Source: a virus | Reading direction: 5' to 3' (one strand) | Virus genome (UHGV): UHGV-0125767 | Length of the DNA stretch: 43,378 bases | Part shown: one piece after another, positions 1 through 43,378 of the stretch | Numbering within the stretch: the first letter of the stretch is position 1 | Layout: each line of letters opens with the position of its first letter | Position numbers and translations under genes: made by a program | Notes under the pieces: model-generated | The model's input: the letters and a program-made list of their open reading frames with translations, nothing else | What the model was told of the DNA's origin: nothing | Databases searched by the model: none

Positions 1-568
1 TTTTTCTATCGTTAACGAATAGATTAGTTCTCTCTGCGACACTCATATTGTTAAATTCTTCTTGTGTAATCCCACCATTTACGTTTTTACCGTCGTCTGG
101 TGTGCGTCCACTTGGTTTACTTTCAGCAAATAAATAAGGCTTAGACTCTTTTAACGATTCAATCGCTTTATCTAAACCTTTAACTTTGCCGTCATCTTGT
201 AGTTCTAGTTCATCTTTGTTGATGAAAGCTAGAATGTCGTCAGCGTCGTTTGCGTCTTTAGCAACTGCCAACTTAACAGCGTTATTCAATTGTGATTCTT
301 GGTACTTAGTTTGCCACTCTGCGTTTTTATCTTTTAATTCGTCGAGTTCTTTTTGTAACTCGCTATCATCTTTCACAGAGTCTTGTAATTTGGCAATTTG
401 TTCGTCACGGTTAGTAATCTCTGCTTTTAATTCATCGATTTCAGCATTCTTGTCATTCAATCGAGAACGTGGTACCATGTCTGATTTCGATTCATCAATA
501 GCGTCAATCACTTTCTGTTCATCGATTTTACCGTCTTTAAATTGCCCTAATAATGCATATAAGTCCAT
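1..568 (-). CDS. capsid scaffolding protein (5' part). The ORF runs off position 1 and, if the window is circular, ends at a TAG inside 43352..43378
   Basis: Minus-strand translation from ATG at 568 gives MDLYALLGQFKDGKIDEQKVIDAIDES...ELKAEITNRDEQIAKLQ...: coiled-coil, acidic, scaffold-like. Position between minor head and capsid genes once the window ends are joined. The six-frame track missed it because it lacks a stop inside the window. Confidence 0.55.
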   Translation of the reverse strand, partial: MDLYALLGQFKDGKIDEQKVIDAIDESKSDMVPRSRLNDKNAEIDELKAEITNRDEQIAKLQDSVKDDSELQKELDELKDKNAEWQTKYQESQLNNAVKLAVAKDANDADDILAFINKDELELQDDGKVKGLDKAIESLKESKPYLFAESKPSGRTPDDGKNVNGGITQEEFNNMSVAERTNLFVNDRK

Positions 569-659
569 ATTTAACTACTCCTTTTACGTTTTTAACGTGT
601 TACGACACGAAAGATTAAAATAAAAGAAGCAGTTTAACGACTTACTTCAGGTCGAGTGT

Positions 660-1607
660 TTAATGCTTGCGTTTATTCTTCTCCCACTCTCTATAGTTAG
701 TGAAAGGTATTACGCCATCTTCTTTAGTTCTCATCGTTGTAGGTAATTCATCTTCGTCTATGTAATAAAGAAGCTTACAACGACAATTGATGTTCTCTTT
801 TGCACTAGCTACACCCACAAACAACTTAGGTGCAGGACCTACACAACCACTTGAGTGAAAGTTATCTTCAATATCTACTGAAGTACCGTCTAAGTGTCTG
901 TGTGTATCACGTGTGCGAGTGTCTTTAGTAGAATACCAACGTTTCTTCATATCGAGTCCATTGTCTTTAGCTACCATTGCACTATCTAACCCTGCTTGTG
1001 ACAATGCCCGTCCTGTTTCTGTACGTGCTACTCTTACTGATTGTGCCTTTGCCATTCCTAAGTCATCTCTTAACGCTTTAGCTATCTTAGAATAGCCTTC
1101 ACCACTCATAATGCCTTGTGTGATATGCATACGAATACGTTTCAATGTATCATCACGATGTTTTTGTAGTGTAGGCACTAACTTAATAAACTCAATAGGT
1201 TGTTCTATAGCTGTCTGTATCGTTTGTGTGGTTGGTATATCAAAGTTCATAGGTGTTTGACTTGCTACTTCATACAAAAATAAGCTCATCATGTACTTTT
1301 CGATATAGATGTTCTGTTGCGACTGTTTGATAGCCTTAGCGACTTCTCTATAGTCTTGTGACAACATTTGGCCTATACGATTAAGCTCTTTGTTGAGCCT
1401 GTTATATTTATTGAATTCAGTCCACGTCACTTGTGGTTCATCTCTATCATATTTTTCATACATATTTGCAATAATCTGTTTGATTTCTTTTAAACGTTTA
1501 GCGAATAGAGTTTCTATTTCTTTGTTAGCTTGATTAATCAGTTTGTCGATGTAATTGTCGATGTCATTCTGGTTGGTTATCTTCGGATTGTCTTTGTTGT
1601 TCGCCAT
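660..1607 (-). CDS. minor head / head morphogenesis protein (SPP1 gp7 / Mu F-like)
   Basis: 315 aa immediately downstream of portal; composition and position typical of gp7-family head protein. Confidence 0.6.
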   Translation of the reverse strand: MANNKDNPKITNQNDIDNYIDKLINQANKEIETLFAKRLKEIKQIIANMYEKYDRDEPQVTWTEFNKYNRLNKELNRIGQMLSQDYREVAKAIKQSQQNIYIEKYMMSLFLYEVASQTPMNFDIPTTQTIQTAIEQPIEFIKLVPTLQKHRDDTLKRIRMHITQGIMSGEGYSKIAKALRDDLGMAKAQSVRVARTETGRALSQAGLDSAMVAKDNGLDMKKRWYSTKDTRTRDTHRHLDGTSVDIEDNFHSSGCVGPAPKLFVGVASAKENINCRCKLLYYIDEDELPTTMRTKEDGVIPFTNYREWEKNKRKH

Positions 1608-3000
1608 TCAATCCCTCCTCAATGTCAGGGAGTTGTTGATTGAGTTCTATGTTTTCTTGTTCTATTCTCTCCATTTCAGCTACAGGATCTTCAACCCAAG
1701 CATGATTAGAAAGAATAGTCTCTTTAGATAATAACCCTGTAGAATTCATAGCAATTTGAGAGTTTTCTAACTCATTTACCATCACATTGAAGTTGAACGT
1801 AATCTCGATATCTTGCACTTTCACATCTAATCTATAGAAATCGATAATGTACTGCAGTAACTCTTGTAATGCAGTAAGTGTTTTATTCTTTAACTTATTA
1901 GCTTTTAAGTCTAAGTTACTGTACATAAATTTGAGCGCTATACCACTAGGGCTATTACCAAACTTATCTTGTTGGAAGTCTACACCTTGCCCAAACTCTA
2001 TAATGTAATCACGTAACATCTTCGTGTATTCCTTAACAGAGTCGATAGGCACTTCTACTTTGATAGTATCTACACCTGAACCACTTTCCCCTGCAACACT
2101 AATCGCTTTGTAGTATTTAAGGTTATGCATGAAGTCTTTCATATCTTCGCCTTCATAACCTTTTAAGATATAAATTAATTCTACCGATTCATCAAAAGTG
2201 TTTTGTGTATCAGATAATCGCTTATCTAACGCGTCTATGATTGTCTTGTACATGAACAGGTCAGATACTTCTTGTGGGTTGTTCTTGAACGGAATAAAAG
2301 GAACACGCCCCCAACTCATCAATTTATTACCTTGATAATAGTGAGGTTGTATATGATCATCACTACGATAGAAATCAGGGATAAGTTGCCCTTCTTTCAA
2401 CTCATAGAACGTCACATCATCTTTAGTCCAATATTCAACACGTTCTGCTCCGTCTAATTCATACACACGGATAAATGCTTGTAGTTCATCTCTTTCTTTA
2501 TTAGTCCAAATAGGAATAGCTTGTTCTGCAGGTACACGAAACGTTTTAAATTCTCCCTCTTCATCTACATAAGGTTGAACCCATTCGATACCTTTGTTAC
2601 TTGCAGCAGTTAATATATCTACTAACTTGTCATCCCACTTGTGATTAAGTGTATGTTGTATTTGCTTTAATGCTTTGTCGTTATCTACACCAAATGTCAC
2701 TGGATTAGCTACTGCATAAGCTACTTTCTGGTCTACTAAGTTTTGATGATAATTTGTGTACATGCGCCAGTCTGGTTTGGTTTCATCATAGTCACCGTTC
2801 ACATCTCTTTTGGGAGGAGCGTCTAGTATATCTGGATGATGATTATAATATCTTTCGCCCATTGTGATATTGTCTATATTCTCTTTATGTTCTCTAACTA
2901 AGCGCAATATCATTTCTTCTTGCGTTTCATACTTCGGTTTAATTTGTTCTACCACTTGTTCATGATATGGTTTGTCCCATGGCCAGTTAATGCTAATCAC
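1564..3000 (-). CDS. portal protein
   Basis: 478 aa, downstream of TerL, acidic C-terminal tail; SPP1 gp6-like portal position. Confidence 0.8.
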   Translation of the reverse strand: MISINWPWDKPYHEQVVEQIKPKYETQEEMILRLVREHKENIDNITMGERYYNHHPDILDAPPKRDVNGDYDETKPDWRMYTNYHQNLVDQKVAYAVANPVTFGVDNDKALKQIQHTLNHKWDDKLVDILTAASNKGIEWVQPYVDEEGEFKTFRVPAEQAIPIWTNKERDELQAFIRVYELDGAERVEYWTKDDVTFYELKEGQLIPDFYRSDDHIQPHYYQGNKLMSWGRVPFIPFKNNPQEVSDLFMYKTIIDALDKRLSDTQNTFDESVELIYILKGYEGEDMKDFMHNLKYYKAISVAGESGSGVDTIKVEVPIDSVKEYTKMLRDYIIEFGQGVDFQQDKFGNSPSGIALKFMYSNLDLKANKLKNKTLTALQELLQYIIDFYRLDVKVQDIEITFNFNVMVNELENSQIAMNSTGLLSKETILSNHAWVEDPVAEMERIEQENIELNQQLPDIEEGLNGEQQRQSEDNQPE

Positions 3001-3005
3001 CTCGT

Positions 3006-4298
3006 TTACGTAAGTATGCTAAGTTTATTCTGCCTCATGTCACGCTCTAAGGCGTATCTAGTGGCGTCTATCGTATGATTGTCTTTATCCTCTAATCTCG
3101 GTTTAACGTTGCCGTCTTTGTCAGTTTCATAGTCGATATTCTCAAATTCTCTCGCTATATTAGGTGTTCTGTTAGGATCTATCACAATAGCTGTTAAATC
3201 ATCAAGCCATTGTTCCCCGTGTTCTACACTGTCAGGACCTTTTTTCACACCTTTAATTCTCTTGATACCGTGTTCTTGTTTCAGCTCTGCAATCGACTTC
3301 GGTTCAGCGCTATCTGCGAATATATCATCTGATTGATAGCCTCTACGTTTTAACCAGTTAGCAAACTCTCTATTGCTTATTTGTACACCATAGTGTTCAT
3401 CAACTGCATAGATAATACGTTTCTTCTTATCATAGTGCCAACGTACAAATGCTAGTGGATCAGTAGCATAACCAAAGTCAACTGCATTACGTATATTATC
3501 GAATGTCTTGTATAAGTCATCAGGTATCTTCTCTATTTGCAAGTTGTTAAACGGTACAACGCCACTACCAATAGCTTCACCCATATATTCCCAACGATAA
3601 CGTTGTTCGTTACGTTCTTTAGCACTCTCTGCCTCTTGTATAAACTGTTTAGAGATAAAAGGGTTATCTAAGTACGTTGAATGATGTACGAATGTGTTAT
3701 CTGGTTGGAATGAGGTTTCATATTTTTTATTAACCCACGATTGTTTTCTCTTAGGTGGGTTATAACTAAAGAAAAACTTATAAAATAATCCGTCATCTAA
3801 TTCACCACGTAACATAGAGTTAGTAATTGTCGTAACTTCATCTTCTGTCTTAAATTCTGCTAACTCCTCTATCCACATGATAGAAAAAGGGAACCGACTA
3901 TCTTTTAACGACTTTAATCGTTCAGGGTTCTGCGCCCCTCTAAAGATAATCCGATTCCCTCTAGGAACATACGTGATTTCCATTGGCGACACTTTAACTT
4001 TGAACAGGTGTGACACCTTTTGTTCTTCTATCGCCCACTTAATTTGCTCAAATACTGATGTAGCTAGTGTATTGTCTGTCTTACGTACTACAACTGCATT
4101 CATAGGATAGCGCATGATTAACTGTGTAATGATGATAGATATATCAGACGACTTACCACTACCACGTCCACCTTTAGCTACTATGTTAAGCTTCTCTCTA
4201 TCTTTAGTTGCTTTCCATAAGCTATGGAAGTGTTTAGGTAACAGTTCAGATAGGTTAATCGATATCGTCATTGAACTGTACCGTCGCAGTCGTTTCAA
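3006..4298 (-). CDS. terL: terminase large subunit
   Basis: 430 aa; N-terminal ATPase region (AKGGRGSGKS Walker A-like) and C-terminal nuclease region; follows TerS. Confidence 0.85.
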   Translation of the reverse strand: MKRLRRYSSMTISINLSELLPKHFHSLWKATKDREKLNIVAKGGRGSGKSSDISIIITQLIMRYPMNAVVVRKTDNTLATSVFEQIKWAIEEQKVSHLFKVKVSPMEITYVPRGNRIIFRGAQNPERLKSLKDSRFPFSIMWIEELAEFKTEDEVTTITNSMLRGELDDGLFYKFFFSYNPPKRKQSWVNKKYETSFQPDNTFVHHSTYLDNPFISKQFIQEAESAKERNEQRYRWEYMGEAIGSGVVPFNNLQIEKIPDDLYKTFDNIRNAVDFGYATDPLAFVRWHYDKKKRIIYAVDEHYGVQISNREFANWLKRRGYQSDDIFADSAEPKSIAELKQEHGIKRIKGVKKGPDSVEHGEQWLDDLTAIVIDPNRTPNIAREFENIDYETDKDGNVKPRLEDKDNHTIDATRYALERDMRQNKLSILT

Positions 4299-4689
4299 TT
4301 TGTTGCTTGTCTGTCCACATCATATATCGTTTACCTAATAATTCCGCAGCTTTCGTTCTAGCGTTAGTATCTGATCGTTTTTCCAAAGACTCTACTTCCA
4401 TTTCACCTTTACCAATTCCAATCGGTATGAGTTCTTGATCTGTTACCTCCCCACGTAATACAGAGGTGAGATATTGAAGTATTTCATCTTGGTCTGCAAT
4501 TGAATCTTTTTTCAGTTTTTCCATTCGTTTGTCTATTTCTGCTTTTATTCCCACATTTTCCAACAATTTATGACTACTTGATTTTGCGTATTTCTCACTA
4601 TAACCAGCCCTGATTGCCGATTGATAAGCAGTACCTGTCTTAATGTACTCATCAACAAATGCTTGTTGTTTAAGATTCAGTTTCGTCAT
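4255..4689 (-). CDS. terS: terminase small subunit
   Basis: 144 aa, MTKLNLKQQAFVDEYIKTGTAYQSAIRAGYSEKYAKSSSHKLL... HTH-like N-terminus typical of P27-family TerS; 44-nt overlap with terL. Confidence 0.75.
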   Translation of the reverse strand: MTKLNLKQQAFVDEYIKTGTAYQSAIRAGYSEKYAKSSSHKLLENVGIKAEIDKRMEKLKKDSIADQDEILQYLTSVLRGEVTDQELIPIGIGKGEMEVESLEKRSDTNARTKAAELLGKRYMMWTDKQQIETTATVQFNDDID

Positions 4690-5195
4690 CGTATATTACC
4701 ACCTACTCTCACGGTTAAGCACCTTTATTTGACGTATAAAAAAAGACACTGCATAAACAGTGCCTAATGATTATGTTTTGTTATTTATTTGAGTTTATGT
4801 ACTCATGTCACATCTCTATGTCACATCAATACATAAAAAAGTTACCCGTGTGTTCTCACGGATAACTAACAAGAAAGACAAAAAAAGCTATATTACAAAC
4901 TAATTAAACATAAGAAGTATCACTGTGCTTCTATATATGGTGATATAAAAGACGATACTGATGAAAATGGTAATGAATATAAAATTCATATTTGTAAGAT
5001 TCAATAAAACTACCCGCCACTCTGACGGATAGTTAAGCAATCGGATGTGCAACGTCTAATCAAGGACGATAAACACTTATCCAATCACTTCGATATTGAA
5101 TACCTCACCATAGTGCGAAAGGATAAACACTATGTCTTGTGAGGTAATTCTTACACATTCATTATATAAAATTAATATATCCTTTGAAAAATACT

Positions 5196-5228
5196 GTCAT
5201 TTCGGTCATTTTCGTCATTATTGTCATT
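5196..5228. repeat. 4 x GTCATT tandem repeats with 9-bp period at the 3' end of the 133-aa gene
   Basis: GTCATT at 5196, 5205, 5214, 5223 (gtcatttcg/gtcattttc/gtcattatt/gtcattgca). Confidence 0.5.
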
Positions 5229-5625
5229 GCAATAAATAAATCTTTTCTGCTAACTCATCTTTGCGTGCTAAAAAATTATTTCTATTCAATTTAGCATTAG
5301 GCATCTTTTCTATTATCTTATCTCTACGTCTGCCTTTCTTGAGGTGTTCTAGAAAACAAAAATCAACATGCCCTAATTTTTGTTGAGATTGATTGATGAA
5401 CTCAACTTCTTTTAACATTTGTGCGTATCTTTTATTTGTTCTTTCTAATCTAATTACTACATCTTCAACTTTACTGCCGTTTTCTCCTTGTGGTTTAGGT
5501 AACGTAGCTTGTATCCCATATTGTGCTATAGAATTACTATCACATTCAGGTACTACATCCTCTAAGATATTACAATTCATTTTATATCCATCAATCATGT
5601 TTAATATAGATGCTTTTGAATACAC
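5224..5625 (-). CDS. hypothetical protein; positional candidate for late-gene transcriptional activator (RinA/ArpU/LtrC class). GTG start
   Basis: 133 aa, basic C-terminal half (KKGRRRDKIIEK), last gene before the long noncoding region upstream of terS; no sequence-level match to phi11 RinA recalled. Confidence 0.25.
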   Translation of the reverse strand: MYSKASILNMIDGYKMNCNILEDVVPECDSNSIAQYGIQATLPKPQGENGSKVEDVVIRLERTNKRYAQMLKEVEFINQSQQKLGHVDFCFLEHLKKGRRRDKIIEKMPNAKLNRNNFLARKDELAEKIYLLQ

Positions 5626-5631
5626 TAAATA

Positions 5632-5772
5632 TTACCCTCCATTCTCCAACTTATCTTTCAAAGTCTTAATCTCATACTCTTTCACTTCTAACTGATGTTT
5701 TAGATCATTCTGTTCAAGCAATGAGCCAAATAGTAGTAAAACTAATATAATGATTGCTATTACGCCCCACAT
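5632..5772 (-). CDS. 46-aa single-TM peptide (MWGVIAIIILVLLLFGSLLEQNDLKHQLEVKEYEIKTLKDKLENGG)
   Basis: ATG at 5772 preceded by AGAGGTGG SD 8 nt upstream; N-terminal TM helix then coiled-coil; overlaps stop of upstream gene. Confidence 0.35.
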   Translation of the reverse strand: MWGVIAIIILVLLLFGSLLEQNDLKHQLEVKEYEIKTLKDKLENGG

Positions 5773-6158
5773 TGTTTGACCACCTCTAAATTAGGTTTGT
5801 GTTCTAGTACACGTCCGTTAAAACTACATGCATCTTCTTTAGCTGAATATAAATCGTCGTAAGATAAAGCTTCAAATACATTGTCAGTGATTATGCATGT
5901 GTTTCCATAACTACCTATATATTTTTTCACTAAATATACTCCTTTTTTTAACTCAACCACGTATTTGCCTATGTTGTTTTTATTATCCTTATTTTTCAAC
6001 CAAGATACCTCTCTTTCTAAATGTAACTTATCTAATTGCAATCCATGTTTATCTTCCTGTAACTCATTAACTCTTTTCTCTGCTTTAATCCACTTATATA
6101 TAGCAAAAATACACAGTACTAACACAATTATTACCGATGAAAAACTTATCCAAATCAC
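5760..6158 (-). CDS. membrane-anchored hypothetical protein
   Basis: 132 aa, N-terminal TM segment then charged coiled-coil. Confidence 0.35.
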   Translation of the reverse strand: MIWISFSSVIIVLVLCIFAIYKWIKAEKRVNELQEDKHGLQLDKLHLEREVSWLKNKDNKNNIGKYVVELKKGVYLVKKYIGSYGNTCIITDNVFEALSYDDLYSAKEDACSFNGRVLEHKPNLEVVKQCGA

Positions 6159-6159
6159 A

Positions 6160-6360
6160 TTAATAACCTCCTAAAATCCCAAAATATAAAAAGTGTAAAA
6201 ATAGCAAGATAGAAAGTAAAAACATGGTAACGGAAAACCCAATCGTTACATATTCCTTGTATTTAATTCCTTCAACAAAAAGATATATTATAAATATCTC
6301 CATTAAAACAAAGACTATAGACAATGTTATAATTGTAATCATATATATAATTTCACCCAA
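6160..6360 (-). CDS. small 2-TM membrane protein
   Basis: 66 aa, two hydrophobic helices. Confidence 0.35.
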   Translation of the reverse strand: MGEIIYMITIITLSIVFVLMEIFIIYLFVEGIKYKEYVTIGFSVTMFLLSILLFLHFLYFGILGGY

Positions 6361-6363
6361 TAT

Positions 6364-6534
6364 TTAATAACCTCCGTATATGCCATTTAAATGAGCGTGG
6401 TCATTCTCGTCAAAGTCCTTAGGCACTTCCACCTCATCATTTGCAGTTAACTTATAATAAACTTCTCTGCCAATCCATTTGCCCAACTCATACATTGCGA
6501 TAGTAAACCAAATCTTTAATATTCGTTTAATCAA
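6364..6534 (-). CDS. rinB: RinB-like small transcriptional regulator (TTG start)
   Basis: 56 aa ...IKRILKIWFTIAMYELGKWIGREVYYKLTANDEVEVPKDFDEN..., resembling recalled phi11 RinB (..LLAMYELGKYV..TANDDVE.P.DF). AAGGAG SD 8 nt upstream of TTG. Below the 60-aa ORF cutoff so absent from the track. Confidence 0.5.
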   Translation of the reverse strand: MIKRILKIWFTIAMYELGKWIGREVYYKLTANDEVEVPKDFDENDHAHLNGIYGGY

Positions 6535-6582
6535 CCTGCTCACTCCTTACCTAATATTCTTTTAATCTCTGCTACTATTTCT

Positions 6583-7134
6583 TTAGAATCCTTTTGATCC
6601 AAAGCCTTGCTCTCCTCTTTCTGACCCACTGCTAAACTCCTCTATTTCTTTTAACTCTGGTGTCCAAATAGGTACGATAACGAGTTGTGCGAGTTTGTCG
6701 CCTTTTTTAATGACATAACTTGTGTTTCTTGGTTTAAAAATATCTAGCGGATTAGAGCTTTGCTCTTCAATTGGTTCGTTAAAGCTTCCGTCATCGATTA
6801 TTTCATTTTTTATATCTTTATAGATAAATTCATCTGCATCTACTACTTCAATATCATTCTTAATATTAATCTTCATATTACCTTGAAAACCTGCGTCTAT
6901 CTTGCCTGTTTCAATCACTAAATGTGTTTTACTACTTACACCACTTCTTGACGTTAATAGCCCTACATACCCCTCTGGAATGTTCACAGCAATGTCTGTT
7001 CTAATCGTTGCTTTCTCTTGAGGCTCAAGTATTACTGTTTCTGCCGAATAGATATCGTACCCAGCATCTAATCTATCTCTCTTCGGCATAGTCGCATTTT
7101 CTGTTAATAATTTAATTTCTAGTTCTTTAGTCAT
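6583..7134 (-). CDS. dut: dUTP pyrophosphatase (trimeric phage Dut with extra motif insert)
   Basis: 183 aa; AGYDIYS, LLTSRSG, GKIDAGFQG motifs of dUTPase; insert region as in staphylococcal phage Duts. Confidence 0.85.
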   Translation of the reverse strand: MTKELEIKLLTENATMPKRDRLDAGYDIYSAETVILEPQEKATIRTDIAVNIPEGYVGLLTSRSGVSSKTHLVIETGKIDAGFQGNMKINIKNDIEVVDADEFIYKDIKNEIIDDGSFNEPIEEQSSNPLDIFKPRNTSYVIKKGDKLAQLVIVPIWTPELKEIEEFSSGSERGEQGFGSKGF

Positions 7135-7324
7135 TTATTGTTCCTCCATTTTCTACTAAACTCTTTGAATTATTTTCCACTATTTTGTCGTACAACTCTG
7201 CCTTGCGATATACTTCGTTAAGCTCTTTGATTAGTAAACACCCATCGTGTCCTGTAAAAGCTGTAGATGATACTATGCAGCGTTGGATAAACTCTCTATT
7301 GTCCATTGCAAGCCTCCAAATCAC
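7127..7324 (-). CDS. hypothetical protein
   Basis: 65 aa ORF in tightly packed overlapping early gene string. Confidence 0.3.
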   Translation of the reverse strand: MIWRLAMDNREFIQRCIVSSTAFTGHDGCLLIKELNEVYRKAELYDKIVENNSKSLVENGGTIND

Positions 7325-7568
7325 TTAATAAATTTTGAAACTCATGCGTTCCGTCTAGTTCGTCCATGTATTTTAAATCTCGATTTAATTCGTTTTTAAT
7401 TACCATTGCGTTAGCTATTTGAAATAAATGATACTGATTGTTAGGTTTTATAATTTGATTTACTGAGCGATGTACTTTCATATATTCTTGTAACTTCTTT
7501 CCTTTCAACTCTAGCCATGCACGTTTATATTCTTTATCCTTCACGTTTGGTCTCCTTGTAATTATCAA
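7296..7568 (-). CDS. hypothetical protein
   Basis: 90 aa; overlapping gene string. Confidence 0.3.
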   Translation of the reverse strand: MIITRRPNVKDKEYKRAWLELKGKKLQEYMKVHRSVNQIIKPNNQYHLFQIANAMVIKNELNRDLKYMDELDGTHEFQNLLSDLEACNGQ

Positions 7569-7818
7569 TTATTTGAAATACATAAGCTGTGAACTCTTTT
7601 GCCCAACAGTCTTCCTCTGCCGTTTCCAATATCTCATCAAACGCCTCTGCCTTCTTTTTAATTTCTGCCATATCATTGATGAGTTCATCACGTTGTTTCT
7701 TGTATGAGTCACGTTCATCTCTGAACTTCCACCAATCACTACGCGGATAGCTTTCGTCTAAATCTAAGTCTTTATTCTTGATAAATTCTAATAATTGTTC
7801 TTTAGTTATTTCTGCCAT
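7534..7818 (-). CDS. hypothetical acidic protein
   Basis: 94 aa, D/E rich (DLDLDESYP..., AEEDCW). Confidence 0.3.
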   Translation of the reverse strand: MAEITKEQLLEFIKNKDLDLDESYPRSDWWKFRDERDSYKKQRDELINDMAEIKKKAEAFDEILETAEEDCWAKEFTAYVFQIIDNYKETKREG

Positions 7819-8026
7819 TCCTCATACACTCCCTATTCTTTCTTATATTCTCTTTTTCAACTTTCATCGTCACTCTGCTTCCCGCTACTTTAACCACAAA
7901 GCCTTTAACACCTATCTGTCGTAATTCCTGTTGTATCTGGGTAGGTGTCTTGCCTTGTGTGTTGTATTTGTAACGTTGGTTGATAGTTGAGGATAATTCT
8001 AATGTGCTAGTTGTCATTTTCATCAT
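7802..8026 (-). CDS. hypothetical small basic protein
   Basis: 74 aa. Confidence 0.3.
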   Translation of the reverse strand: MMKMTTSTLELSSTINQRYKYNTQGKTPTQIQQELRQIGVKGFVVKVAGSRVTMKVEKENIRKNRECMRNGRNN

Positions 8027-8255
8027 CGTTTACATATAAGTCTTTGAATATATCTTTGTCTGTTTTTAAACAAGTAATATTACCACCAGTTACTTGTACA
8101 TTTAATTTTCTTTCATCGTCATCATCTTCTTCTAATCCAATTTGCATATAAGCAGATGGAGTTTGTAGTAAATATGTTTCTTTTTCTAAATCTAATTCTT
8201 TTCCTATTTTTTCTTTAATTTCTTTAACTGCTTGTTCTACAAAATCCATTATCAT
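8007..8255 (-). CDS. hypothetical strongly acidic protein
   Basis: 82 aa with EEDDDDERK and DDENDN runs. Confidence 0.3.
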   Translation of the reverse strand: MIMDFVEQAVKEIKEKIGKELDLEKETYLLQTPSAYMQIGLEEDDDDERKLNVQVTGGNITCLKTDKDIFKDLYVNDDENDN

Positions 8256-8794
8256 CGTCTCCTTTTTTCTATATTTTTTTGTTTGATCATCAATTTTGAT
8301 AGATGAATAGCAGACTCAACTAATTCTGGATTATCGAATCTCATATCGTTATTGATAACTTTTAACCATACTCCACGCTCAACACAATAAAGATTTTTTA
8401 TTCTAAAATCTCTGTTGTCCCCGTTAAGAAAAATAACTACATAACCTTCCGGAATCCTTCCATGTTTTTGCTCCCATAAGTAATGATGATAGAGTTTCCA
8501 ATTTTTGTTATAGTCTCCCTTAGAATTTGAATGTTTAATAATTACATATCCGTCTTTATCAATACTTTTAGTTCCAATTGCATAAGTATTATAAGAATGA
8601 TCACCTTTTTTAAATCTTCCTGTATTGTTATTGAATTTAATTCCAATTTGATACATTTTGGACTTAAGAGACGACTTAGATTGATTTGTCCCGAATCTAT
8701 TGTTGAAAGATTGCGTTAAATCTTCTGAATTGTTACCATTCGCATTTTCTTTTAGAAATTTCACATGTTTATCTTGCCATTTAAAATATGTCAT
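8252..8794 (-). CDS. HNH homing endonuclease-like protein
   Basis: 180 aa; HHYLWEQKHGRIPEGYVVIFLNGDNRDFRIKNL matches HNH_3/AP2-like homing endonuclease signature. Confidence 0.55.
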   Translation of the reverse strand: MTYFKWQDKHVKFLKENANGNNSEDLTQSFNNRFGTNQSKSSLKSKMYQIGIKFNNNTGRFKKGDHSYNTYAIGTKSIDKDGYVIIKHSNSKGDYNKNWKLYHHYLWEQKHGRIPEGYVVIFLNGDNRDFRIKNLYCVERGVWLKVINNDMRFDNPELVESAIHLSKLMIKQKNIEKRRR

Positions 8795-9051
8795 TTTTCT
8801 TTGTTTTCCAACATTTTAGGTAATTTAGCGTCAGCATTCATTTGCTCATCTTTAAACTTATGCGCTTGTAAAATTAGGTTTCCATTACTCACAATGTTTT
8901 TAGCTACATCAGAAACTGCTTTAGATCTATTCAATTCTTCTTGTAATTCTTCGCCTTTTAATTCTTCATCGCTTAATCTTTCTAATTGCGCAAATAAATG
9001 ATTGTTTAAGTCATTTAATGTGTTTTTAGTCATATATTGTATCCTCCTCAA
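8791..9051 (-). CDS. hypothetical coiled-coil protein
   Basis: 86 aa. Confidence 0.3.
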   Translation of the reverse strand: MRRIQYMTKNTLNDLNNHLFAQLERLSDEELKGEELQEELNRSKAVSDVAKNIVSNGNLILQAHKFKDEQMNADAKLPKMLENKEK

Positions 9052-9055
9052 AGAT

Positions 9056-9751
9056 TTATGCGTTTAACTCCTCGTATTCGTCTGCCCACATATACATCAA
9101 TCCGTCACTTACATGTTTACGGTTACACTTCCTTGCGATGTTGCGTCTGTCTATGAATAATAATTTTTGAGCTTCTACTGTACTTGCGAATTCTTCAACA
9201 ATTCGGTTGTTGTTATCGACAAGATATACTGGCTTAGATATGCCTTTATTTCTGCGATACACTCTATATTTTTGCAATGTAGATTGGAATAAGTTATCTG
9301 CCATAAGATTGTTGTATCTACTGTCCTTAGGATAAGCGTGATACCCTGTTCTCAAATTGCCGATAAATGTTTCATATACAATATCTGCTGCACGATACTT
9401 CTTATTCTTATAAATGACTGTGGAAATACCGTTACATCCATTCGCAAACTTGTATTTTCCATCAGGTCTTTTCATTCTGCCTAAGTTACTTACGTATAGA
9501 TCATACTTCTCGCTATACTTCCAAATTTCATCTTTTGCTACAACACTTTCGTTGAACACCTGTTTCTTATTCACTCTCGGCATTGTGTCGGTAAAGAAGC
9601 ACTTCAACTTATCGTTATATGTGCCACGTTCTTTTTGGTACCACAGTGTGTTGAGGGGAATACCTGTAATATTGTGCAGATGAGATAAGTCTGTCTTAGT
9701 CACCGTGTGAGTAAATGGTTCGTACATGTAAATCACATTTAACCCTCCCAC
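9056..9751 (-). CDS. putative homing endonuclease (HNH/NUMOD-like)
   Basis: 231 aa; NGCNGISTVIYKNKKY...VYETFIGN and C-terminal NUMOD-like segment (LVDNNNRIVEEFASTVEAQKLL). Confidence 0.4.
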   Translation of the reverse strand: MGGLNVIYMYEPFTHTVTKTDLSHLHNITGIPLNTLWYQKERGTYNDKLKCFFTDTMPRVNKKQVFNESVVAKDEIWKYSEKYDLYVSNLGRMKRPDGKYKFANGCNGISTVIYKNKKYRAADIVYETFIGNLRTGYHAYPKDSRYNNLMADNLFQSTLQKYRVYRRNKGISKPVYLVDNNNRIVEEFASTVEAQKLLFIDRRNIARKCNRKHVSDGLMYMWADEYEELNA

Positions 9752-10173
9752 TTCTCAAATGCTCTATTCAGGTACCAACGCGCCTTGTCTAAATCTTCTT
9801 TTCCGTTCTTACGATTAGCTCGACTGATATACTTAATTGCGTTACCAATTGCAAATGCTAACTCTGGTTTATAATCTTTAGTGACCTGCTCTATGAAGTC
9901 TATAACTTCTATATCTCCATACGTGTAATGTGTTGGGTGGTTAACCTTGTCATCTAACGTCTTTTCTACTTCTTTACTAGTTGGTTTAGGTACGCTAATA
10001 AAGTCATAGTTATCGTCTATTTTAATAGTGCCAATACCATCAACTTTTACTACCGCGACGTATTTTAAATAAAATACGTCTTGGTATACGTTCAATACTT
10101 GCCCATACCTTTGCTTGTTGTTGCTATCAGAAAATTTTATATATTCTCCTATACTTAAATCTCCAACACTCAT
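9739..10173 (-). CDS. DUF3310-like protein
   Basis: 144 aa; NHPTHYTYGDIEVIDFIEQ...AIGNAIKYISRANRKNGKEDLDKARWYL pattern. Confidence 0.4.
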   Translation of the reverse strand: MSVGDLSIGEYIKFSDSNNKQRYGQVLNVYQDVFYLKYVAVVKVDGIGTIKIDDNYDFISVPKPTSKEVEKTLDDKVNHPTHYTYGDIEVIDFIEQVTKDYKPELAFAIGNAIKYISRANRKNGKEDLDKARWYLNRAFEKWEG

Positions 10174-10529
10174 GATCTAACCACCTTTCTAGGAAAGATG
10201 TCATTCTCCATAAGGTGCGTGCACCATTTACCACGAGGGTGTTTTTGAGGCACTGTGAATAAATGTGGTTTCTTACGTTTCAATTCTTGTAATCTGCGTT
10301 GCTCCGTTCTCTCTTTATAACTAGCGATGTCGTTCTCTTTAGGTTTTAAACTATCCCATTCACTACGTCTTACTCCAATAGGTGCTTCTATTGCATCTTC
10401 AAACTTCCAACCAGAAGCTAATCTTTGTCTTAAGATATCGGGATTGATATCTGCTTCTTTCATTTTCTCTACTACATCTGGTGTAATAGAGAAGTATTTA
10501 TTTTTAACTCTCATTTTTGCGATTTCCAT
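10170..10529 (-). CDS. hypothetical protein
   Basis: 119 aa. Confidence 0.3.
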   Translation of the reverse strand: MEIAKMRVKNKYFSITPDVVEKMKEADINPDILRQRLASGWKFEDAIEAPIGVRRSEWDSLKPKENDIASYKERTEQRRLQELKRKKPHLFTVPQKHPRGKWCTHLMENDIFPRKVVRS

Positions 10530-10721
10530 TTACTCCACCTCTATTAATTCAACTAGTTCAAAATCTTCGCTCATTAACTCTTTTTCAGGGTTCTTACTGA
10601 TTAAATCTAAAATTCGCTCTTTTTCTTCATCTCTCGTAATATGATTGTTTATCCATACTGGATATTTACATCTCACTTTGAGTGTCGCTTCAACTTCAAT
10701 TGTTTCTTCTCTGTTAGCCAT
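10530..10721 (-). CDS. hypothetical acidic protein
   Basis: 63 aa; overlaps next ORF by 49 nt in another frame. Confidence 0.25.
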   Translation of the reverse strand: MANREETIEVEATLKVRCKYPVWINNHITRDEEKERILDLISKNPEKELMSEDFELVELIEVE

Positions 10722-11137
10722 TGCTCATCACCTACCATTTCGCCATCTTTCCAGATGAGTTCAACCGTTCCGTCATCGTTTACTAGATGGATAGTTCTTA
10801 TATCTAGTGAATGTTCAGGATTTCTATCAGTTAATTGTTTAACCGAGCAATTTTCATGAACGACCGCCACGTCTCTGCCACTTTTTCGATCAAAAGAAAT
10901 TTCTAAACATTTAGGGAGTTTTGTTTCTTCCGTAACTTCTTCTTCGATTTCTACCGTGTAAGTATTGTCATATGGGTAATAACTCACAAATTCATTTATA
11001 GTTACTTCTGGTTCGAATGAAAATATTTCACCATCACTCGTATAACCGTTTAACTCTACTGTTGTTTCTTCTTTTTTTAATAAATACTTTAAAAATTCTT
11101 TAGGTTCTAATGCTACTTTTCGTTTAATCTTTACCAT
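10673..11137 (-). CDS. hypothetical acidic protein
   Basis: 154 aa, E-rich. Confidence 0.3.
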   Translation of the reverse strand: MVKIKRKVALEPKEFLKYLLKKEETTVELNGYTSDGEIFSFEPEVTINEFVSYYPYDNTYTVEIEEEVTEETKLPKCLEISFDRKSGRDVAVVHENCSVKQLTDRNPEHSLDIRTIHLVNDDGTVELIWKDGEMVGDEQWLTEKKQLKLKRHSK

Positions 11138-11537
11138 TCTTCTTCTCCTTTTTGCGCTTTCTGCGTGCTTTTAATAGTTCTTCATACGTTATCCACTCTT
11201 GCCCTGTGTATTTAGGTGCTTTACATATCCATGTGAGTGGTATTTCTCTGTTTTGATATCTGAATATCTTCGCTTTCAACTTCGCTACTTCTGTTGGCAT
11301 ACCTTTGACGTCAATCACTTCAAGCAACTTGTTATTTTTCCATAGTGCAAAGTCGGCTATATATTCTGTTTTACGTTGGTTATCAAACTTAGGTATCAAC
11401 TCATATCTAGGTTGTAATTCTATATGATCATATTCATTTCCCAAGTTACGTTCTAAATGCTGGTAGAAGTCACATTCAATTTTGCTATCGAACACGACAC
11501 CTTTATATTCAACTTTTTTAGAATTGTATTTACTCAC
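11124..11537 (-). CDS. PD-(D/E)XK nuclease-fold protein (DUF1064-like)
   Basis: 137 aa; ..IADFALW...LEVIDVKG.. consistent with D...(D/E)xK motif. Confidence 0.35.
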   Translation of the reverse strand: MSKYNSKKVEYKGVVFDSKIECDFYQHLERNLGNEYDHIELQPRYELIPKFDNQRKTEYIADFALWKNNKLLEVIDVKGMPTEVAKLKAKIFRYQNREIPLTWICKAPKYTGQEWITYEELLKARRKRKKEKKNGKD

Positions 11538-11962
11538 GTCGTCACTCCTAGATATACAACTATTGCACTTGGAAACGGCGCGCTATTTTTACTATTTCCG
11601 AACTTTAAACGACCTCTTAAAAACCTAATGTCATCTGCTTTATCGAAAATGAAATCGTGCCAATAAGTTGTATCTGTTCTTGCTGGTATCAAACAAACGA
11701 CTGTTGCACCATTCAAACTTTCTTCGTATGCTTTCTTGATCCATTTCTTGATTTCTCTACCATATGGCGGATTCATAAACACTATGTCCTTAGACCAATC
11801 TTGTTCAAGTCCATTTTCTTCGATAGTAAAATGCCTACTACATTTAGCATTTTCATGAGTTGAACACGGATCCAAAGTAAAATTAAATTCTTTATCTAAT
11901 TCATCAAATAGTTTCTGTGGCGTCGCCCATTCGTTTGACTTACTACTGTAATGTATCTCCAT
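11534..11962 (-). CDS. DNA N6-adenine methyltransferase (phage Dam family)
   Basis: 142 aa; NPPY catalytic motif (FMNPPYGRE), WATPQKLFDELDKEF N-terminus typical of phage N6A-MTase. Confidence 0.7.
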   Translation of the reverse strand: MEIHYSSKSNEWATPQKLFDELDKEFNFTLDPCSTHENAKCSRHFTIEENGLEQDWSKDIVFMNPPYGREIKKWIKKAYEESLNGATVVCLIPARTDTTYWHDFIFDKADDIRFLRGRLKFGNSKNSAPFPSAIVVYLGVTT

Positions 11963-11971
11963 AACTCCACC

Positions 11972-12241
11972 TCAAAATAATAATTCGTTAATTGTCATCT
12001 GTTGTTGCAATTCTTCTTTTCTGAAAAGCTTATGTTTGCGTTTCAGTTTTTCTAGCTCATCTTTCGTTACCGTTCCTGAAAATGTGTTTCTAAAGTGTAT
12101 GCCTGCATAGTTACCTAGTTTGAATGTATCTTCTCCTAACGGCGTTACACTGCACATCTCCCAACCGTCAATCTGATATAACGTGTATTGCTTTTTAAGT
12201 CCGTCGATAAGTCCCATCTGGTTGCCTCCACTTCGTTTCAT
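11972..12241 (-). CDS. hypothetical protein
   Basis: 89 aa. Confidence 0.3.
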   Translation of the reverse strand: MKRSGGNQMGLIDGLKKQYTLYQIDGWEMCSVTPLGEDTFKLGNYAGIHFRNTFSGTVTKDELEKLKRKHKLFRKEELQQQMTINELLF

Positions 12242-12416
12242 TCATGATTAATTCTTTAACGCTTTCGTAATCGTCAAAAGGTTTAATGGTGCCGGCGTCA
12301 AGCAACCTATTAATTGCCCACCCAGACTCAATTAATATTTTGGCTATGATTGGATCTTCTTTATAATCCTCTCGATACATAAAACCTAAAAGTTGCTGAT
12401 ACTCATAAACTTTCAT
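12195..12416 (-). CDS. hypothetical protein
   Basis: 73 aa. Confidence 0.3.
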   Translation of the reverse strand: MKVYEYQQLLGFMYREDYKEDPIIAKILIESGWAINRLLDAGTIKPFDDYESVKELIMNETKWRQPDGTYRRT

Positions 12417-13663
12417 CCATAAAACCTCTGCGTTTTCTTGTAGAAATCAAGGTGTGCCACCCCTGTTTCTCCGTCTTTATTTTTAGAAATAATGAATTCA
12501 ATTTCCGACTTGCCTGTAATGTTGTCTTGTTGGTCTTGGTCGTAATAATCGTCACGGTATAAGAAGAAAATCATATTCGCGTCTTGCTCAATTCCTCCTG
12601 CTTCTCTTAAATCAGACATCATCGGACGCTTATCACTACGACTTTCTACACCTCTACTTAATTGAGATAGTGCGATAATGATACAACCTGTTTCTTTAGC
12701 TATAATTTTTAAATCACGAGAAATCTTTTCAACTTCTAACCGTCTATCACGTTGAGGTACATCTGATTGCATGAGTGTAAGATAATCAATAAATATAACG
12801 TGAGGTTTATCTGTTTTCTGCGAAGCAACTTCTCGAACATCTTGCGGTGTCATTTGTGCTTGGTCCTCAATCTTTAAAGAATTACATTTTTTAATTTGAT
12901 CTATAGCAGACATTACCGATGAAACTTCATCATCATTTAATCCATTGCCTTGCTTAATTTTAGATAGTGGAATATTTGTTATTGTTGCAACTAATCTCTC
13001 AACGATATTGTTACCTCCAGTTTCTAAACTAAAGAACGTTGTAGGGTACCCACGCTGCGCGATATTCCACATCATCGTTAATGCAAGAGAAGTTTTACCT
13101 AACGAAGGTCTTGCACCTAATACATTCAACTGACCTGGTTCAAAACCAATGATTTTGTTATCTATAGAAGCAATACCAGTTTTAACAAATTGTTTTGGTT
13201 CATCAGATAAAATATTTTCTACAACTTCAGCTAGAAAACTATCAGTAGCGTCTGCTTTTTTTATTGTCATACCTTTTAATTTCTCTAATTCCTCTACCAG
13301 ATAATTAAAATTTTCTTTACTCGGCATTGATTGATACTCTGTGAGCTTCTCACGAGCTTGTGACAAAACATATTCTTGTAATAGGTTCAATTGGTCGTCC
13401 ATAAAAAACGCCTTGTCAGTGCCATCTGAGTTGTATAAACGACCTAATCGGTCAGTAGATATAAATTCATTATCGTCACGACTTTTAAAGTAGATTTGGT
13501 TTACATCGACTTTTCCCTGCTCTAGTGCATACTCAATGAACACTCTTAATTTTTCATCAGTAAACATTTCAGGTTTCAATCTGAATTTACTTAGTAACTC
13601 TGGGTTACGCATGAGGTTAGATATAATAGATTCTTCGGTACTCAACACATCAATACTCATCAT
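12413..13663 (-). CDS. DnaB-like replicative helicase
   Basis: 416 aa; Walker A GARPSLGKTSLAL, DnaB C-terminal RecA-like fold motifs (FIDYLTLM, DLREAGGIEQDANMIFFLYRD). Confidence 0.85.
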   Translation of the reverse strand: MMSIDVLSTEESIISNLMRNPELLSKFRLKPEMFTDEKLRVFIEYALEQGKVDVNQIYFKSRDDNEFISTDRLGRLYNSDGTDKAFFMDDQLNLLQEYVLSQAREKLTEYQSMPSKENFNYLVEELEKLKGMTIKKADATDSFLAEVVENILSDEPKQFVKTGIASIDNKIIGFEPGQLNVLGARPSLGKTSLALTMMWNIAQRGYPTTFFSLETGGNNIVERLVATITNIPLSKIKQGNGLNDDEVSSVMSAIDQIKKCNSLKIEDQAQMTPQDVREVASQKTDKPHVIFIDYLTLMQSDVPQRDRRLEVEKISRDLKIIAKETGCIIIALSQLSRGVESRSDKRPMMSDLREAGGIEQDANMIFFLYRDDYYDQDQQDNITGKSEIEFIISKNKDGETGVAHLDFYKKTQRFYG

Positions 13664-14003
13664 CTAACCCCCAATCCTCTTTCATCTTTTGCCATTGTTT
13701 TCTTAATTGTCGCCTTCTCTCTCTAAACTCTTTATCGTGCTGCATTCTATATTTATCAGTCTGTTCTTCTGGTATCACTGCGCTTTTCATTTCTGGTGGT
13801 TTGCGATCAATAATTTGTGCAATCGTAGGTTTATAACGACTTTCTCTAACATATTTCTTTGTTTTGTGTAGTGTTCTATCGAAATCCCCATATTGTGTGA
13901 GTTGTTCTACCCAAAGGTTGTATTTAATTTCATTGAATTTCATATCGTAGACATTATTTATTAACTCTAAGATTTCAATTGCTTCTAGTTCAGTCATTGA
14001 CAT
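13650..14003 (-). CDS. hypothetical protein
   Basis: 117 aa, start overlaps helicase. Confidence 0.3.
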   Translation of the reverse strand: MSMTELEAIEILELINNVYDMKFNEIKYNLWVEQLTQYGDFDRTLHKTKKYVRESRYKPTIAQIIDRKPPEMKSAVIPEEQTDKYRMQHDKEFRERRRQLRKQWQKMKEDWGLDDEY

Positions 14004-14008
14004 AATGT

Positions 14009-14737
14009 CTAACCTCCTAATAGTTCCTGTTTCTTCTTAGCTAGGTAATTATCTTCTTTATTGTTTCTAGGTTTAACTTTAGATATCGCTTTTTCTTTAG
14101 TATCGACACCGTCTTTACTCCAGTTTTCTAATACTTTGATAAGATAGTTAATGCCTTTGTTATTTTCTTTGCAATAATCAGTAGCTACAGTAACAATCTC
14201 TAGTTTGTTATCTTTAAAATCCTTTATAGCTTCTTCTAGTTGTTGTGCTTTTAATGGACTTTGTATGATTTCTAAATTATTACTAATATATTGAAATGAT
14301 TTTGATGTCTCGTCTGTCACATTATTAGTGTTTTTATTATTAGTTAAATCATTATTAGTACTATTATTATTAGTAGTGTGCGATTCTCCTACGTAGGTTT
14401 TTCCTATATAGGTTTTTCCTACGTTGGAAAATCGAATGTGGTTAGGTTTTTCATAGACAGCATATTCATACTCTTTCAACCTACCTTTATCATCACGCTT
14501 TCTAGTTCGTTGAATATAACCGACTTTCTCCAATTCTTTTATGCCAGTTTTGAGGCCACTAAGTCCGTCAGTTGAATGTCTAACTAATTCTGATTCGTAT
14601 ATTTGCCAGTCATCAGGTCGGCTTAATAAGTAAAGCAAGATTCCTTTAGCTTTCCAGCTTAGGTTATCGTCATGAATAAAATTTTTGTGTACAGTTACGA
14701 AGTTTCCAGTTTCTTTGTAAACTCTAAAAACCGCCAT
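14009..14737 (-). CDS. replisome organizer / replication initiator (phage_rep_org_N + DnaD-like C-terminus)
   Basis: 242 aa; N-terminal FIHDDNLSWKAKGILLYLLSRPDDW winged-helix initiator motif; internal N-rich linker; sits upstream of helicase. Confidence 0.6.
   Translation of the reverse strand: MAVFRVYKETGNFVTVHKNFIHDDNLSWKAKGILLYLLSRPDDWQIYESELVRHSTDGLSGLKTGIKELEKVGYIQRTRKRDDKGRLKEYEYAVYEKPNHIRFSNVGKTYIGKTYVGESHTTNNNSTNNDLTNNKNTNNVTDETSKSFQYISNNLEIIQSPLKAQQLEEAIKDFKDNKLEIVTVATDYCKENNKGINYLIKVLENWSKDGVDTKEKAISKVKPRNNKEDNYLAKKKQELLGG
14388..14427. repeat. palindromic iteron-like direct repeats (CCTACGTAGGTTTTT, CCTATATAGGTTTTT, CCTACGTTGG) inside the replisome organizer gene; candidate ori
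   Basis: 15-bp periodic units, each core 10-mer a perfect palindrome; flanked by AT-rich ATTATTAGTA repeats at 14350..14378. Confidence 0.45.
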
Positions 14738-14940
14738 TATTTCACTCCTTTCAGTAACTCTGTTACAGTAATATTCATGTCATCAGCTATTAATTTAAGT
14801 CTTTTAGCATTAGGTACAGAAATATTTCGTTCCCACCTACTTACTATGCTGTCAGAGGCATTGTCGATGAATTCTCCAAACTCTCTCATATTCAAACCTT
14901 TGTCTTGCCTATGCTGTTTAATACGATTTCCTAAAGTCAT
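14737..14940 (-). CDS. small HTH (XRE-family) DNA-binding protein
   Basis: 67 aa; IKQHRQDKGLNMREFGEFIDNASDSIVSRWERN is an XRE HTH. Confidence 0.5.
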   Translation of the reverse strand: MTLGNRIKQHRQDKGLNMREFGEFIDNASDSIVSRWERNISVPNAKRLKLIADDMNITVTELLKGVK

Positions 14941-14946
14941 TTGTGG

Positions 14947-15177
14947 TCACTCCCCGTACAATAGCCATTCAGGTGTTGTCTTGAAAACGAATGCTATTAA
15001 TTTTATTTTCTTGATATTGGGAATTCTTTTGCCTTCTTCCCATTGTTTTATAGAGAAAGGAGAAACATATAAGATTTCAGCGAATTCGTTTATATCAAAA
15101 TTTCTTTGTAATCTTATTTGTTTGATTCTATGAGCTATTTCTTTCTTGTTTTCTTTAGTTATTACTCTCGAATTCAT
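14947..15177 (-). CDS. small HTH (XRE-family) DNA-binding protein
   Basis: 76 aa; IKQIRLQRNFDINEFAEILYVSPFSIKQWEEGKRIP. Confidence 0.5.
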   Translation of the reverse strand: MNSRVITKENKKEIAHRIKQIRLQRNFDINEFAEILYVSPFSIKQWEEGKRIPNIKKIKLIAFVFKTTPEWLLYGE

Positions 15178-15841
15178 TTTTAACTCCTTTCAACATTTTG
15201 TTTAAGCGCTCATCTACTGAAAGCCACGAATTTTCAAGGTGATGTAATTTATCAAAGGTTTCTACACCCATATCATGCTGCGATTGATGATGTTCTCTAC
15301 ATAGACACAGCACTTCAAAACCGTAATGATCCATTTTCTTACGATTAGCACCTCTGCCAATCGCTTTATGATGTGCCAGTTCTCCATGTTTACCGCATAT
15401 TACACAGTTACGATTGACTGTCGACCAGTAAAGAAACGCTTTATCATTTTTAAGTAAGTCACTTGTTTTATAGTTGAGTGGGATATTGTTATGAAACACC
15501 CAGTCGATGATGACTTCTATAATTTGACTTGCTTGTTCTCTAGTACAATCACTTAACGAGAGGCGTTTTTCATAGCCGTAGAGGACTTCTACGTAATCCA
15601 TGAACAAATACCTCATATAATCACGGGGTTGTCCTGTGTATGCTTCTATGTCGTTACAGAGAGCAAATACTTTTCTACGCTGCTTATCTGTAATCTTGAA
15701 TGGATCTACAACTCTTACATCTGCTTCTACTTCGTAACCGTTGTCTAAAAGTAGTGATGTTTTGTTATCTAGTTCTACTCCTTTAATGACTACAGTCGTT
15801 GTACCGTCATCTTCTGTAATGTAGTTTTTTATTACTACCAT
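15155..15841 (-). CDS. HNH nuclease domain protein
   Basis: 228 aa; CVICGKHGELAHHKAIGRGANRKK...CLCREHHQSQHD Cys/His HNH-like motif. Confidence 0.5.
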   Translation of the reverse strand: MVVIKNYITEDDGTTTVVIKGVELDNKTSLLLDNGYEVEADVRVVDPFKITDKQRRKVFALCNDIEAYTGQPRDYMRYLFMDYVEVLYGYEKRLSLSDCTREQASQIIEVIIDWVFHNNIPLNYKTSDLLKNDKAFLYWSTVNRNCVICGKHGELAHHKAIGRGANRKKMDHYGFEVLCLCREHHQSQHDMGVETFDKLHHLENSWLSVDERLNKMLKGVKNEFESNN

Positions 15842-15854
15842 CTAATCGGTCCAA

Positions 15855-16283
15855 TCAGAACGGCAATTCTGAACTATCCATGTCTGTACCGTTAGCAAAA
15901 GGATTATTTTTAGTTGTGGTTTGTTTTTGTTGCTTTTGAGGTTGGTTGTTTTGTTGATTGTTGCCTTTGGTATCTAAGAACTGAACGCTATCGGCCACAA
16001 CTTCTGTTACAAATACTCGACGACCTTCTTGATTTTCATAGCTGCGTGATTGAACACGTCCATCTACACCTGCTAGTGAGCCTTTTGAAAGATAATCGTT
16101 TACATTCTTCGCTTGTTTTCTGAATACAACTACATTGATGAAATCTGCTTCTCGTTCACCTTGTGCGTTAGTAAATGTTCTGTTTACTGCTAATGTGAAT
16201 GTTGCTACTTCAACTCCATTCGGCGTAGTTCTAAACTCTGGATCTTTCGTTAATCTTCCTACTAATACAACTCTATTTAACAT
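15855..16283 (-). CDS. ssb: single-stranded DNA-binding protein
   Basis: 142 aa; [20 protein letters not shown]...OB fold, Gln-rich linker, C-terminal DMDSSELPF acidic tip. Confidence 0.9.
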
Positions 16284-16917
16284 TTGAATTCTCCTTATCT
16301 AATTGTTTTAGTCCCGCATCTAGTTTTTGATGTGCATTTGCTATATCTTTTTTATTAACTTTGTTAATGTTTTGAATACCTAACCAACGCATTGTTTTGT
16401 CTAGTGTTGCATCTCTACCTTTTTCTTGAGATAAAGTTACAAACTGATTGATACGTTCTTCTAATTCTGTAATGTCATTATCGTTAGCACTTGGAACTTC
16501 CTCACCGTTATATATATAAAGACCTAGGCCATGTAATGCTGCAGCTTTAACAAAACAACGTTTTTGAGCTTTATTAATATCGAATGTTGTCGCGCTACCC
16601 TTTGCTAAAGATTTGTTTCTAAAATCCAATACTGGAAGCCACTCTGTTTCAGTTTGTCCTTTTACAGTTACTGACACTTGTACGAAATAACCCTCTGGAG
16701 TAGCTAAATAAGGTACAAAATAGTTGTCTAGTGGTACATCAGGGTGTACAAATTCATGTGTTTTAATACTGTAGTTGCTGTCTATCTTTTTTAATTCTTG
16801 ATGAGCGTATGACCATGCTAGGTAGGTTAATCCGTTTTTCTTTTCTACATGATCGTTTACATCTTTCTGATTTAACTGATTAAATAATGTTTCTTCAGTC
16901 ATACTCAACCTCCTCAT
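16273..16917 (-). CDS. putative single-strand annealing / recombination protein (Sak/Rad52-like position)
   Basis: 214 aa directly upstream of ssb as in staphylococcal phage recombination modules; no definitive motif. Confidence 0.3.
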
Positions 16918-17125
16918 ATTCAGTTGTTTCAGTTACTTTCTTTTTAATTGCTCTGTGCTTAGTCATGTCTATACTCACATCTTCTAGTCCTGCAAATTCT
17001 CTTGCTCTCCGTCTATCTCTTGAATAAGAAGTATCTTCTTCATTGTTAGGTTTGTTGGTGATATACAGGTCGAAAGGAGCGTCTTTCAATTTAATTAGGT
17101 ATGTCACTGTTTCTTTCAATCCCAA
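16895..17125 (-). CDS. hypothetical protein
   Basis: 76 aa. Confidence 0.3.
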   Translation of the reverse strand: MGLKETVTYLIKLKDAPFDLYITNKPNNEEDTSYSRDRRRAREFAGLEDVSIDMTKHRAIKKKVTETTEYEEVEYD

Positions 17126-17366
17126 TCACTCCTTTACGCAATATATCTATTGTTCTATCCATGACTTTGATTGTTTCGTTTTGTGTTTCGCATGATTCTA
17201 TAGCTTTTCTGAAATCTTTTCTAAGTTCAAAATATTTTTCGCACATATCTTCGTAACGTTTGTTTAAAAAGTCGTAGTCACTTTGCAAGAAATCTAAATC
17301 TATTTGGCTTTTGATTAATTGAGAATATTTTTCTCTAGTCAACTTGACTGTGATTAACTCTTGCAT
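17091..17366 (-). CDS. hypothetical coiled-coil protein
   Basis: 91 aa. Confidence 0.3.
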   Translation of the reverse strand: MQELITVKLTREKYSQLIKSQIDLDFLQSDYDFLNKRYEDMCEKYFELRKDFRKAIESCETQNETIKVMDRTIDILRKGVIGIERNSDIPN

Positions 17367-17420
17367 TTTCTCTCCTCCACTTGTATATTTAAGTTGTATA
17401 TTTTAGTTAGTGTTTGACTG

Positions 17421-17597
17421 TTACTTGTTGGCGCAAGTTTCAGTCTTTTTTGTTATCTCAAGCCACTTTTCCCAAAAGAATGTGCTAAAGATAAGCGTTA
17501 ACATTGAAAATGCTATTACCGTAAAGAAACCACCTCCTAAAAGTAATGTGATGATCATTGCGATGAACATCGTCATATAACTTAATAGATATTTCAT
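17421..17597 (-). CDS. 58-aa 2-TM membrane peptide
   Basis: MKYLLSYMTMFIAMIITLLLGGGFFTVIAFSMLTLIFSTFFWEKWLEITKKTETCANK; AAGGAGAGG SD; start overlaps stop of upstream 31-aa ORF (ATGA). Confidence 0.3.
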   Translation of the reverse strand: MKYLLSYMTMFIAMIITLLLGGGFFTVIAFSMLTLIFSTFFWEKWLEITKKTETCANK

Positions 17598-17689
17598 TTA
17601 TCATCCTCTCCTTTCATTTCTAAAAGTTTTTCGATATATCCTCTTTCTAATGCGAAATCAAATAACATTTGTTGAATGTGTTCTGGCAT
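17594..17689 (-). CDS. 31-aa hypothetical peptide, translationally coupled to the next ORF
   Basis: MPEHIQQMLFDFALERGYIEKLLEMKGEDDK; AAGGAGTGA SD upstream. Confidence 0.25.
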   Translation of the reverse strand: MPEHIQQMLFDFALERGYIEKLLEMKGEDDK

Positions 17690-17787
17690 TACAATCACTC
17701 CTTTTACTGACCGTTTTCAATCTTTGTTTCTAATTGCTTGATTCTGTACAATTGCGGTCCTGAATTAGGACTACACGAACATCTTCT

Positions 17788-18561
17788 TTAAGTTGTTTGT
17801 TCGATTGTGGGTATTATGTCGTTGTCTTTGAGTAATTCATAAATGAACAGACGTCCTTTTTGTGTCCACTTTGTATTCATTCTTACTGATGTACTGCCAT
17901 CTTTATGCTCGATTTCTGTAGTTGATGAATGTGTGTAACCTTTAGCGTGTAGGTTAGAATATAATAACCACTGTCCAGATTGTTTATATTGAACTTTCAG
18001 TTCATGCAGTAACTTGTTTAACGCTTGAGCCGACATTCCGTAATCTTTAGCAATCTGACCCACTGTAACTAAACTTTTATTGTTTAAAATTGTGTCTAGA
18101 TAAGATGCTTTAGGTTCGTATTCGGCAATCTTTTGTTTTTGCATACTGTTTTCTAGTTGTAACTGTTGTTTCTCTTTTTGTTCCTCTATCCAAAGTTCAG
18201 CACGTTTGACTGGATCCTCAATCATGTAACTTGCGATAGGTTGTTTGAGTTGGTTTTCCATTTCGTTAAATTTATTGATATACGCCATTTTGAAATCGTT
18301 GTGACCCTGAATGTTGAACATGTATAAAGTGAAACCGTCTTTAGTTAGTAGATATTCTCTGTTACGCTTGCCATTTCTAGCTTTATATTGATTAGGAATT
18401 AATAGGGTCGAAATGTCGGCTCTACTCTTTTTAATCATTTCATCGATACCTTCTAAAACATGTTTATGTTGTCTGCCTATTTCCTCTGCTACTACTCGAC
18501 TAGAAACGACTGCTCCTAATTCTGAATTATTTTCAATTTGTATTTTTTGTAATGCTTGCAT
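17788..18561 (-). CDS. phage antirepressor (Rha/pRha N-domain + KilA-C-like C-domain)
   Basis: 257 aa; SSRVVAEEIGRQHKHVLEGIDEMI matches Phage_pRha family; position just after cro. Confidence 0.65.
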   Translation of the reverse strand: MQALQKIQIENNSELGAVVSSRVVAEEIGRQHKHVLEGIDEMIKKSRADISTLLIPNQYKARNGKRNREYLLTKDGFTLYMFNIQGHNDFKMAYINKFNEMENQLKQPIASYMIEDPVKRAELWIEEQKEKQQLQLENSMQKQKIAEYEPKASYLDTILNNKSLVTVGQIAKDYGMSAQALNKLLHELKVQYKQSGQWLLYSNLHAKGYTHSSTTEIEHKDGSTSVRMNTKWTQKGRLFIYELLKDNDIIPTIEQTT

Positions 18562-18574
18562 TTGTTTTCCTCCT

Positions 18575-18811
18575 TTAAGTTAAAACTTTCTTTTTACGTA
18601 AGTCTTTGCTAAAAAAAATATCTCTTCCTTCTTGAGGCGTTAAATCTAACGCGAAATAAATTCCATTTATTACCGGATATGAAGGTTTAGTTCTTCCATG
18701 TATCATATTGGACAATGTATCTCTATTAACACCTATTTCTTCAGAAAGAGTTTTGATGTTGTGTCCTTTTAAAGCCATTTTTGATTTTAAAAGTTTAGTG
18801 TCGATAGGCAT
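18575..18811 (-). CDS. Cro-like HTH regulator
   Basis: 78 aa; HNIKTLSEEIGVNRDTLSNMIHGR HTH; divergent from the repressor. Confidence 0.6.
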   Translation of the reverse strand: MPIDTKLLKSKMALKGHNIKTLSEEIGVNRDTLSNMIHGRTKPSYPVINGIYFALDLTPQEGRDIFFSKDLRKKKVLT

Positions 18812-18963
18812 TTCTTTTCACCACCTTTCGTATTACGTAAGTAATCTTATCATGGCTGTACAAAATAGGTCAAGCATTTTACGAAAGTTTTTAAGAAAAA
18901 ATATTGCAAATGGCGAAAGTTTTCCTTATAATATAGTTATCAAGTAAAAGGAGCTGTATTACG
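18812..18963. promoter_or_regulatory. divergent repressor/cro promoter-operator region
   Basis: TTGCAA(18904-18909)-17-TATAAT(18927-18932) and AAAAGGAG SD for the repressor. Operator-like boxes CTTTCGTA (18826-18833), TACGAAAG (18881-18888), CGAAAGTTTT at 18883 and 18914. TTGACC on the minus strand for cro. Confidence 0.45.
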
Positions 18964-19278
18964 ATGTGCTTTTCAAAAAGAATGAAACAATCAAGAGAAA
19001 AACAAGGTATGACTTTAGCTGAACTAGGAAGAAAAATCGGTAAAACTGAAGCTACTGTACAACGTTATGAAAGTGGAAATATCAAAAATCTTAAAAACGA
19101 TACTATCGAAAGCATAGCTACGGCATTAAATGTTAACCCTGCATTTTTGATGGGTTGGATAGATGAAAGTGATGAACAACCACAACATCGTGCAGCTCAT
19201 CTTGAAGCCGAATTAACAGATGATGAATGGCAACGTGTATTAGATTATGCAGATTATATAAGAAGTAAACGCAAATAA
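18964..19278 (+). CDS. CI-like repressor, XRE HTH only (no S24 peptidase domain)
   Basis: 104 aa; QGMTLAELGRKIGKTEATVQRYESGNIKN HTH_XRE. Confidence 0.7.
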   Translation: MCFSKRMKQSREKQGMTLAELGRKIGKTEATVQRYESGNIKNLKNDTIESIATALNVNPAFLMGWIDESDEQPQHRAAHLEAELTDDEWQRVLDYADYIRSKRK

Positions 19279-19289
19279 AGGGTGTTTTT

Positions 19290-19751
19290 ATGGGGTTATA
19301 TGAAAAAATGTTAATAGAACATGATTATATAGAAGTCAGAGAAACAAATGTTATGCCTAATAACTTACACGGCCTATGGTTAGGTGATTTAATTTTAATT
19401 AATCGAAACTTATCAGAAGTACGAAAAGCCGAAGTATTATACGAAGAACTAGCACATCATAAACTTACATATGGAAACATCTTAGATCAATCTAAAGATA
19501 TAAACCGCAAATTTGAAAATTACGCTAGGCGTTACGGATATGAATCTGCTCTACCTTTACACATCATTGTGGAAGCATATAACTATGGCATTAGTAACTT
19601 ATATGAACTAGCTGAATATGTTCAACTAAGCGAAGAATATATAGCAGAAATATTGAAACATTACAAAAATAAATATGGTATTGGAACTCACCACGGAGAA
19701 TACCTAATTACATTTGATCCGTTGAGGGTTTTTAAATATAAAGAAATATAA
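19290..19751 (+). CDS. ImmA/IrrE-family metalloprotease-like protein (putative anti-repressor protease)
   Basis: 153 aa immediately downstream of the XRE repressor; YEELAHHKLTYG degenerate HExxH-type motif. Confidence 0.4.
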   Translation: MGLYEKMLIEHDYIEVRETNVMPNNLHGLWLGDLILINRNLSEVRKAEVLYEELAHHKLTYGNILDQSKDINRKFENYARRYGYESALPLHIIVEAYNYGISNLYELAEYVQLSEEYIAEILKHYKNKYGIGTHHGEYLITFDPLRVFKYKEI

Positions 19752-19767
19752 AAAGGAGAAATGTAAA

Positions 19768-20334
19768 ATGAAAAAGGTTTTATTTTTAATATTTGCAAGC
19801 TTATTAGTATTAGGCGCATGTGGACAAAACGGGGATAACTCGAATAAAGATGATAATAAAAAGTCTGAAAGTAAATCAGATAAGAAGTCGAATGGTCCGA
19901 AGAAATCAGATAGTAAGAATAAATCAAACAAAAATATTAATGACGATAAACAACAAGCTAGTTCAGATGATATTAACAATGATACTACTAGCAATAAATC
20001 TGAAAGCACATCTAAAAATGACAATAGCGAAACTCAAAGTGATAATGGTAATAATGAACGACCACAAGGTAAACAAACTCAAGCAACACAACAAAACAAC
20101 AATCAGCAACAAGCTAATAACAACCAACAAACACAAAATAATAATGGTTACATGACCCAATCAGAAATTGACGAATGGAATAGAACGAAAACAACTACTC
20201 ACAATGAGTCACAAATGGAGGAAGTACCGCAAAATAATCAAAATCAACGTGTAGATCGTAGAAGTTTTAACGAACCATTGCCACGTTCAACTACAAATGG
20301 AGTGGCAAATGAGGCGTGGGACGGAAAAATATAA
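19768..20334 (+). CDS. lipoprotein, low complexity (N/Q/S/K-rich)
   Basis: MKKVLFLIFASLLVLGAC: signal peptide plus LGAC lipobox; remainder N/Q/K/S/D rich. Confidence 0.7.
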   Translation: MKKVLFLIFASLLVLGACGQNGDNSNKDDNKKSESKSDKKSNGPKKSDSKNKSNKNINDDKQQASSDDINNDTTSNKSESTSKNDNSETQSDNGNNERPQGKQTQATQQNNNQQQANNNQQTQNNNGYMTQSEIDEWNRTKTTTHNESQMEEVPQNNQNQRVDRRSFNEPLPRSTTNGVANEAWDGKI

Positions 20335-20342
20335 TATTTCAT

Positions 20343-20380
20343 GGGTAGCTCGCCTACCCTTATTATTTTTTTACTTTTTT
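20343..20380 (+). terminator. rho-independent terminator
   Basis: GGGTAG-ctcgc-CTACCC stem-loop followed by TTATTATTTTTTTACTTTTTT. Confidence 0.6.
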
Positions 20381-20395
20381 AAGGGGTGATGAATT

Positions 20396-21765
20396 ATGAA
20401 CGTAGCTATTTACGTTCGTGTCAGGTCAGTACATTAGAACAAAAAGAGCACGGTTATTCTATTGAAGAACAAGAAAGAAAGCTCAAATCATTTTGCGAGA
20501 TAAACGACTGGAGTGTATCGGACGTATTTATCGACGCTGGTTTCTCTGGTGCTAAACGTGAGAGACCAGAGTTACAACGTATGATGAAAGATATTAAAAG
20601 ATTTGATTTAGTCTTAGTGTATAAGTTAGATAGACTTACACGTAATGTACGTGACTTATTGGACTTACTAGAGATATTTGAAAAGCATAATGTAGCGTTT
20701 AGAAGTGCGACTGAAGTTTATGATACTTCTACTGCTATGGGGCGACTGTTTGTTACATTAGTTGGTGCTATGGCAGAGTGGGAACGTGAAACAATTAGAG
20801 AACGTGTGATGATGGGTAAACGTGCAGCAATTAAGCAAGGTATGATACTTACACCACCACCCTTTTATTATGATCGTGTAGATAACACTTACATTCCTAA
20901 TGATTATAAAAAAGTAGTTTTATGGGCATACGACGAAGTGATGAAAGGTAATAGTTCAAAAGCTATAGCTAGAAAATTAAACGATTCAGATATACCACCT
21001 CCTAATGGTAAAAGATGGGAAGATAGAACAATAACAAGAGCGCTAAGAAGTCCTATAACAAGAGGTCATTATACTTGGGGAGATGTATTTATAGAAAACT
21101 CTCACGAGCCTATTATTACCGAAGAAATGTATCAACAAATAAAAGAAAGATTAGAAGAAAGAATCAACACTAAAATAGTAAGTCATGTATCAGTATTCAG
21201 AGGTAAATTTATTTGCCCAAGATGTGGTGGTACATTAACACTGAATACAACAACAAGAAAGAGAAAGAAAGGTTATGTTACCTATAAAACGTATTATTGC
21301 AACACATGTAAAGGTAAAAAGAAGAGTTTCGGTTTTGCAGAAAATGAAGCATTAAGAGTTTTTCATGATTACCTATCTAAATTAGACTTAGAAAAATACG
21401 AAGTAAAGACAAAACAAAAAGACGATGTCGTTACCATTGATATAGACAAAATCATGGAACAACGTAAAAGGTATCATAAATTATATGCTAAAGGGTTAAT
21501 GCAAGAAGAAGAATTATTTGAATTGATTAAAGAAACAGACGAAATAATCGCAGAATATGAAAAACAAAAAGAATTAGTGCCAAGCAAAACACTAGATGTA
21601 GATAAAATAAAAAATTTTAAAAATGTATTGTTGGAATCATGGGAGATATTCTCGTTAGAAGATAAAGCAGATTTTATTAAGATGGCTATTAAGTCTATCG
21701 ACATAGAATATGTAAAACTTAAAAACAGGCATTCTATTAAAATAAACGATATAGAATTTTATTAA
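20396..21765 (+). pseudogene. int: large serine recombinase (TP901-1-type integrase) with N-terminal frameshift. Native start MNVAIYVRV at 20396 behind an AAGGGG SD; a 5-bp tandem duplication (GTCAG GTCAG, ~20417-20426) shifts the frame after codon 9
   Basis: Frame A reads ATG AAC GTA GCT ATT TAC GTT CGT GTC AGG ... TAG. Frame B continues ..QVSTLEQKEHGYSIEEQ..YKLDRLTRNVRDLL... with the full resolvase domain, recombinase domain and zinc ribbon (CPRCGG...CNTC). Confidence 0.8.
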
Positions 21766-21769
21766 CTTA

Positions 21770-21817
21770 CGTACGGAAGTATAGACACTCTATTAATACT
21801 TAATGTGTATACTTCCG
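21770..21817. other. candidate attP: perfect 12-bp inverted repeat TACGGAAGTATA / TATACTTCCGTA with 24-bp spacer
   Basis: Located 5 bp after the integrase stop; geometry (~48 bp, IR arms around a central core) typical of serine-integrase attP. Confidence 0.4.
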
Positions 21818-21905
21818 TAAATTTATAAAGAAAGACCACACCCATTAAGGAATAGTCTTTAAAAAATATTATATCTTTTAATTGAAAATCAAAAATTATT
21901 TTTTA

Positions 21906-22127
21906 TCAGAACCCTATTTTCCCTTCATCATCATCTACAAATTTAACTTCATCAATTTCTGTATTTTTGAAATTGATACCAAAATTACTTAAATCAGGTG
22001 AACTTTTTAAAATCTTTTTCATTTGAGCCTCTTCGTCTTTAAAACCTTGTACATTGTCTATCTTCACTTTAATATACGCTATTTCTCCATCATATGTGGT
22101 TATTTTAATCTTTTGTTCTCTTTCCAT
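21906..22127 (-). CDS. hypothetical protein
   Basis: 73 aa in moron region between attP and lysis genes. Confidence 0.3.
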   Translation of the reverse strand: MEREQKIKITTYDGEIAYIKVKIDNVQGFKDEEAQMKKILKSSPDLSNFGINFKNTEIDEVKFVDDDEGKIGF

Positions 22128-22248
22128 TATTTTTTCTCCTTCTATTATTATTACTGACTTGTACTATATTCTATGAAAAAAAGATGTTCGTATTTTTCAA
22201 AAGTCAGCTGTACTAATTGAAATATATTTATTGTAATTAATAAAAAGT

Positions 22249-22470
22249 TCAGTTTTTATATTCATGATTTGTATTTAGTTTTGCAATTTGATATTCATAC
22301 AATATTTTTGCATTTTTTAAAGTGAGGTTTTCAATACTTCTTTCTCCTCGACGCATAGCATTTATATTTCCATAGCTAACGCCAGTATCTTTGTTTATTT
22401 GATAACTTGAAATATCAGTGTTCTTAATTAATTTTTCAATAGTTTCATATAATTCATTGTATGCGTTCAT
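22249..22470 (-). CDS. small HTH-like protein
   Basis: 73 aa; ISSYQINKDTGVSYGNINAMRRGE resembles an XRE-type HTH. Confidence 0.35.
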   Translation of the reverse strand: MNAYNELYETIEKLIKNTDISSYQINKDTGVSYGNINAMRRGERSIENLTLKNAKILYEYQIAKLNTNHEYKN

Positions 22471-22494
22471 TTGTTTGGGATGAGACGGTTTTTA

Positions 22495-22590
22495 TTATTT
22501 TAAAATTAAAATTGCTATATTGATTAATGCTAATACGATCGTCGCTATCATTAAGATTAATGTTATGCTTCTAATAGTTTTACTTGTCAT
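22495..22590 (-). CDS. 31-aa hydrophobic peptide B (MTSKTIRSITLILMIATIVLALINIAILILK)
   Basis: ATG at 22590 preceded by GGAGGTG SD with 6-nt spacer; tandem stop codons; predicted single TM helix. Confidence 0.35.
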   Translation of the reverse strand: MTSKTIRSITLILMIATIVLALINIAILILK

Positions 22591-22618
22591 AATTAACACC
22601 TCCATAATATAATGAGGT

Positions 22619-22636
22619 AAAGGGCTTTCGCCCTTT
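22619..22636. terminator. GC-cored hairpin AAAGGGC-tttc-GCCCTTT between the two peptide ORFs
   Basis: perfect 7-bp stem; T-rich run follows on the plus strand only (cctatttta), so it would act as a terminator for plus-strand (antisense) transcripts or as an RNA stability element for the minus-strand mRNA. Confidence 0.4.
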
Positions 22637-22637
22637 C

Positions 22638-22751
22638 CTATTTTAGTAGCGTTACGATGATTGAAATGATTTGAATAATAAGTCCTGCTAAAGCTATTAT
22701 CATCATTCTTTTGTCGTGACGCTCTTTTTTTATTCTCCGTTTTCGTCTCAT
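22638..22751 (-). CDS. 37-aa basic-N-terminus/single-TM peptide A (MRRKRRIKKERHDKRMMIIALAGLIIQIISIIVTLLK)
   Basis: ATG at 22751 preceded by AGGAGGTGAGGGG SD; stop abuts the hairpin. Confidence 0.4.
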   Translation of the reverse strand: MRRKRRIKKERHDKRMMIIALAGLIIQIISIIVTLLK

Positions 22752-22770
22752 CCCCTCACCTCCTAAATAT

Positions 22771-22799
22771 ATTATAGCTCATTCGAACTATAAATTCAA
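22771..22799 (-). promoter_or_regulatory. consensus sigmaA promoter TTGAAT-17-TATAAT driving peptide A (and probably B and downstream genes)
   Basis: minus-strand -35 at 22794-22799, -10 at 22771-22776, SD begins ~8 nt after the -10. Confidence 0.45.
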
Positions 22800-22930
22800 C
22801 ACTTTTTTGCTTTTTCTTAAATTAATTTCACTTTTTTTACATAAAAAAATAACCACGCTCAAATGAACGTAGTTTAGAATATAGTATTAGTTTGGAATCA
22901 GGAACAAAGACTATTATACAATAAAAAATA

Positions 22931-22951
22931 GGGTAGCCATAGCGACTACCC
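22931..22951 (-). terminator. rho-independent terminator after endolysin
   Basis: GGGTAG-ccatagcga-CTACCC stem followed on the minus strand by UAUUUUUUAU; same stem sequence as the terminator at 20343. Confidence 0.5.
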
Positions 22952-22980
22952 TTGTATAATGACGTGGTAATTTAATTATA

Positions 22981-24384
22981 TCATTTCCAGTCTATTTTAC
23001 CCCAATATTTCTCATTTTTTATTTTTTGTTGTTTATCTGTAATTTTACAAACGGCACAATAGAAATGTTTATTACTTGAGCCTGGCTGAACATATTTAAA
23101 TCTAATCCACCAGTACCCATCTTTTTTGATGACTTGGTCGAAAGGAACATAATTCCCCTTGTATAACCACGAACCACTTTCAACTACAGTACCTTTAAGT
23201 CCAGGTGACTTACGTACTTTAATAGTACTGTTAGCAGTGAATTTACCTACCCAGTTCCACGTTGTTTTAATTTTAGACGGCTTACTCTTAGGCGCATTGA
23301 TTTGTCTACCGTTGATAGCCTCTGCAAGTCGTTTAGTAAAACTGTTGATGTTCTTAGTGATATAGTCCATGTCTTTTTTACTAGTGATAAAACCTAACTC
23401 AATCAATCTGTAATTTAAATTGAGTTGGCCTGTAACGTTAGCATTTAATAAATCGTTTCTAGGTGTTACACCTCTAATTTTACCAACCGTCTTACCTAGT
23501 GCGCTAGATAACGCTTTGTCTATATCATCTGCAGGATACCTGTCACTTACAATGACATGACCACCACTTGCTTGAGGACTTGCAGCGTCTAAGTGGAATT
23601 CTACAATTATATCAGGTTTAACATTCTTTTTAACCCAATATAAACCATAATCTGAATAGTTACCTACACGTTGTCCATATAACGTATCTTGATACAAGTC
23701 TTGATTCATTGATTTGCCACCGTATAAAACAACTTTATTACCTACACTTTCAAGATGTTTCTTTATTCTAGGAATAATTTCTTTTCTGTTAAAATCACGC
23801 TCATTATATCCATTTGCTACGGCACCAGGATCATTTGAATAAGCGCCTTTACCGTGACCTGCAACAAGTAAAATTTTCTTACCTTTCTTAGCTTTCGCTT
23901 TCTTAACTGGTTTAGCTTTGCTTTTAACTTTGTTTTTAGTCGTTTCTTTAGCATAGAACGGTCTAATAAACCACATAGGGAAATCGTAGCCATGTGTACG
24001 TCTTGTAGTAACTTCAGGAGGTGTCCAATACGCACCGCCAACCCAATTTTGCTCCAGTATAGTTATAGAGTTAGAAGTAGCAGAAATAACGATACCTACG
24101 TGACCATAACCCCCACCATAATTTCTATTGAATATTACAACATCTCCAGGCTTAGCTAAAAATGATAGTGTATTCTCATAAACAGTAGCTTCTCCTGTAA
24201 AATTGTTCCATGTCGGAATATCTGCAGCACCTACACCTTTTAAAGTATGACCGAATAAATAAAGCCAATATTGGTTAGCTACGTCGAAACATTGAAAACC
24301 ATAAGCACCGTCAGGGTTTAACGCTTTGCCCTCTAAACTTTTTAAATATGAAATTGATTGCTTATATGTTCTAACAGATACCAT
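22981..24384 (-). CDS. endolysin: CHAP endopeptidase + Amidase_3 + SH3b cell-wall binding domain
   Basis: 467 aa; CHAP Cys/His (GFQCFDV, GHVGIV), central amidase (LLVAGHGKG...[12 protein letters not shown]), C-terminal SH3_5-like (WNWVGKF...GYWWIRFKY). Confidence 0.9.
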
Positions 24385-24659
24385 TAGAAATCATCTCCAT
24401 TCGTTTGAGGCGCACCACCTGTAGAATTTGTTCCAGCTTTAACTTCATGTAACTTTTGTTGTCCTTTTTGCGCTGCGTGAGAGAAGTTATTATTTTTCCA
24501 CCAAGTCCATAAAGACACTGCACCAGTGATAATAGAGCTGATAGTCACTTCATCTACTGGAATAGGCGAAATGTTTTTAGTAGCTAAAAATTGGTTAACC
24601 CAAGCTAAAATAAATACGATTGTTCTTACAATTGAACCTACATCTGTTTTCATACTCAT
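24384..24659 (-). CDS. holin
   Basis: 91 aa, two TM segments and charged C-terminus, directly upstream of and overlapping the endolysin start. Confidence 0.8.
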
Positions 24660-24708
24660 ATCTCCTTTTAGATAAATTAAAAAGCCAACGCATTGCGTTG
24701 ACTCGATT

Positions 24709-25236
24709 TTATTTATTCTCTTTTATTAACTTTTTATCTTCGATAGAATGGTCATTATAGATATATTTAACCTCTATAGATCCTTCAGAAGTTTCATCTA
24801 ATATGCCTAAAACATCAGGATTAGTCGTGATATTATCTATCTCTTGTAATTTAATAGGTTCGTCTAAACTATCGAATTTTACAATAGCGTTGACTTTGAA
24901 CTGTTTAGGCAACTCTGTTTTAGTGCTGTAACAATAGTTTATAAAATCTTGTAAATTAAAGAGCTTTTTGTTTTCTAGATTAGATACATAACCATTAAAC
25001 ATCCATTCTAAGTTACTTTTTAAGATTTCATCGACTTCATTGCCGTCAGTAAATATAGCAACTTGTATAGGCTCAACTACACCCTCTGTATATTGTAATA
25101 ACCAATAGTCAATTGTTTTCTTATTAGATAACCAATCCTCTTTCATTATCTTAACTACTTCTTCGGCGATAGGTTTAGCCATTAGTTCAATCCATTGCCC
25201 TTTTTCCTTGTCGAAAATTTTAGGTATAGCTTTCAT
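24709..25236 (-). CDS. hypothetical protein (tail/baseplate-associated by position)
   Basis: 175 aa. Confidence 0.3.
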   Translation of the reverse strand: MKAIPKIFDKEKGQWIELMAKPIAEEVVKIMKEDWLSNKKTIDYWLLQYTEGVVEPIQVAIFTDGNEVDEILKSNLEWMFNGYVSNLENKKLFNLQDFINYCYSTKTELPKQFKVNAIVKFDSLDEPIKLQEIDNITTNPDVLGILDETSEGSIEVKYIYNDHSIEDKKLIKENK

Positions 25237-25745
25237 TATTCATTACCTCCAGTAGTGTCAATCCAAATTTTAGTTGTGTCAGTCGGTGCGTTTTCTCCAA
25301 TGACAAAATTTTCTTCGCTTTCAGTTTGATTCTTAATTAATCCGTTTTTTACACCGTATTCAATCATTTCTTGCCATAAATCATGGTTTTGTGTGTTGAT
25401 TAATTGTCTACCAATCACACTCTCTGTCACTTGAATTTTCGCTTTATTGTCAGACGGGAATACATACTTGTTATCCACCCATATTTCTAATGAATACGTG
25501 TTTGCAGGAATAATCTGATTGATTACAACATCGCACACATAGGCATTGTCATATTGCCTAACTGTAGTGTCGTAGATATATTTGACACCTGTACTGTCAG
25601 TGAGAAAAACTTTTGCAGGTAATCCATCTAGTTTTAAATCATCGTTGTTAGTGTCAGACAAGATGTATCGCATGTGCGATAAGTCACCTTGTTTAATGCG
25701 ATTGCCGTCTTGTGAGTCATTTAAATTAAGTACATTTATTAGCAT
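25236..25745 (-). CDS. hypothetical protein (tail/baseplate-associated by position)
   Basis: 169 aa. Confidence 0.3.
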   Translation of the reverse strand: MLINVLNLNDSQDGNRIKQGDLSHMRYILSDTNNDDLKLDGLPAKVFLTDSTGVKYIYDTTVRQYDNAYVCDVVINQIIPANTYSLEIWVDNKYVFPSDNKAKIQVTESVIGRQLINTQNHDLWQEMIEYGVKNGLIKNQTESEENFVIGENAPTDTTKIWIDTTGGNE

Positions 25746-25800
25746 TAGAAACCACCTTTTCTAGTTATTAAAGGCTACCCACTCACAGTGAATAGCCTTG

Positions 25801-27702
25801 TTATCTATATTTATCTCTAATGTAGTACATACCTTTTAATCCTACTTTTTTGTATAAGCTACTAATAGTTGTAGCTTGGAAGTTACACCATTCAATCGCA
25901 GTAGCGTATTGCATGTAACCAGGGTTTTTAGGGTTCCAACGCATTCTATATAAGGTATTCTTACCTTTGTTAAAGTATTGTTTCCTAACGAACTTAGCAC
26001 CACCTATAATACCATTACGTGGACTAGTCCAACCTTGACGTCTAGCGTAAGCTATAGAAGCGTTAGGGTTGTTATCATATGCTGCAATACCAAAGTAGTT
26101 GTAGATACCATAACGTCCACTAGCAAAGTTACTACGGCCATATCCACTTTCTAAGAAAGCGTGAGCAATTAAGTAGATTTCATTTACATTGTACTTCTTA
26201 CAACCGTCTGCAAAAGCTTTTCCTTGTCCGGATAAAGTACCTTTGCCTTTAAGTATCTTATTTAATTTACTTACTGGTATACCTTGATACTTACCTAAAT
26301 CTAGCATTTGATAACGTTGAGTTGAACTATTCCATATAGTGTTAGGATTCATATACTTACTTGTTTGTGACCTAGAAGCATTGCCCCAACCCCAACTATA
26401 AGATTTTTGAGGCATGCCATGAGCCATTTGTGCATTAAGCGCTTGTTGGAAAGTATATTTACTTTTCTCTACAACTACACGAGGTTTATTTGAAGTTCTG
26501 TTTGTCGTTTTGCCTGTCGACTTATCGTTCTGTGAAGGATTGTCGACCGAAGTTTTAGGTTTAATTTTTATCGTTGTCTTTGTAGTTGTTGTAGTAATTG
26601 TTTCTGTAAGTAATTTATCTCTTTTCAAATATAAACCGATAATTTTCTTCTCGACTTCTTTATATTTACTTTCATCAGGAATACCATTTTTGATTAAGTC
26701 GTAATTGATTAAATCTTTCATAGAACGCCATATGTTAGGATCTGCTTTGATTGACGACTCAGAAAGTTTCACCTTACTCCAACTTAGCAACCAAACGCCG
26801 TAGATTAACGCTCTGATTTGATTGAGCATGAATTGGCGTTTACTATCCGTTTGTCCTCCGCAAACTTCCATAACAAGCCAACCTGGATGTTCTGGTGCTT
26901 CTTCTGAATCAGGTCTAGGTGTCCATACACGCTCACGGTCAATATATACATGAGGGTATTCATCTTCATTCACATATTTATTACGTTGTAAATACAATTC
27001 TTCAACAGAACGCATATGTGTACTCTCTTTGATATATATACCTTTTACCTTCCCTATCAACTTTTGCCCTTCAACCATATAATGATAAATATATTCCAAA
27101 TCATCGTCTAAATCGTATGCGAATGATGTATAGGAAACTTTGGTAATCTCTTTAGTTATAGGTTTTGTTTGTTCTTTTGTGTTTTTAGAAGTGTTGTCAT
27201 TAGAAGGTTTGGACGGTGTACTACTTGGTTTCGATGGTTTCTTAGTTTCTGCGTGGTAGGGAGGTCTGACAAATCCGCTTATACCGTTATAACTATGTTT
27301 AATTTTCGCGCCAGGTGATCCTGTATAACTATTAGCACCAATCCAATTTTGATCCACACTAGTAAAGTAACTTTTGGTAGACGGACCTATGACAACAGCA
27401 GTATGACCAACACCGTTATTAAAGGAGCCCTTTCCCCAAACTGCCATGTCACCAGGTTTCGGAACAAAGTTTCTAGTGTTCCTATAGAATTTGAAGCCTT
27501 TAGGGTATCTATACCATGCCATAGCAATCGCATTTCCTGTTGTTTTAAAATGCCAATATCTATTGAAAATGTAGTTTGGTAGGTCCCAACACTGGGCGCC
27601 ATAATAACCATCTACATCAACTCTTCTGCCAATCATCCTTTTTGCCCATGCTGCAACTTCCGAAGCAGTAGGTTTTCTTTTTTTAGGGCTAGGTAATCCC
27701 AT
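25801..27702 (-). CDS. virion-associated peptidoglycan hydrolase: N-terminal CHAP + C-terminal glucosaminidase
   Basis: 633 aa; CHAP (GAQCWDLP, GHTAVV), Thr/Lys-rich linker, C-terminal LytD-like glucosaminidase (YLIAHAFLESGYG). Confidence 0.85.
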   Translation of the reverse strand: MGLPSPKKRKPTASEVAAWAKRMIGRRVDVDGYYGAQCWDLPNYIFNRYWHFKTTGNAIAMAWYRYPKGFKFYRNTRNFVPKPGDMAVWGKGSFNNGVGHTAVVIGPSTKSYFTSVDQNWIGANSYTGSPGAKIKHSYNGISGFVRPPYHAETKKPSKPSSTPSKPSNDNTSKNTKEQTKPITKEITKVSYTSFAYDLDDDLEYIYHYMVEGQKLIGKVKGIYIKESTHMRSVEELYLQRNKYVNEDEYPHVYIDRERVWTPRPDSEEAPEHPGWLVMEVCGGQTDSKRQFMLNQIRALIYGVWLLSWSKVKLSESSIKADPNIWRSMKDLINYDLIKNGIPDESKYKEVEKKIIGLYLKRDKLLTETITTTTTKTTIKIKPKTSVDNPSQNDKSTGKTTNRTSNKPRVVVEKSKYTFQQALNAQMAHGMPQKSYSWGWGNASRSQTSKYMNPNTIWNSSTQRYQMLDLGKYQGIPVSKLNKILKGKGTLSGQGKAFADGCKKYNVNEIYLIAHAFLESGYGRSNFASGRYGIYNYFGIAAYDNNPNASIAYARRQGWTSPRNGIIGGAKFVRKQYFNKGKNTLYRMRWNPKNPGYMQYATAIEWCNFQATTISSLYKKVGLKGMYYIRDKYR

Positions 27703-27752
27703 ATATCCACCTCATTTCTGGCATAATAAAAAGTCGATACATAAGTACCGAC

Positions 27753-28199
27753 TTAGTTTCCAAATAGCAAAGGGGCAATTACTTTACTTAGTGTTTCTAA
27801 TAGTGCGAATGCACCTACAAGTATAGCGCCTAAAGTTTTATTAGATAATTTCCTTTCTTCCAATATAAATTGCTTATCTTCAATCTTGCTATCTAATGTT
27901 TTTCTGATATCCCTTACTTCTTCGTTAACTTCTTCAAAACGCCTATTTGTATTAGAATTTGATTGCCTCAACTCTTTCACAAGTCCTTCTATGCTATTCG
28001 CCATTCTATCCGTATTTTTTTCAGTGTTAGCAGATGTACCTTTTAATTCTGTAATAACTTGTATCGTTTCCGTATATCTATCGTCATGTTTTTCATCAAC
28101 TTTGTATAACTTTTCAGTCGTTTTATCTATATTAGTTTCGGCTTTATCCATACGTTTTTCTAAGCTAGTAATTCTTTGTTCTTCTATTGTTTTTTGCAT
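27753..28199 (-). CDS. coiled-coil protein with C-terminal TM anchor (XhlA-like architecture)
   Basis: 148 aa; long heptad-rich region then LGAILVGAFALLETLSKVIAPLLF. Confidence 0.3.
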   Translation of the reverse strand: MQKTIEEQRITSLEKRMDKAETNIDKTTEKLYKVDEKHDDRYTETIQVITELKGTSANTEKNTDRMANSIEGLVKELRQSNSNTNRRFEEVNEEVRDIRKTLDSKIEDKQFILEERKLSNKTLGAILVGAFALLETLSKVIAPLLFGN

Positions 28200-28627
28200 A
28201 AAATCAAAACTCCAATTGCAACCAAGATGATTTGTATGATACCAACACTCAAATTAATGTAATAGGTCGTGAACATCTCTGCACCACTTACTGACAATAA
28301 ACCGAAAAGTATATGGATGAAACCACTTAAACTATTACCTAAAACGATGAATATAGCATATGCTTTACCATCTAAGAACATCGCTGCAATAAGAATGAAT
28401 GAACCTATTAACATAAACCAACCCATAGTCTGAATGTCAAAATAAAGACTTATTTTGGTATACAAAGGAGATATTTTTTCTAGTTCATCTACCGTTTTAT
28501 CAATCCACTCTAAGCTTCTTATTCCACCTGTAACAGCTAACAATAAAAGTAAAAGGTTGGACATTAAGTCTGATGTGTTTATTTTCTTCAAGGTTAATAC
28601 ACCTACTTCACTTAAAATAAAAACCAC
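28184..28627 (-). CDS. polytopic membrane protein (4 predicted TM segments)
   Basis: 147 aa, hydrophobic stretches throughout. Confidence 0.35.
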   Translation of the reverse strand: MVFILSEVGVLTLKKINTSDLMSNLLLLLLAVTGGIRSLEWIDKTVDELEKISPLYTKISLYFDIQTMGWFMLIGSFILIAAMFLDGKAYAIFIVLGNSLSGFIHILFGLLSVSGAEMFTTYYINLSVGIIQIILVAIGVLILCKKQ

Positions 28628-28772
28628 AAGCTATTTAACTTGTGGTTCGTAATCTTTACCTGTAGTTTCTTTAAATTGTTCCGGAGTAATCCAACCAACT
28701 CTAACAAACTTTTTGAAAGTTTCGTCAGTGTATAATTTTTTCTTATATAAATCGATTACTACTTTATCCATA

Positions 28773-29132
28773 TTATGCTTCCCCCAATTTTTGATTTGCT
28801 TGTTCTTCAGTTATTAGTGCGATGTTCTGCTTCAAACTCATAACCTCTTCTTGTAAATCGACAACTAAGCTAGTTAATTTAGCTATAGCAATATCTTTGT
28901 CATCAACAGGAATTTCTACTTCAGGCAACATCTTTTCTAGCTCATCTTGGGTTTGTCCAACCCATTGTTTACCGTCATAATAGCAAGGTAAGATGATACC
29001 TTGAGGAGGTTGGTTCTCTGTCCATTTTTCATCAGGATAAACATATTCATCTTCTTCGTTTTTGTGAACAATAATTGCTTGTCCATTTTTCCATAAATAA
29101 ACTACTTTCATTTCATCACTCCGTCCATTCAT
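28773..29132 (-). CDS. hypothetical protein
   Basis: 119 aa. Confidence 0.3.
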   Translation of the reverse strand: MNGRSDEMKVVYLWKNGQAIIVHKNEEDEYVYPDEKWTENQPPQGIILPCYYDGKQWVGQTQDELEKMLPEVEIPVDDKDIAIAKLTSLVVDLQEEVMSLKQNIALITEEQANQKLGEA

Positions 29133-30648
29133 ATTGACCGTAAATATAATCTGTATCAGTCCACGCTGATGGATCTACAGTAGCGTCAAAATTCACTGTT
29201 CCTGATGTGTTCAACGAAATACGTCCGCTGTTTTTGTTTCTAGGTGCACTTATTGAGAAAAACATTAAGTTTTTGACGAATTCTTTAGGTAAAAGTGCAA
29301 TAGTCTGTCCATGTTTGATAGTTGTAGCATTAATGCGTAACATTTTCTTAGTAACTCCATTTTGTGTGATTGTTCTGTACGCACTAGTAAATCCACCTTT
29401 GGAAACTAAGTCGTTATGAGGTGACGCACTGTTCACTAGTTGTAAATCAATCCAACCAGTATCTACAACGTCAGAACCTACACGTTCCCATTCGCTCCAA
29501 CCGTTATAAAATCTCTTTTGGTATATAACAGTCGAATTATAAGGTTGATAACGTATAAGCATAACGCCACTTTTTCTTTCGTACTTTGTTAGCCAACCGT
29601 TACTGTTAGTGTTATCTGGGTTATTGGAAGTCCGAACGACATATCTTGTGCCAATGGATAAATTTATTAATTGTTCTCCATCGTCAAAATCTACTTGTAG
29701 GTCAGCATCATAAAAATTAGTTCCATCATCATTAGTGAGTTTGTGCTTTTGCCAATTAGCTTCTGTGAACTTTTGTTCAACATACGCTGGCGTTGTAAAA
29801 CCGTCATTCTCAAGAGTTCCATTAAACGCATTAATTTTTTCATCAATCGTTGCATTAGCTTGATTAACATTAGAATTAAAAGCGTCCACATTGCTATCGT
29901 AAGTTTTTTTGAACGTATCAGAAGCTAAATCATATTCCGTCTTGATAGCGTCACGTTTAGCATCTATTTGTCTTAAGGCTTCTTCTCTCTCTAAGTCAAT
30001 ACTTTCATTAGATGACATTAATGCGTCTGTAATTGAAACAATAGCGTCTGCTTGAGCTTTGTTTATCTTAATTAGATAATCTTCAGCTGTTTGTCTTATA
30101 GTTTCAATCAATGTTTGTGTATCGCCTATATCTTGCTTAAGTTGTTGCACTTTCTTTTCTAATTCAGAGCGCAACTCATCAAACATGCGAATGTAAGATA
30201 CTTTAATGTCGCTTTCGATTTGATTGATAAGACTGTCGCGTACCGTGAATTTAAAAGTACCTAACACAACAGTATCGTCTTTTCCCACATTGTTTACATC
30301 GTTGAGCGATAAATAAATTTCACCCAACACTTCAGAGTCGACAACGTTTTTTAAAAACCATTGTGGTACTGTAATCCCAATTATCCCTTTCATTGGATCA
30401 ATGAATTCTACGTCTAATACACCTGATGTACTAGGTCGTTTTTCTTCTGTTCCGTTCGCAGCTTTAAAGAAAGCATAACCTTTAACATTCTTATCGCTGA
30501 TTAACAAAGGTTTGTTGTCTTTTTGTACTACAAATTGAAATTTAGCAGTGTTTTTATCGAGATTATAAAAACCGATACCTCTATTAGATATCGGTTGTAA
30601 ATATGGTTCTTCGTTTAAATCAAGTTTACCTACTTTTTCTAATTCCAT
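29116..30648 (-). CDS. tail fibre / baseplate upper protein
   Basis: 510 aa, position downstream of the RBP, central coiled-coil segment. Confidence 0.45.
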   Translation of the reverse strand: MELEKVGKLDLNEEPYLQPISNRGIGFYNLDKNTAKFQFVVQKDNKPLLISDKNVKGYAFFKAANGTEEKRPSTSGVLDVEFIDPMKGIIGITVPQWFLKNVVDSEVLGEIYLSLNDVNNVGKDDTVVLGTFKFTVRDSLINQIESDIKVSYIRMFDELRSELEKKVQQLKQDIGDTQTLIETIRQTAEDYLIKINKAQADAIVSITDALMSSNESIDLEREEALRQIDAKRDAIKTEYDLASDTFKKTYDSNVDAFNSNVNQANATIDEKINAFNGTLENDGFTTPAYVEQKFTEANWQKHKLTNDDGTNFYDADLQVDFDDGEQLINLSIGTRYVVRTSNNPDNTNSNGWLTKYERKSGVMLIRYQPYNSTVIYQKRFYNGWSEWERVGSDVVDTGWIDLQLVNSASPHNDLVSKGGFTSAYRTITQNGVTKKMLRINATTIKHGQTIALLPKEFVKNLMFFSISAPRNKNSGRISLNTSGTVNFDATVDPSAWTDTDYIYGQYEWTE

Positions 30649-33314
30649 TATTTAGCACCCCACAATACTAATGCTATTGCACATCCACGTTCTTCAGTGT
30701 ATTCAGAAGTTATTTTCATGACACGACCTTTACCATTCACATTATCTTTATATCCTACACCTGCTCTACCGTTGATATAGTCGCCTGGTATAACGTCTTT
30801 TTCAATGTTCGTGTAGATTTGACCTAATAATCCGACTACATTCCATTCAGGTCGTTCTGAACGTGATTGATAATCGATTTTGTCGTTATATTCAGGGTTT
30901 TCTACTGGTATGTCACGCCATTCGAAAGAAACATTTCCTTCATCGTCTACAAATTCAACTTGTTTTCTGTTTGTAATCGTTACTCCATACTCATTTTTTA
31001 AAAATCTATCTTTATGGTGGAATGTTTTTTCATTTGCTACCAATGCAGCAGTTCCAGATATAACGCCAATTGGTGTGTCATTAGGTTGCGCTTTTCTTAT
31101 CTTATCGCCGTCTAATGTAACGATAGTTCCTAAATCGATTGCTAATCCATTTTGTGACTCAAATAACTCTGCGATATCGGCACTATCTTGTTTAAGTTGA
31201 CCGGCTAAAGTTAAGTTTCCTGAATAAGTGCTTAAATCAAATTTAATGTTAGATGTAGAAGCATTACCACTAGAACCATATCCAGCGACAACATGATAGT
31301 TACCAGGTGACTTAACACGATTACTATTAAGAATTAATTGTGTGTGTCCTGACTTGTCTGTTTCTGAATTTAACGAGTTGATAATACCACTACGTGATCC
31401 ATAAGATTTGGAGTTAGCACCAGAACCTAATACAAAGCTACGATTACTGTATGCTTTCGAACCACCTGTTGACGCAATAACTGCACTAGCATTAGCTACG
31501 CCTGCACTTCCTGTAGACGCTATACTAGCACCACCTTTTCCAACTGTAGGAGGTGTGTCGTATTTTTCGCCGGCTATCCATGCAGGTGTTGAATAATTGT
31601 TTGCTGTGATACCACTAATCATAGCGTGGTTATTTGTCAAACGTAATCCTATGCCCGAACCATTACCGTGTAAGTTACAATTAGTTATTTTAGTATCGTA
31701 TATTTTACTTCCAACACCGATACCGATATTGTTAGATGAATTCCAAATATTGATATTGTTTAAAATAACTCTTGAAGGTCTATTACTTCCACCGAACAAT
31801 CTAATATCAACGTCTGCATTTTTAAAGTTACGAACATTGATGTTGTTGAACGAGATGTTTTCTGCCATGAATTGAACAGCAATAGCAGGTTGTTTTTTGT
31901 CTAGTTTTCCATCTTCTAATATGCCAAAATCACTAGTACCTATAGCTGTGAAGTTGTTTACAGATACATTTCTATATGCACTGATTACTAATGCTCTTGG
32001 AGTAGACCCTGGATAAACGCCATTGAATTTAGGGTTAAGCGCTAAACAGTTATTAAGCGAAACATCATATGCAGTTAAACTTTTAGAATCTGTTTTAGCA
32101 TTATGATGTCCGATATGTCTAATGTTGTACGCTCTTGTATCTTCGATTGATACATGGCCGTTAACAAACACACCACTTGCTGCACTTGCGTTACTATGCG
32201 CTTTAATTTCTAACCCACCAAAGTTGCCTTTAGTTCGGTTATTCGATAAGAAAACATATTGCGAGCCGTCGTCAATTTCTATACCGTTATTATTGCTCCC
32301 TCCAGTTGGAGTGTGCGCATAGGAATTAGAAATTGTGATGTAACGAGAATGGTGGGTAGTAATACCGTCATCTCCACAACCATACGCCTCACAATTATCA
32401 ATGAATATATGTTTACTTTCTAACGAGTAAGGTACGCGATTGCCGTCACCCTCGTAATAATAATTGTCGTTTGCATATGTTACGTCGATACAGTGAAGTA
32501 AAGCGTCATACGACTTAACGTTGTAAATGTAACCGTTAGTTACACCTGCAAATCTAATGTTAGATGAGCGAGAACCACCGGATGCTTTTAATGTTTTGTT
32601 TTGTCTAAACTTATTTCCGTTAAAAGAAAAACTTTCTAATGAGATATTCTCTGCACTACCACTCATTTTTAAATTAGTAATACCAATGTTTTCTGCAGGT
32701 GTTTCGTCCATAAATTTAATTGTAGTAATGTCTTTACCTTGTCCAACTAAACGAGAGTTGTTAGGCATTTTAATACCTGTTGTAAGGTAAGTACCACCAC
32801 TCATGGTTACTTGTACGTTACCGTTGCCTAATGCATCTTGGAAAGCTTTTGTACTGTCCTTTTGACCTGTGGGATCTCCACCAAAGTCGTCAACATTAAC
32901 AATACGTTGTATTTTTTTAGTTAAGTCTGCTCTTAGTTCTTCTCTAGCATTACTTTCTCTTAAAAAGTCGTGATATAGACGTTGATGTAAAGAATCGAAA
33001 CTTTGAGCGTCCATTGATGTGTGACTTGCTTTTAATTCATTGTTACCGTCGCCATTATGACCTAACACAAGATGTTCAATAAGTTCGTCTTGAAAGTTCT
33101 CATGATTGGATAAGACAACATCTTGACCTTTTGTAGTTTTGTGTTTGATTTGTTCAGTTGTATGTGCATTTTTTTGAGTGGTTAAATGCTCGTTAAAGCT
33201 ATCATCACTTTTATTAGTCCAGTATTTTATTTGTTCGAAGTTGTTTTCAAGTTGACTTACAAACTTTTGACTAAAGTACGAGTGAAGTTTCGTAATTAAA
33301 TTGTCTAATTTCAA
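30648..33314 (-). CDS. receptor-binding / tail fibre protein with pectate-lyase-like beta-helix
   Basis: 888 aa; repetitive N/G/S-rich beta-helix signature (NNCEAYGCGDDGITTHHSRYITISNSYAH..), Gly/Ser-rich fibre region, C-terminal ~120 aa possible intramolecular chaperone domain. Confidence 0.55.
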   Translation of the reverse strand: MKLDNLITKLHSYFSQKFVSQLENNFEQIKYWTNKSDDSFNEHLTTQKNAHTTEQIKHKTTKGQDVVLSNHENFQDELIEHLVLGHNGDGNNELKASHTSMDAQSFDSLHQRLYHDFLRESNAREELRADLTKKIQRIVNVDDFGGDPTGQKDSTKAFQDALGNGNVQVTMSGGTYLTTGIKMPNNSRLVGQGKDITTIKFMDETPAENIGITNLKMSGSAENISLESFSFNGNKFRQNKTLKASGGSRSSNIRFAGVTNGYIYNVKSYDALLHCIDVTYANDNYYYEGDGNRVPYSLESKHIFIDNCEAYGCGDDGITTHHSRYITISNSYAHTPTGGSNNNGIEIDDGSQYVFLSNNRTKGNFGGLEIKAHSNASAASGVFVNGHVSIEDTRAYNIRHIGHHNAKTDSKSLTAYDVSLNNCLALNPKFNGVYPGSTPRALVISAYRNVSVNNFTAIGTSDFGILEDGKLDKKQPAIAVQFMAENISFNNINVRNFKNADVDIRLFGGSNRPSRVILNNINIWNSSNNIGIGVGSKIYDTKITNCNLHGNGSGIGLRLTNNHAMISGITANNYSTPAWIAGEKYDTPPTVGKGGASIASTGSAGVANASAVIASTGGSKAYSNRSFVLGSGANSKSYGSRSGIINSLNSETDKSGHTQLILNSNRVKSPGNYHVVAGYGSSGNASTSNIKFDLSTYSGNLTLAGQLKQDSADIAELFESQNGLAIDLGTIVTLDGDKIRKAQPNDTPIGVISGTAALVANEKTFHHKDRFLKNEYGVTITNRKQVEFVDDEGNVSFEWRDIPVENPEYNDKIDYQSRSERPEWNVVGLLGQIYTNIEKDVIPGDYINGRAGVGYKDNVNGKGRVMKITSEYTEERGCAIALVLWGAK

Positions 33315-33328
33315 AGTTTTTGACCTCC

Positions 33329-35185
33329 TTAGCCATAAAAACCGTAAAAGTTTTTAACTAGTTCATACATAATGACTTCGTGCCCTTTTTCGTTAGGGTG
33401 TACACCGTCAGGCATGCTCGATTTTCTGTATGAAGGTATATTGGGTTTGAATTGTGTTGAGTGATAAGCGTCATACACAGGTATATCTAACTCATTACAA
33501 GCGTCTATTTGAACGTCTACATAGTCAGCTAACGTGTAACCTAAATCGTTCTTAGTGGTGTCTTTTCGGACAACCTTACCGTCTTTTATATAACACTGTT
33601 TTGTAGGTGTCATGACGATTATTTTTGATTTAGGGTTATTACTCTTAATTTTAGAAATGGCACTATAAAAGGCACCGTAAAACGTTTTAATGTCCGTTTT
33701 ATCAGTGCCTATCTTAATATCATTTGTCCAATCATCATCTGTACCTTGAACAATGATTAAATCACCTTTAATTTTAGTTGCTTGTTCATAAATGCTATTA
33801 TCTTTGTTTGTGCTTATTGTCGCACCACTAACAGCTAAGTTTGTTGATTTAGCTTTTATCTTCTTAGCTAACATTTGCGTAAAGTTAGTTTTAGCACCAG
33901 TACCTTTAGCTACTGAATCTCCAATAGTACCTATTGTTTTAACTTTCCTAATTTTAGACTTAGGTGTAAAGTCGTGAACAATCGTACCATTTGCAGTTGT
34001 AACACTTTTAGCATGTGCGCTTTCTAATCTCTTTTTAATGTCATCGGTTTTCTTTTGTAAATCTTGTGTTGTTTTAGTGTTAGCTTGTGTTTGTGCTTGC
34101 ATTGACCGTAAATCTTTCGCAGGATCAGATTTGTTAGATTTAATAGCTTTAACATAATTTGCAGCAGTATTTACTGCTTTCATATATCTATCTTGTAATC
34201 TAAATTCTCCAAGTACTACGTCTTGCTTGATAATTTTATTGTAAATATCTCTATGAGTAGTAATTTCGATAATTCTAACAAATTCATTTAACCCTATTAA
34301 ATCGTCAACTACATTCACAATATCTCCAACTCTAGGTACTGCTTCTTTAAAATGTTTTTGTAAAGATATGAAGTCTAGGGTTACAGATGTTTTTAAACTT
34401 TCTTGTATAACTAGCTCCATAGCTTTTTTGAGTGTATCACCCTTTGTCATACGTCCATCTACAACAGGTGGCGCATGTCGTTTACCTATAAGGTCAGCTA
34501 AGGGGTGTGTGTACTCATATTGCAAGCTAGCTTCGTTAAAAGTTTGTTGATCGTCAAAACCACCATAACCTCTGATGTAGGTATAACATTTAGAAGCGTC
34601 CTCTTGCACCTTTACATTGTTAGCGTTAACGCCTGCTTTGATATAATAGTCAGCCTTACGTTGAACAACATCGAACAAGTGAAAAGTCTTTGTTTTAGGT
34701 TCGTATTCGTACTCTAGGTCGTAACGTTCTAAACCTTTTTTGAATAGTTCTAAGTTTGTATCATGGTTACCTAGATTTTCAAATTTAGACGATGAAACTT
34801 TAGCGTGTAATTCATACTTATAACCCGTATCTTTAAAAACTAAATCAAAGTACCTTTTTCCTGTAAAACTACCGTTATATACTTCATACACTCTTAAATT
34901 GTTTAGGTCATCTAATTCAACAGGACGTGCTTTGATTGTTAACTTTTCTTTTTGTCCTACAGTCGTTTTATCTAACATAACGATACGGTATTCATTAAGG
35001 TCATCTGCACCACCAACACCTGTAATCGTCCACATTTTAGTAATAGCCCCTATAGCGTCGAATGTAGCTTTGTTTTCTACCATTTCTATTTCTAAGGAGC
35101 CATCTTCATTTAATTTCTCGTTTAATTTTGTTTCTACAGGTAGGGATTGCCCAATGCCCTGTAACGTTTTTAATAATATTGGCAA
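33329..35185 (-). CDS. tail-associated protein Tal (prophage tail endopeptidase N-domain) fused to SGNH/GDSL hydrolase
   Basis: 618 aa; C-terminal GDS motif (IGTIGDSVAKG) and DGVHP catalytic His block of SGNH esterases. Confidence 0.6.
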   Translation of the reverse strand: MPILLKTLQGIGQSLPVETKLNEKLNEDGSLEIEMVENKATFDAIGAITKMWTITGVGGADDLNEYRIVMLDKTTVGQKEKLTIKARPVELDDLNNLRVYEVYNGSFTGKRYFDLVFKDTGYKYELHAKVSSSKFENLGNHDTNLELFKKGLERYDLEYEYEPKTKTFHLFDVVQRKADYYIKAGVNANNVKVQEDASKCYTYIRGYGGFDDQQTFNEASLQYEYTHPLADLIGKRHAPPVVDGRMTKGDTLKKAMELVIQESLKTSVTLDFISLQKHFKEAVPRVGDIVNVVDDLIGLNEFVRIIEITTHRDIYNKIIKQDVVLGEFRLQDRYMKAVNTAANYVKAIKSNKSDPAKDLRSMQAQTQANTKTTQDLQKKTDDIKKRLESAHAKSVTTANGTIVHDFTPKSKIRKVKTIGTIGDSVAKGTGAKTNFTQMLAKKIKAKSTNLAVSGATISTNKDNSIYEQATKIKGDLIIVQGTDDDWTNDIKIGTDKTDIKTFYGAFYSAISKIKSNNPKSKIIVMTPTKQCYIKDGKVVRKDTTKNDLGYTLADYVDVQIDACNELDIPVYDAYHSTQFKPNIPSYRKSSMPDGVHPNEKGHEVIMYELVKNFYGFYG

Positions 35186-35198
35186 TTAAGCAACCTCC

Positions 35199-36137
35199 TT
35201 ACAAGTAATATCTTTTGTGTTTAAACGTGATTTTTTGAAGTTTCTTAGTAGTATGGAAAGTGTTCCAACCAGGCATTAATACAGGTTGTTGTTTTGTCTT
35301 GTTGTAATCATCAATACGTAAGTTATTACGATATACATGGATACCGTCAAATTTTATAACATCTCCTGCTTTCAACTCTAAACCACTTATTTTCATAATG
35401 TCGCTATGTGTCATGTAGAAGTTGAAACCGTCACTATCTTTTTTGCTAACGTTTTCTCCTAGAACCATTTCTACAACACTATCTTGGTTAAATTGATTTA
35501 TTTCAGCTGTACCACCGTAATATACATCGCCCACTTTAGTATCATAGAATGTGTATCTACGTTCTTTATGAGATGTGTTGAACGGGTTTTTGTCTGGAAT
35601 ACCCCATTTATTCAAATTACCACTCTCTTTTTCTAAATCTGTACTATACCCAATACTCTCAAAGTATGGTAATTCAATCGTTTCGAAATCTAGTGTGAAT
35701 TCACCTGACGTTTTAGTAGTATCGAATGACACTTCATTAACTAAGCCAACAAGTATCTGCCTACCGTCAACATATTCTAGTTCAAAAGATTGTTCCTTAG
35801 GTTCGAATATATTCTCGAATTTAATTTCACTTTCGGATGCTGCTAATTCTCTAAGATAAAAATGACCTCTTAGCATGGCTTGTATGTTCGCTTTTAAATG
35901 AGAAGCATAAGCTATCTTTTCTACATCGTACCTAACCGTCATAGATATACTTTTCTTTTCTTCTTTAGTAGCATTATGAAATCTACCGTTAACACGATCA
36001 ATTTCATCAAACTTTCGGTCATAGCCTGCACCTTTAACATCGTAAGAAACAACTCTCAACGCAGTACCAGTAAAGCGATTGTTACTAATACGCAAACGTT
36101 CTTTATTTTTGTATACCTCAACATCATGTAATATCAA
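35199..36137 (-). CDS. distal tail protein (Dit, siphovirus tail component)
   Basis: 312 aa immediately after TMP. Confidence 0.55.
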   Translation of the reverse strand: MILHDVEVYKNKERLRISNNRFTGTALRVVSYDVKGAGYDRKFDEIDRVNGRFHNATKEEKKSISMTVRYDVEKIAYASHLKANIQAMLRGHFYLRELAASESEIKFENIFEPKEQSFELEYVDGRQILVGLVNEVSFDTTKTSGEFTLDFETIELPYFESIGYSTDLEKESGNLNKWGIPDKNPFNTSHKERRYTFYDTKVGDVYYGGTAEINQFNQDSVVEMVLGENVSKKDSDGFNFYMTHSDIMKISGLELKAGDVIKFDGIHVYRNNLRIDDYNKTKQQPVLMPGWNTFHTTKKLQKITFKHKRYYL

Positions 36138-36152
36138 TTAACAATCACTCCT

Positions 36153-39100
36153 TTAAAATAATCCGAAACTTGCGTCTTTTGAGTTGGAATCTTCAATGTA
36201 AGATTTAATAGCCGGTATATCTGACTCATTGCGAACAGTCACGTTAACGATAGGTTTGTTGTTCTCTTGCATGCTATGACGTACGTCTTTGCTCATATGA
36301 GCGTCGAAAGAGCCCCCTAAACCAGCCAATCCTTCTTCTAAAAAGTCTGGTTTTAAGTCTGCATTGAAGGCATCCATAACTTTTAATGCCGCTAATTTAC
36401 TTTCTCTTGCAGCTTTTCCTGCATATTCAGAGATACCCATACCTAATCCAGTCATACTATCATTACCTAGTTGTATGAACTTACGAGAAGGAGAATGACT
36501 ATCTAAAGCGCTTTTCGCAGCGTTCAATGCACCTTTTGCAGCGTTCCATGCAGCTGCTGCTAAATCTTTAGCTTTTTGAACGATACCTCTTATCATTCCA
36601 GCTATCATATCAACGCCTACTTGATAGAAATGACCAATAAAACTGCGTGCTCGATTTAATGCGTTTCTCATGCCATTTCCAACAGCGCCGACCACTCTGA
36701 AGAAACCACTAACTACTGCTTGTAAAAATCTACTCATTGCAGAAATGATGCTTGAAACCCATTGTGCACCACCAGAAATAATACGACTGAGCGCTTGCAT
36801 CATTTTTTGAGCAACTGTTGAAACTACACGTGAAAACCAACTTGCTACAGTATTCCAAATTCTAGTAACTGCACCTGAAATCGCAGACCAAATTTGGTTC
36901 CAACTTGTAATATTAGTACCAAGTATTCTGTTTAAAACGTTGAATATGAAGTTAGAAATCTGGTTCCAAATTGATACTAACGTATTCCAAATCGTAGTCA
37001 TTACATTAGAAATCGTAGTTTGTAAAGTTAGCCAAGCACCAGAAAAATCTCCGGTAAGGAGCTGTATTAATGCAGTAAACAAACCGAAAATCAATTGCGT
37101 AGCAGCTTGTAGTATTCCACCTATCGCAGTGAATACTACTGAAATCACAGTCCAAAGAGATTGGAAAGCAGTTACTAAACCATTGATAAGGCTGATGAAT
37201 AAGAAGCCGAGAACTTGGTTTGCAACTTGCCCTAACATTTGTAAGATAGGGATAATTGGTTGTAATGTTTGTTCGATAGACGCTCTGAACTGATTGAACC
37301 AGTTAATCACTGATTTTACAGCGTTCATTATCGTATCTTTAATTGTGTTCCAAGCTTCAATACAAGTTTTTCTGAAATTCTCATTTGTTTTCCACAACCA
37401 AACAATAATACCTATTAAAGCAACGATAACGCCTATGATAGCCAATACAGGCCATGAAATCGCACCTATAGCTACACCTAACGCTTGGAATGCACCACTT
37501 AACATAGGTAAGATACGCATAATTGTACTAATAGGGCTCATGAGAAGTCTAAATGCGATTTTCACTAGGTTCAACGCACTTCTAAGTATTTGAGTGTTTC
37601 TAGCAAAAGCTAACATTTTAGTCATAGCTTTGAATAGACTACTACTAAAGAATGTTTCTAATAATGTACCTACTGCGATGATTGGTGCTAGTAAAGCCCA
37701 CAACATACCACCGAGTATCATACCTATACCAACCATTCGAGCTATAGCTGGGTGTGTTTCAAACAACTTAGCTATGAAACCAGCTAATGCTGTTACTACT
37801 TTTAATATCACACTTGCTATTGGCGCCATTGCAGTGCCGAATGCAACCAAAACTCTTACGATATTACCGATTAGATCCATAATGACTGGACCATTCTCTT
37901 GTACATACTGAACAAACTTTTTAAATCCTTCAGATTTACCAACTTGTTCAGACCATTCTCTAAACTTAGCAGTCATTTTAACTAGCCAATCAAAGATATT
38001 AGAGCTGTTTTGAGCAAATGCTTTCATCAAGTTACCAATACCCATGAATACATTGCCAAATATTTGACCTATTTTAGGTAAATTAGTTTTAGTGTATTCA
38101 ATAAAAGATTTAATAGCATTTTGACCTGCTACACTGTTAGCCCAGTTTTGGAACTTTTTACCTAGATTATCTAATCCTTTAGCAGTCCATAAGAATAGTG
38201 GACCTAATTGAGTGAATACATTAATAAGTCCGTCACCAAAGCGTCCTGCAGCACTTAATAATGTGTTGAATGTCTTAACACCTGTTGTATTCATCATGTT
38301 AAAGAATTTGCTAGCAGTTTGACTGTTTTGAGCCCATTTTAAGACACTCTGTGACGCTTGTTCCATTCCTTTAGAGATACCTGCTAAGAATGGTTTCATA
38401 CGCCCTAAAGCTACGTTAACAGTGTCTAAAGCGTTAGATAACGTATTGAAGATTTGTGCTTGGTTTTGTCTGATAATACTTCCCCATGTTGATTGAACTT
38501 CTTCTAAAGAAGCCTCATAACGTTTAGTTTGTGCTGTTGCTTCTAACGTTCCATCACTCAACATCTTAATTGCACTTACTGCCATAGCACCAAATGCAAA
38601 CGCACCACCTGCAGCGATACCAAATGCACCAGCTACACCTAATGCACCACCAGCAACTACACCTAATGCGTTAGCTACTGCCATGATGGCGGGTACTAAA
38701 CCAGCTATAATAGGAATAAGACCTTGAAAACTAGCGATTAGCACACCTTTGATTTGTTGTCCAAACACAGTACCAAATGTACGAATACGAGTAGCTAATC
38801 TATCCATTTTGTCGCCGTATTCATCTAAAGACTGACTTAAAGCTCTAGTTAATACTTGAGCTCTTGTCATTCCCCTTGTATCAAAGTTAACTTTTACCGT
38901 TTTATCATGTAAGGTTGCCAACATAGCCTTAGCACCTAATACTGAACGTTTTAAGGGATTGTTATTCCCTTTTATGTCTACTTCTTTATCTCTTAATTGC
39001 TGTAATTTCTCTTTAACTACTGCAATTGCTCGTTTGATAGGGTTATTGTTACCGTCTATTTCAACGGTGTGTCCACGCCAACGTTGAGCCATTGCTTTTG

Positions 39101-39257
39101 CAGTGTTTAAGGCTCGTTTAAACTTACTGATATTCGCATCGACTTGTGTTTCGATTTCATCGGGTATTTCAGTTTTTGCCATACGTTGAGCTTTTCTGAT
39201 GTTCCGTTGGAAATCTGTAATGATCGCCGATATACGAGCCATAAAGTTTTTATTCAT
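36153..39257 (-). CDS. tape measure protein
   Basis: 1034 aa, long hydrophobic/Ala-Gly-rich central region, coiled-coil N-terminus, follows G/GT chaperone. Confidence 0.85.
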   Translation of the reverse strand: MNKNFMARISAIITDFQRNIRKAQRMAKTEIPDEIETQVDANISKFKRALNTAKAMAQRWRGHTVEIDGNNNPIKRAIAVVKEKLQQLRDKEVDIKGNNNPLKRSVLGAKAMLATLHDKTVKVNFDTRGMTRAQVLTRALSQSLDEYGDKMDRLATRIRTFGTVFGQQIKGVLIASFQGLIPIIAGLVPAIMAVANALGVVAGGALGVAGAFGIAAGGAFAFGAMAVSAIKMLSDGTLEATAQTKRYEASLEEVQSTWGSIIRQNQAQIFNTLSNALDTVNVALGRMKPFLAGISKGMEQASQSVLKWAQNSQTASKFFNMMNTTGVKTFNTLLSAAGRFGDGLINVFTQLGPLFLWTAKGLDNLGKKFQNWANSVAGQNAIKSFIEYTKTNLPKIGQIFGNVFMGIGNLMKAFAQNSSNIFDWLVKMTAKFREWSEQVGKSEGFKKFVQYVQENGPVIMDLIGNIVRVLVAFGTAMAPIASVILKVVTALAGFIAKLFETHPAIARMVGIGMILGGMLWALLAPIIAVGTLLETFFSSSLFKAMTKMLAFARNTQILRSALNLVKIAFRLLMSPISTIMRILPMLSGAFQALGVAIGAISWPVLAIIGVIVALIGIIVWLWKTNENFRKTCIEAWNTIKDTIMNAVKSVINWFNQFRASIEQTLQPIIPILQMLGQVANQVLGFLFISLINGLVTAFQSLWTVISVVFTAIGGILQAATQLIFGLFTALIQLLTGDFSGAWLTLQTTISNVMTTIWNTLVSIWNQISNFIFNVLNRILGTNITSWNQIWSAISGAVTRIWNTVASWFSRVVSTVAQKMMQALSRIISGGAQWVSSIISAMSRFLQAVVSGFFRVVGAVGNGMRNALNRARSFIGHFYQVGVDMIAGMIRGIVQKAKDLAAAAWNAAKGALNAAKSALDSHSPSRKFIQLGNDSMTGLGMGISEYAGKAARESKLAALKVMDAFNADLKPDFLEEGLAGLGGSFDAHMSKDVRHSMQENNKPIVNVTVRNESDIPAIKSYIEDSNSKDASFGLF

Positions 39258-39259
39258 GG

Positions 39260-40119
39260 CTAACCTCCTTTTTGACTAGTATTGCGTAATGAATTCATAA
39301 AGCGTCGTGTACCTTGTTTCTGAACATTTCTAATGCGTTTGTTATATGCTAACTTACGTTCTTTCATACGTTCGTATTCTTCTGACTGTCCACGTACTTC
39401 GTATCTTGCACGCTCTAACTGCTTCTGTAATCGTTTAAGTGATTTACCAGCTTGCACAAGACCGTTAGCTTGAGCACCAAACAATAAATTTTCTTGTTCA
39501 TCAAGTAACGCCAATCTACGACCTACAACCCAGTCTTTCCATTCATTAGGCGTCAAACTCATTAATTCATCATAAGGAAGATAGCCTATGTATTGACTGG
39601 TTATCTGCCGTATTTCTGAATAATCTAGTAAGGTAGCTCGCCCATGATTTCTTTGTAATTGTTCTTCATGAACTCGATACCGTTCTTCGTAGACTCTTTC
39701 TCTTCTTCTTTGACCATAGATGGAGCCGAGTTCATTTGTGTCCAGAATAGACGTGATTTCTGCTTGAAAAAACCACTATGATTTAAAACTTGCAATGCAC
39801 CTTGTAACAATTCGATAGAGTCTTGTTTTTCATCGATAATTTCCATTAGTGTTTGTTCGATATCTTCACGTTTAGGTGCATTTTTACCTAAATAAGCCGT
39901 TGCACATTCCCAAAAGTCTGCAATTGCGATTGGATCACGTTCTAAAATACCGTTATAAATAGCATTAAAACCAGATACTTTAGTAGTTTTACCATTTTCA
40001 TCTTGCTCGTCTTTAGCGAATTTCTTGGCCGCTTTATCAAATAAGAAAGTAGCTTTTGCTTCTACTTCTTCTCCGTTGATTTCTAATTCAGTAATAGGGT
40101 TGATTGTATTTTCAGTCAT
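39260..40119 (-). CDS. tail assembly chaperone G (39625..40119) and -1 frameshift product G-T (to 39260)
   Basis: 164-aa ORF G, then a -1 frame open from ~39775 to 39260; slippery U_UUU_UUC at 39766..39772 (minus strand); canonical position between major tail and TMP. Confidence 0.6.
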
Positions 40120-40179
40120 TCTTTAACCTCTTTCTGTTATTTTTACAAAAAAATAGAGGGCTTAATGCCCTCGTAAAAC

Positions 40180-40719
40180 TTATGCACCAGCACTAGGTGT
40201 ACGATTTTCATATGAGTCTGTATAAGCTCCCATATCTTCCCATTCAACTGTAGGAGCAGCAGCACTAGGGTTGAGCCATTCTGGTGGTAATGAATCAACA
40301 GAACCGTCAGCACTGTTAAATTTAACTTTTGCAGTGATTTCGATTTTGTCATCCTCATCATCAAATGACCATTCGTGCTCTTCTACAATTACATAAGCGA
40401 AAGTACCGTGATGTTTACCGTCACGTTTCTTAACTTCCCAAATCCATAAACGTAACTGCTTGAAGTTTTTAACTGACTCTTTTAAAGCTTCTTGACCTTT
40501 GTCGCCAGGTACACGGTCAACAGTTAACTTGATTTCTTCTTCTACAGAGTTACGACCATAGTCTTTTTTGCCACCTGTAATCATTTCAGCTAAATCATTA
40601 CTGATTGTGTGTCCACCCTCAGCTAAACTAGCTAACAGAATAGCATCTTCTTCTTTTAGCTTGCTCGCTAAATCTTTGTCAGCGATTTGTAACGCTGCAA
40701 TATATTTATTCTGCGCCAT
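40180..40719 (-). CDS. major tail protein
   Basis: 179 aa, position and size. Confidence 0.65.
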   Translation of the reverse strand: MAQNKYIAALQIADKDLASKLKEEDAILLASLAEGGHTISNDLAEMITGGKKDYGRNSVEEEIKLTVDRVPGDKGQEALKESVKNFKQLRLWIWEVKKRDGKHHGTFAYVIVEEHEWSFDDEDDKIEITAKVKFNSADGSVDSLPPEWLNPSAAAPTVEWEDMGAYTDSYENRTPSAGA

Positions 40720-41143
40720 TCGTTACACTCCTTTGTAAAGTATTGTGTCTGTATTTAAAAATAAGCCGAATGATACCGTGCTTCGTGTACTGATCAATGT
40801 CAGTTATCACTTCTTGTGTATCAATTCGACTTTTAATGAATGAGTAATGTTCGATTTCAAATTCAGTATTAAGTACATGGCCTAAAAACTGAATAATTTG
40901 CGCTGCTTCATCACGATTTCTCGCTTGACTATACACGTGTAAGGTTACGCCTACATCTTCAAACATACTCGTTGTCGTTTCTTTATTAGTGACGTTTGTT
41001 TCACCCACAACGATATATGGGTAAACAGCGTCTTTTTGAACGCAATCAAAAACCCTACCGCCTAGTTGTTTACTGACGATAGGGTTACTCTTTAATTTGT
41101 TATATATCTTGTTGAACAGATACCGTTCTACTGATACCCACAT
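40706..41143 (-). CDS. tail terminator / tail completion protein
   Basis: 145 aa, position. Confidence 0.4.
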   Translation of the reverse strand: MWVSVERYLFNKIYNKLKSNPIVSKQLGGRVFDCVQKDAVYPYIVVGETNVTNKETTTSMFEDVGVTLHVYSQARNRDEAAQIIQFLGHVLNTEFEIEHYSFIKSRIDTQEVITDIDQYTKHGIIRLIFKYRHNTLQRSVTNGAE

Positions 41144-41155
41144 ATCTTAACCACC

Positions 41156-41569
41156 TTATGAAAAATACTTATTGAAAAACGCTCTACCTTCATCAATTGC
41201 TGGTTCCCAAAAAGGTTGTGCATGTTGCCCTTTAGTTGTGTGCCAATGTCCGTCTGCGTCTTTGTAACGCCACGGGATATTCTTTGCACGACTACCACCC
41301 GGACCGACTGCGTATATCCCTGTACCGTAGTTGACGTAAACTGCGTACTCACTGCCGATATTAATAACGCCTGTTAATCCGCCCTTCTTAAAGTCCATAG
41401 AAACACTTTCTCTAAGATAACCGGTGTCAACAGGCATGTTACTAACTATTGAATTGTGAATAATAGTTGTTGTCTTGGCTATACCTTTTTTAGCCCATCT
41501 AATCGTTTCTTTTTCGAACTCCTCAAGCTCCTTAACTAAATCCCAATTTCCGTATTTAACCTTAGCCAA
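41156..41569 (-). CDS. HK97 gp10-family neck protein
   Basis: 137 aa; PVDTGYLRESVS matches DTGxLRxS gp10 motif. Confidence 0.55.
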   Translation of the reverse strand: MAKVKYGNWDLVKELEEFEKETIRWAKKGIAKTTTIIHNSIVSNMPVDTGYLRESVSMDFKKGGLTGVINIGSEYAVYVNYGTGIYAVGPGGSRAKNIPWRYKDADGHWHTTKGQHAQPFWEPAIDEGRAFFNKYFS

Positions 41570-41891
41570 TAGGACATTCTCTCAATCTTGTTAAGTTGAT
41601 TTCTTGTTGCCCGCCTTGGTCGACAGGTTCTCCTACTACTTCGTAAGTTTTACCGTTGTATTTAAATAAGTTTGTGTTAGTTATTGGCAGGCTGTACGGC
41701 GTATATAGGTTTCTGTCGTATGATTGGTTCATTTGATGAAACTTGAGTTGTTCAGATGAAGTAGGCGTATCCATAAATCCTTGTATTGTTTTTTCGCTCT
41801 TAAAGCGCTCTTGTTCACGTGGATACTCTCCTACAACCTCTCTTGAGCCTAATTCGATTGTATGAGGAAACTCATTTAATGGATTAAACAT
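41562..41891 (-). CDS. head closure / head-tail adaptor
   Basis: 109 aa, position. Confidence 0.45.
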   Translation of the reverse strand: MFNPLNEFPHTIELGSREVVGEYPREQERFKSEKTIQGFMDTPTSSEQLKFHQMNQSYDRNLYTPYSLPITNTNLFKYNGKTYEVVGEPVDQGGQQEINLTRLRECPIG

Positions 41892-42198
41892 GATAACCAG
41901 TCCAACGTAAGCGTCTAAATGGTTTAAGGTAACCGTATGTTTCCTTAGGTAGATCAGTAACGAAAGTGTAGCTCACAGTACCCATAGTACGCGAAGAAAT
42001 ATTGCTAGTCGTACCTTGTTTAATACAATTAGCGATGAATTTCTCTACATTACTAGGTAATGACTGTCTATCGAATGTTTGATTACAATATTCTTCAGCT
42101 ACATTCAGATACTTTTCGATAAGTAATTCGATTGTTTCGTCATTTGAAGTATCATCGAGTGAGAGATTGTTTAATAATTTAACGTCTTGTGCGTTCAT
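41884..42198 (-). CDS. head-tail connector (gp6-like)
   Basis: 104 aa, position. Confidence 0.45.
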   Translation of the reverse strand: MNAQDVKLLNNLSLDDTSNDETIELLIEKYLNVAEEYCNQTFDRQSLPSNVEKFIANCIKQGTTSNISSRTMGTVSYTFVTDLPKETYGYLKPFRRLRWTGYHV

Positions 42199-42488
42199 TA
42201 CTCAACACTTCCTAATGCTTCAATGAGTTCATCTTTTTTCATACTAGAAAAGCCCTCTATTTCACGTTCTTTAGCGAGTTCTCTTAATTCTGATACTTTC
42301 ATACCTTTTAAGTCTTTGTCGCTCTCTACACGCTCAATAAGGGGCTTGTTTTGACGGTTCTCTTTTGTGGATAGTTCAGTTAATCGTTCATTACTTACAT
42401 TTAAACCTTTACGAGGGAACGTATCTCCAACGTTATATTCGTAGTTGTTATCTTGTAAGTCTGTGAAGTATTCGATTACTTTATACAT
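42198..42488 (-). CDS. small protein with Rho-N-like domain
   Basis: 96 aa; C-terminal VSELRELAKEREIEGFSSMKKDELIEAL resembles the Rho termination factor N-terminal (SAP-like) motif. Confidence 0.4.
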   Translation of the reverse strand: MYKVIEYFTDLQDNNYEYNVGDTFPRKGLNVSNERLTELSTKENRQNKPLIERVESDKDLKGMKVSELRELAKEREIEGFSSMKKDELIEALGSVE

Positions 42489-42504
42489 ACGTCACTACCT
42501 CCTT

Positions 42505-43335
42505 TTATGCGCCTGAGTCTGTAGTTCCTGCGCCTTTAGTAACCTTAACTGCTTTAGATTCATCATATAAGTATGCTACATAATGTTTATCACTGTATAA
42601 AGCAGTTGTTTTAGTTGAAGGATCACGGTCAGTTTCTAAGAAGAAATCACGTTTAGTGATTAATTTAACTGCACCACGTTTAGCTAAAATAGCTTCGCCC
42701 TCATCTAATTTCTTAGAACGTACAATAACAGCTCCTAACGCTTCGCCAAACGCACCTTTAACGATAATGTTATCGCCTAATTCAGTAGCGCGAGTGAAGT
42801 TATCTGAAGCACTAGAACGTAATTTACCAGCGTCTTTAGGATTAATGAATAATACCATTGGTTCTAAATCTTCATCGTCAAATGTATCAATAGCAGCTTC
42901 TAAACCTGCTAATGTACCAATATCTCCACTAACTGTTAATTTCGTACCTCGTAAAGCTTCTAATACGTCGTTATCTACTTTGTTAGCAATAGCTAAACCA
43001 TGTTGACGTACTGCTTCACCTTGCGGATCACCATAACCAGATAATAAAGCTTCATCAGTAATATCAGTACCTTTACCGATTTTATGAATTTTAGCTTCAC
43101 GTCTGTTAGTTTCGATTTTGTCTACAGGGATTTTTTGCCCTTCAGGTACTACTGTAGCGTCACCACTGTAAACAAATGCAGGGAAAGTTAAAGTGTCGCC
43201 TGGTTGTCCTACTAATGTACTGTCAATGTCTGCAAATTGTGCAAATCTCAATTTCTTATCTAATTCTGCTTGCATCATAGGTTTTAATACTTCTGGAACG
43301 ATTTGTGTACTTTTAGTTGTTGTTCCTTGTGCCAT
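42505..43335 (-). CDS. major capsid protein
   Basis: 276 aa Gly/Ala/Thr-rich; preceded by AGAGGT SD; scaffold gene immediately upstream once the window ends are joined. Confidence 0.6.
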   Translation of the reverse strand: MAQGTTTKSTQIVPEVLKPMMQAELDKKLRFAQFADIDSTLVGQPGDTLTFPAFVYSGDATVVPEGQKIPVDKIETNRREAKIHKIGKGTDITDEALLSGYGDPQGEAVRQHGLAIANKVDNDVLEALRGTKLTVSGDIGTLAGLEAAIDTFDDEDLEPMVLFINPKDAGKLRSSASDNFTRATELGDNIIVKGAFGEALGAVIVRSKKLDEGEAILAKRGAVKLITKRDFFLETDRDPSTKTTALYSDKHYVAYLYDESKAVKVTKGAGTTDSGA

Positions 43336-43378
43336 ATGTTATTACCTCTTTTCTAATTGTTTATTAGAGTGTCGTAAG

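Follow-up and report, generated by a model that had tools for sequence, protein, structure and literature searches.

A conserved 5-bp tandem repeat in the integrase gene of Staphylococcus epidermidis phages as a candidate site of translational bypassing

The integrase gene (int) of CNPH82/PH15-type phages of Staphylococcus epidermidis is interrupted near its 5′ end by a repeat of five bases. The repeat occurs naturally, is conserved and is maintained by selection; it is not damage. In this work we have analyzed the int region of the viral genome UHGV-0125767 (a window of 43,378 nt) and, from the arrangement of its reading frames and its relatives, we infer that the integrase may be made by ribosomes which start at ATG 20396 and skip the five extra bases; the probability of this reading is put at roughly 0.45. 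The evidence favours recoding over the upstream starts at 20386 and 20389 as the source of the active enzyme.

Two reading frames at the start of int

The sequence contains a Shine-Dalgarno motif (SD) AAGGGG at 20381-20386 upstream of ATG 20396. The codons read from this ATG (frame A), ATG AAC GTA GCT ATT TAC GTT CGT GTC AGG TCA GTA CAT TAG, encode MNVAIYVRVRSVH, of which the first part is MNVAIYVRV, and end with the TAG at 20435-20437. The frame is shifted at the tandem repeat (Table 1), and the catalytic STLEQ is encoded in the frame of ATG 20389 (frame B). Frame B is open from GTG 20386 or ATG 20389 (MMNYERSYLRSCQVSTLEQ..., 459 aa), and its annotated product starts with MNYERSYLRSCQVS... 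Deletion of one GTCAG in silico gives MNVAIYVRVSTLEQ, which is the actual N-terminus of the single-copy relative StB20 and aligns from residue 2 with the catalytic domain of the TP901-1 integrase 3bvp (KVAIYTRVSTTNQ). A preliminary description of this DNA had listed the SD, the ATG, the early stop, the repeat at the junction and the catalytic continuation in a second frame, and had noted that VRVSTLEQ is restored by removal of one copy; all these points were borne out.

Table 1 Elements of the int region, numbered from the first nucleotide of the window
Feature	Position	Strand	Remarks
Conserved hairpin and T-rich region upstream of int (GGGTAGCTCGCCTACCC TTATTATTTTTTTACTTTTTT)	20343..20380	+	Terminator-like hairpin; kept across different int backbones
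Shine-Dalgarno AAGGGGTGAT; allelic forms AGGGAGTGAT, GGGAGGTGAT	20381..20390	+	
Frame-B ATG, product MNYERSYLRSCQVSTLEQ...	20389..20391	+	Start in GenBank annotations of related phages; overlaps extended SD
Frame-A short ORF MNVAIYVRVRSVH and stop	20396..20437	+	Codons 1-9 = β1 strand with conserved Tyr and Arg of serine recombinases
Predicted 11-bp RNA hairpin UAUGAACGUAG-CUAU-UUACGUUCGUG	20395..20420	+	Predicted to sequester AUG 20396; last base = first base of the proposed take-off codon
Tandem repeat GTCAG/GTCAG	20420..20429	+	Proposed take-off GTC 20420-20422, putatively slow A-site AGG 20423-20425, landing GTC 20425-20427
Integrase body	20428..21765	+	Catalytic Ser codon AGT 20428-20430 to stop TAA 21763-21765
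attP, imperfect inverted repeat ACGGAAGTATAGACACTCTATTAATACTTAATGTGTATACTTCCGT	21773..21818	+	Identical in phage 48

The hairpin and T-rich region upstream of the SD correspond to the sigma-H-dependent int promoter region known from staphylococcal prophages. Tao et al. 2010 (PMC2869324) described the sequence GGGTAGCCCGCCTACCCTTATTATTTTTTGCCAATTT as the conserved int promoter, CNPH82 and PH15 included, and located the start of transcription downstream of it and ahead of the start codon.

The gene encodes a large serine recombinase. From residue 14 of the 459-aa frame-B ORF onward, Pfam matches were obtained to Resolvase (PF00239, 1.9e-41) and Recombinase (PF07508, 4.5e-21), and Zn_ribbon_recom (PF13408) scored 22.3 bits, slightly below its 25.3-bit cutoff. 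The PDB matches are 3bvp (TP901-1) and 4kis (A118 integrase), the TP901-1 integrase matching the catalytic domain with an E value of 2e-37, and the AlphaFold model shows the elements expected of a large serine recombinase, whose architecture includes a zinc β-ribbon and a C-terminal coiled coil. The β1 motif Tyr-x-Arg-x-Ser is not contiguous in one frame, since MNVAIYVRV lies in frame A and STLEQ in frame B; the annotated ORF has Ser-Cys-Gln-Val-Ser at this site, and the contiguous motif is obtained only if a +5 recoding is assumed.

Occurrence and selection of the interrupted gene

The interruption is present in CNPH82, PH15, IME1348_01, BE20 and phages 27, 48, 456, 459 and E72, in every S. 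epidermidis Rockefellervirus examined (different laboratories, 2006-2023) and in all GenBank relatives from S. epidermidis. On this int backbone 55 unique alleles are interrupted and 6 are single-copy; 33 of the 35 matching metagenome contigs carry the interruption, the integrated prophage L007 retains it, and a protein cluster at 90% identity (1065 sequences, named from S. epidermidis) has two copies. The same interruption was found on integrases 84, 80, 69 and 43% identical to this one, and the interrupted 5′ module has spread to four or more int backbones. In a scan of genome contigs the sole close locus was in an assembly labelled Rheinheimera.

Only one- or two-copy forms, and no three-copy ones, were found in a scan that allowed 0-16 extra bases. 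Copy-number (phase) variation was rejected on this ground. Interrupted alleles are not monophyletic in neighbour-joining trees, single-copy ones being interspersed among them, which points to recombination.

The interrupted genes are under strong purifying selection, with dN/dS of 0.062 overall and 0.024 over the first 150 codons (catalytic domain); the single-copy alleles gave 0.069, the same as the interrupted ones. An ORF of 446 codons is intact in every allele, and with dN/dS of 0.06 a pseudogene was rejected. Phages 27, 48, 456, 459 and E72 have been lysogenised in the laboratory, with site-specific integration at one attB (PMC8125051), and all five were found to carry the interruption in our sequence check. 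The attP adjoins int, as expected of the cognate site of a phage integrase; its left half agrees with the attL reported for an SE48 lysogen (PMC8125051) and with the junction of prophage L007, which lies beside a split oxidoreductase gene. The earlier proposal of a crippled integrase in a phage unable to integrate efficiently is at odds with the presence of this arrangement in related phages and with both the lysogenisation and the selection data.

Variation around the junction differs between the two frames. Frame B has gained four nonsynonymous and no synonymous changes upstream of the proposed landing codon, whereas those at and beyond this codon are synonymous (computed Fisher p 0.015; 0.003 with the double change TTA to CTT scored as synonymous). 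In the corresponding part of frame A there are two changes, one synonymous and the other conservative; CGT to CGC at 20419 is silent in this frame and replaces Cys by Arg in frame B. The changes in the frame-B N-terminal peptide are all nonsynonymous and radical (N to Y/H, S to R, C to R), so the peptide is no structural element under selection; it evolves without constraint at the protein level.

When the alleles of this backbone from IMG/VR and GenBank are compared, the segment 20386-20432 has a single variable site (20406), versus 51% of polymorphic third positions. This site sits in the loop of the predicted hairpin, which has ΔG of -10.5 kcal/mol and z of -4.0, none of 200 shuffled sequences folding as well. 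The low diversity of this segment was considered as proof of dual coding and downgraded, since the strong hairpin covers most of it and the module may be young; it may come in part from recent spread or hairpin constraint rather than from recoding. In the backbone with 69% identity the hairpin loses its outermost pairs through the T-to-C change at 20419, and it is also weaker in other int haplotypes.

Candidate routes to an active integrase

In the proposed mechanism ribosomes would initiate at ATG 20396 and translate MNVAIYVRV, so that peptidyl-tRNA-Val would stand on GUC 20420-22 and the A site would hold AGG, a codon that may be slow to decode. The tRNA-Val would then unpair, the mRNA would slide by 5 nt and the same tRNA would re-pair with the GUN codon at 20425-27. 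Decoding would restart at AGU, the codon of the catalytic Ser, to give the canonical N-terminus MNVAIYVRVSTLEQ (MNVAIYVRVSTLEQK with the following residues), the bases 20423-20427 specifying no amino acid. Ribosomes that do not hop would stop after 10-13 codons, which would hold integrase output low, and output may rise when decoding of AGG is limiting.

Several observations are consistent with such a hop. The interrupted arrangement is kept, with the coding parts on both sides of it under purifying selection, and joining GUC 20420 to GUN 20425 yields the N-terminus identical to that of StB20. The take-off GUC and the AGG are invariant, the landing codon is GTC, GTG or GTT, and the first GUN after take-off is the one at +5. 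The sole Val tRNA named in a comprehensive survey of S. aureus tRNAs, tRNA-Val(mo5UAC), would be cognate to GUC, GUG and GUU alike. The Arg tRNAs named there are only ACG, CCG and UCU, with no tRNA-Arg(CCU), so that, with the S. aureus repertoire extrapolated to S. epidermidis, AGG would be read only by wobble; the window contains no tRNA genes. According to the Atkins review (PMC5009743), ribosomes in synthetic and heterologous systems do hop from one codon to a matching one when a slow codon occupies the A site. Against this, AGG is no more than moderately rare in this phage, with 36 uses (3.0 per 1000 codons), and the efficiency of the hop could therefore be very low. In E. coli, bypassing that arises spontaneously has a frequency of about 1e-4 to 1e-3. 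Covariation of take-off and landing codons was sought in additional viral contigs, in which the take-off codon never varies, so that re-pairing is not provable by this route.

The principal alternative, which we regard as unlikely, is that translation starts at ATG 20389 (or GTG 20386) and yields a functional integrase with the N-terminus (M)NYERSYLRSCQVSTLEQ or (M)NYERSYLRSCQVSTLEQK, its frame-B peptide of 12-13 residues being tolerated and the frame-A ORF acting as a competing upstream ORF that lowers expression. The ORF is uninterrupted from both codons, all database annotations use ATG 20389, and AUG 20396 would be buried in the hairpin with AUG 20389 free. The spacing from the SD argues the other way: it is 9 nt for ATG 20396 and 2 nt for ATG 20389, the AU of which falls inside the extended SD duplex, and the aligned spacings in the phage's own genes cluster at 6-9 nt (mode 9), a range that excludes 2 nt. 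Among competing starts staphylococcal ribosomes choose the optimally spaced one (PMC13009471).

The product also speaks against ATG 20389. Ile5, Tyr6, Arg8, Val9 and Ser10 are invariant in 53 canonical homologues, and in the frame-B product Ile5, Tyr6 and Arg8 are replaced by Arg, Ser and Gln, in agreement with the preliminary description, according to which it lacks the β1 strand and has Gln for the conserved Arg. The equivalents of Tyr and Arg are essential in Tn3 resolvase, where Y6A/F and R8A/K lower the cleavage rate at least 5000-fold and leave no activity in vivo. AlphaFold still draws a strand at residues 6-11 of the frame-B model, but with a pLDDT of 49 for residues 1-10 (90 in a canonical homologue), and the changes gained by this peptide are those described above. 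ATG 20389 is retained in all interrupted alleles, which also fits a role as start codon and counts against the hop; the single-copy alleles of the StB20 type have it as well, although there it is not in frame and serves no purpose as a start, which makes it ancestral and not selected for this role. The preliminary description had counted the same arrangement in related phages, together with productive use of a downstream start, as evidence against its own proposal; the relatives do carry the arrangement.

A -1 frameshift is improbable. The tRNA-Arg on AGG 20423-25 would slip so that GUC 20425-27 is read next, giving MNVAIYVRVRVSTLEQ with an insertion of two residues; frame B is indeed -1 relative to frame A, Arg would still stand two residues before Ser with the R-V-S motif kept, and in some alleles AGG is directly followed by UGA, a classic shift-prone stop context. 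Within 20396-20437, however, there is no slippery X XXY YYZ heptamer, AGG could re-pair with CAG at one of three positions only, the codon after AGG is not conserved (UCA, UGA or UUA), and the insertion would shift the invariant Tyr and Ile out of register. Nor was a conserved 3′ stimulatory structure found, the sequences of different backbones diverging directly after the Ser codon; the 95-nt fold has z = -1.66 and no Rfam family was matched. These negative results weigh against the hop as well.

Two further readings have very little probability each. In the first, a frame-A peptide of 10-13 residues (β1 with Tyr and Arg) and a frame-B or re-initiated body would be separate products of the same mRNA that associate non-covalently. 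In favour of it, the two ORFs are both conserved, frame A may stop after either 10 or 13 codons and the GTCAGGTGAGT alleles have a GUGA stop/start overlap; against it, the commonest allele is without a start codon at the junction and one 5-bp mutation would have needed to create a working split enzyme at once. We know of no precedent for a two-piece enzyme among recombinases. In the second, the integrase is dead and integration proceeds through rare DNA-level revertants that have lost one repeat, or through a helper recombinase. Replication slippage can remove short tandem repeats, and the published sequencing of lysogen junctions (mer-int amplicon) may miss the 5′ end of int (PMC8125051), but two copies are kept in integrated prophages and in the 1065-member cluster, the copy-number forms show neither mixture by lifestyle nor a third copy, and a dead gene would not show dN/dS of 0.02-0.06. 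A sequencing or assembly artefact in the window, suspected earlier, is refuted, since over 100 sequences that were assembled independently of one another (Sanger, Illumina and metagenome), integrated prophages among them, have exactly this junction.

Implications and related systems

We tentatively propose that a lineage of temperate S. epidermidis phages, together with several unrelated integrase backbones with the same 5′ module of about 50 nt, may depend on a 5-nt hop at codon 9 to build the integrase active site, and that, through AGG and the sigma-H promoter together, the supply of integrase and with it lysogenisation may reflect the translational and physiological state of the host. If true, this would be among the few natural, utilised cases of short-range bypassing in bacteria and phages and, to our knowledge, the first in a site-specific recombinase. 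It would add a selected short-distance example to T4 gene 60, the yeast mitochondrial byps and the Streptomyces phage terminase candidates, in a host that is genetically tractable and medically relevant and with integration as a simple read-out. No earlier description of the interruption or of the hop was found in the literature searched, which included the Atkins recoding review (PMC5009743) and did not extend to the original CNPH82/PH15 paper (Daniel et al. 2007).

More than 1000 such integrases are annotated with ATG 20389 as start and are therefore listed with two catalytic residues missing from the N-terminus. Cloning of the annotated ORF for genome engineering or integrase/attB prediction would probably give an inactive enzyme; the form to express starts at ATG 20396 and has one GTCAG deleted. 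More generally, relatives should be checked before an apparent frameshift in a phage gene is called an artefact or a pseudogene.

The integrase shares with the TP901-1 and A118 enzymes the Resolvase, Recombinase and zinc-ribbon domains, an attP beside int and integration into a host gene. It differs from them in that M-x-V-A-I-Y-x-R-V-S, contiguous in the characterised members and in about 110 staphylococcal/Bacillales homologues examined, is split between frames. The IS3 and IS1 transposases are likewise mobile-element recombinases whose active form needs recoding and whose expression is kept low. Their -1 frameshifting uses slippery heptamers and downstream structures to fuse two long ORFs, whereas the upstream ORF here has 9 codons and no slippery site, and the shift that restores the motif is +5.

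Hops of +5 and +6 in E. coli constructs were reportedly described by Weiss et al. in 1987, and hops or bypassing over slow sense or stop codons, again in E. coli constructs, reportedly by Gallant and Lindsley and by Kane et al. The hop proposed here resembles them in its short distance between cognate codons and in the A-site codon, putatively slow here, as promoter, and a tandem duplication automatically yields the matched codon pair; those hops were synthetic or heterologous, of low efficiency and not evolutionarily maintained. In T4 gene 60, too, take-off and landing codons are matched (GGA), one peptidyl-tRNA stays in the P site and a conserved enzyme sequence is restored. Its gap is 50 nt instead of 5 nt, and it has an A-site stop codon, a take-off stem-loop, a nascent-peptide signal and an efficiency of about 50%, none of which is evident here, where the nascent chain at the hop would have only 9 residues. 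Shorter-distance counterparts of this bypass were predicted in the Atkins review (PMC5009743).

The large terminase of Streptomyces phage Hau3 and StrepC.1 is a candidate for UUA-triggered bypassing (Smith et al. 2013; Antonov et al. 2023, PMC10732093). It differs from our case in the protein, the host phylum and the trigger codon, in that the insert occurs in 3 of 100 genes, the interrupted form being the majority here, and in the strong local RNA structures around its gap, none being conserved 3′ of the gap here; bypass there has experimental support, the hop here being a proposal from sequence data. The two cases are alike in that both concern temperate phages in which a highly conserved protein segment is broken by a few non-coding nucleotides (7-10 in the terminase, 5 in int) and the gap holds a codon thought of as slow in the host, putatively so in the case of AGG, that a frameshift is the less favoured reading, as it would place extra residues within an invariant motif, and that a coupling of expression to host physiology has been proposed.

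Anatomy and distribution of the interrupted integrase gene

The window represents a temperate siphovirus of Staphylococcus epidermidis from the CNPH82/PH15 group, genus Rockefellervirus, with the gene of a large serine integrase (int) in its lysogeny operon. The preliminary description of the int 5′ end (SD, two frames, TAG and tandem GTCAG) was exact. Frame B, which holds the catalytic body, is open for 459 codons from GTG 20386 or ATG 20389 and reads MMNYERSYLRSCQVSTLEQ..., with the Resolvase, Recombinase and zinc-ribbon domains starting at residue 14. With one GTCAG removed the int start reads MNVAIYVRVSTLEQ, and alignment of the joined frames to a TP901-1-type integrase, as had been suggested, gave a match to the crystallised TP901-1 catalytic domain (KVAIYTRVSTTNQ) from residue 2 (E 2e-37). 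The ORF preceding int begins MKKVLFLIFASLLVLGAC... and continues as a long Asn/Gln/Ser/Lys-rich low-complexity region; in relatives its place is taken by genes for DUF5067 proteins or other hypotheticals, making this a variable cargo position within the operon.

Features of the lysogeny operon and of the 5′ end of int
Feature	Position	Strand	Remarks
cI-like repressor	18964-19278	+	lysogeny operon
ImmA-type protease	19290-19751	+	lysogeny operon
Lipoprotein-like ORF	19768-20334	+	lysogeny operon, between ImmA protease gene and int
Integrase gene (int)	downstream of lipoprotein-like ORF	+	lysogeny operon
Conserved hairpin and T-rich block	20343-20380	+	also in loci L102, L041, L060, L107, L108
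SD AAGGGG	20381-20386	+	
Frame-A ORF MNVAIYVRVRSVH	from ATG 20396; TAG stop at 20435-20437	+	
Tandem GTCAG repeat	20420-20429	+	

The suspected assembly artefact was not borne out, as the same junction occurs in GenBank relatives, IMG/VR loci, metagenome contigs and an integrated prophage; related phages do carry the arrangement, the interrupted (two-copy) form being common to the S. epidermidis relatives examined. In the alignment with GenBank relatives GTCAGGTCAG is identical in vB_SepS_48, BE20, CNPH82, PH15 and IME1348_01, and a single copy is found only in StB20 of S. capitis, with the annotated start MNVAIYVRVSTLEQ. Nearly all of 40 IMG/VR loci have two copies, and in a metagenome scan whose flanks could lie 0-16 bases apart, 33 contigs had two copies, 2 had one and none had three. 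On the integrase backbone of the window 55 unique alleles are interrupted versus 6 single-copy, and the ORF after the junction (446 codons) is intact in every interrupted one. A 90%-identity protein cluster starting MNYERSYLRSCQVSTLEQ, named "recombinase family protein [Staphylococcus epidermidis]", has 1065 members. In the two-copy prophage (L007) a hybrid att site comes after int, and then the 3′ portion of a gene for a pyridine-nucleotide-disulfide oxidoreductase. On its contig (NZ_JBHLXP010000009.1), labelled Rheinheimera tilapiae KCTC 23315, the end of a staphylococcal prophage and an attL/attR junction of staphylococcal type lie next to low-GC host genes; contamination of the assembly with S. 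epidermidis DNA is probable, and homologue P0002, labelled Pseudomonas aeruginosa, looks like a mislabel of the same kind.

Function and spread of the interrupted gene

The interrupted int gene is functional. Lysogens of S. epidermidis strains were made with phages 27, 48, 456, 459 and E72 by Fisarova et al. 2021 (PMC8125051), who found one integration site for all five, in an FAD-dependent oxidoreductase gene, and sequenced attL from a phage 48 lysogen. We verified the two-copy junction in 5/5 of these phages, and the window and phage 48 share an identical attP (21773-21818 on the + strand of the window). By the Nei-Gojobori method 34 unique interrupted alleles gave dN 0.019 and dS 0.30 (ratio 0.062; 0.024 over the first 150 codons), and single-copy alleles a ratio of 0.069; a catalytic domain so strongly constrained is in use. 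The proposal of a phage unable to integrate efficiently is contradicted by both the site-specific integration of five two-copy phages and the dN/dS of 0.062.

The attP core of the window and phage 48 is TCTATTAATAC, unlike the consensus containing ATATTAAT reported for other S. epidermidis phages; attP and the downstream 100 nt are identical in the two, yet their int genes differ by 3%. The single-copy int of StB20 (L006, NC_019915.1) ends ~20 codons early (426 vs 446 codons after Val-Ser-Thr) and an interrupted-type integrase from a complete S. epidermidis genome (P0006) is truncated at 338 aa, so some copies are decaying at the 3′ end.

Frame-B type N-termini occur on integrases 84, 80, 69, 69 and only 43% identical to that of the window (P0002, P0003, P0007, P0008 and P0042), encoded by the same ~50-nt module (SD, ATG-N-ATT-ATG, AACGTAGCTATTTACGTTCG-Y-GTCAGGT-N-AGT), and the bodies joined to it diverge directly after the Ser codon; the other homologues examined (~110) all start M-(K/N)-V-A-I-Y-x-R-V-S. 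At one locus (L104) the module is joined to a different upstream hairpin. In neighbour-joining trees single-copy alleles are interspersed among interrupted ones, which, with the module on divergent bodies, indicates that recombination moved it between backbones. The upstream hairpin and T-rich block, kept in staphylococcal phages whose upstream genes are unrelated and whose integrases are as little as 43% identical, probably supply the homology for this transfer; the block agrees with the sigma-H-dependent int promoter shown in staphylococcal prophages, including those of S. aureus, with CNPH82 and PH15 among the carriers (Tao et al. 2010, PMC2869324).

Start codon and identity of the active product

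Initiation at ATG 20389 would make an integrase with no recoding and agrees with the annotations, but this main alternative is less likely, the codon being poorly placed and the product lacking the catalytic Tyr and Arg. Ile5, Tyr6, Arg8, Val9 and Ser10 are invariant in 53 canonical homologues (34-87% identity), against which the Gln noted earlier in place of the conserved Arg was confirmed; in the frame-B product positions 5, 6 and 8 are Arg, Ser and Gln. In Tn3 resolvase the cutting rate relative to the parent fell to 0.0002 with Y6A/F and R8K and below 0.0001 with R8A, and there was no resolution in vivo (PMC2794168, Table 2). Changes in frame-B codons 2-12 are all nonsynonymous (N2Y, N2H, S6R, C11R) and those from Val codon 20425 on are synonymous (Fisher p 0.015 as computed; 0.003 with a TTA to CTT double change counted synonymous); C11R, CGT to CGC, is silent for frame-A Arg8. 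These substitutions show no conservation of the frame-B peptide at the protein level. With the same 53-homologue alignment as input, AlphaFold2 gave residues 1-10 of the frame-B protein a mean pLDDT of 49 versus 90 in canonical homologue P0009, a prediction we take as supportive only. The annotated frame-B product is unlikely to be the actual enzyme.

In 35 of 45 cases among the long ORFs of the window, a GGAGG-type core is spaced 6-9 nt from the candidate start (mode 9). The spacing to ATG 20396 is 9 nt whichever allelic SD form is present (AAGGGG, AGGGAG, GGGAGG); that to ATG 20389 is 2 nt, with the AU of this codon inside the extended GGUGAU pairing. In S. aureus the SD pairing used by ribosomes is extended and the preferred spacing exceeds that of E. 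coli by 2-3 nt; of two rival starts in different frames, the optimally spaced codon is chosen (PMC13009471). A caveat for ATG 20396 is a predicted 11-bp hairpin at 20395-20420 on the + strand (dG -10.5 kcal/mol, z -4.0), which pairs AUG 20396 with the Arg8 codon and, by burying the start, probably keeps initiation low. It is also present in single-copy StB20; among haplotypes it is confined to the StB20/interrupted one (Tyr-Val-Arg-Val), those with Tyr-Cys-Arg-Val having a much weaker version. Such throttling may be independent of the repeat.

VRVRVS would result from a -1 shift on AGG, but the sequence has no slippery site and the codon after AGG varies (UCA, UGA, UUA). A split enzyme of beta-1 peptide plus body is a remote possibility, for which we know of no precedent. 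Reversion at the DNA level is contradicted by the two-copy prophages.

A candidate +5 translational bypass

That some form of recoding joins frames A and B is slightly favoured; the specific mechanism we propose, a +5 hop, falls a little short of even odds (about 0.45). Ribosomes starting at ATG 20396 would arrive with GUC 20420-22 (take-off codon) in the P site and AGG in the A site. In a comprehensive survey of S. aureus tRNAs, from which we extrapolate to S. epidermidis, tRNA-Val(mo5UAC) is the sole Val tRNA named and Arg has only ACG, CCG and UCU (PMC13443448); the hold on GUC would thus be a weak mo5U-C wobble, and AGG would be read solely by U-G wobble of tRNA-Arg(UCU). GUC, GUG and GUU would all be cognate to this one peptidyl-tRNA-Val, and a scan placed the first GUN 3′ of the take-off codon at +5 (20425-27). 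Re-pairing there would bring AGU (Ser) into the A site and yield MNVAIYVRVSTLEQ, as in single-copy relatives. In all variants the GUC take-off and AGG are invariant and the landing codon is GUC, GUG or GUU, a pattern compatible with one Val tRNA although no proof by covariation.

As a tandem duplication creates a matched codon pair by itself, low-level rescue would be available from the mutation's first appearance. Against the hop, AGG is no more than moderately rare among the phage's codons (3.0 per 1000). RNA folding, cross-backbone sequence comparison and Rfam gave no evident stimulatory element besides the codons, and the near-invariance of 20386-20432, explicable by the hairpin and recent module spread, was not counted as evidence of recoding. 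Some alleles have GTGAG as the second copy (L107 1075-1120, L108 3001-3050, L084, L122, L134), and their frame A ends directly after AGG (MNVAIYVRVR*). Here the frame-B GUG overlaps the frame-A UGA (GUGA), a classic termination-reinitiation layout; reinitiation would yield an integrase whose first residue is the one preceding the catalytic Ser.

Publicly available since 2006, the sequences are annotated from ATG 20389 with no comment. The literature covered, which took in the main recoding review but not the original CNPH82/PH15 paper, contained no description of this interruption or of recoding in any serine integrase. In synthetic and heterologous systems it is established that ribosomes can hop between matched codons when the A-site codon is slow, and natural bypasses shorter than that of T4 gene 60 have been expected for a long time (PMC5009743). 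The nearest natural analogue is the UUA-triggered bypass of 7-10 nt proposed for Streptomyces phage terminase genes (PMC10732093).

Follow-up and report, generated by a model that had tools for sequence, protein, structure and literature searches.

What do two very small hydrophobic reading frames placed ahead of an HTH gene contribute to a staphylococcal prophage, and what controls them? The window (the whole 43,378-nucleotide stretch of UHGV-0125767 that was analysed) has 99.9% identity to vB_SepS_48, a Staphylococcus epidermidis phage that is an induced prophage, and the cassette (22495–22800) lies on the minus strand at the lysin-to-integrase end of that phage. A sequence-only reading had described it as a moron in which a constitutive promoter drives two membrane peptides split by a hairpin. 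The explanation favoured here, tentatively and at somewhat short of an even chance, is a type I toxin–antitoxin (TA)-like module set within an aca/acr operon leader. We have not found this arrangement, which joins toxin-like peptides, a predicted antisense RNA and an mRNA fold-back in an anti-CRISPR-type operon, described elsewhere.

Layout and conservation of the cassette

The operon runs from a promoter with an inverted repeat through pepA (37 aa), a hairpin and pepB (31 aa) to a 73-aa HTH gene (Table 1). The features listed in the sequence-only reading are all on the minus strand and include the promoter TTGAAT-17-TATAAT, the 37-aa ORF with MRRKRRIKKERHDKR and a hydrophobic helix, the 7-bp hairpin AAAGGGC-GAAA-GCCCTTT (one base past the pepA stop codon), a second SD with a 31-aa ORF and tandem stops, and the HTH ORF beyond the two peptides. 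The SD of pepA is also present, with a gap of 6 nt to the −10 box and not the ~8 nt that had been given. In GenBank, pepA is annotated as gp48_29 and pepB carries no annotation. Terminator-like hairpins are enriched (3 found, 0.3 expected from shuffled sequence), and promoter-like matches in this AT-rich stretch are at chance level (9 found, 9.5 expected from shuffled sequence).

Table 1. Features of the cassette and its surroundings in the window (strand "." for features read on both strands)
Feature	Position	Strand	Basis or remark
Endolysin gene	22981–24384		Followed by two terminator-like hairpins
Terminator-like hairpin after endolysin gene, upstream boundary of cassette	22930–22952	-	10-bp stem, then ATTTTTTATT
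Second terminator-like hairpin, upstream of cassette promoter	22851–22874	-	10-bp stem, then ATTTTTTTAT
Operon promoter TTGAAT-17-TATAAT	22771–22799	-	10/12
Inverted repeat TTATAGTTC-gaat-GAGCTATAA, candidate operator for Aca-type HTH	22772–22793	.	In promoter spacer, overlaps −10 box
pepA SD AGGAGGTG	22757–22764	-	Direct reading; at or near mRNA 5′ end
H1 5′ arm GGGAUGAGACG, includes pepA start codon	22744–22754	-	MFE fold and related loci
pepA, 37 aa, polybasic N-terminus and C-terminal hydrophobic helix, putative toxin	22638–22751	-	Homologues in many loci
Predicted antisense sRNA, ~113 nt	22620–22732	+	Promoter and fold; spans pepA codons 7–37, stop and hairpin
GC hairpin	22619–22636	.	mRNA: after pepA stop; plus strand: 5′ stem-loop of predicted antisense RNA
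Anti-SD-like ACCUC, complementary to GAGGU of pepB SD	22614–22618	-	Conserved motif ACCTCATTATA..GGAGGTG; predicted pairing
Antisense promoter TTGTCA-18-TATAAT	22584–22613	+	11/12, best site in region; −35 box overlaps pepB start codon
pepB SD GGAGGTG	22597–22603	-	Sequence
pepB, 31-aa hydrophobic peptide	22495–22590	-	Sequence and related loci; ATG at 22590, tandem stop codons at 22497–22495 and 22494–22492
H1 3′ arm CGUCUCAUCCC, 6 nt upstream of SD-less HTH start codon	22477–22487	-	MFE fold and related loci
73-aa Aca-type HTH repressor, AcrIIA13-15 N-terminal domain / Aca11 family	22249–22470	-	Homology and model
gp48_31, small acidic orphan ORF beside aca-like gene, candidate anti-CRISPR payload	21906–22127	-	Position only

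The order pepA, hairpin, pepB and HTH gene is repeated, at distances that hardly vary, in over 20 distinct prophage loci of staphylococci, the aligned DNA of which has a mean column identity of 58%. The three-gene synteny is found in IME1318_01, PhiSepi-HH1, vB_SpsX-DS3, PMBT9 and ~20 further unique loci, and the species that carry the module include S. epidermidis, S. aureus, S. pseudintermedius, S. haemolyticus and S. hominis. A DNA-pattern scan of viral contigs with the A-B spacer motif, in which chance matches made up most of the 120 matches listed (at least that many in all), yielded at least five true modules after filtering, all with the HTH gene next. Both peptides have dN/dS <1 in every informative pair (pepA, 0.06–0.53; pepB, 0.10–0.69 in divergent pairs), and a transmembrane-helix character is kept across very divergent peptides (Kyte-Doolittle 15-residue maxima in the window: pepA, 2.8; pepB, 3.1). 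Between the window and the related locus L018, synonymous divergence in pepA (dS, 0.40) is depressed relative to pepB (dS, 3.93).

The recurrence of this order and spacing in divergent loci, together with dN/dS <1, shows that the ORFs are not chance occurrences; the peptides are genuine and conserved, and of the membrane type that the earlier reading gave them. Were the ORFs and hairpins chance features of AT-rich lysin–integrase intergenic DNA, as the chance frequency of promoter-like sites might suggest, synteny, spacing and structure would not be expected to persist at the observed column identity, nor the fold z-scores to reach about −5.6 to −5.8; the comparative data refute this explanation, which is scarcely credible.

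The reading frame of pepA is frameshifted or truncated in several modules (L006, L020/L022, L026, L009b, L021b and the S. aureus glnA-side copy) in which pepB and the HTH gene are still intact, and pepB is intact in all loci examined. Searches of Pfam, NCBIfam and PHROGs returned no significant match for pepA or pepB, and with these and the Rfam search below neither the peptides nor the RNA resembled a known type I family (Fst, Ldr, Hok, TxpA, SprA1, SprG, Ibs/Sib and others), which counts against the TA reading. PADLOC gave no match for the four proteins of the locus or for a long relative of the HTH protein. Against Rfam (both strands, E up to 10) only chance-level matches were returned (best E, 0.7–3.5), the best of them far under the gathering scores (e.g., SIB_RNA, 17.9 against 56 bits), and DNA similar to the cassette was not found on plasmids. 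The earlier remark that neither peptide belongs to a recognised family thus agrees with the databases searched.

An Aca-type HTH gene and its candidate operator

The 73-aa HTH protein corresponds to the N-terminal part of phrog_1529 (E 1e-19), and its AlphaFold2 model (pLDDT 91) finds its best PDB matches in 8jfr, 8jfu and 9lx2 (40–45% identity, rmsd 1.0), which are structures of Aca11 and of the AcrIIA15 N-terminal domain in complex with palindromic DNA. A phmmer search gave the same assignment (AcrIIA15, E 1.3e-7; Aca11, E 2e-5), making the protein a homologue of characterised Aca repressors. Long relatives of the HTH carry a fused AcrIIA13 C-terminal domain, a Cas9 inhibitor (E 2e-54), and the loci L004 and L002 have AcrIIA13 / 8k4m C-terminal domains; the HTH of the window is unfused. 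The neighbouring gp48_31, for which no match was found, has an uncertain place in the operon, to which it is assigned by position.

A promoter equivalent to that of the window lies upstream of pepA in 18 related loci (9–11/12), and the case for it is built on this conservation and not on the match itself, as such matches occur at chance frequency. Within its spacer the window has a 9 + 9 bp inverted repeat. Most of the 18 related loci likewise have a repeat that lies within the spacer or covers the −10 box; about a dozen of them have 9-bp arms, and each locus has a sequence of its own. By sequence, a candidate inverted-repeat operator overlaps the operon promoter. The AcrIIA15 N-terminal domain and Aca11 repress their own promoters via inverted repeats (PMC7104187, PMC10901769, PMC12658196); IR2 of AcrIIA15 lies between −35 and −10 (PMC10901769), and Aca11 binds a 22-bp inverted repeat (PMC12658196). 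From these homologues we infer that the HTH binds the repeat at 22772–22793, and the operon is probably self-repressed by its own HTH. The repeat and the repressor homology speak against the constitutive promoter and the moron of the sequence-only reading, from which the anti-CRISPR context was missing altogether. Based on the HTH family and the family-type inverted repeat in the promoter, the cassette is the front of an anti-CRISPR-type operon.

Predicted RNA elements around pepA and the proposed role of the peptides

A hairpin occupies the position of the GC hairpin in all loci, with differing sequences. In the sequence-only reading it could terminate a plus-strand RNA antisense to pepB, and a constitutive moron promoter drove the peptides. 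A scan does flag the hairpin as plus-strand terminator-like, with the tail CCTATTTTAG, but this T-tract is found only in close relatives of the window and is missing from most homologous loci (L003, L004, L027 and others). Further, no plus-strand promoter was found downstream of pepB (below 22579 in the scanned region), the nearest one is conserved and ends 6 nt before the stem, and the sense promoter has an Aca-type candidate operator, all of which makes this geometry very improbable.

With a conserved plus-strand promoter immediately upstream of the hairpin, the antisense RNA is predicted to start at the hairpin and to cover pepA instead. In 19 of 20 divergent loci the promoter scores 10–11/12 with its boxes 17 nt apart (shuffle P, 0.001–0.035), where the best sense-strand site reaches only 6–9/12; such matches occur at chance frequency in AT-rich DNA and the conservation is among related, non-independent loci, which counts against the TA reading. 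The predicted RNA of the window (MFE, −33.1 kcal/mol; z, −5.8) would have a long hairpin and then U7 at its 3′ end. The same architecture of a 5′ hairpin, a linker, a closed hairpin of 67–86 nt and a U-run is predicted in 11 further main-family loci (112–121 nt; z, −3.5 to −8.4). Folded as antisense RNA, the long hairpin gains a mean of 3.8 kcal/mol in stability over the sense orientation (Wilcoxon p 0.011; domain limits set on the antisense fold), though the sense mRNA also forms it, a further point against the TA reading. MAFFT alignments of the whole module and of the A-B spacer placed helices out of register. For the same reason RNAalifold, applied to a MAFFT alignment of the predicted antisense RNAs, failed to retrieve the structures, which also counts against the TA reading, and per-locus folds and anchored duplex calculations were therefore used.

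A second element is a fold-back helix, H1, over the start codon of pepA. In the window it has 11 bp and belongs to the MFE structure predicted for the transcript of 312 nt (−70.6 kcal/mol; z, −5.6). H1 is predicted in 20 of 24 unique loci, with 11–18 bp, different sequences and the pepA start codon always inside, and in silico it is kept by compensatory changes between loci. Helix-length counts that allowed G-U pairs were too permissive (shuffles reached 19 bp) and were replaced by duplex energies; duplex folding with wide windows was noisy. The cognate duplexes have energies of −15.8 to −28.1 kcal/mol (P<0.001 against shuffles in 12/12 loci), and the cognate arm is the best partner in its row for 10 of 12 loci. 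In 17 of 20 loci, 5–10 nt separate the end of the 3′ arm from the HTH start codon downstream of it. Loci that bear H1 have an HTH gene without an SD, and in loci without H1 the HTH gene has its own. A 'split SD', in which the SD of pepA would be brought to the HTH start across H1, was considered and is disfavoured (summed spacing of 8–15 nt, with no compensation between the sides).

The placement of these elements would also fit a cassette that is primarily a riboregulatory leader for aca/acr, in which the ORFs are translated leaders that gate the helices, the peptide products matter little and the antisense RNA silences the anti-CRISPR operon in lysogens. The HTH gene lacks an SD exactly where H1 is present, with the 3′ arm near its start codon, while the hairpin abuts the pepA stop codon and the anti-SD faces the SD of pepB; tight repression is known to be needed for Acr, and Aca2 acts on RNA too (both as cited in PMC12658196). 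Such a leader is unlikely given the dN/dS values and the transmembrane-helix character kept in very divergent peptides, and given the modules that are otherwise intact with a frameshifted pepA, which argue that the genes downstream can be expressed when pepA is not translated.

The TA-like module would place pepA under several controls. By analogy with its homologues, an HTH dimer on the promoter-spacer repeat would switch the operon off. A first RNA layer, modelled in silico, would be the burial of the pepA start codon in H1 of the full-length mRNA, as in the hok and aapA1 mRNAs. The second would be the predicted ~113-nt plus-strand RNA, which would be made from the conserved near-consensus promoter, have its 5′ end at the GC hairpin, and end at the long hairpin and U7 within the run of Lys codons in pepA; as a full complement of the 3′ four-fifths of pepA, it would lead to the pepA mRNA being blocked or destroyed. 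More speculatively, translation of pepB would melt the 3′ arm of H1 and may feed ribosomes to the SD-less HTH start.

Type I systems are characterised in T1TAdb by a 20–60-aa peptide, SD/anti-SD sequestration and 5′–3′ long-distance interactions, and in Gram-positive systems by an antisense RNA on the 3′ side that overlaps the ORF (PMC8594479). The features of pepA match this definition, and the predicted antisense RNA would do so too, which supports the TA reading: pepA and pepB are both hydrophobic membrane-type peptides within that size range with their own SDs, and in most loci (20/24) H1 encloses the pepA start codon in a helix of the folded mRNA. Based on the control architecture and repeated inactivation by frameshift, pepA is most likely a toxic membrane peptide, with pepB as a partner membrane peptide whose part in H1 melting is speculative. 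The low synonymous divergence of pepA relative to pepB is counted with the frameshifts as a toxin signature. The type-I-toxin-like RNA control proposed in the sequence-only reading is therefore plausible and is strengthened by the conserved antisense promoter and H1; its geometry does not hold. Further points count against the TA reading. The polybasic N-terminus and C-terminal helix of pepA are in the reverse order of many type I toxins, we know of no described type I system in which the toxin gene heads an operon that also encodes a protein repressor, and expression of the uncharacterised 'GF5 gene 1' from upstream of AcrIIA13 came with no report of toxicity (PMC7104187).

The peptides might instead be non-toxic small membrane proteins, effectors co-expressed with Acr/Aca that, for example, block a membrane-associated defence or exclude a superinfecting phage, with the RNA elements only tuning amount and timing. 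Purifying selection on both peptides, their strict linkage to an anti-defence-type regulator, the clustering of anti-defence genes within Aca-controlled operons (PMC7104187, PMC12658196) and the absence of disruptions in pepB are all consistent with this. Multi-layer silencing of both the start codon and the coding region of pepA would be unusual for a harmless effector, as would the recurrent loss of pepA alone, and 'GF5 gene 1' (which may or may not be pepA or pepB) did not inhibit Cas9 in TXTL (PMC7104187); we regard such effectors as a doubtful alternative.

A bolder form of the TA-like module would make H1 a translational toggle between anti-CRISPR control and a membrane toxin, with a cassette that is self-addictive or abortive, which we consider improbable. 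In the folded mRNA pepA would be silent and the downstream aca/acr genes alone would be read; ribosomes finishing pepB would melt H1 and release pepA, with the antisense RNA setting the threshold, and loss of Aca repression or of the antisense RNA would kill cells or phages.

Comparison with known systems

In the S. aureus phage phiNM2, the same niche behind the amidase gene holds small RNAs that overlap in sense and antisense (srn_9342-9346), with a 33-aa peptide that has a hydrophobic C-terminus and a proposed TA function (PMC5496865). Unlike in the window, its peptide is on the strand opposite the amidase gene, and as a homologue it was rejected: pepA, pepB and the HTH gene are all absent from the region past the amidase gene, whose sequence is unrelated. 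A link to SprG/SprF was likewise found in neither location nor sequence.

Among Gram-positive type I TA systems (SprG1/SprF1, SprA1/SprA1AS, TxpA/RatA, BsrG/SR4, YonT-YoyJ/SR6), small hydrophobic prophage peptides are shared with the cassette, and yonT-yoyJ/SR6 is a precedent for a two-peptide locus under one antisense RNA. These systems have a structured toxin mRNA and a cis-antisense RNA that converges on the ORF from its 3′ side and overlaps it (PMC8594479), an RNA that is predicted here. In contrast to them, the putative toxin gene of the window comes first in an operon that has its own protein repressor, and the predicted antisense RNA is inside the operon, between two cistrons; in the family searches neither the peptides nor the RNA showed homology to theirs. 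In hok/Sok and AapA1/IsoA1, a long-distance 5′–3′ helix sequesters the toxin initiation region, a concept shared with H1 (PMC8594479). Their 3′ partner is the mRNA 3′ end, which is removed by processing, whereas that of H1 is intercistronic, directly upstream of an SD-less gene, so that ribosomes completing pepB, and not trimming, may be what brings about activation.

The closest relatives are the anti-CRISPR loci of AcrIIA13, AcrIIA14, AcrIIA15 and Aca11 in Staphylococcus and Streptococcus, which have the HTH family in common with the window; AcrIIA15 also has IR2 placed like the inverted repeat here, and both the AcrIIA13-15 loci and the window are on a mobile element after a lysin gene. The window differs in that its 73-aa HTH stands alone, with no verified Acr, and in the residues of the recognition helix (S25/Q26/K31, against S/Y/A in AcrIIA15), which fits a different operator sequence. 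An uncharacterised 'gene 1' lies upstream of AcrIIA13 in the same operon, and 'GF5 gene 1' was cloned and expressed with no toxicity reported (Watters et al., PMC7104187). The AcrIIA13-15 and Aca domains have been studied structurally and serve as Cas9 off-switches; in a keyword search of PMC7104187, PMC10901769, PMC12658196 and PMC13147308, two membrane peptides, an antisense promoter and a fold-back helix between promoter and aca/acr gene go unmentioned. Native AcrIIA13-15 operons appear to begin with two conserved membrane-peptide genes, a fold-back over a start codon and a predicted cis-antisense RNA. Should pepA prove to be a toxin, it would represent a new and widespread staphylococcal type I-like family in which TA addiction is linked to anti-defence loci, and if it is not, the elements would add a post-transcriptional layer to the control of anti-CRISPR operons in Gram-positive phages. 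The translational toggle, were it to hold, would be the first TA-type module built into an acr operon and would give a first function to the unexplained 'gene 1' beside AcrIIA13-15.

Gene layout and conservation of the peptide module

The window is 99.9% identical to vB_SepS_48 (MW364972.1), a temperate phage of S. epidermidis and an induced prophage from the genus Rockefellervirus, and carries the whole cassette on the minus strand, 3' of the holin and endolysin genes and facing the serine-recombinase integrase gene. All of the features listed in the sequence-only reading are present on this strand, including two tiny membrane-type peptide genes (pepA and pepB) and an HTH ORF. A single promoter-like match carries little weight here (9 observed vs. 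9.5 expected in shuffled sequence); that the features as a set are products of chance is considered highly improbable, and synteny is retained in many loci recovered by distant BLASTN and a protein-anchored search, in each of which a hairpin separates a cationic peptide (C-terminal helix) from a short hydrophobic one, with the HTH gene last.

Features of the cassette and its surroundings in the window
Feature	Position	Strand	Remark
Holin gene	24384-24659		minus-strand cassette downstream
Endolysin gene	22981-24384		minus-strand cassette downstream
Two terminator-like hairpins		-	3' of endolysin gene
A-rich tract (...GTAAAAAAAGTGAAATTAATTTAAGAAAAAGCAAAAAAGTG)	22800-22850	-	5' of -35 box
Promoter TTGAAT-17-TATAAT	22799-22771	-	
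Inverted repeat TTATAGTTC-gaat-GAGCTATAA	22793-22772		
SD AGGAGGTG		-	6 nt past -10 box, ahead of pepA
H1 5' arm GGGAUGAGACG	22754-22744		with pepA AUG
pepA, 37 aa	22751-22638	-	gp48_29 in GenBank
Equivalent of frameshift run	22725-22740		pepA codons 4-9
U7 of predicted antisense RNA	22725-22731	+	complement of pepA Lys-codon run
7-bp GC hairpin	22636-22619		one base past pepA stop codon
Predicted antisense RNA	from ~22620	+	5' stem-loop (GC hairpin), 9-nt linker, 81-nt closed hairpin, U7
Antisense promoter TTGTCA-18-TATAAT	22584-22613	+	
SIB_RNA match	22584-22710	+	sub-threshold
pepB SD GGAGGTG		-	
pepB, 31 aa	22590-22495	-	second in-frame TAA; no GenBank annotation
H1 3' arm CGUCUCAUCCC	22487-22477		6 nt 5' of HTH AUG
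HTH ORF, 73 aa	22470-22249	-	
gp48_31, 73 aa	21906-22127	-	directly 3' of HTH
Integrase gene	20386-21765	+	

The module occurs in phages IME1318_01 (S. haemolyticus), PhiSepi-HH1 (S. epidermidis), vB_SpsX-DS3 (S. pseudintermedius), and PMBT9, and in ~20 more unique prophage loci. Counted from the HTH start codon, pepA spans ~-280 to -165 and pepB ~-120 to -25. Aligned module DNA has a mean column identity of 58%, all informative pairs give dN/dS <1 for pepA and pepB alike (rough estimates, the genes being so short), and the HTH gene lies 3' of every true module among the matches listed in a pattern scan (at least 120 matches). Judged by this conservation, pepA and pepB are real, conserved genes. 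Neither has a match in Pfam, NCBIfam, PHROGs, or PADLOC, in agreement with the earlier impression that the peptides belong to no recognised family.

A second module family (L013, L015 at its second HTH, L046, L053, L073, L079, and L090) has differing first peptides. A variant order occurs in L005 (phage PMBT9; 2487-2792), L010, L012, L066, and L069, where a 30-aa amphipathic peptide comes first and a pepA-like peptide (KTNKKERIxG plus transmembrane) comes second, abutting the next gene, which in L005 is of the AcrIIA13 type.

The HTH gene, its putative operator, and the anti-CRISPR-type context

The HTH protein matches the N-terminal third of phrog_1529, and its AlphaFold2 model (pLDDT 91) has its best PDB matches (40-45% sequence identity, rmsd 1.0) in the AcrIIA15 N-terminal domain on palindromic DNA (8jfr, 8jfu, 8jfo) and Aca11 (9lx2), with phmmer E-values of 1.3e-7 for AcrIIA15 and 2e-5 for Aca11. 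In other phages, the two peptides are followed by relatives of 195-202 aa whose C-terminal domain is that of AcrIIA13 (7eni, E 2e-54) or 8k4m. The HTH gene and its promoter belong to the known Aca11 and AcrIIA13-15 N-terminal repressors. In AcrIIA13-15, the N-terminal HTH that all three have in common binds to inverted repeats located at the promoter of the operon (Watters et al., PMC7104187), AcrIIA15 has demonstrated self-repression and an IR2 between -35 and -10 (PMC10901769), and for Aca11 the bound site is an inverted repeat of 22 bp that overlaps its own promoter (PMC12658196). The window promoter holds an operator-like inverted repeat in the same position as IR2, and a repeat of locus-specific sequence lies there in most of 18 related loci. 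Because of the HTH family and this repeat, the cassette is placed at the front of an aca/acr-type operon; based on the family literature and the matching position of the repeat, the promoter is very probably autorepressed, with the HTH protein as its likely repressor, rather than constitutive as had been proposed.

An uncharacterised gene 5' of AcrIIA13 in the same operon, 'GF5 gene 1', lacked Cas9-inhibiting activity and served as a guilt-by-association seed (Watters et al., PMC7104187); it is probably one of the two peptide genes. The A-rich tract 5' of the -35 box, which holds a palindrome (AAATTAATTT) and is similar in close relatives, could be an UP element or a counterpart of AcrIIA15 IR1; its sequence is unlike that of the promoter-spacer repeat. 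Its position directly 3' of the HTH gene makes the acidic orphan gp48_31 a candidate for an anti-CRISPR or anti-defence role; it forms a single protein cluster, present on 51 contigs (every named one S. epidermidis), with no PDB, Pfam, or PHROG match. Three or four Aca-like HTH genes stand in tandem in L009, L021, L024, L025, and L215 (3500-8210; S. aureus chromosome, 3' of glnR-glnA). In L215, a decayed peptide module precedes the first HTH gene, whose protein is found in 162 contigs (S. aureus wherever named), and the stretch resembles a fixed island of aca-type regulators left over from a phage.

A fold-back helix and a predicted antisense RNA

The pepA start region is exactly complementary to a segment just upstream of the HTH gene, and folding the 312-nt transcript yields an MFE structure (-70.6 kcal/mol, z -5.6) that includes this long-range helix (H1). 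Of 24 unique loci, 20 have an 11-18-bp helix that takes in the pepA start codon, with sequences that vary by locus (e.g., GAAAUGAACCGAA/UUCGGUUCAUUUC, GAAAUGAGGCGAAA/UUUCGCCUCAUUUC, and GAAAUGAACCGAGUCGA/UCGACUCGGUUCAUUUU), so that in silico H1 shows compensatory changes. Cognate duplexes (-15.8 to -28.1 kcal/mol) outperform all 1000 shuffles in 12/12 loci, and the cognate arm is the best partner in its row for ten of these, the exceptions being close relatives with a common helix sequence. In L006, L009b, and L021b, the most heavily decayed copies, H1 has shrunk to 7 bp. H1-bearing loci lack an SD for the HTH gene, which has its own in three H1-less loci (L049, L079, L090); translation of pepB may open H1 and feed ribosomes to the SD-less HTH start codon. 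ACCUC, straight after the GC hairpin, is complementary to GAGGU of the pepB SD and may act as an anti-SD. That the element is mainly a regulatory leader, to which such coupling would be suited, is regarded as unlikely.

On the plus strand, the conserved inter-peptide motif CATTATA reads TATAATG and, with TTGTCA (the reverse complement within pepB ATGACAA), forms the region's best promoter match (11/12). A plus-strand promoter of 10-11/12 with 17-nt spacing is conserved in 19 of 20 divergent loci (shuffle P 0.001-0.035 per locus), whereas the sense strand reaches only 6-9/12 at best. The second module family has its antisense -35 box (TTGAAA) in the second peptide's conserved GGAGGTTTTCAAnnATG spacer. 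The predicted antisense RNA (MFE -33.1 kcal/mol, z -5.8) has an sRNA-like fold whose architecture is conserved in predictions for 11 other loci (112-121 nt, closing stems of differing sequence, z -3.5 to -8.4). Its long hairpin is more stable antisense than sense by 3.8 kcal/mol on average (Wilcoxon p 0.011; 10 of 15 loci, none clearly less), with some bias, as domain limits were set on the antisense fold. The hairpin had been read as terminating an antisense RNA over pepB; because its plus-strand T-tail is not conserved across loci, it is instead the start of the predicted antisense RNA over pepA, and the former geometry retains very little probability. If produced, this RNA would pair with pepA mRNA. 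A match to the SIB_RNA antitoxin model of Rfam (17.9 bits vs. gathering score 56, E 1.5) on the same strand and place is statistically at chance level.

Loss of pepA and comparison with known systems

With the rest of the module intact, pepA is frameshifted or truncated in L020, L022, L026, L006, and the decayed copies L009b and L021b, and is cut to MRR-stop in the widespread S. aureus chromosomal copy beside glnA, while pepB and the HTH gene are undisrupted in all loci examined, a locus set gathered via the HTH. This lone disruption may be a sign that pepA is harmful, and its product would then be a membrane toxin. A toxin-antitoxin-like module is the tentative reading, falling somewhat short of an even chance; that both peptides are non-toxic membrane effectors seems improbable. 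In L020 and L022 the frameshift reflects a Lys-codon run of 7 A's vs. 8 (compared with L021). The same poly-A run specifies the U-tract in the predicted terminator of the antisense RNA, and its frameshifts could reflect either simple decay or on/off switching by strand slippage.

The peptide-plus-RNA leader, of which no description was found in the literature searched, would give a well-studied anti-CRISPR family an unrecognised control layer, possibly an addiction module, and pepA is a candidate new toxin family common in staphylococci. In S. aureus phage phiNM2, the corresponding region behind the amidase gene (L094, 2474-3146) holds srn_9342-9346, a published cluster of sense/antisense sRNAs (PMC5496865) unrelated in sequence to the module, and modules of small RNAs and peptides seem to recur at the junction between lysin and att in staphylococcal phages. 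The structural criteria that T1TAdb (PMC8594479) gives for type I systems are a 20-60-aa peptide and start-site sequestration by long-distance interaction, plus, for Gram-positive bacteria, a 3'-side antisense RNA that overlaps the ORF. The module has this structure, with a predicted antisense RNA, yet it matches none of the known type I families, and it is unusual in lying within an operon that also encodes a protein repressor.
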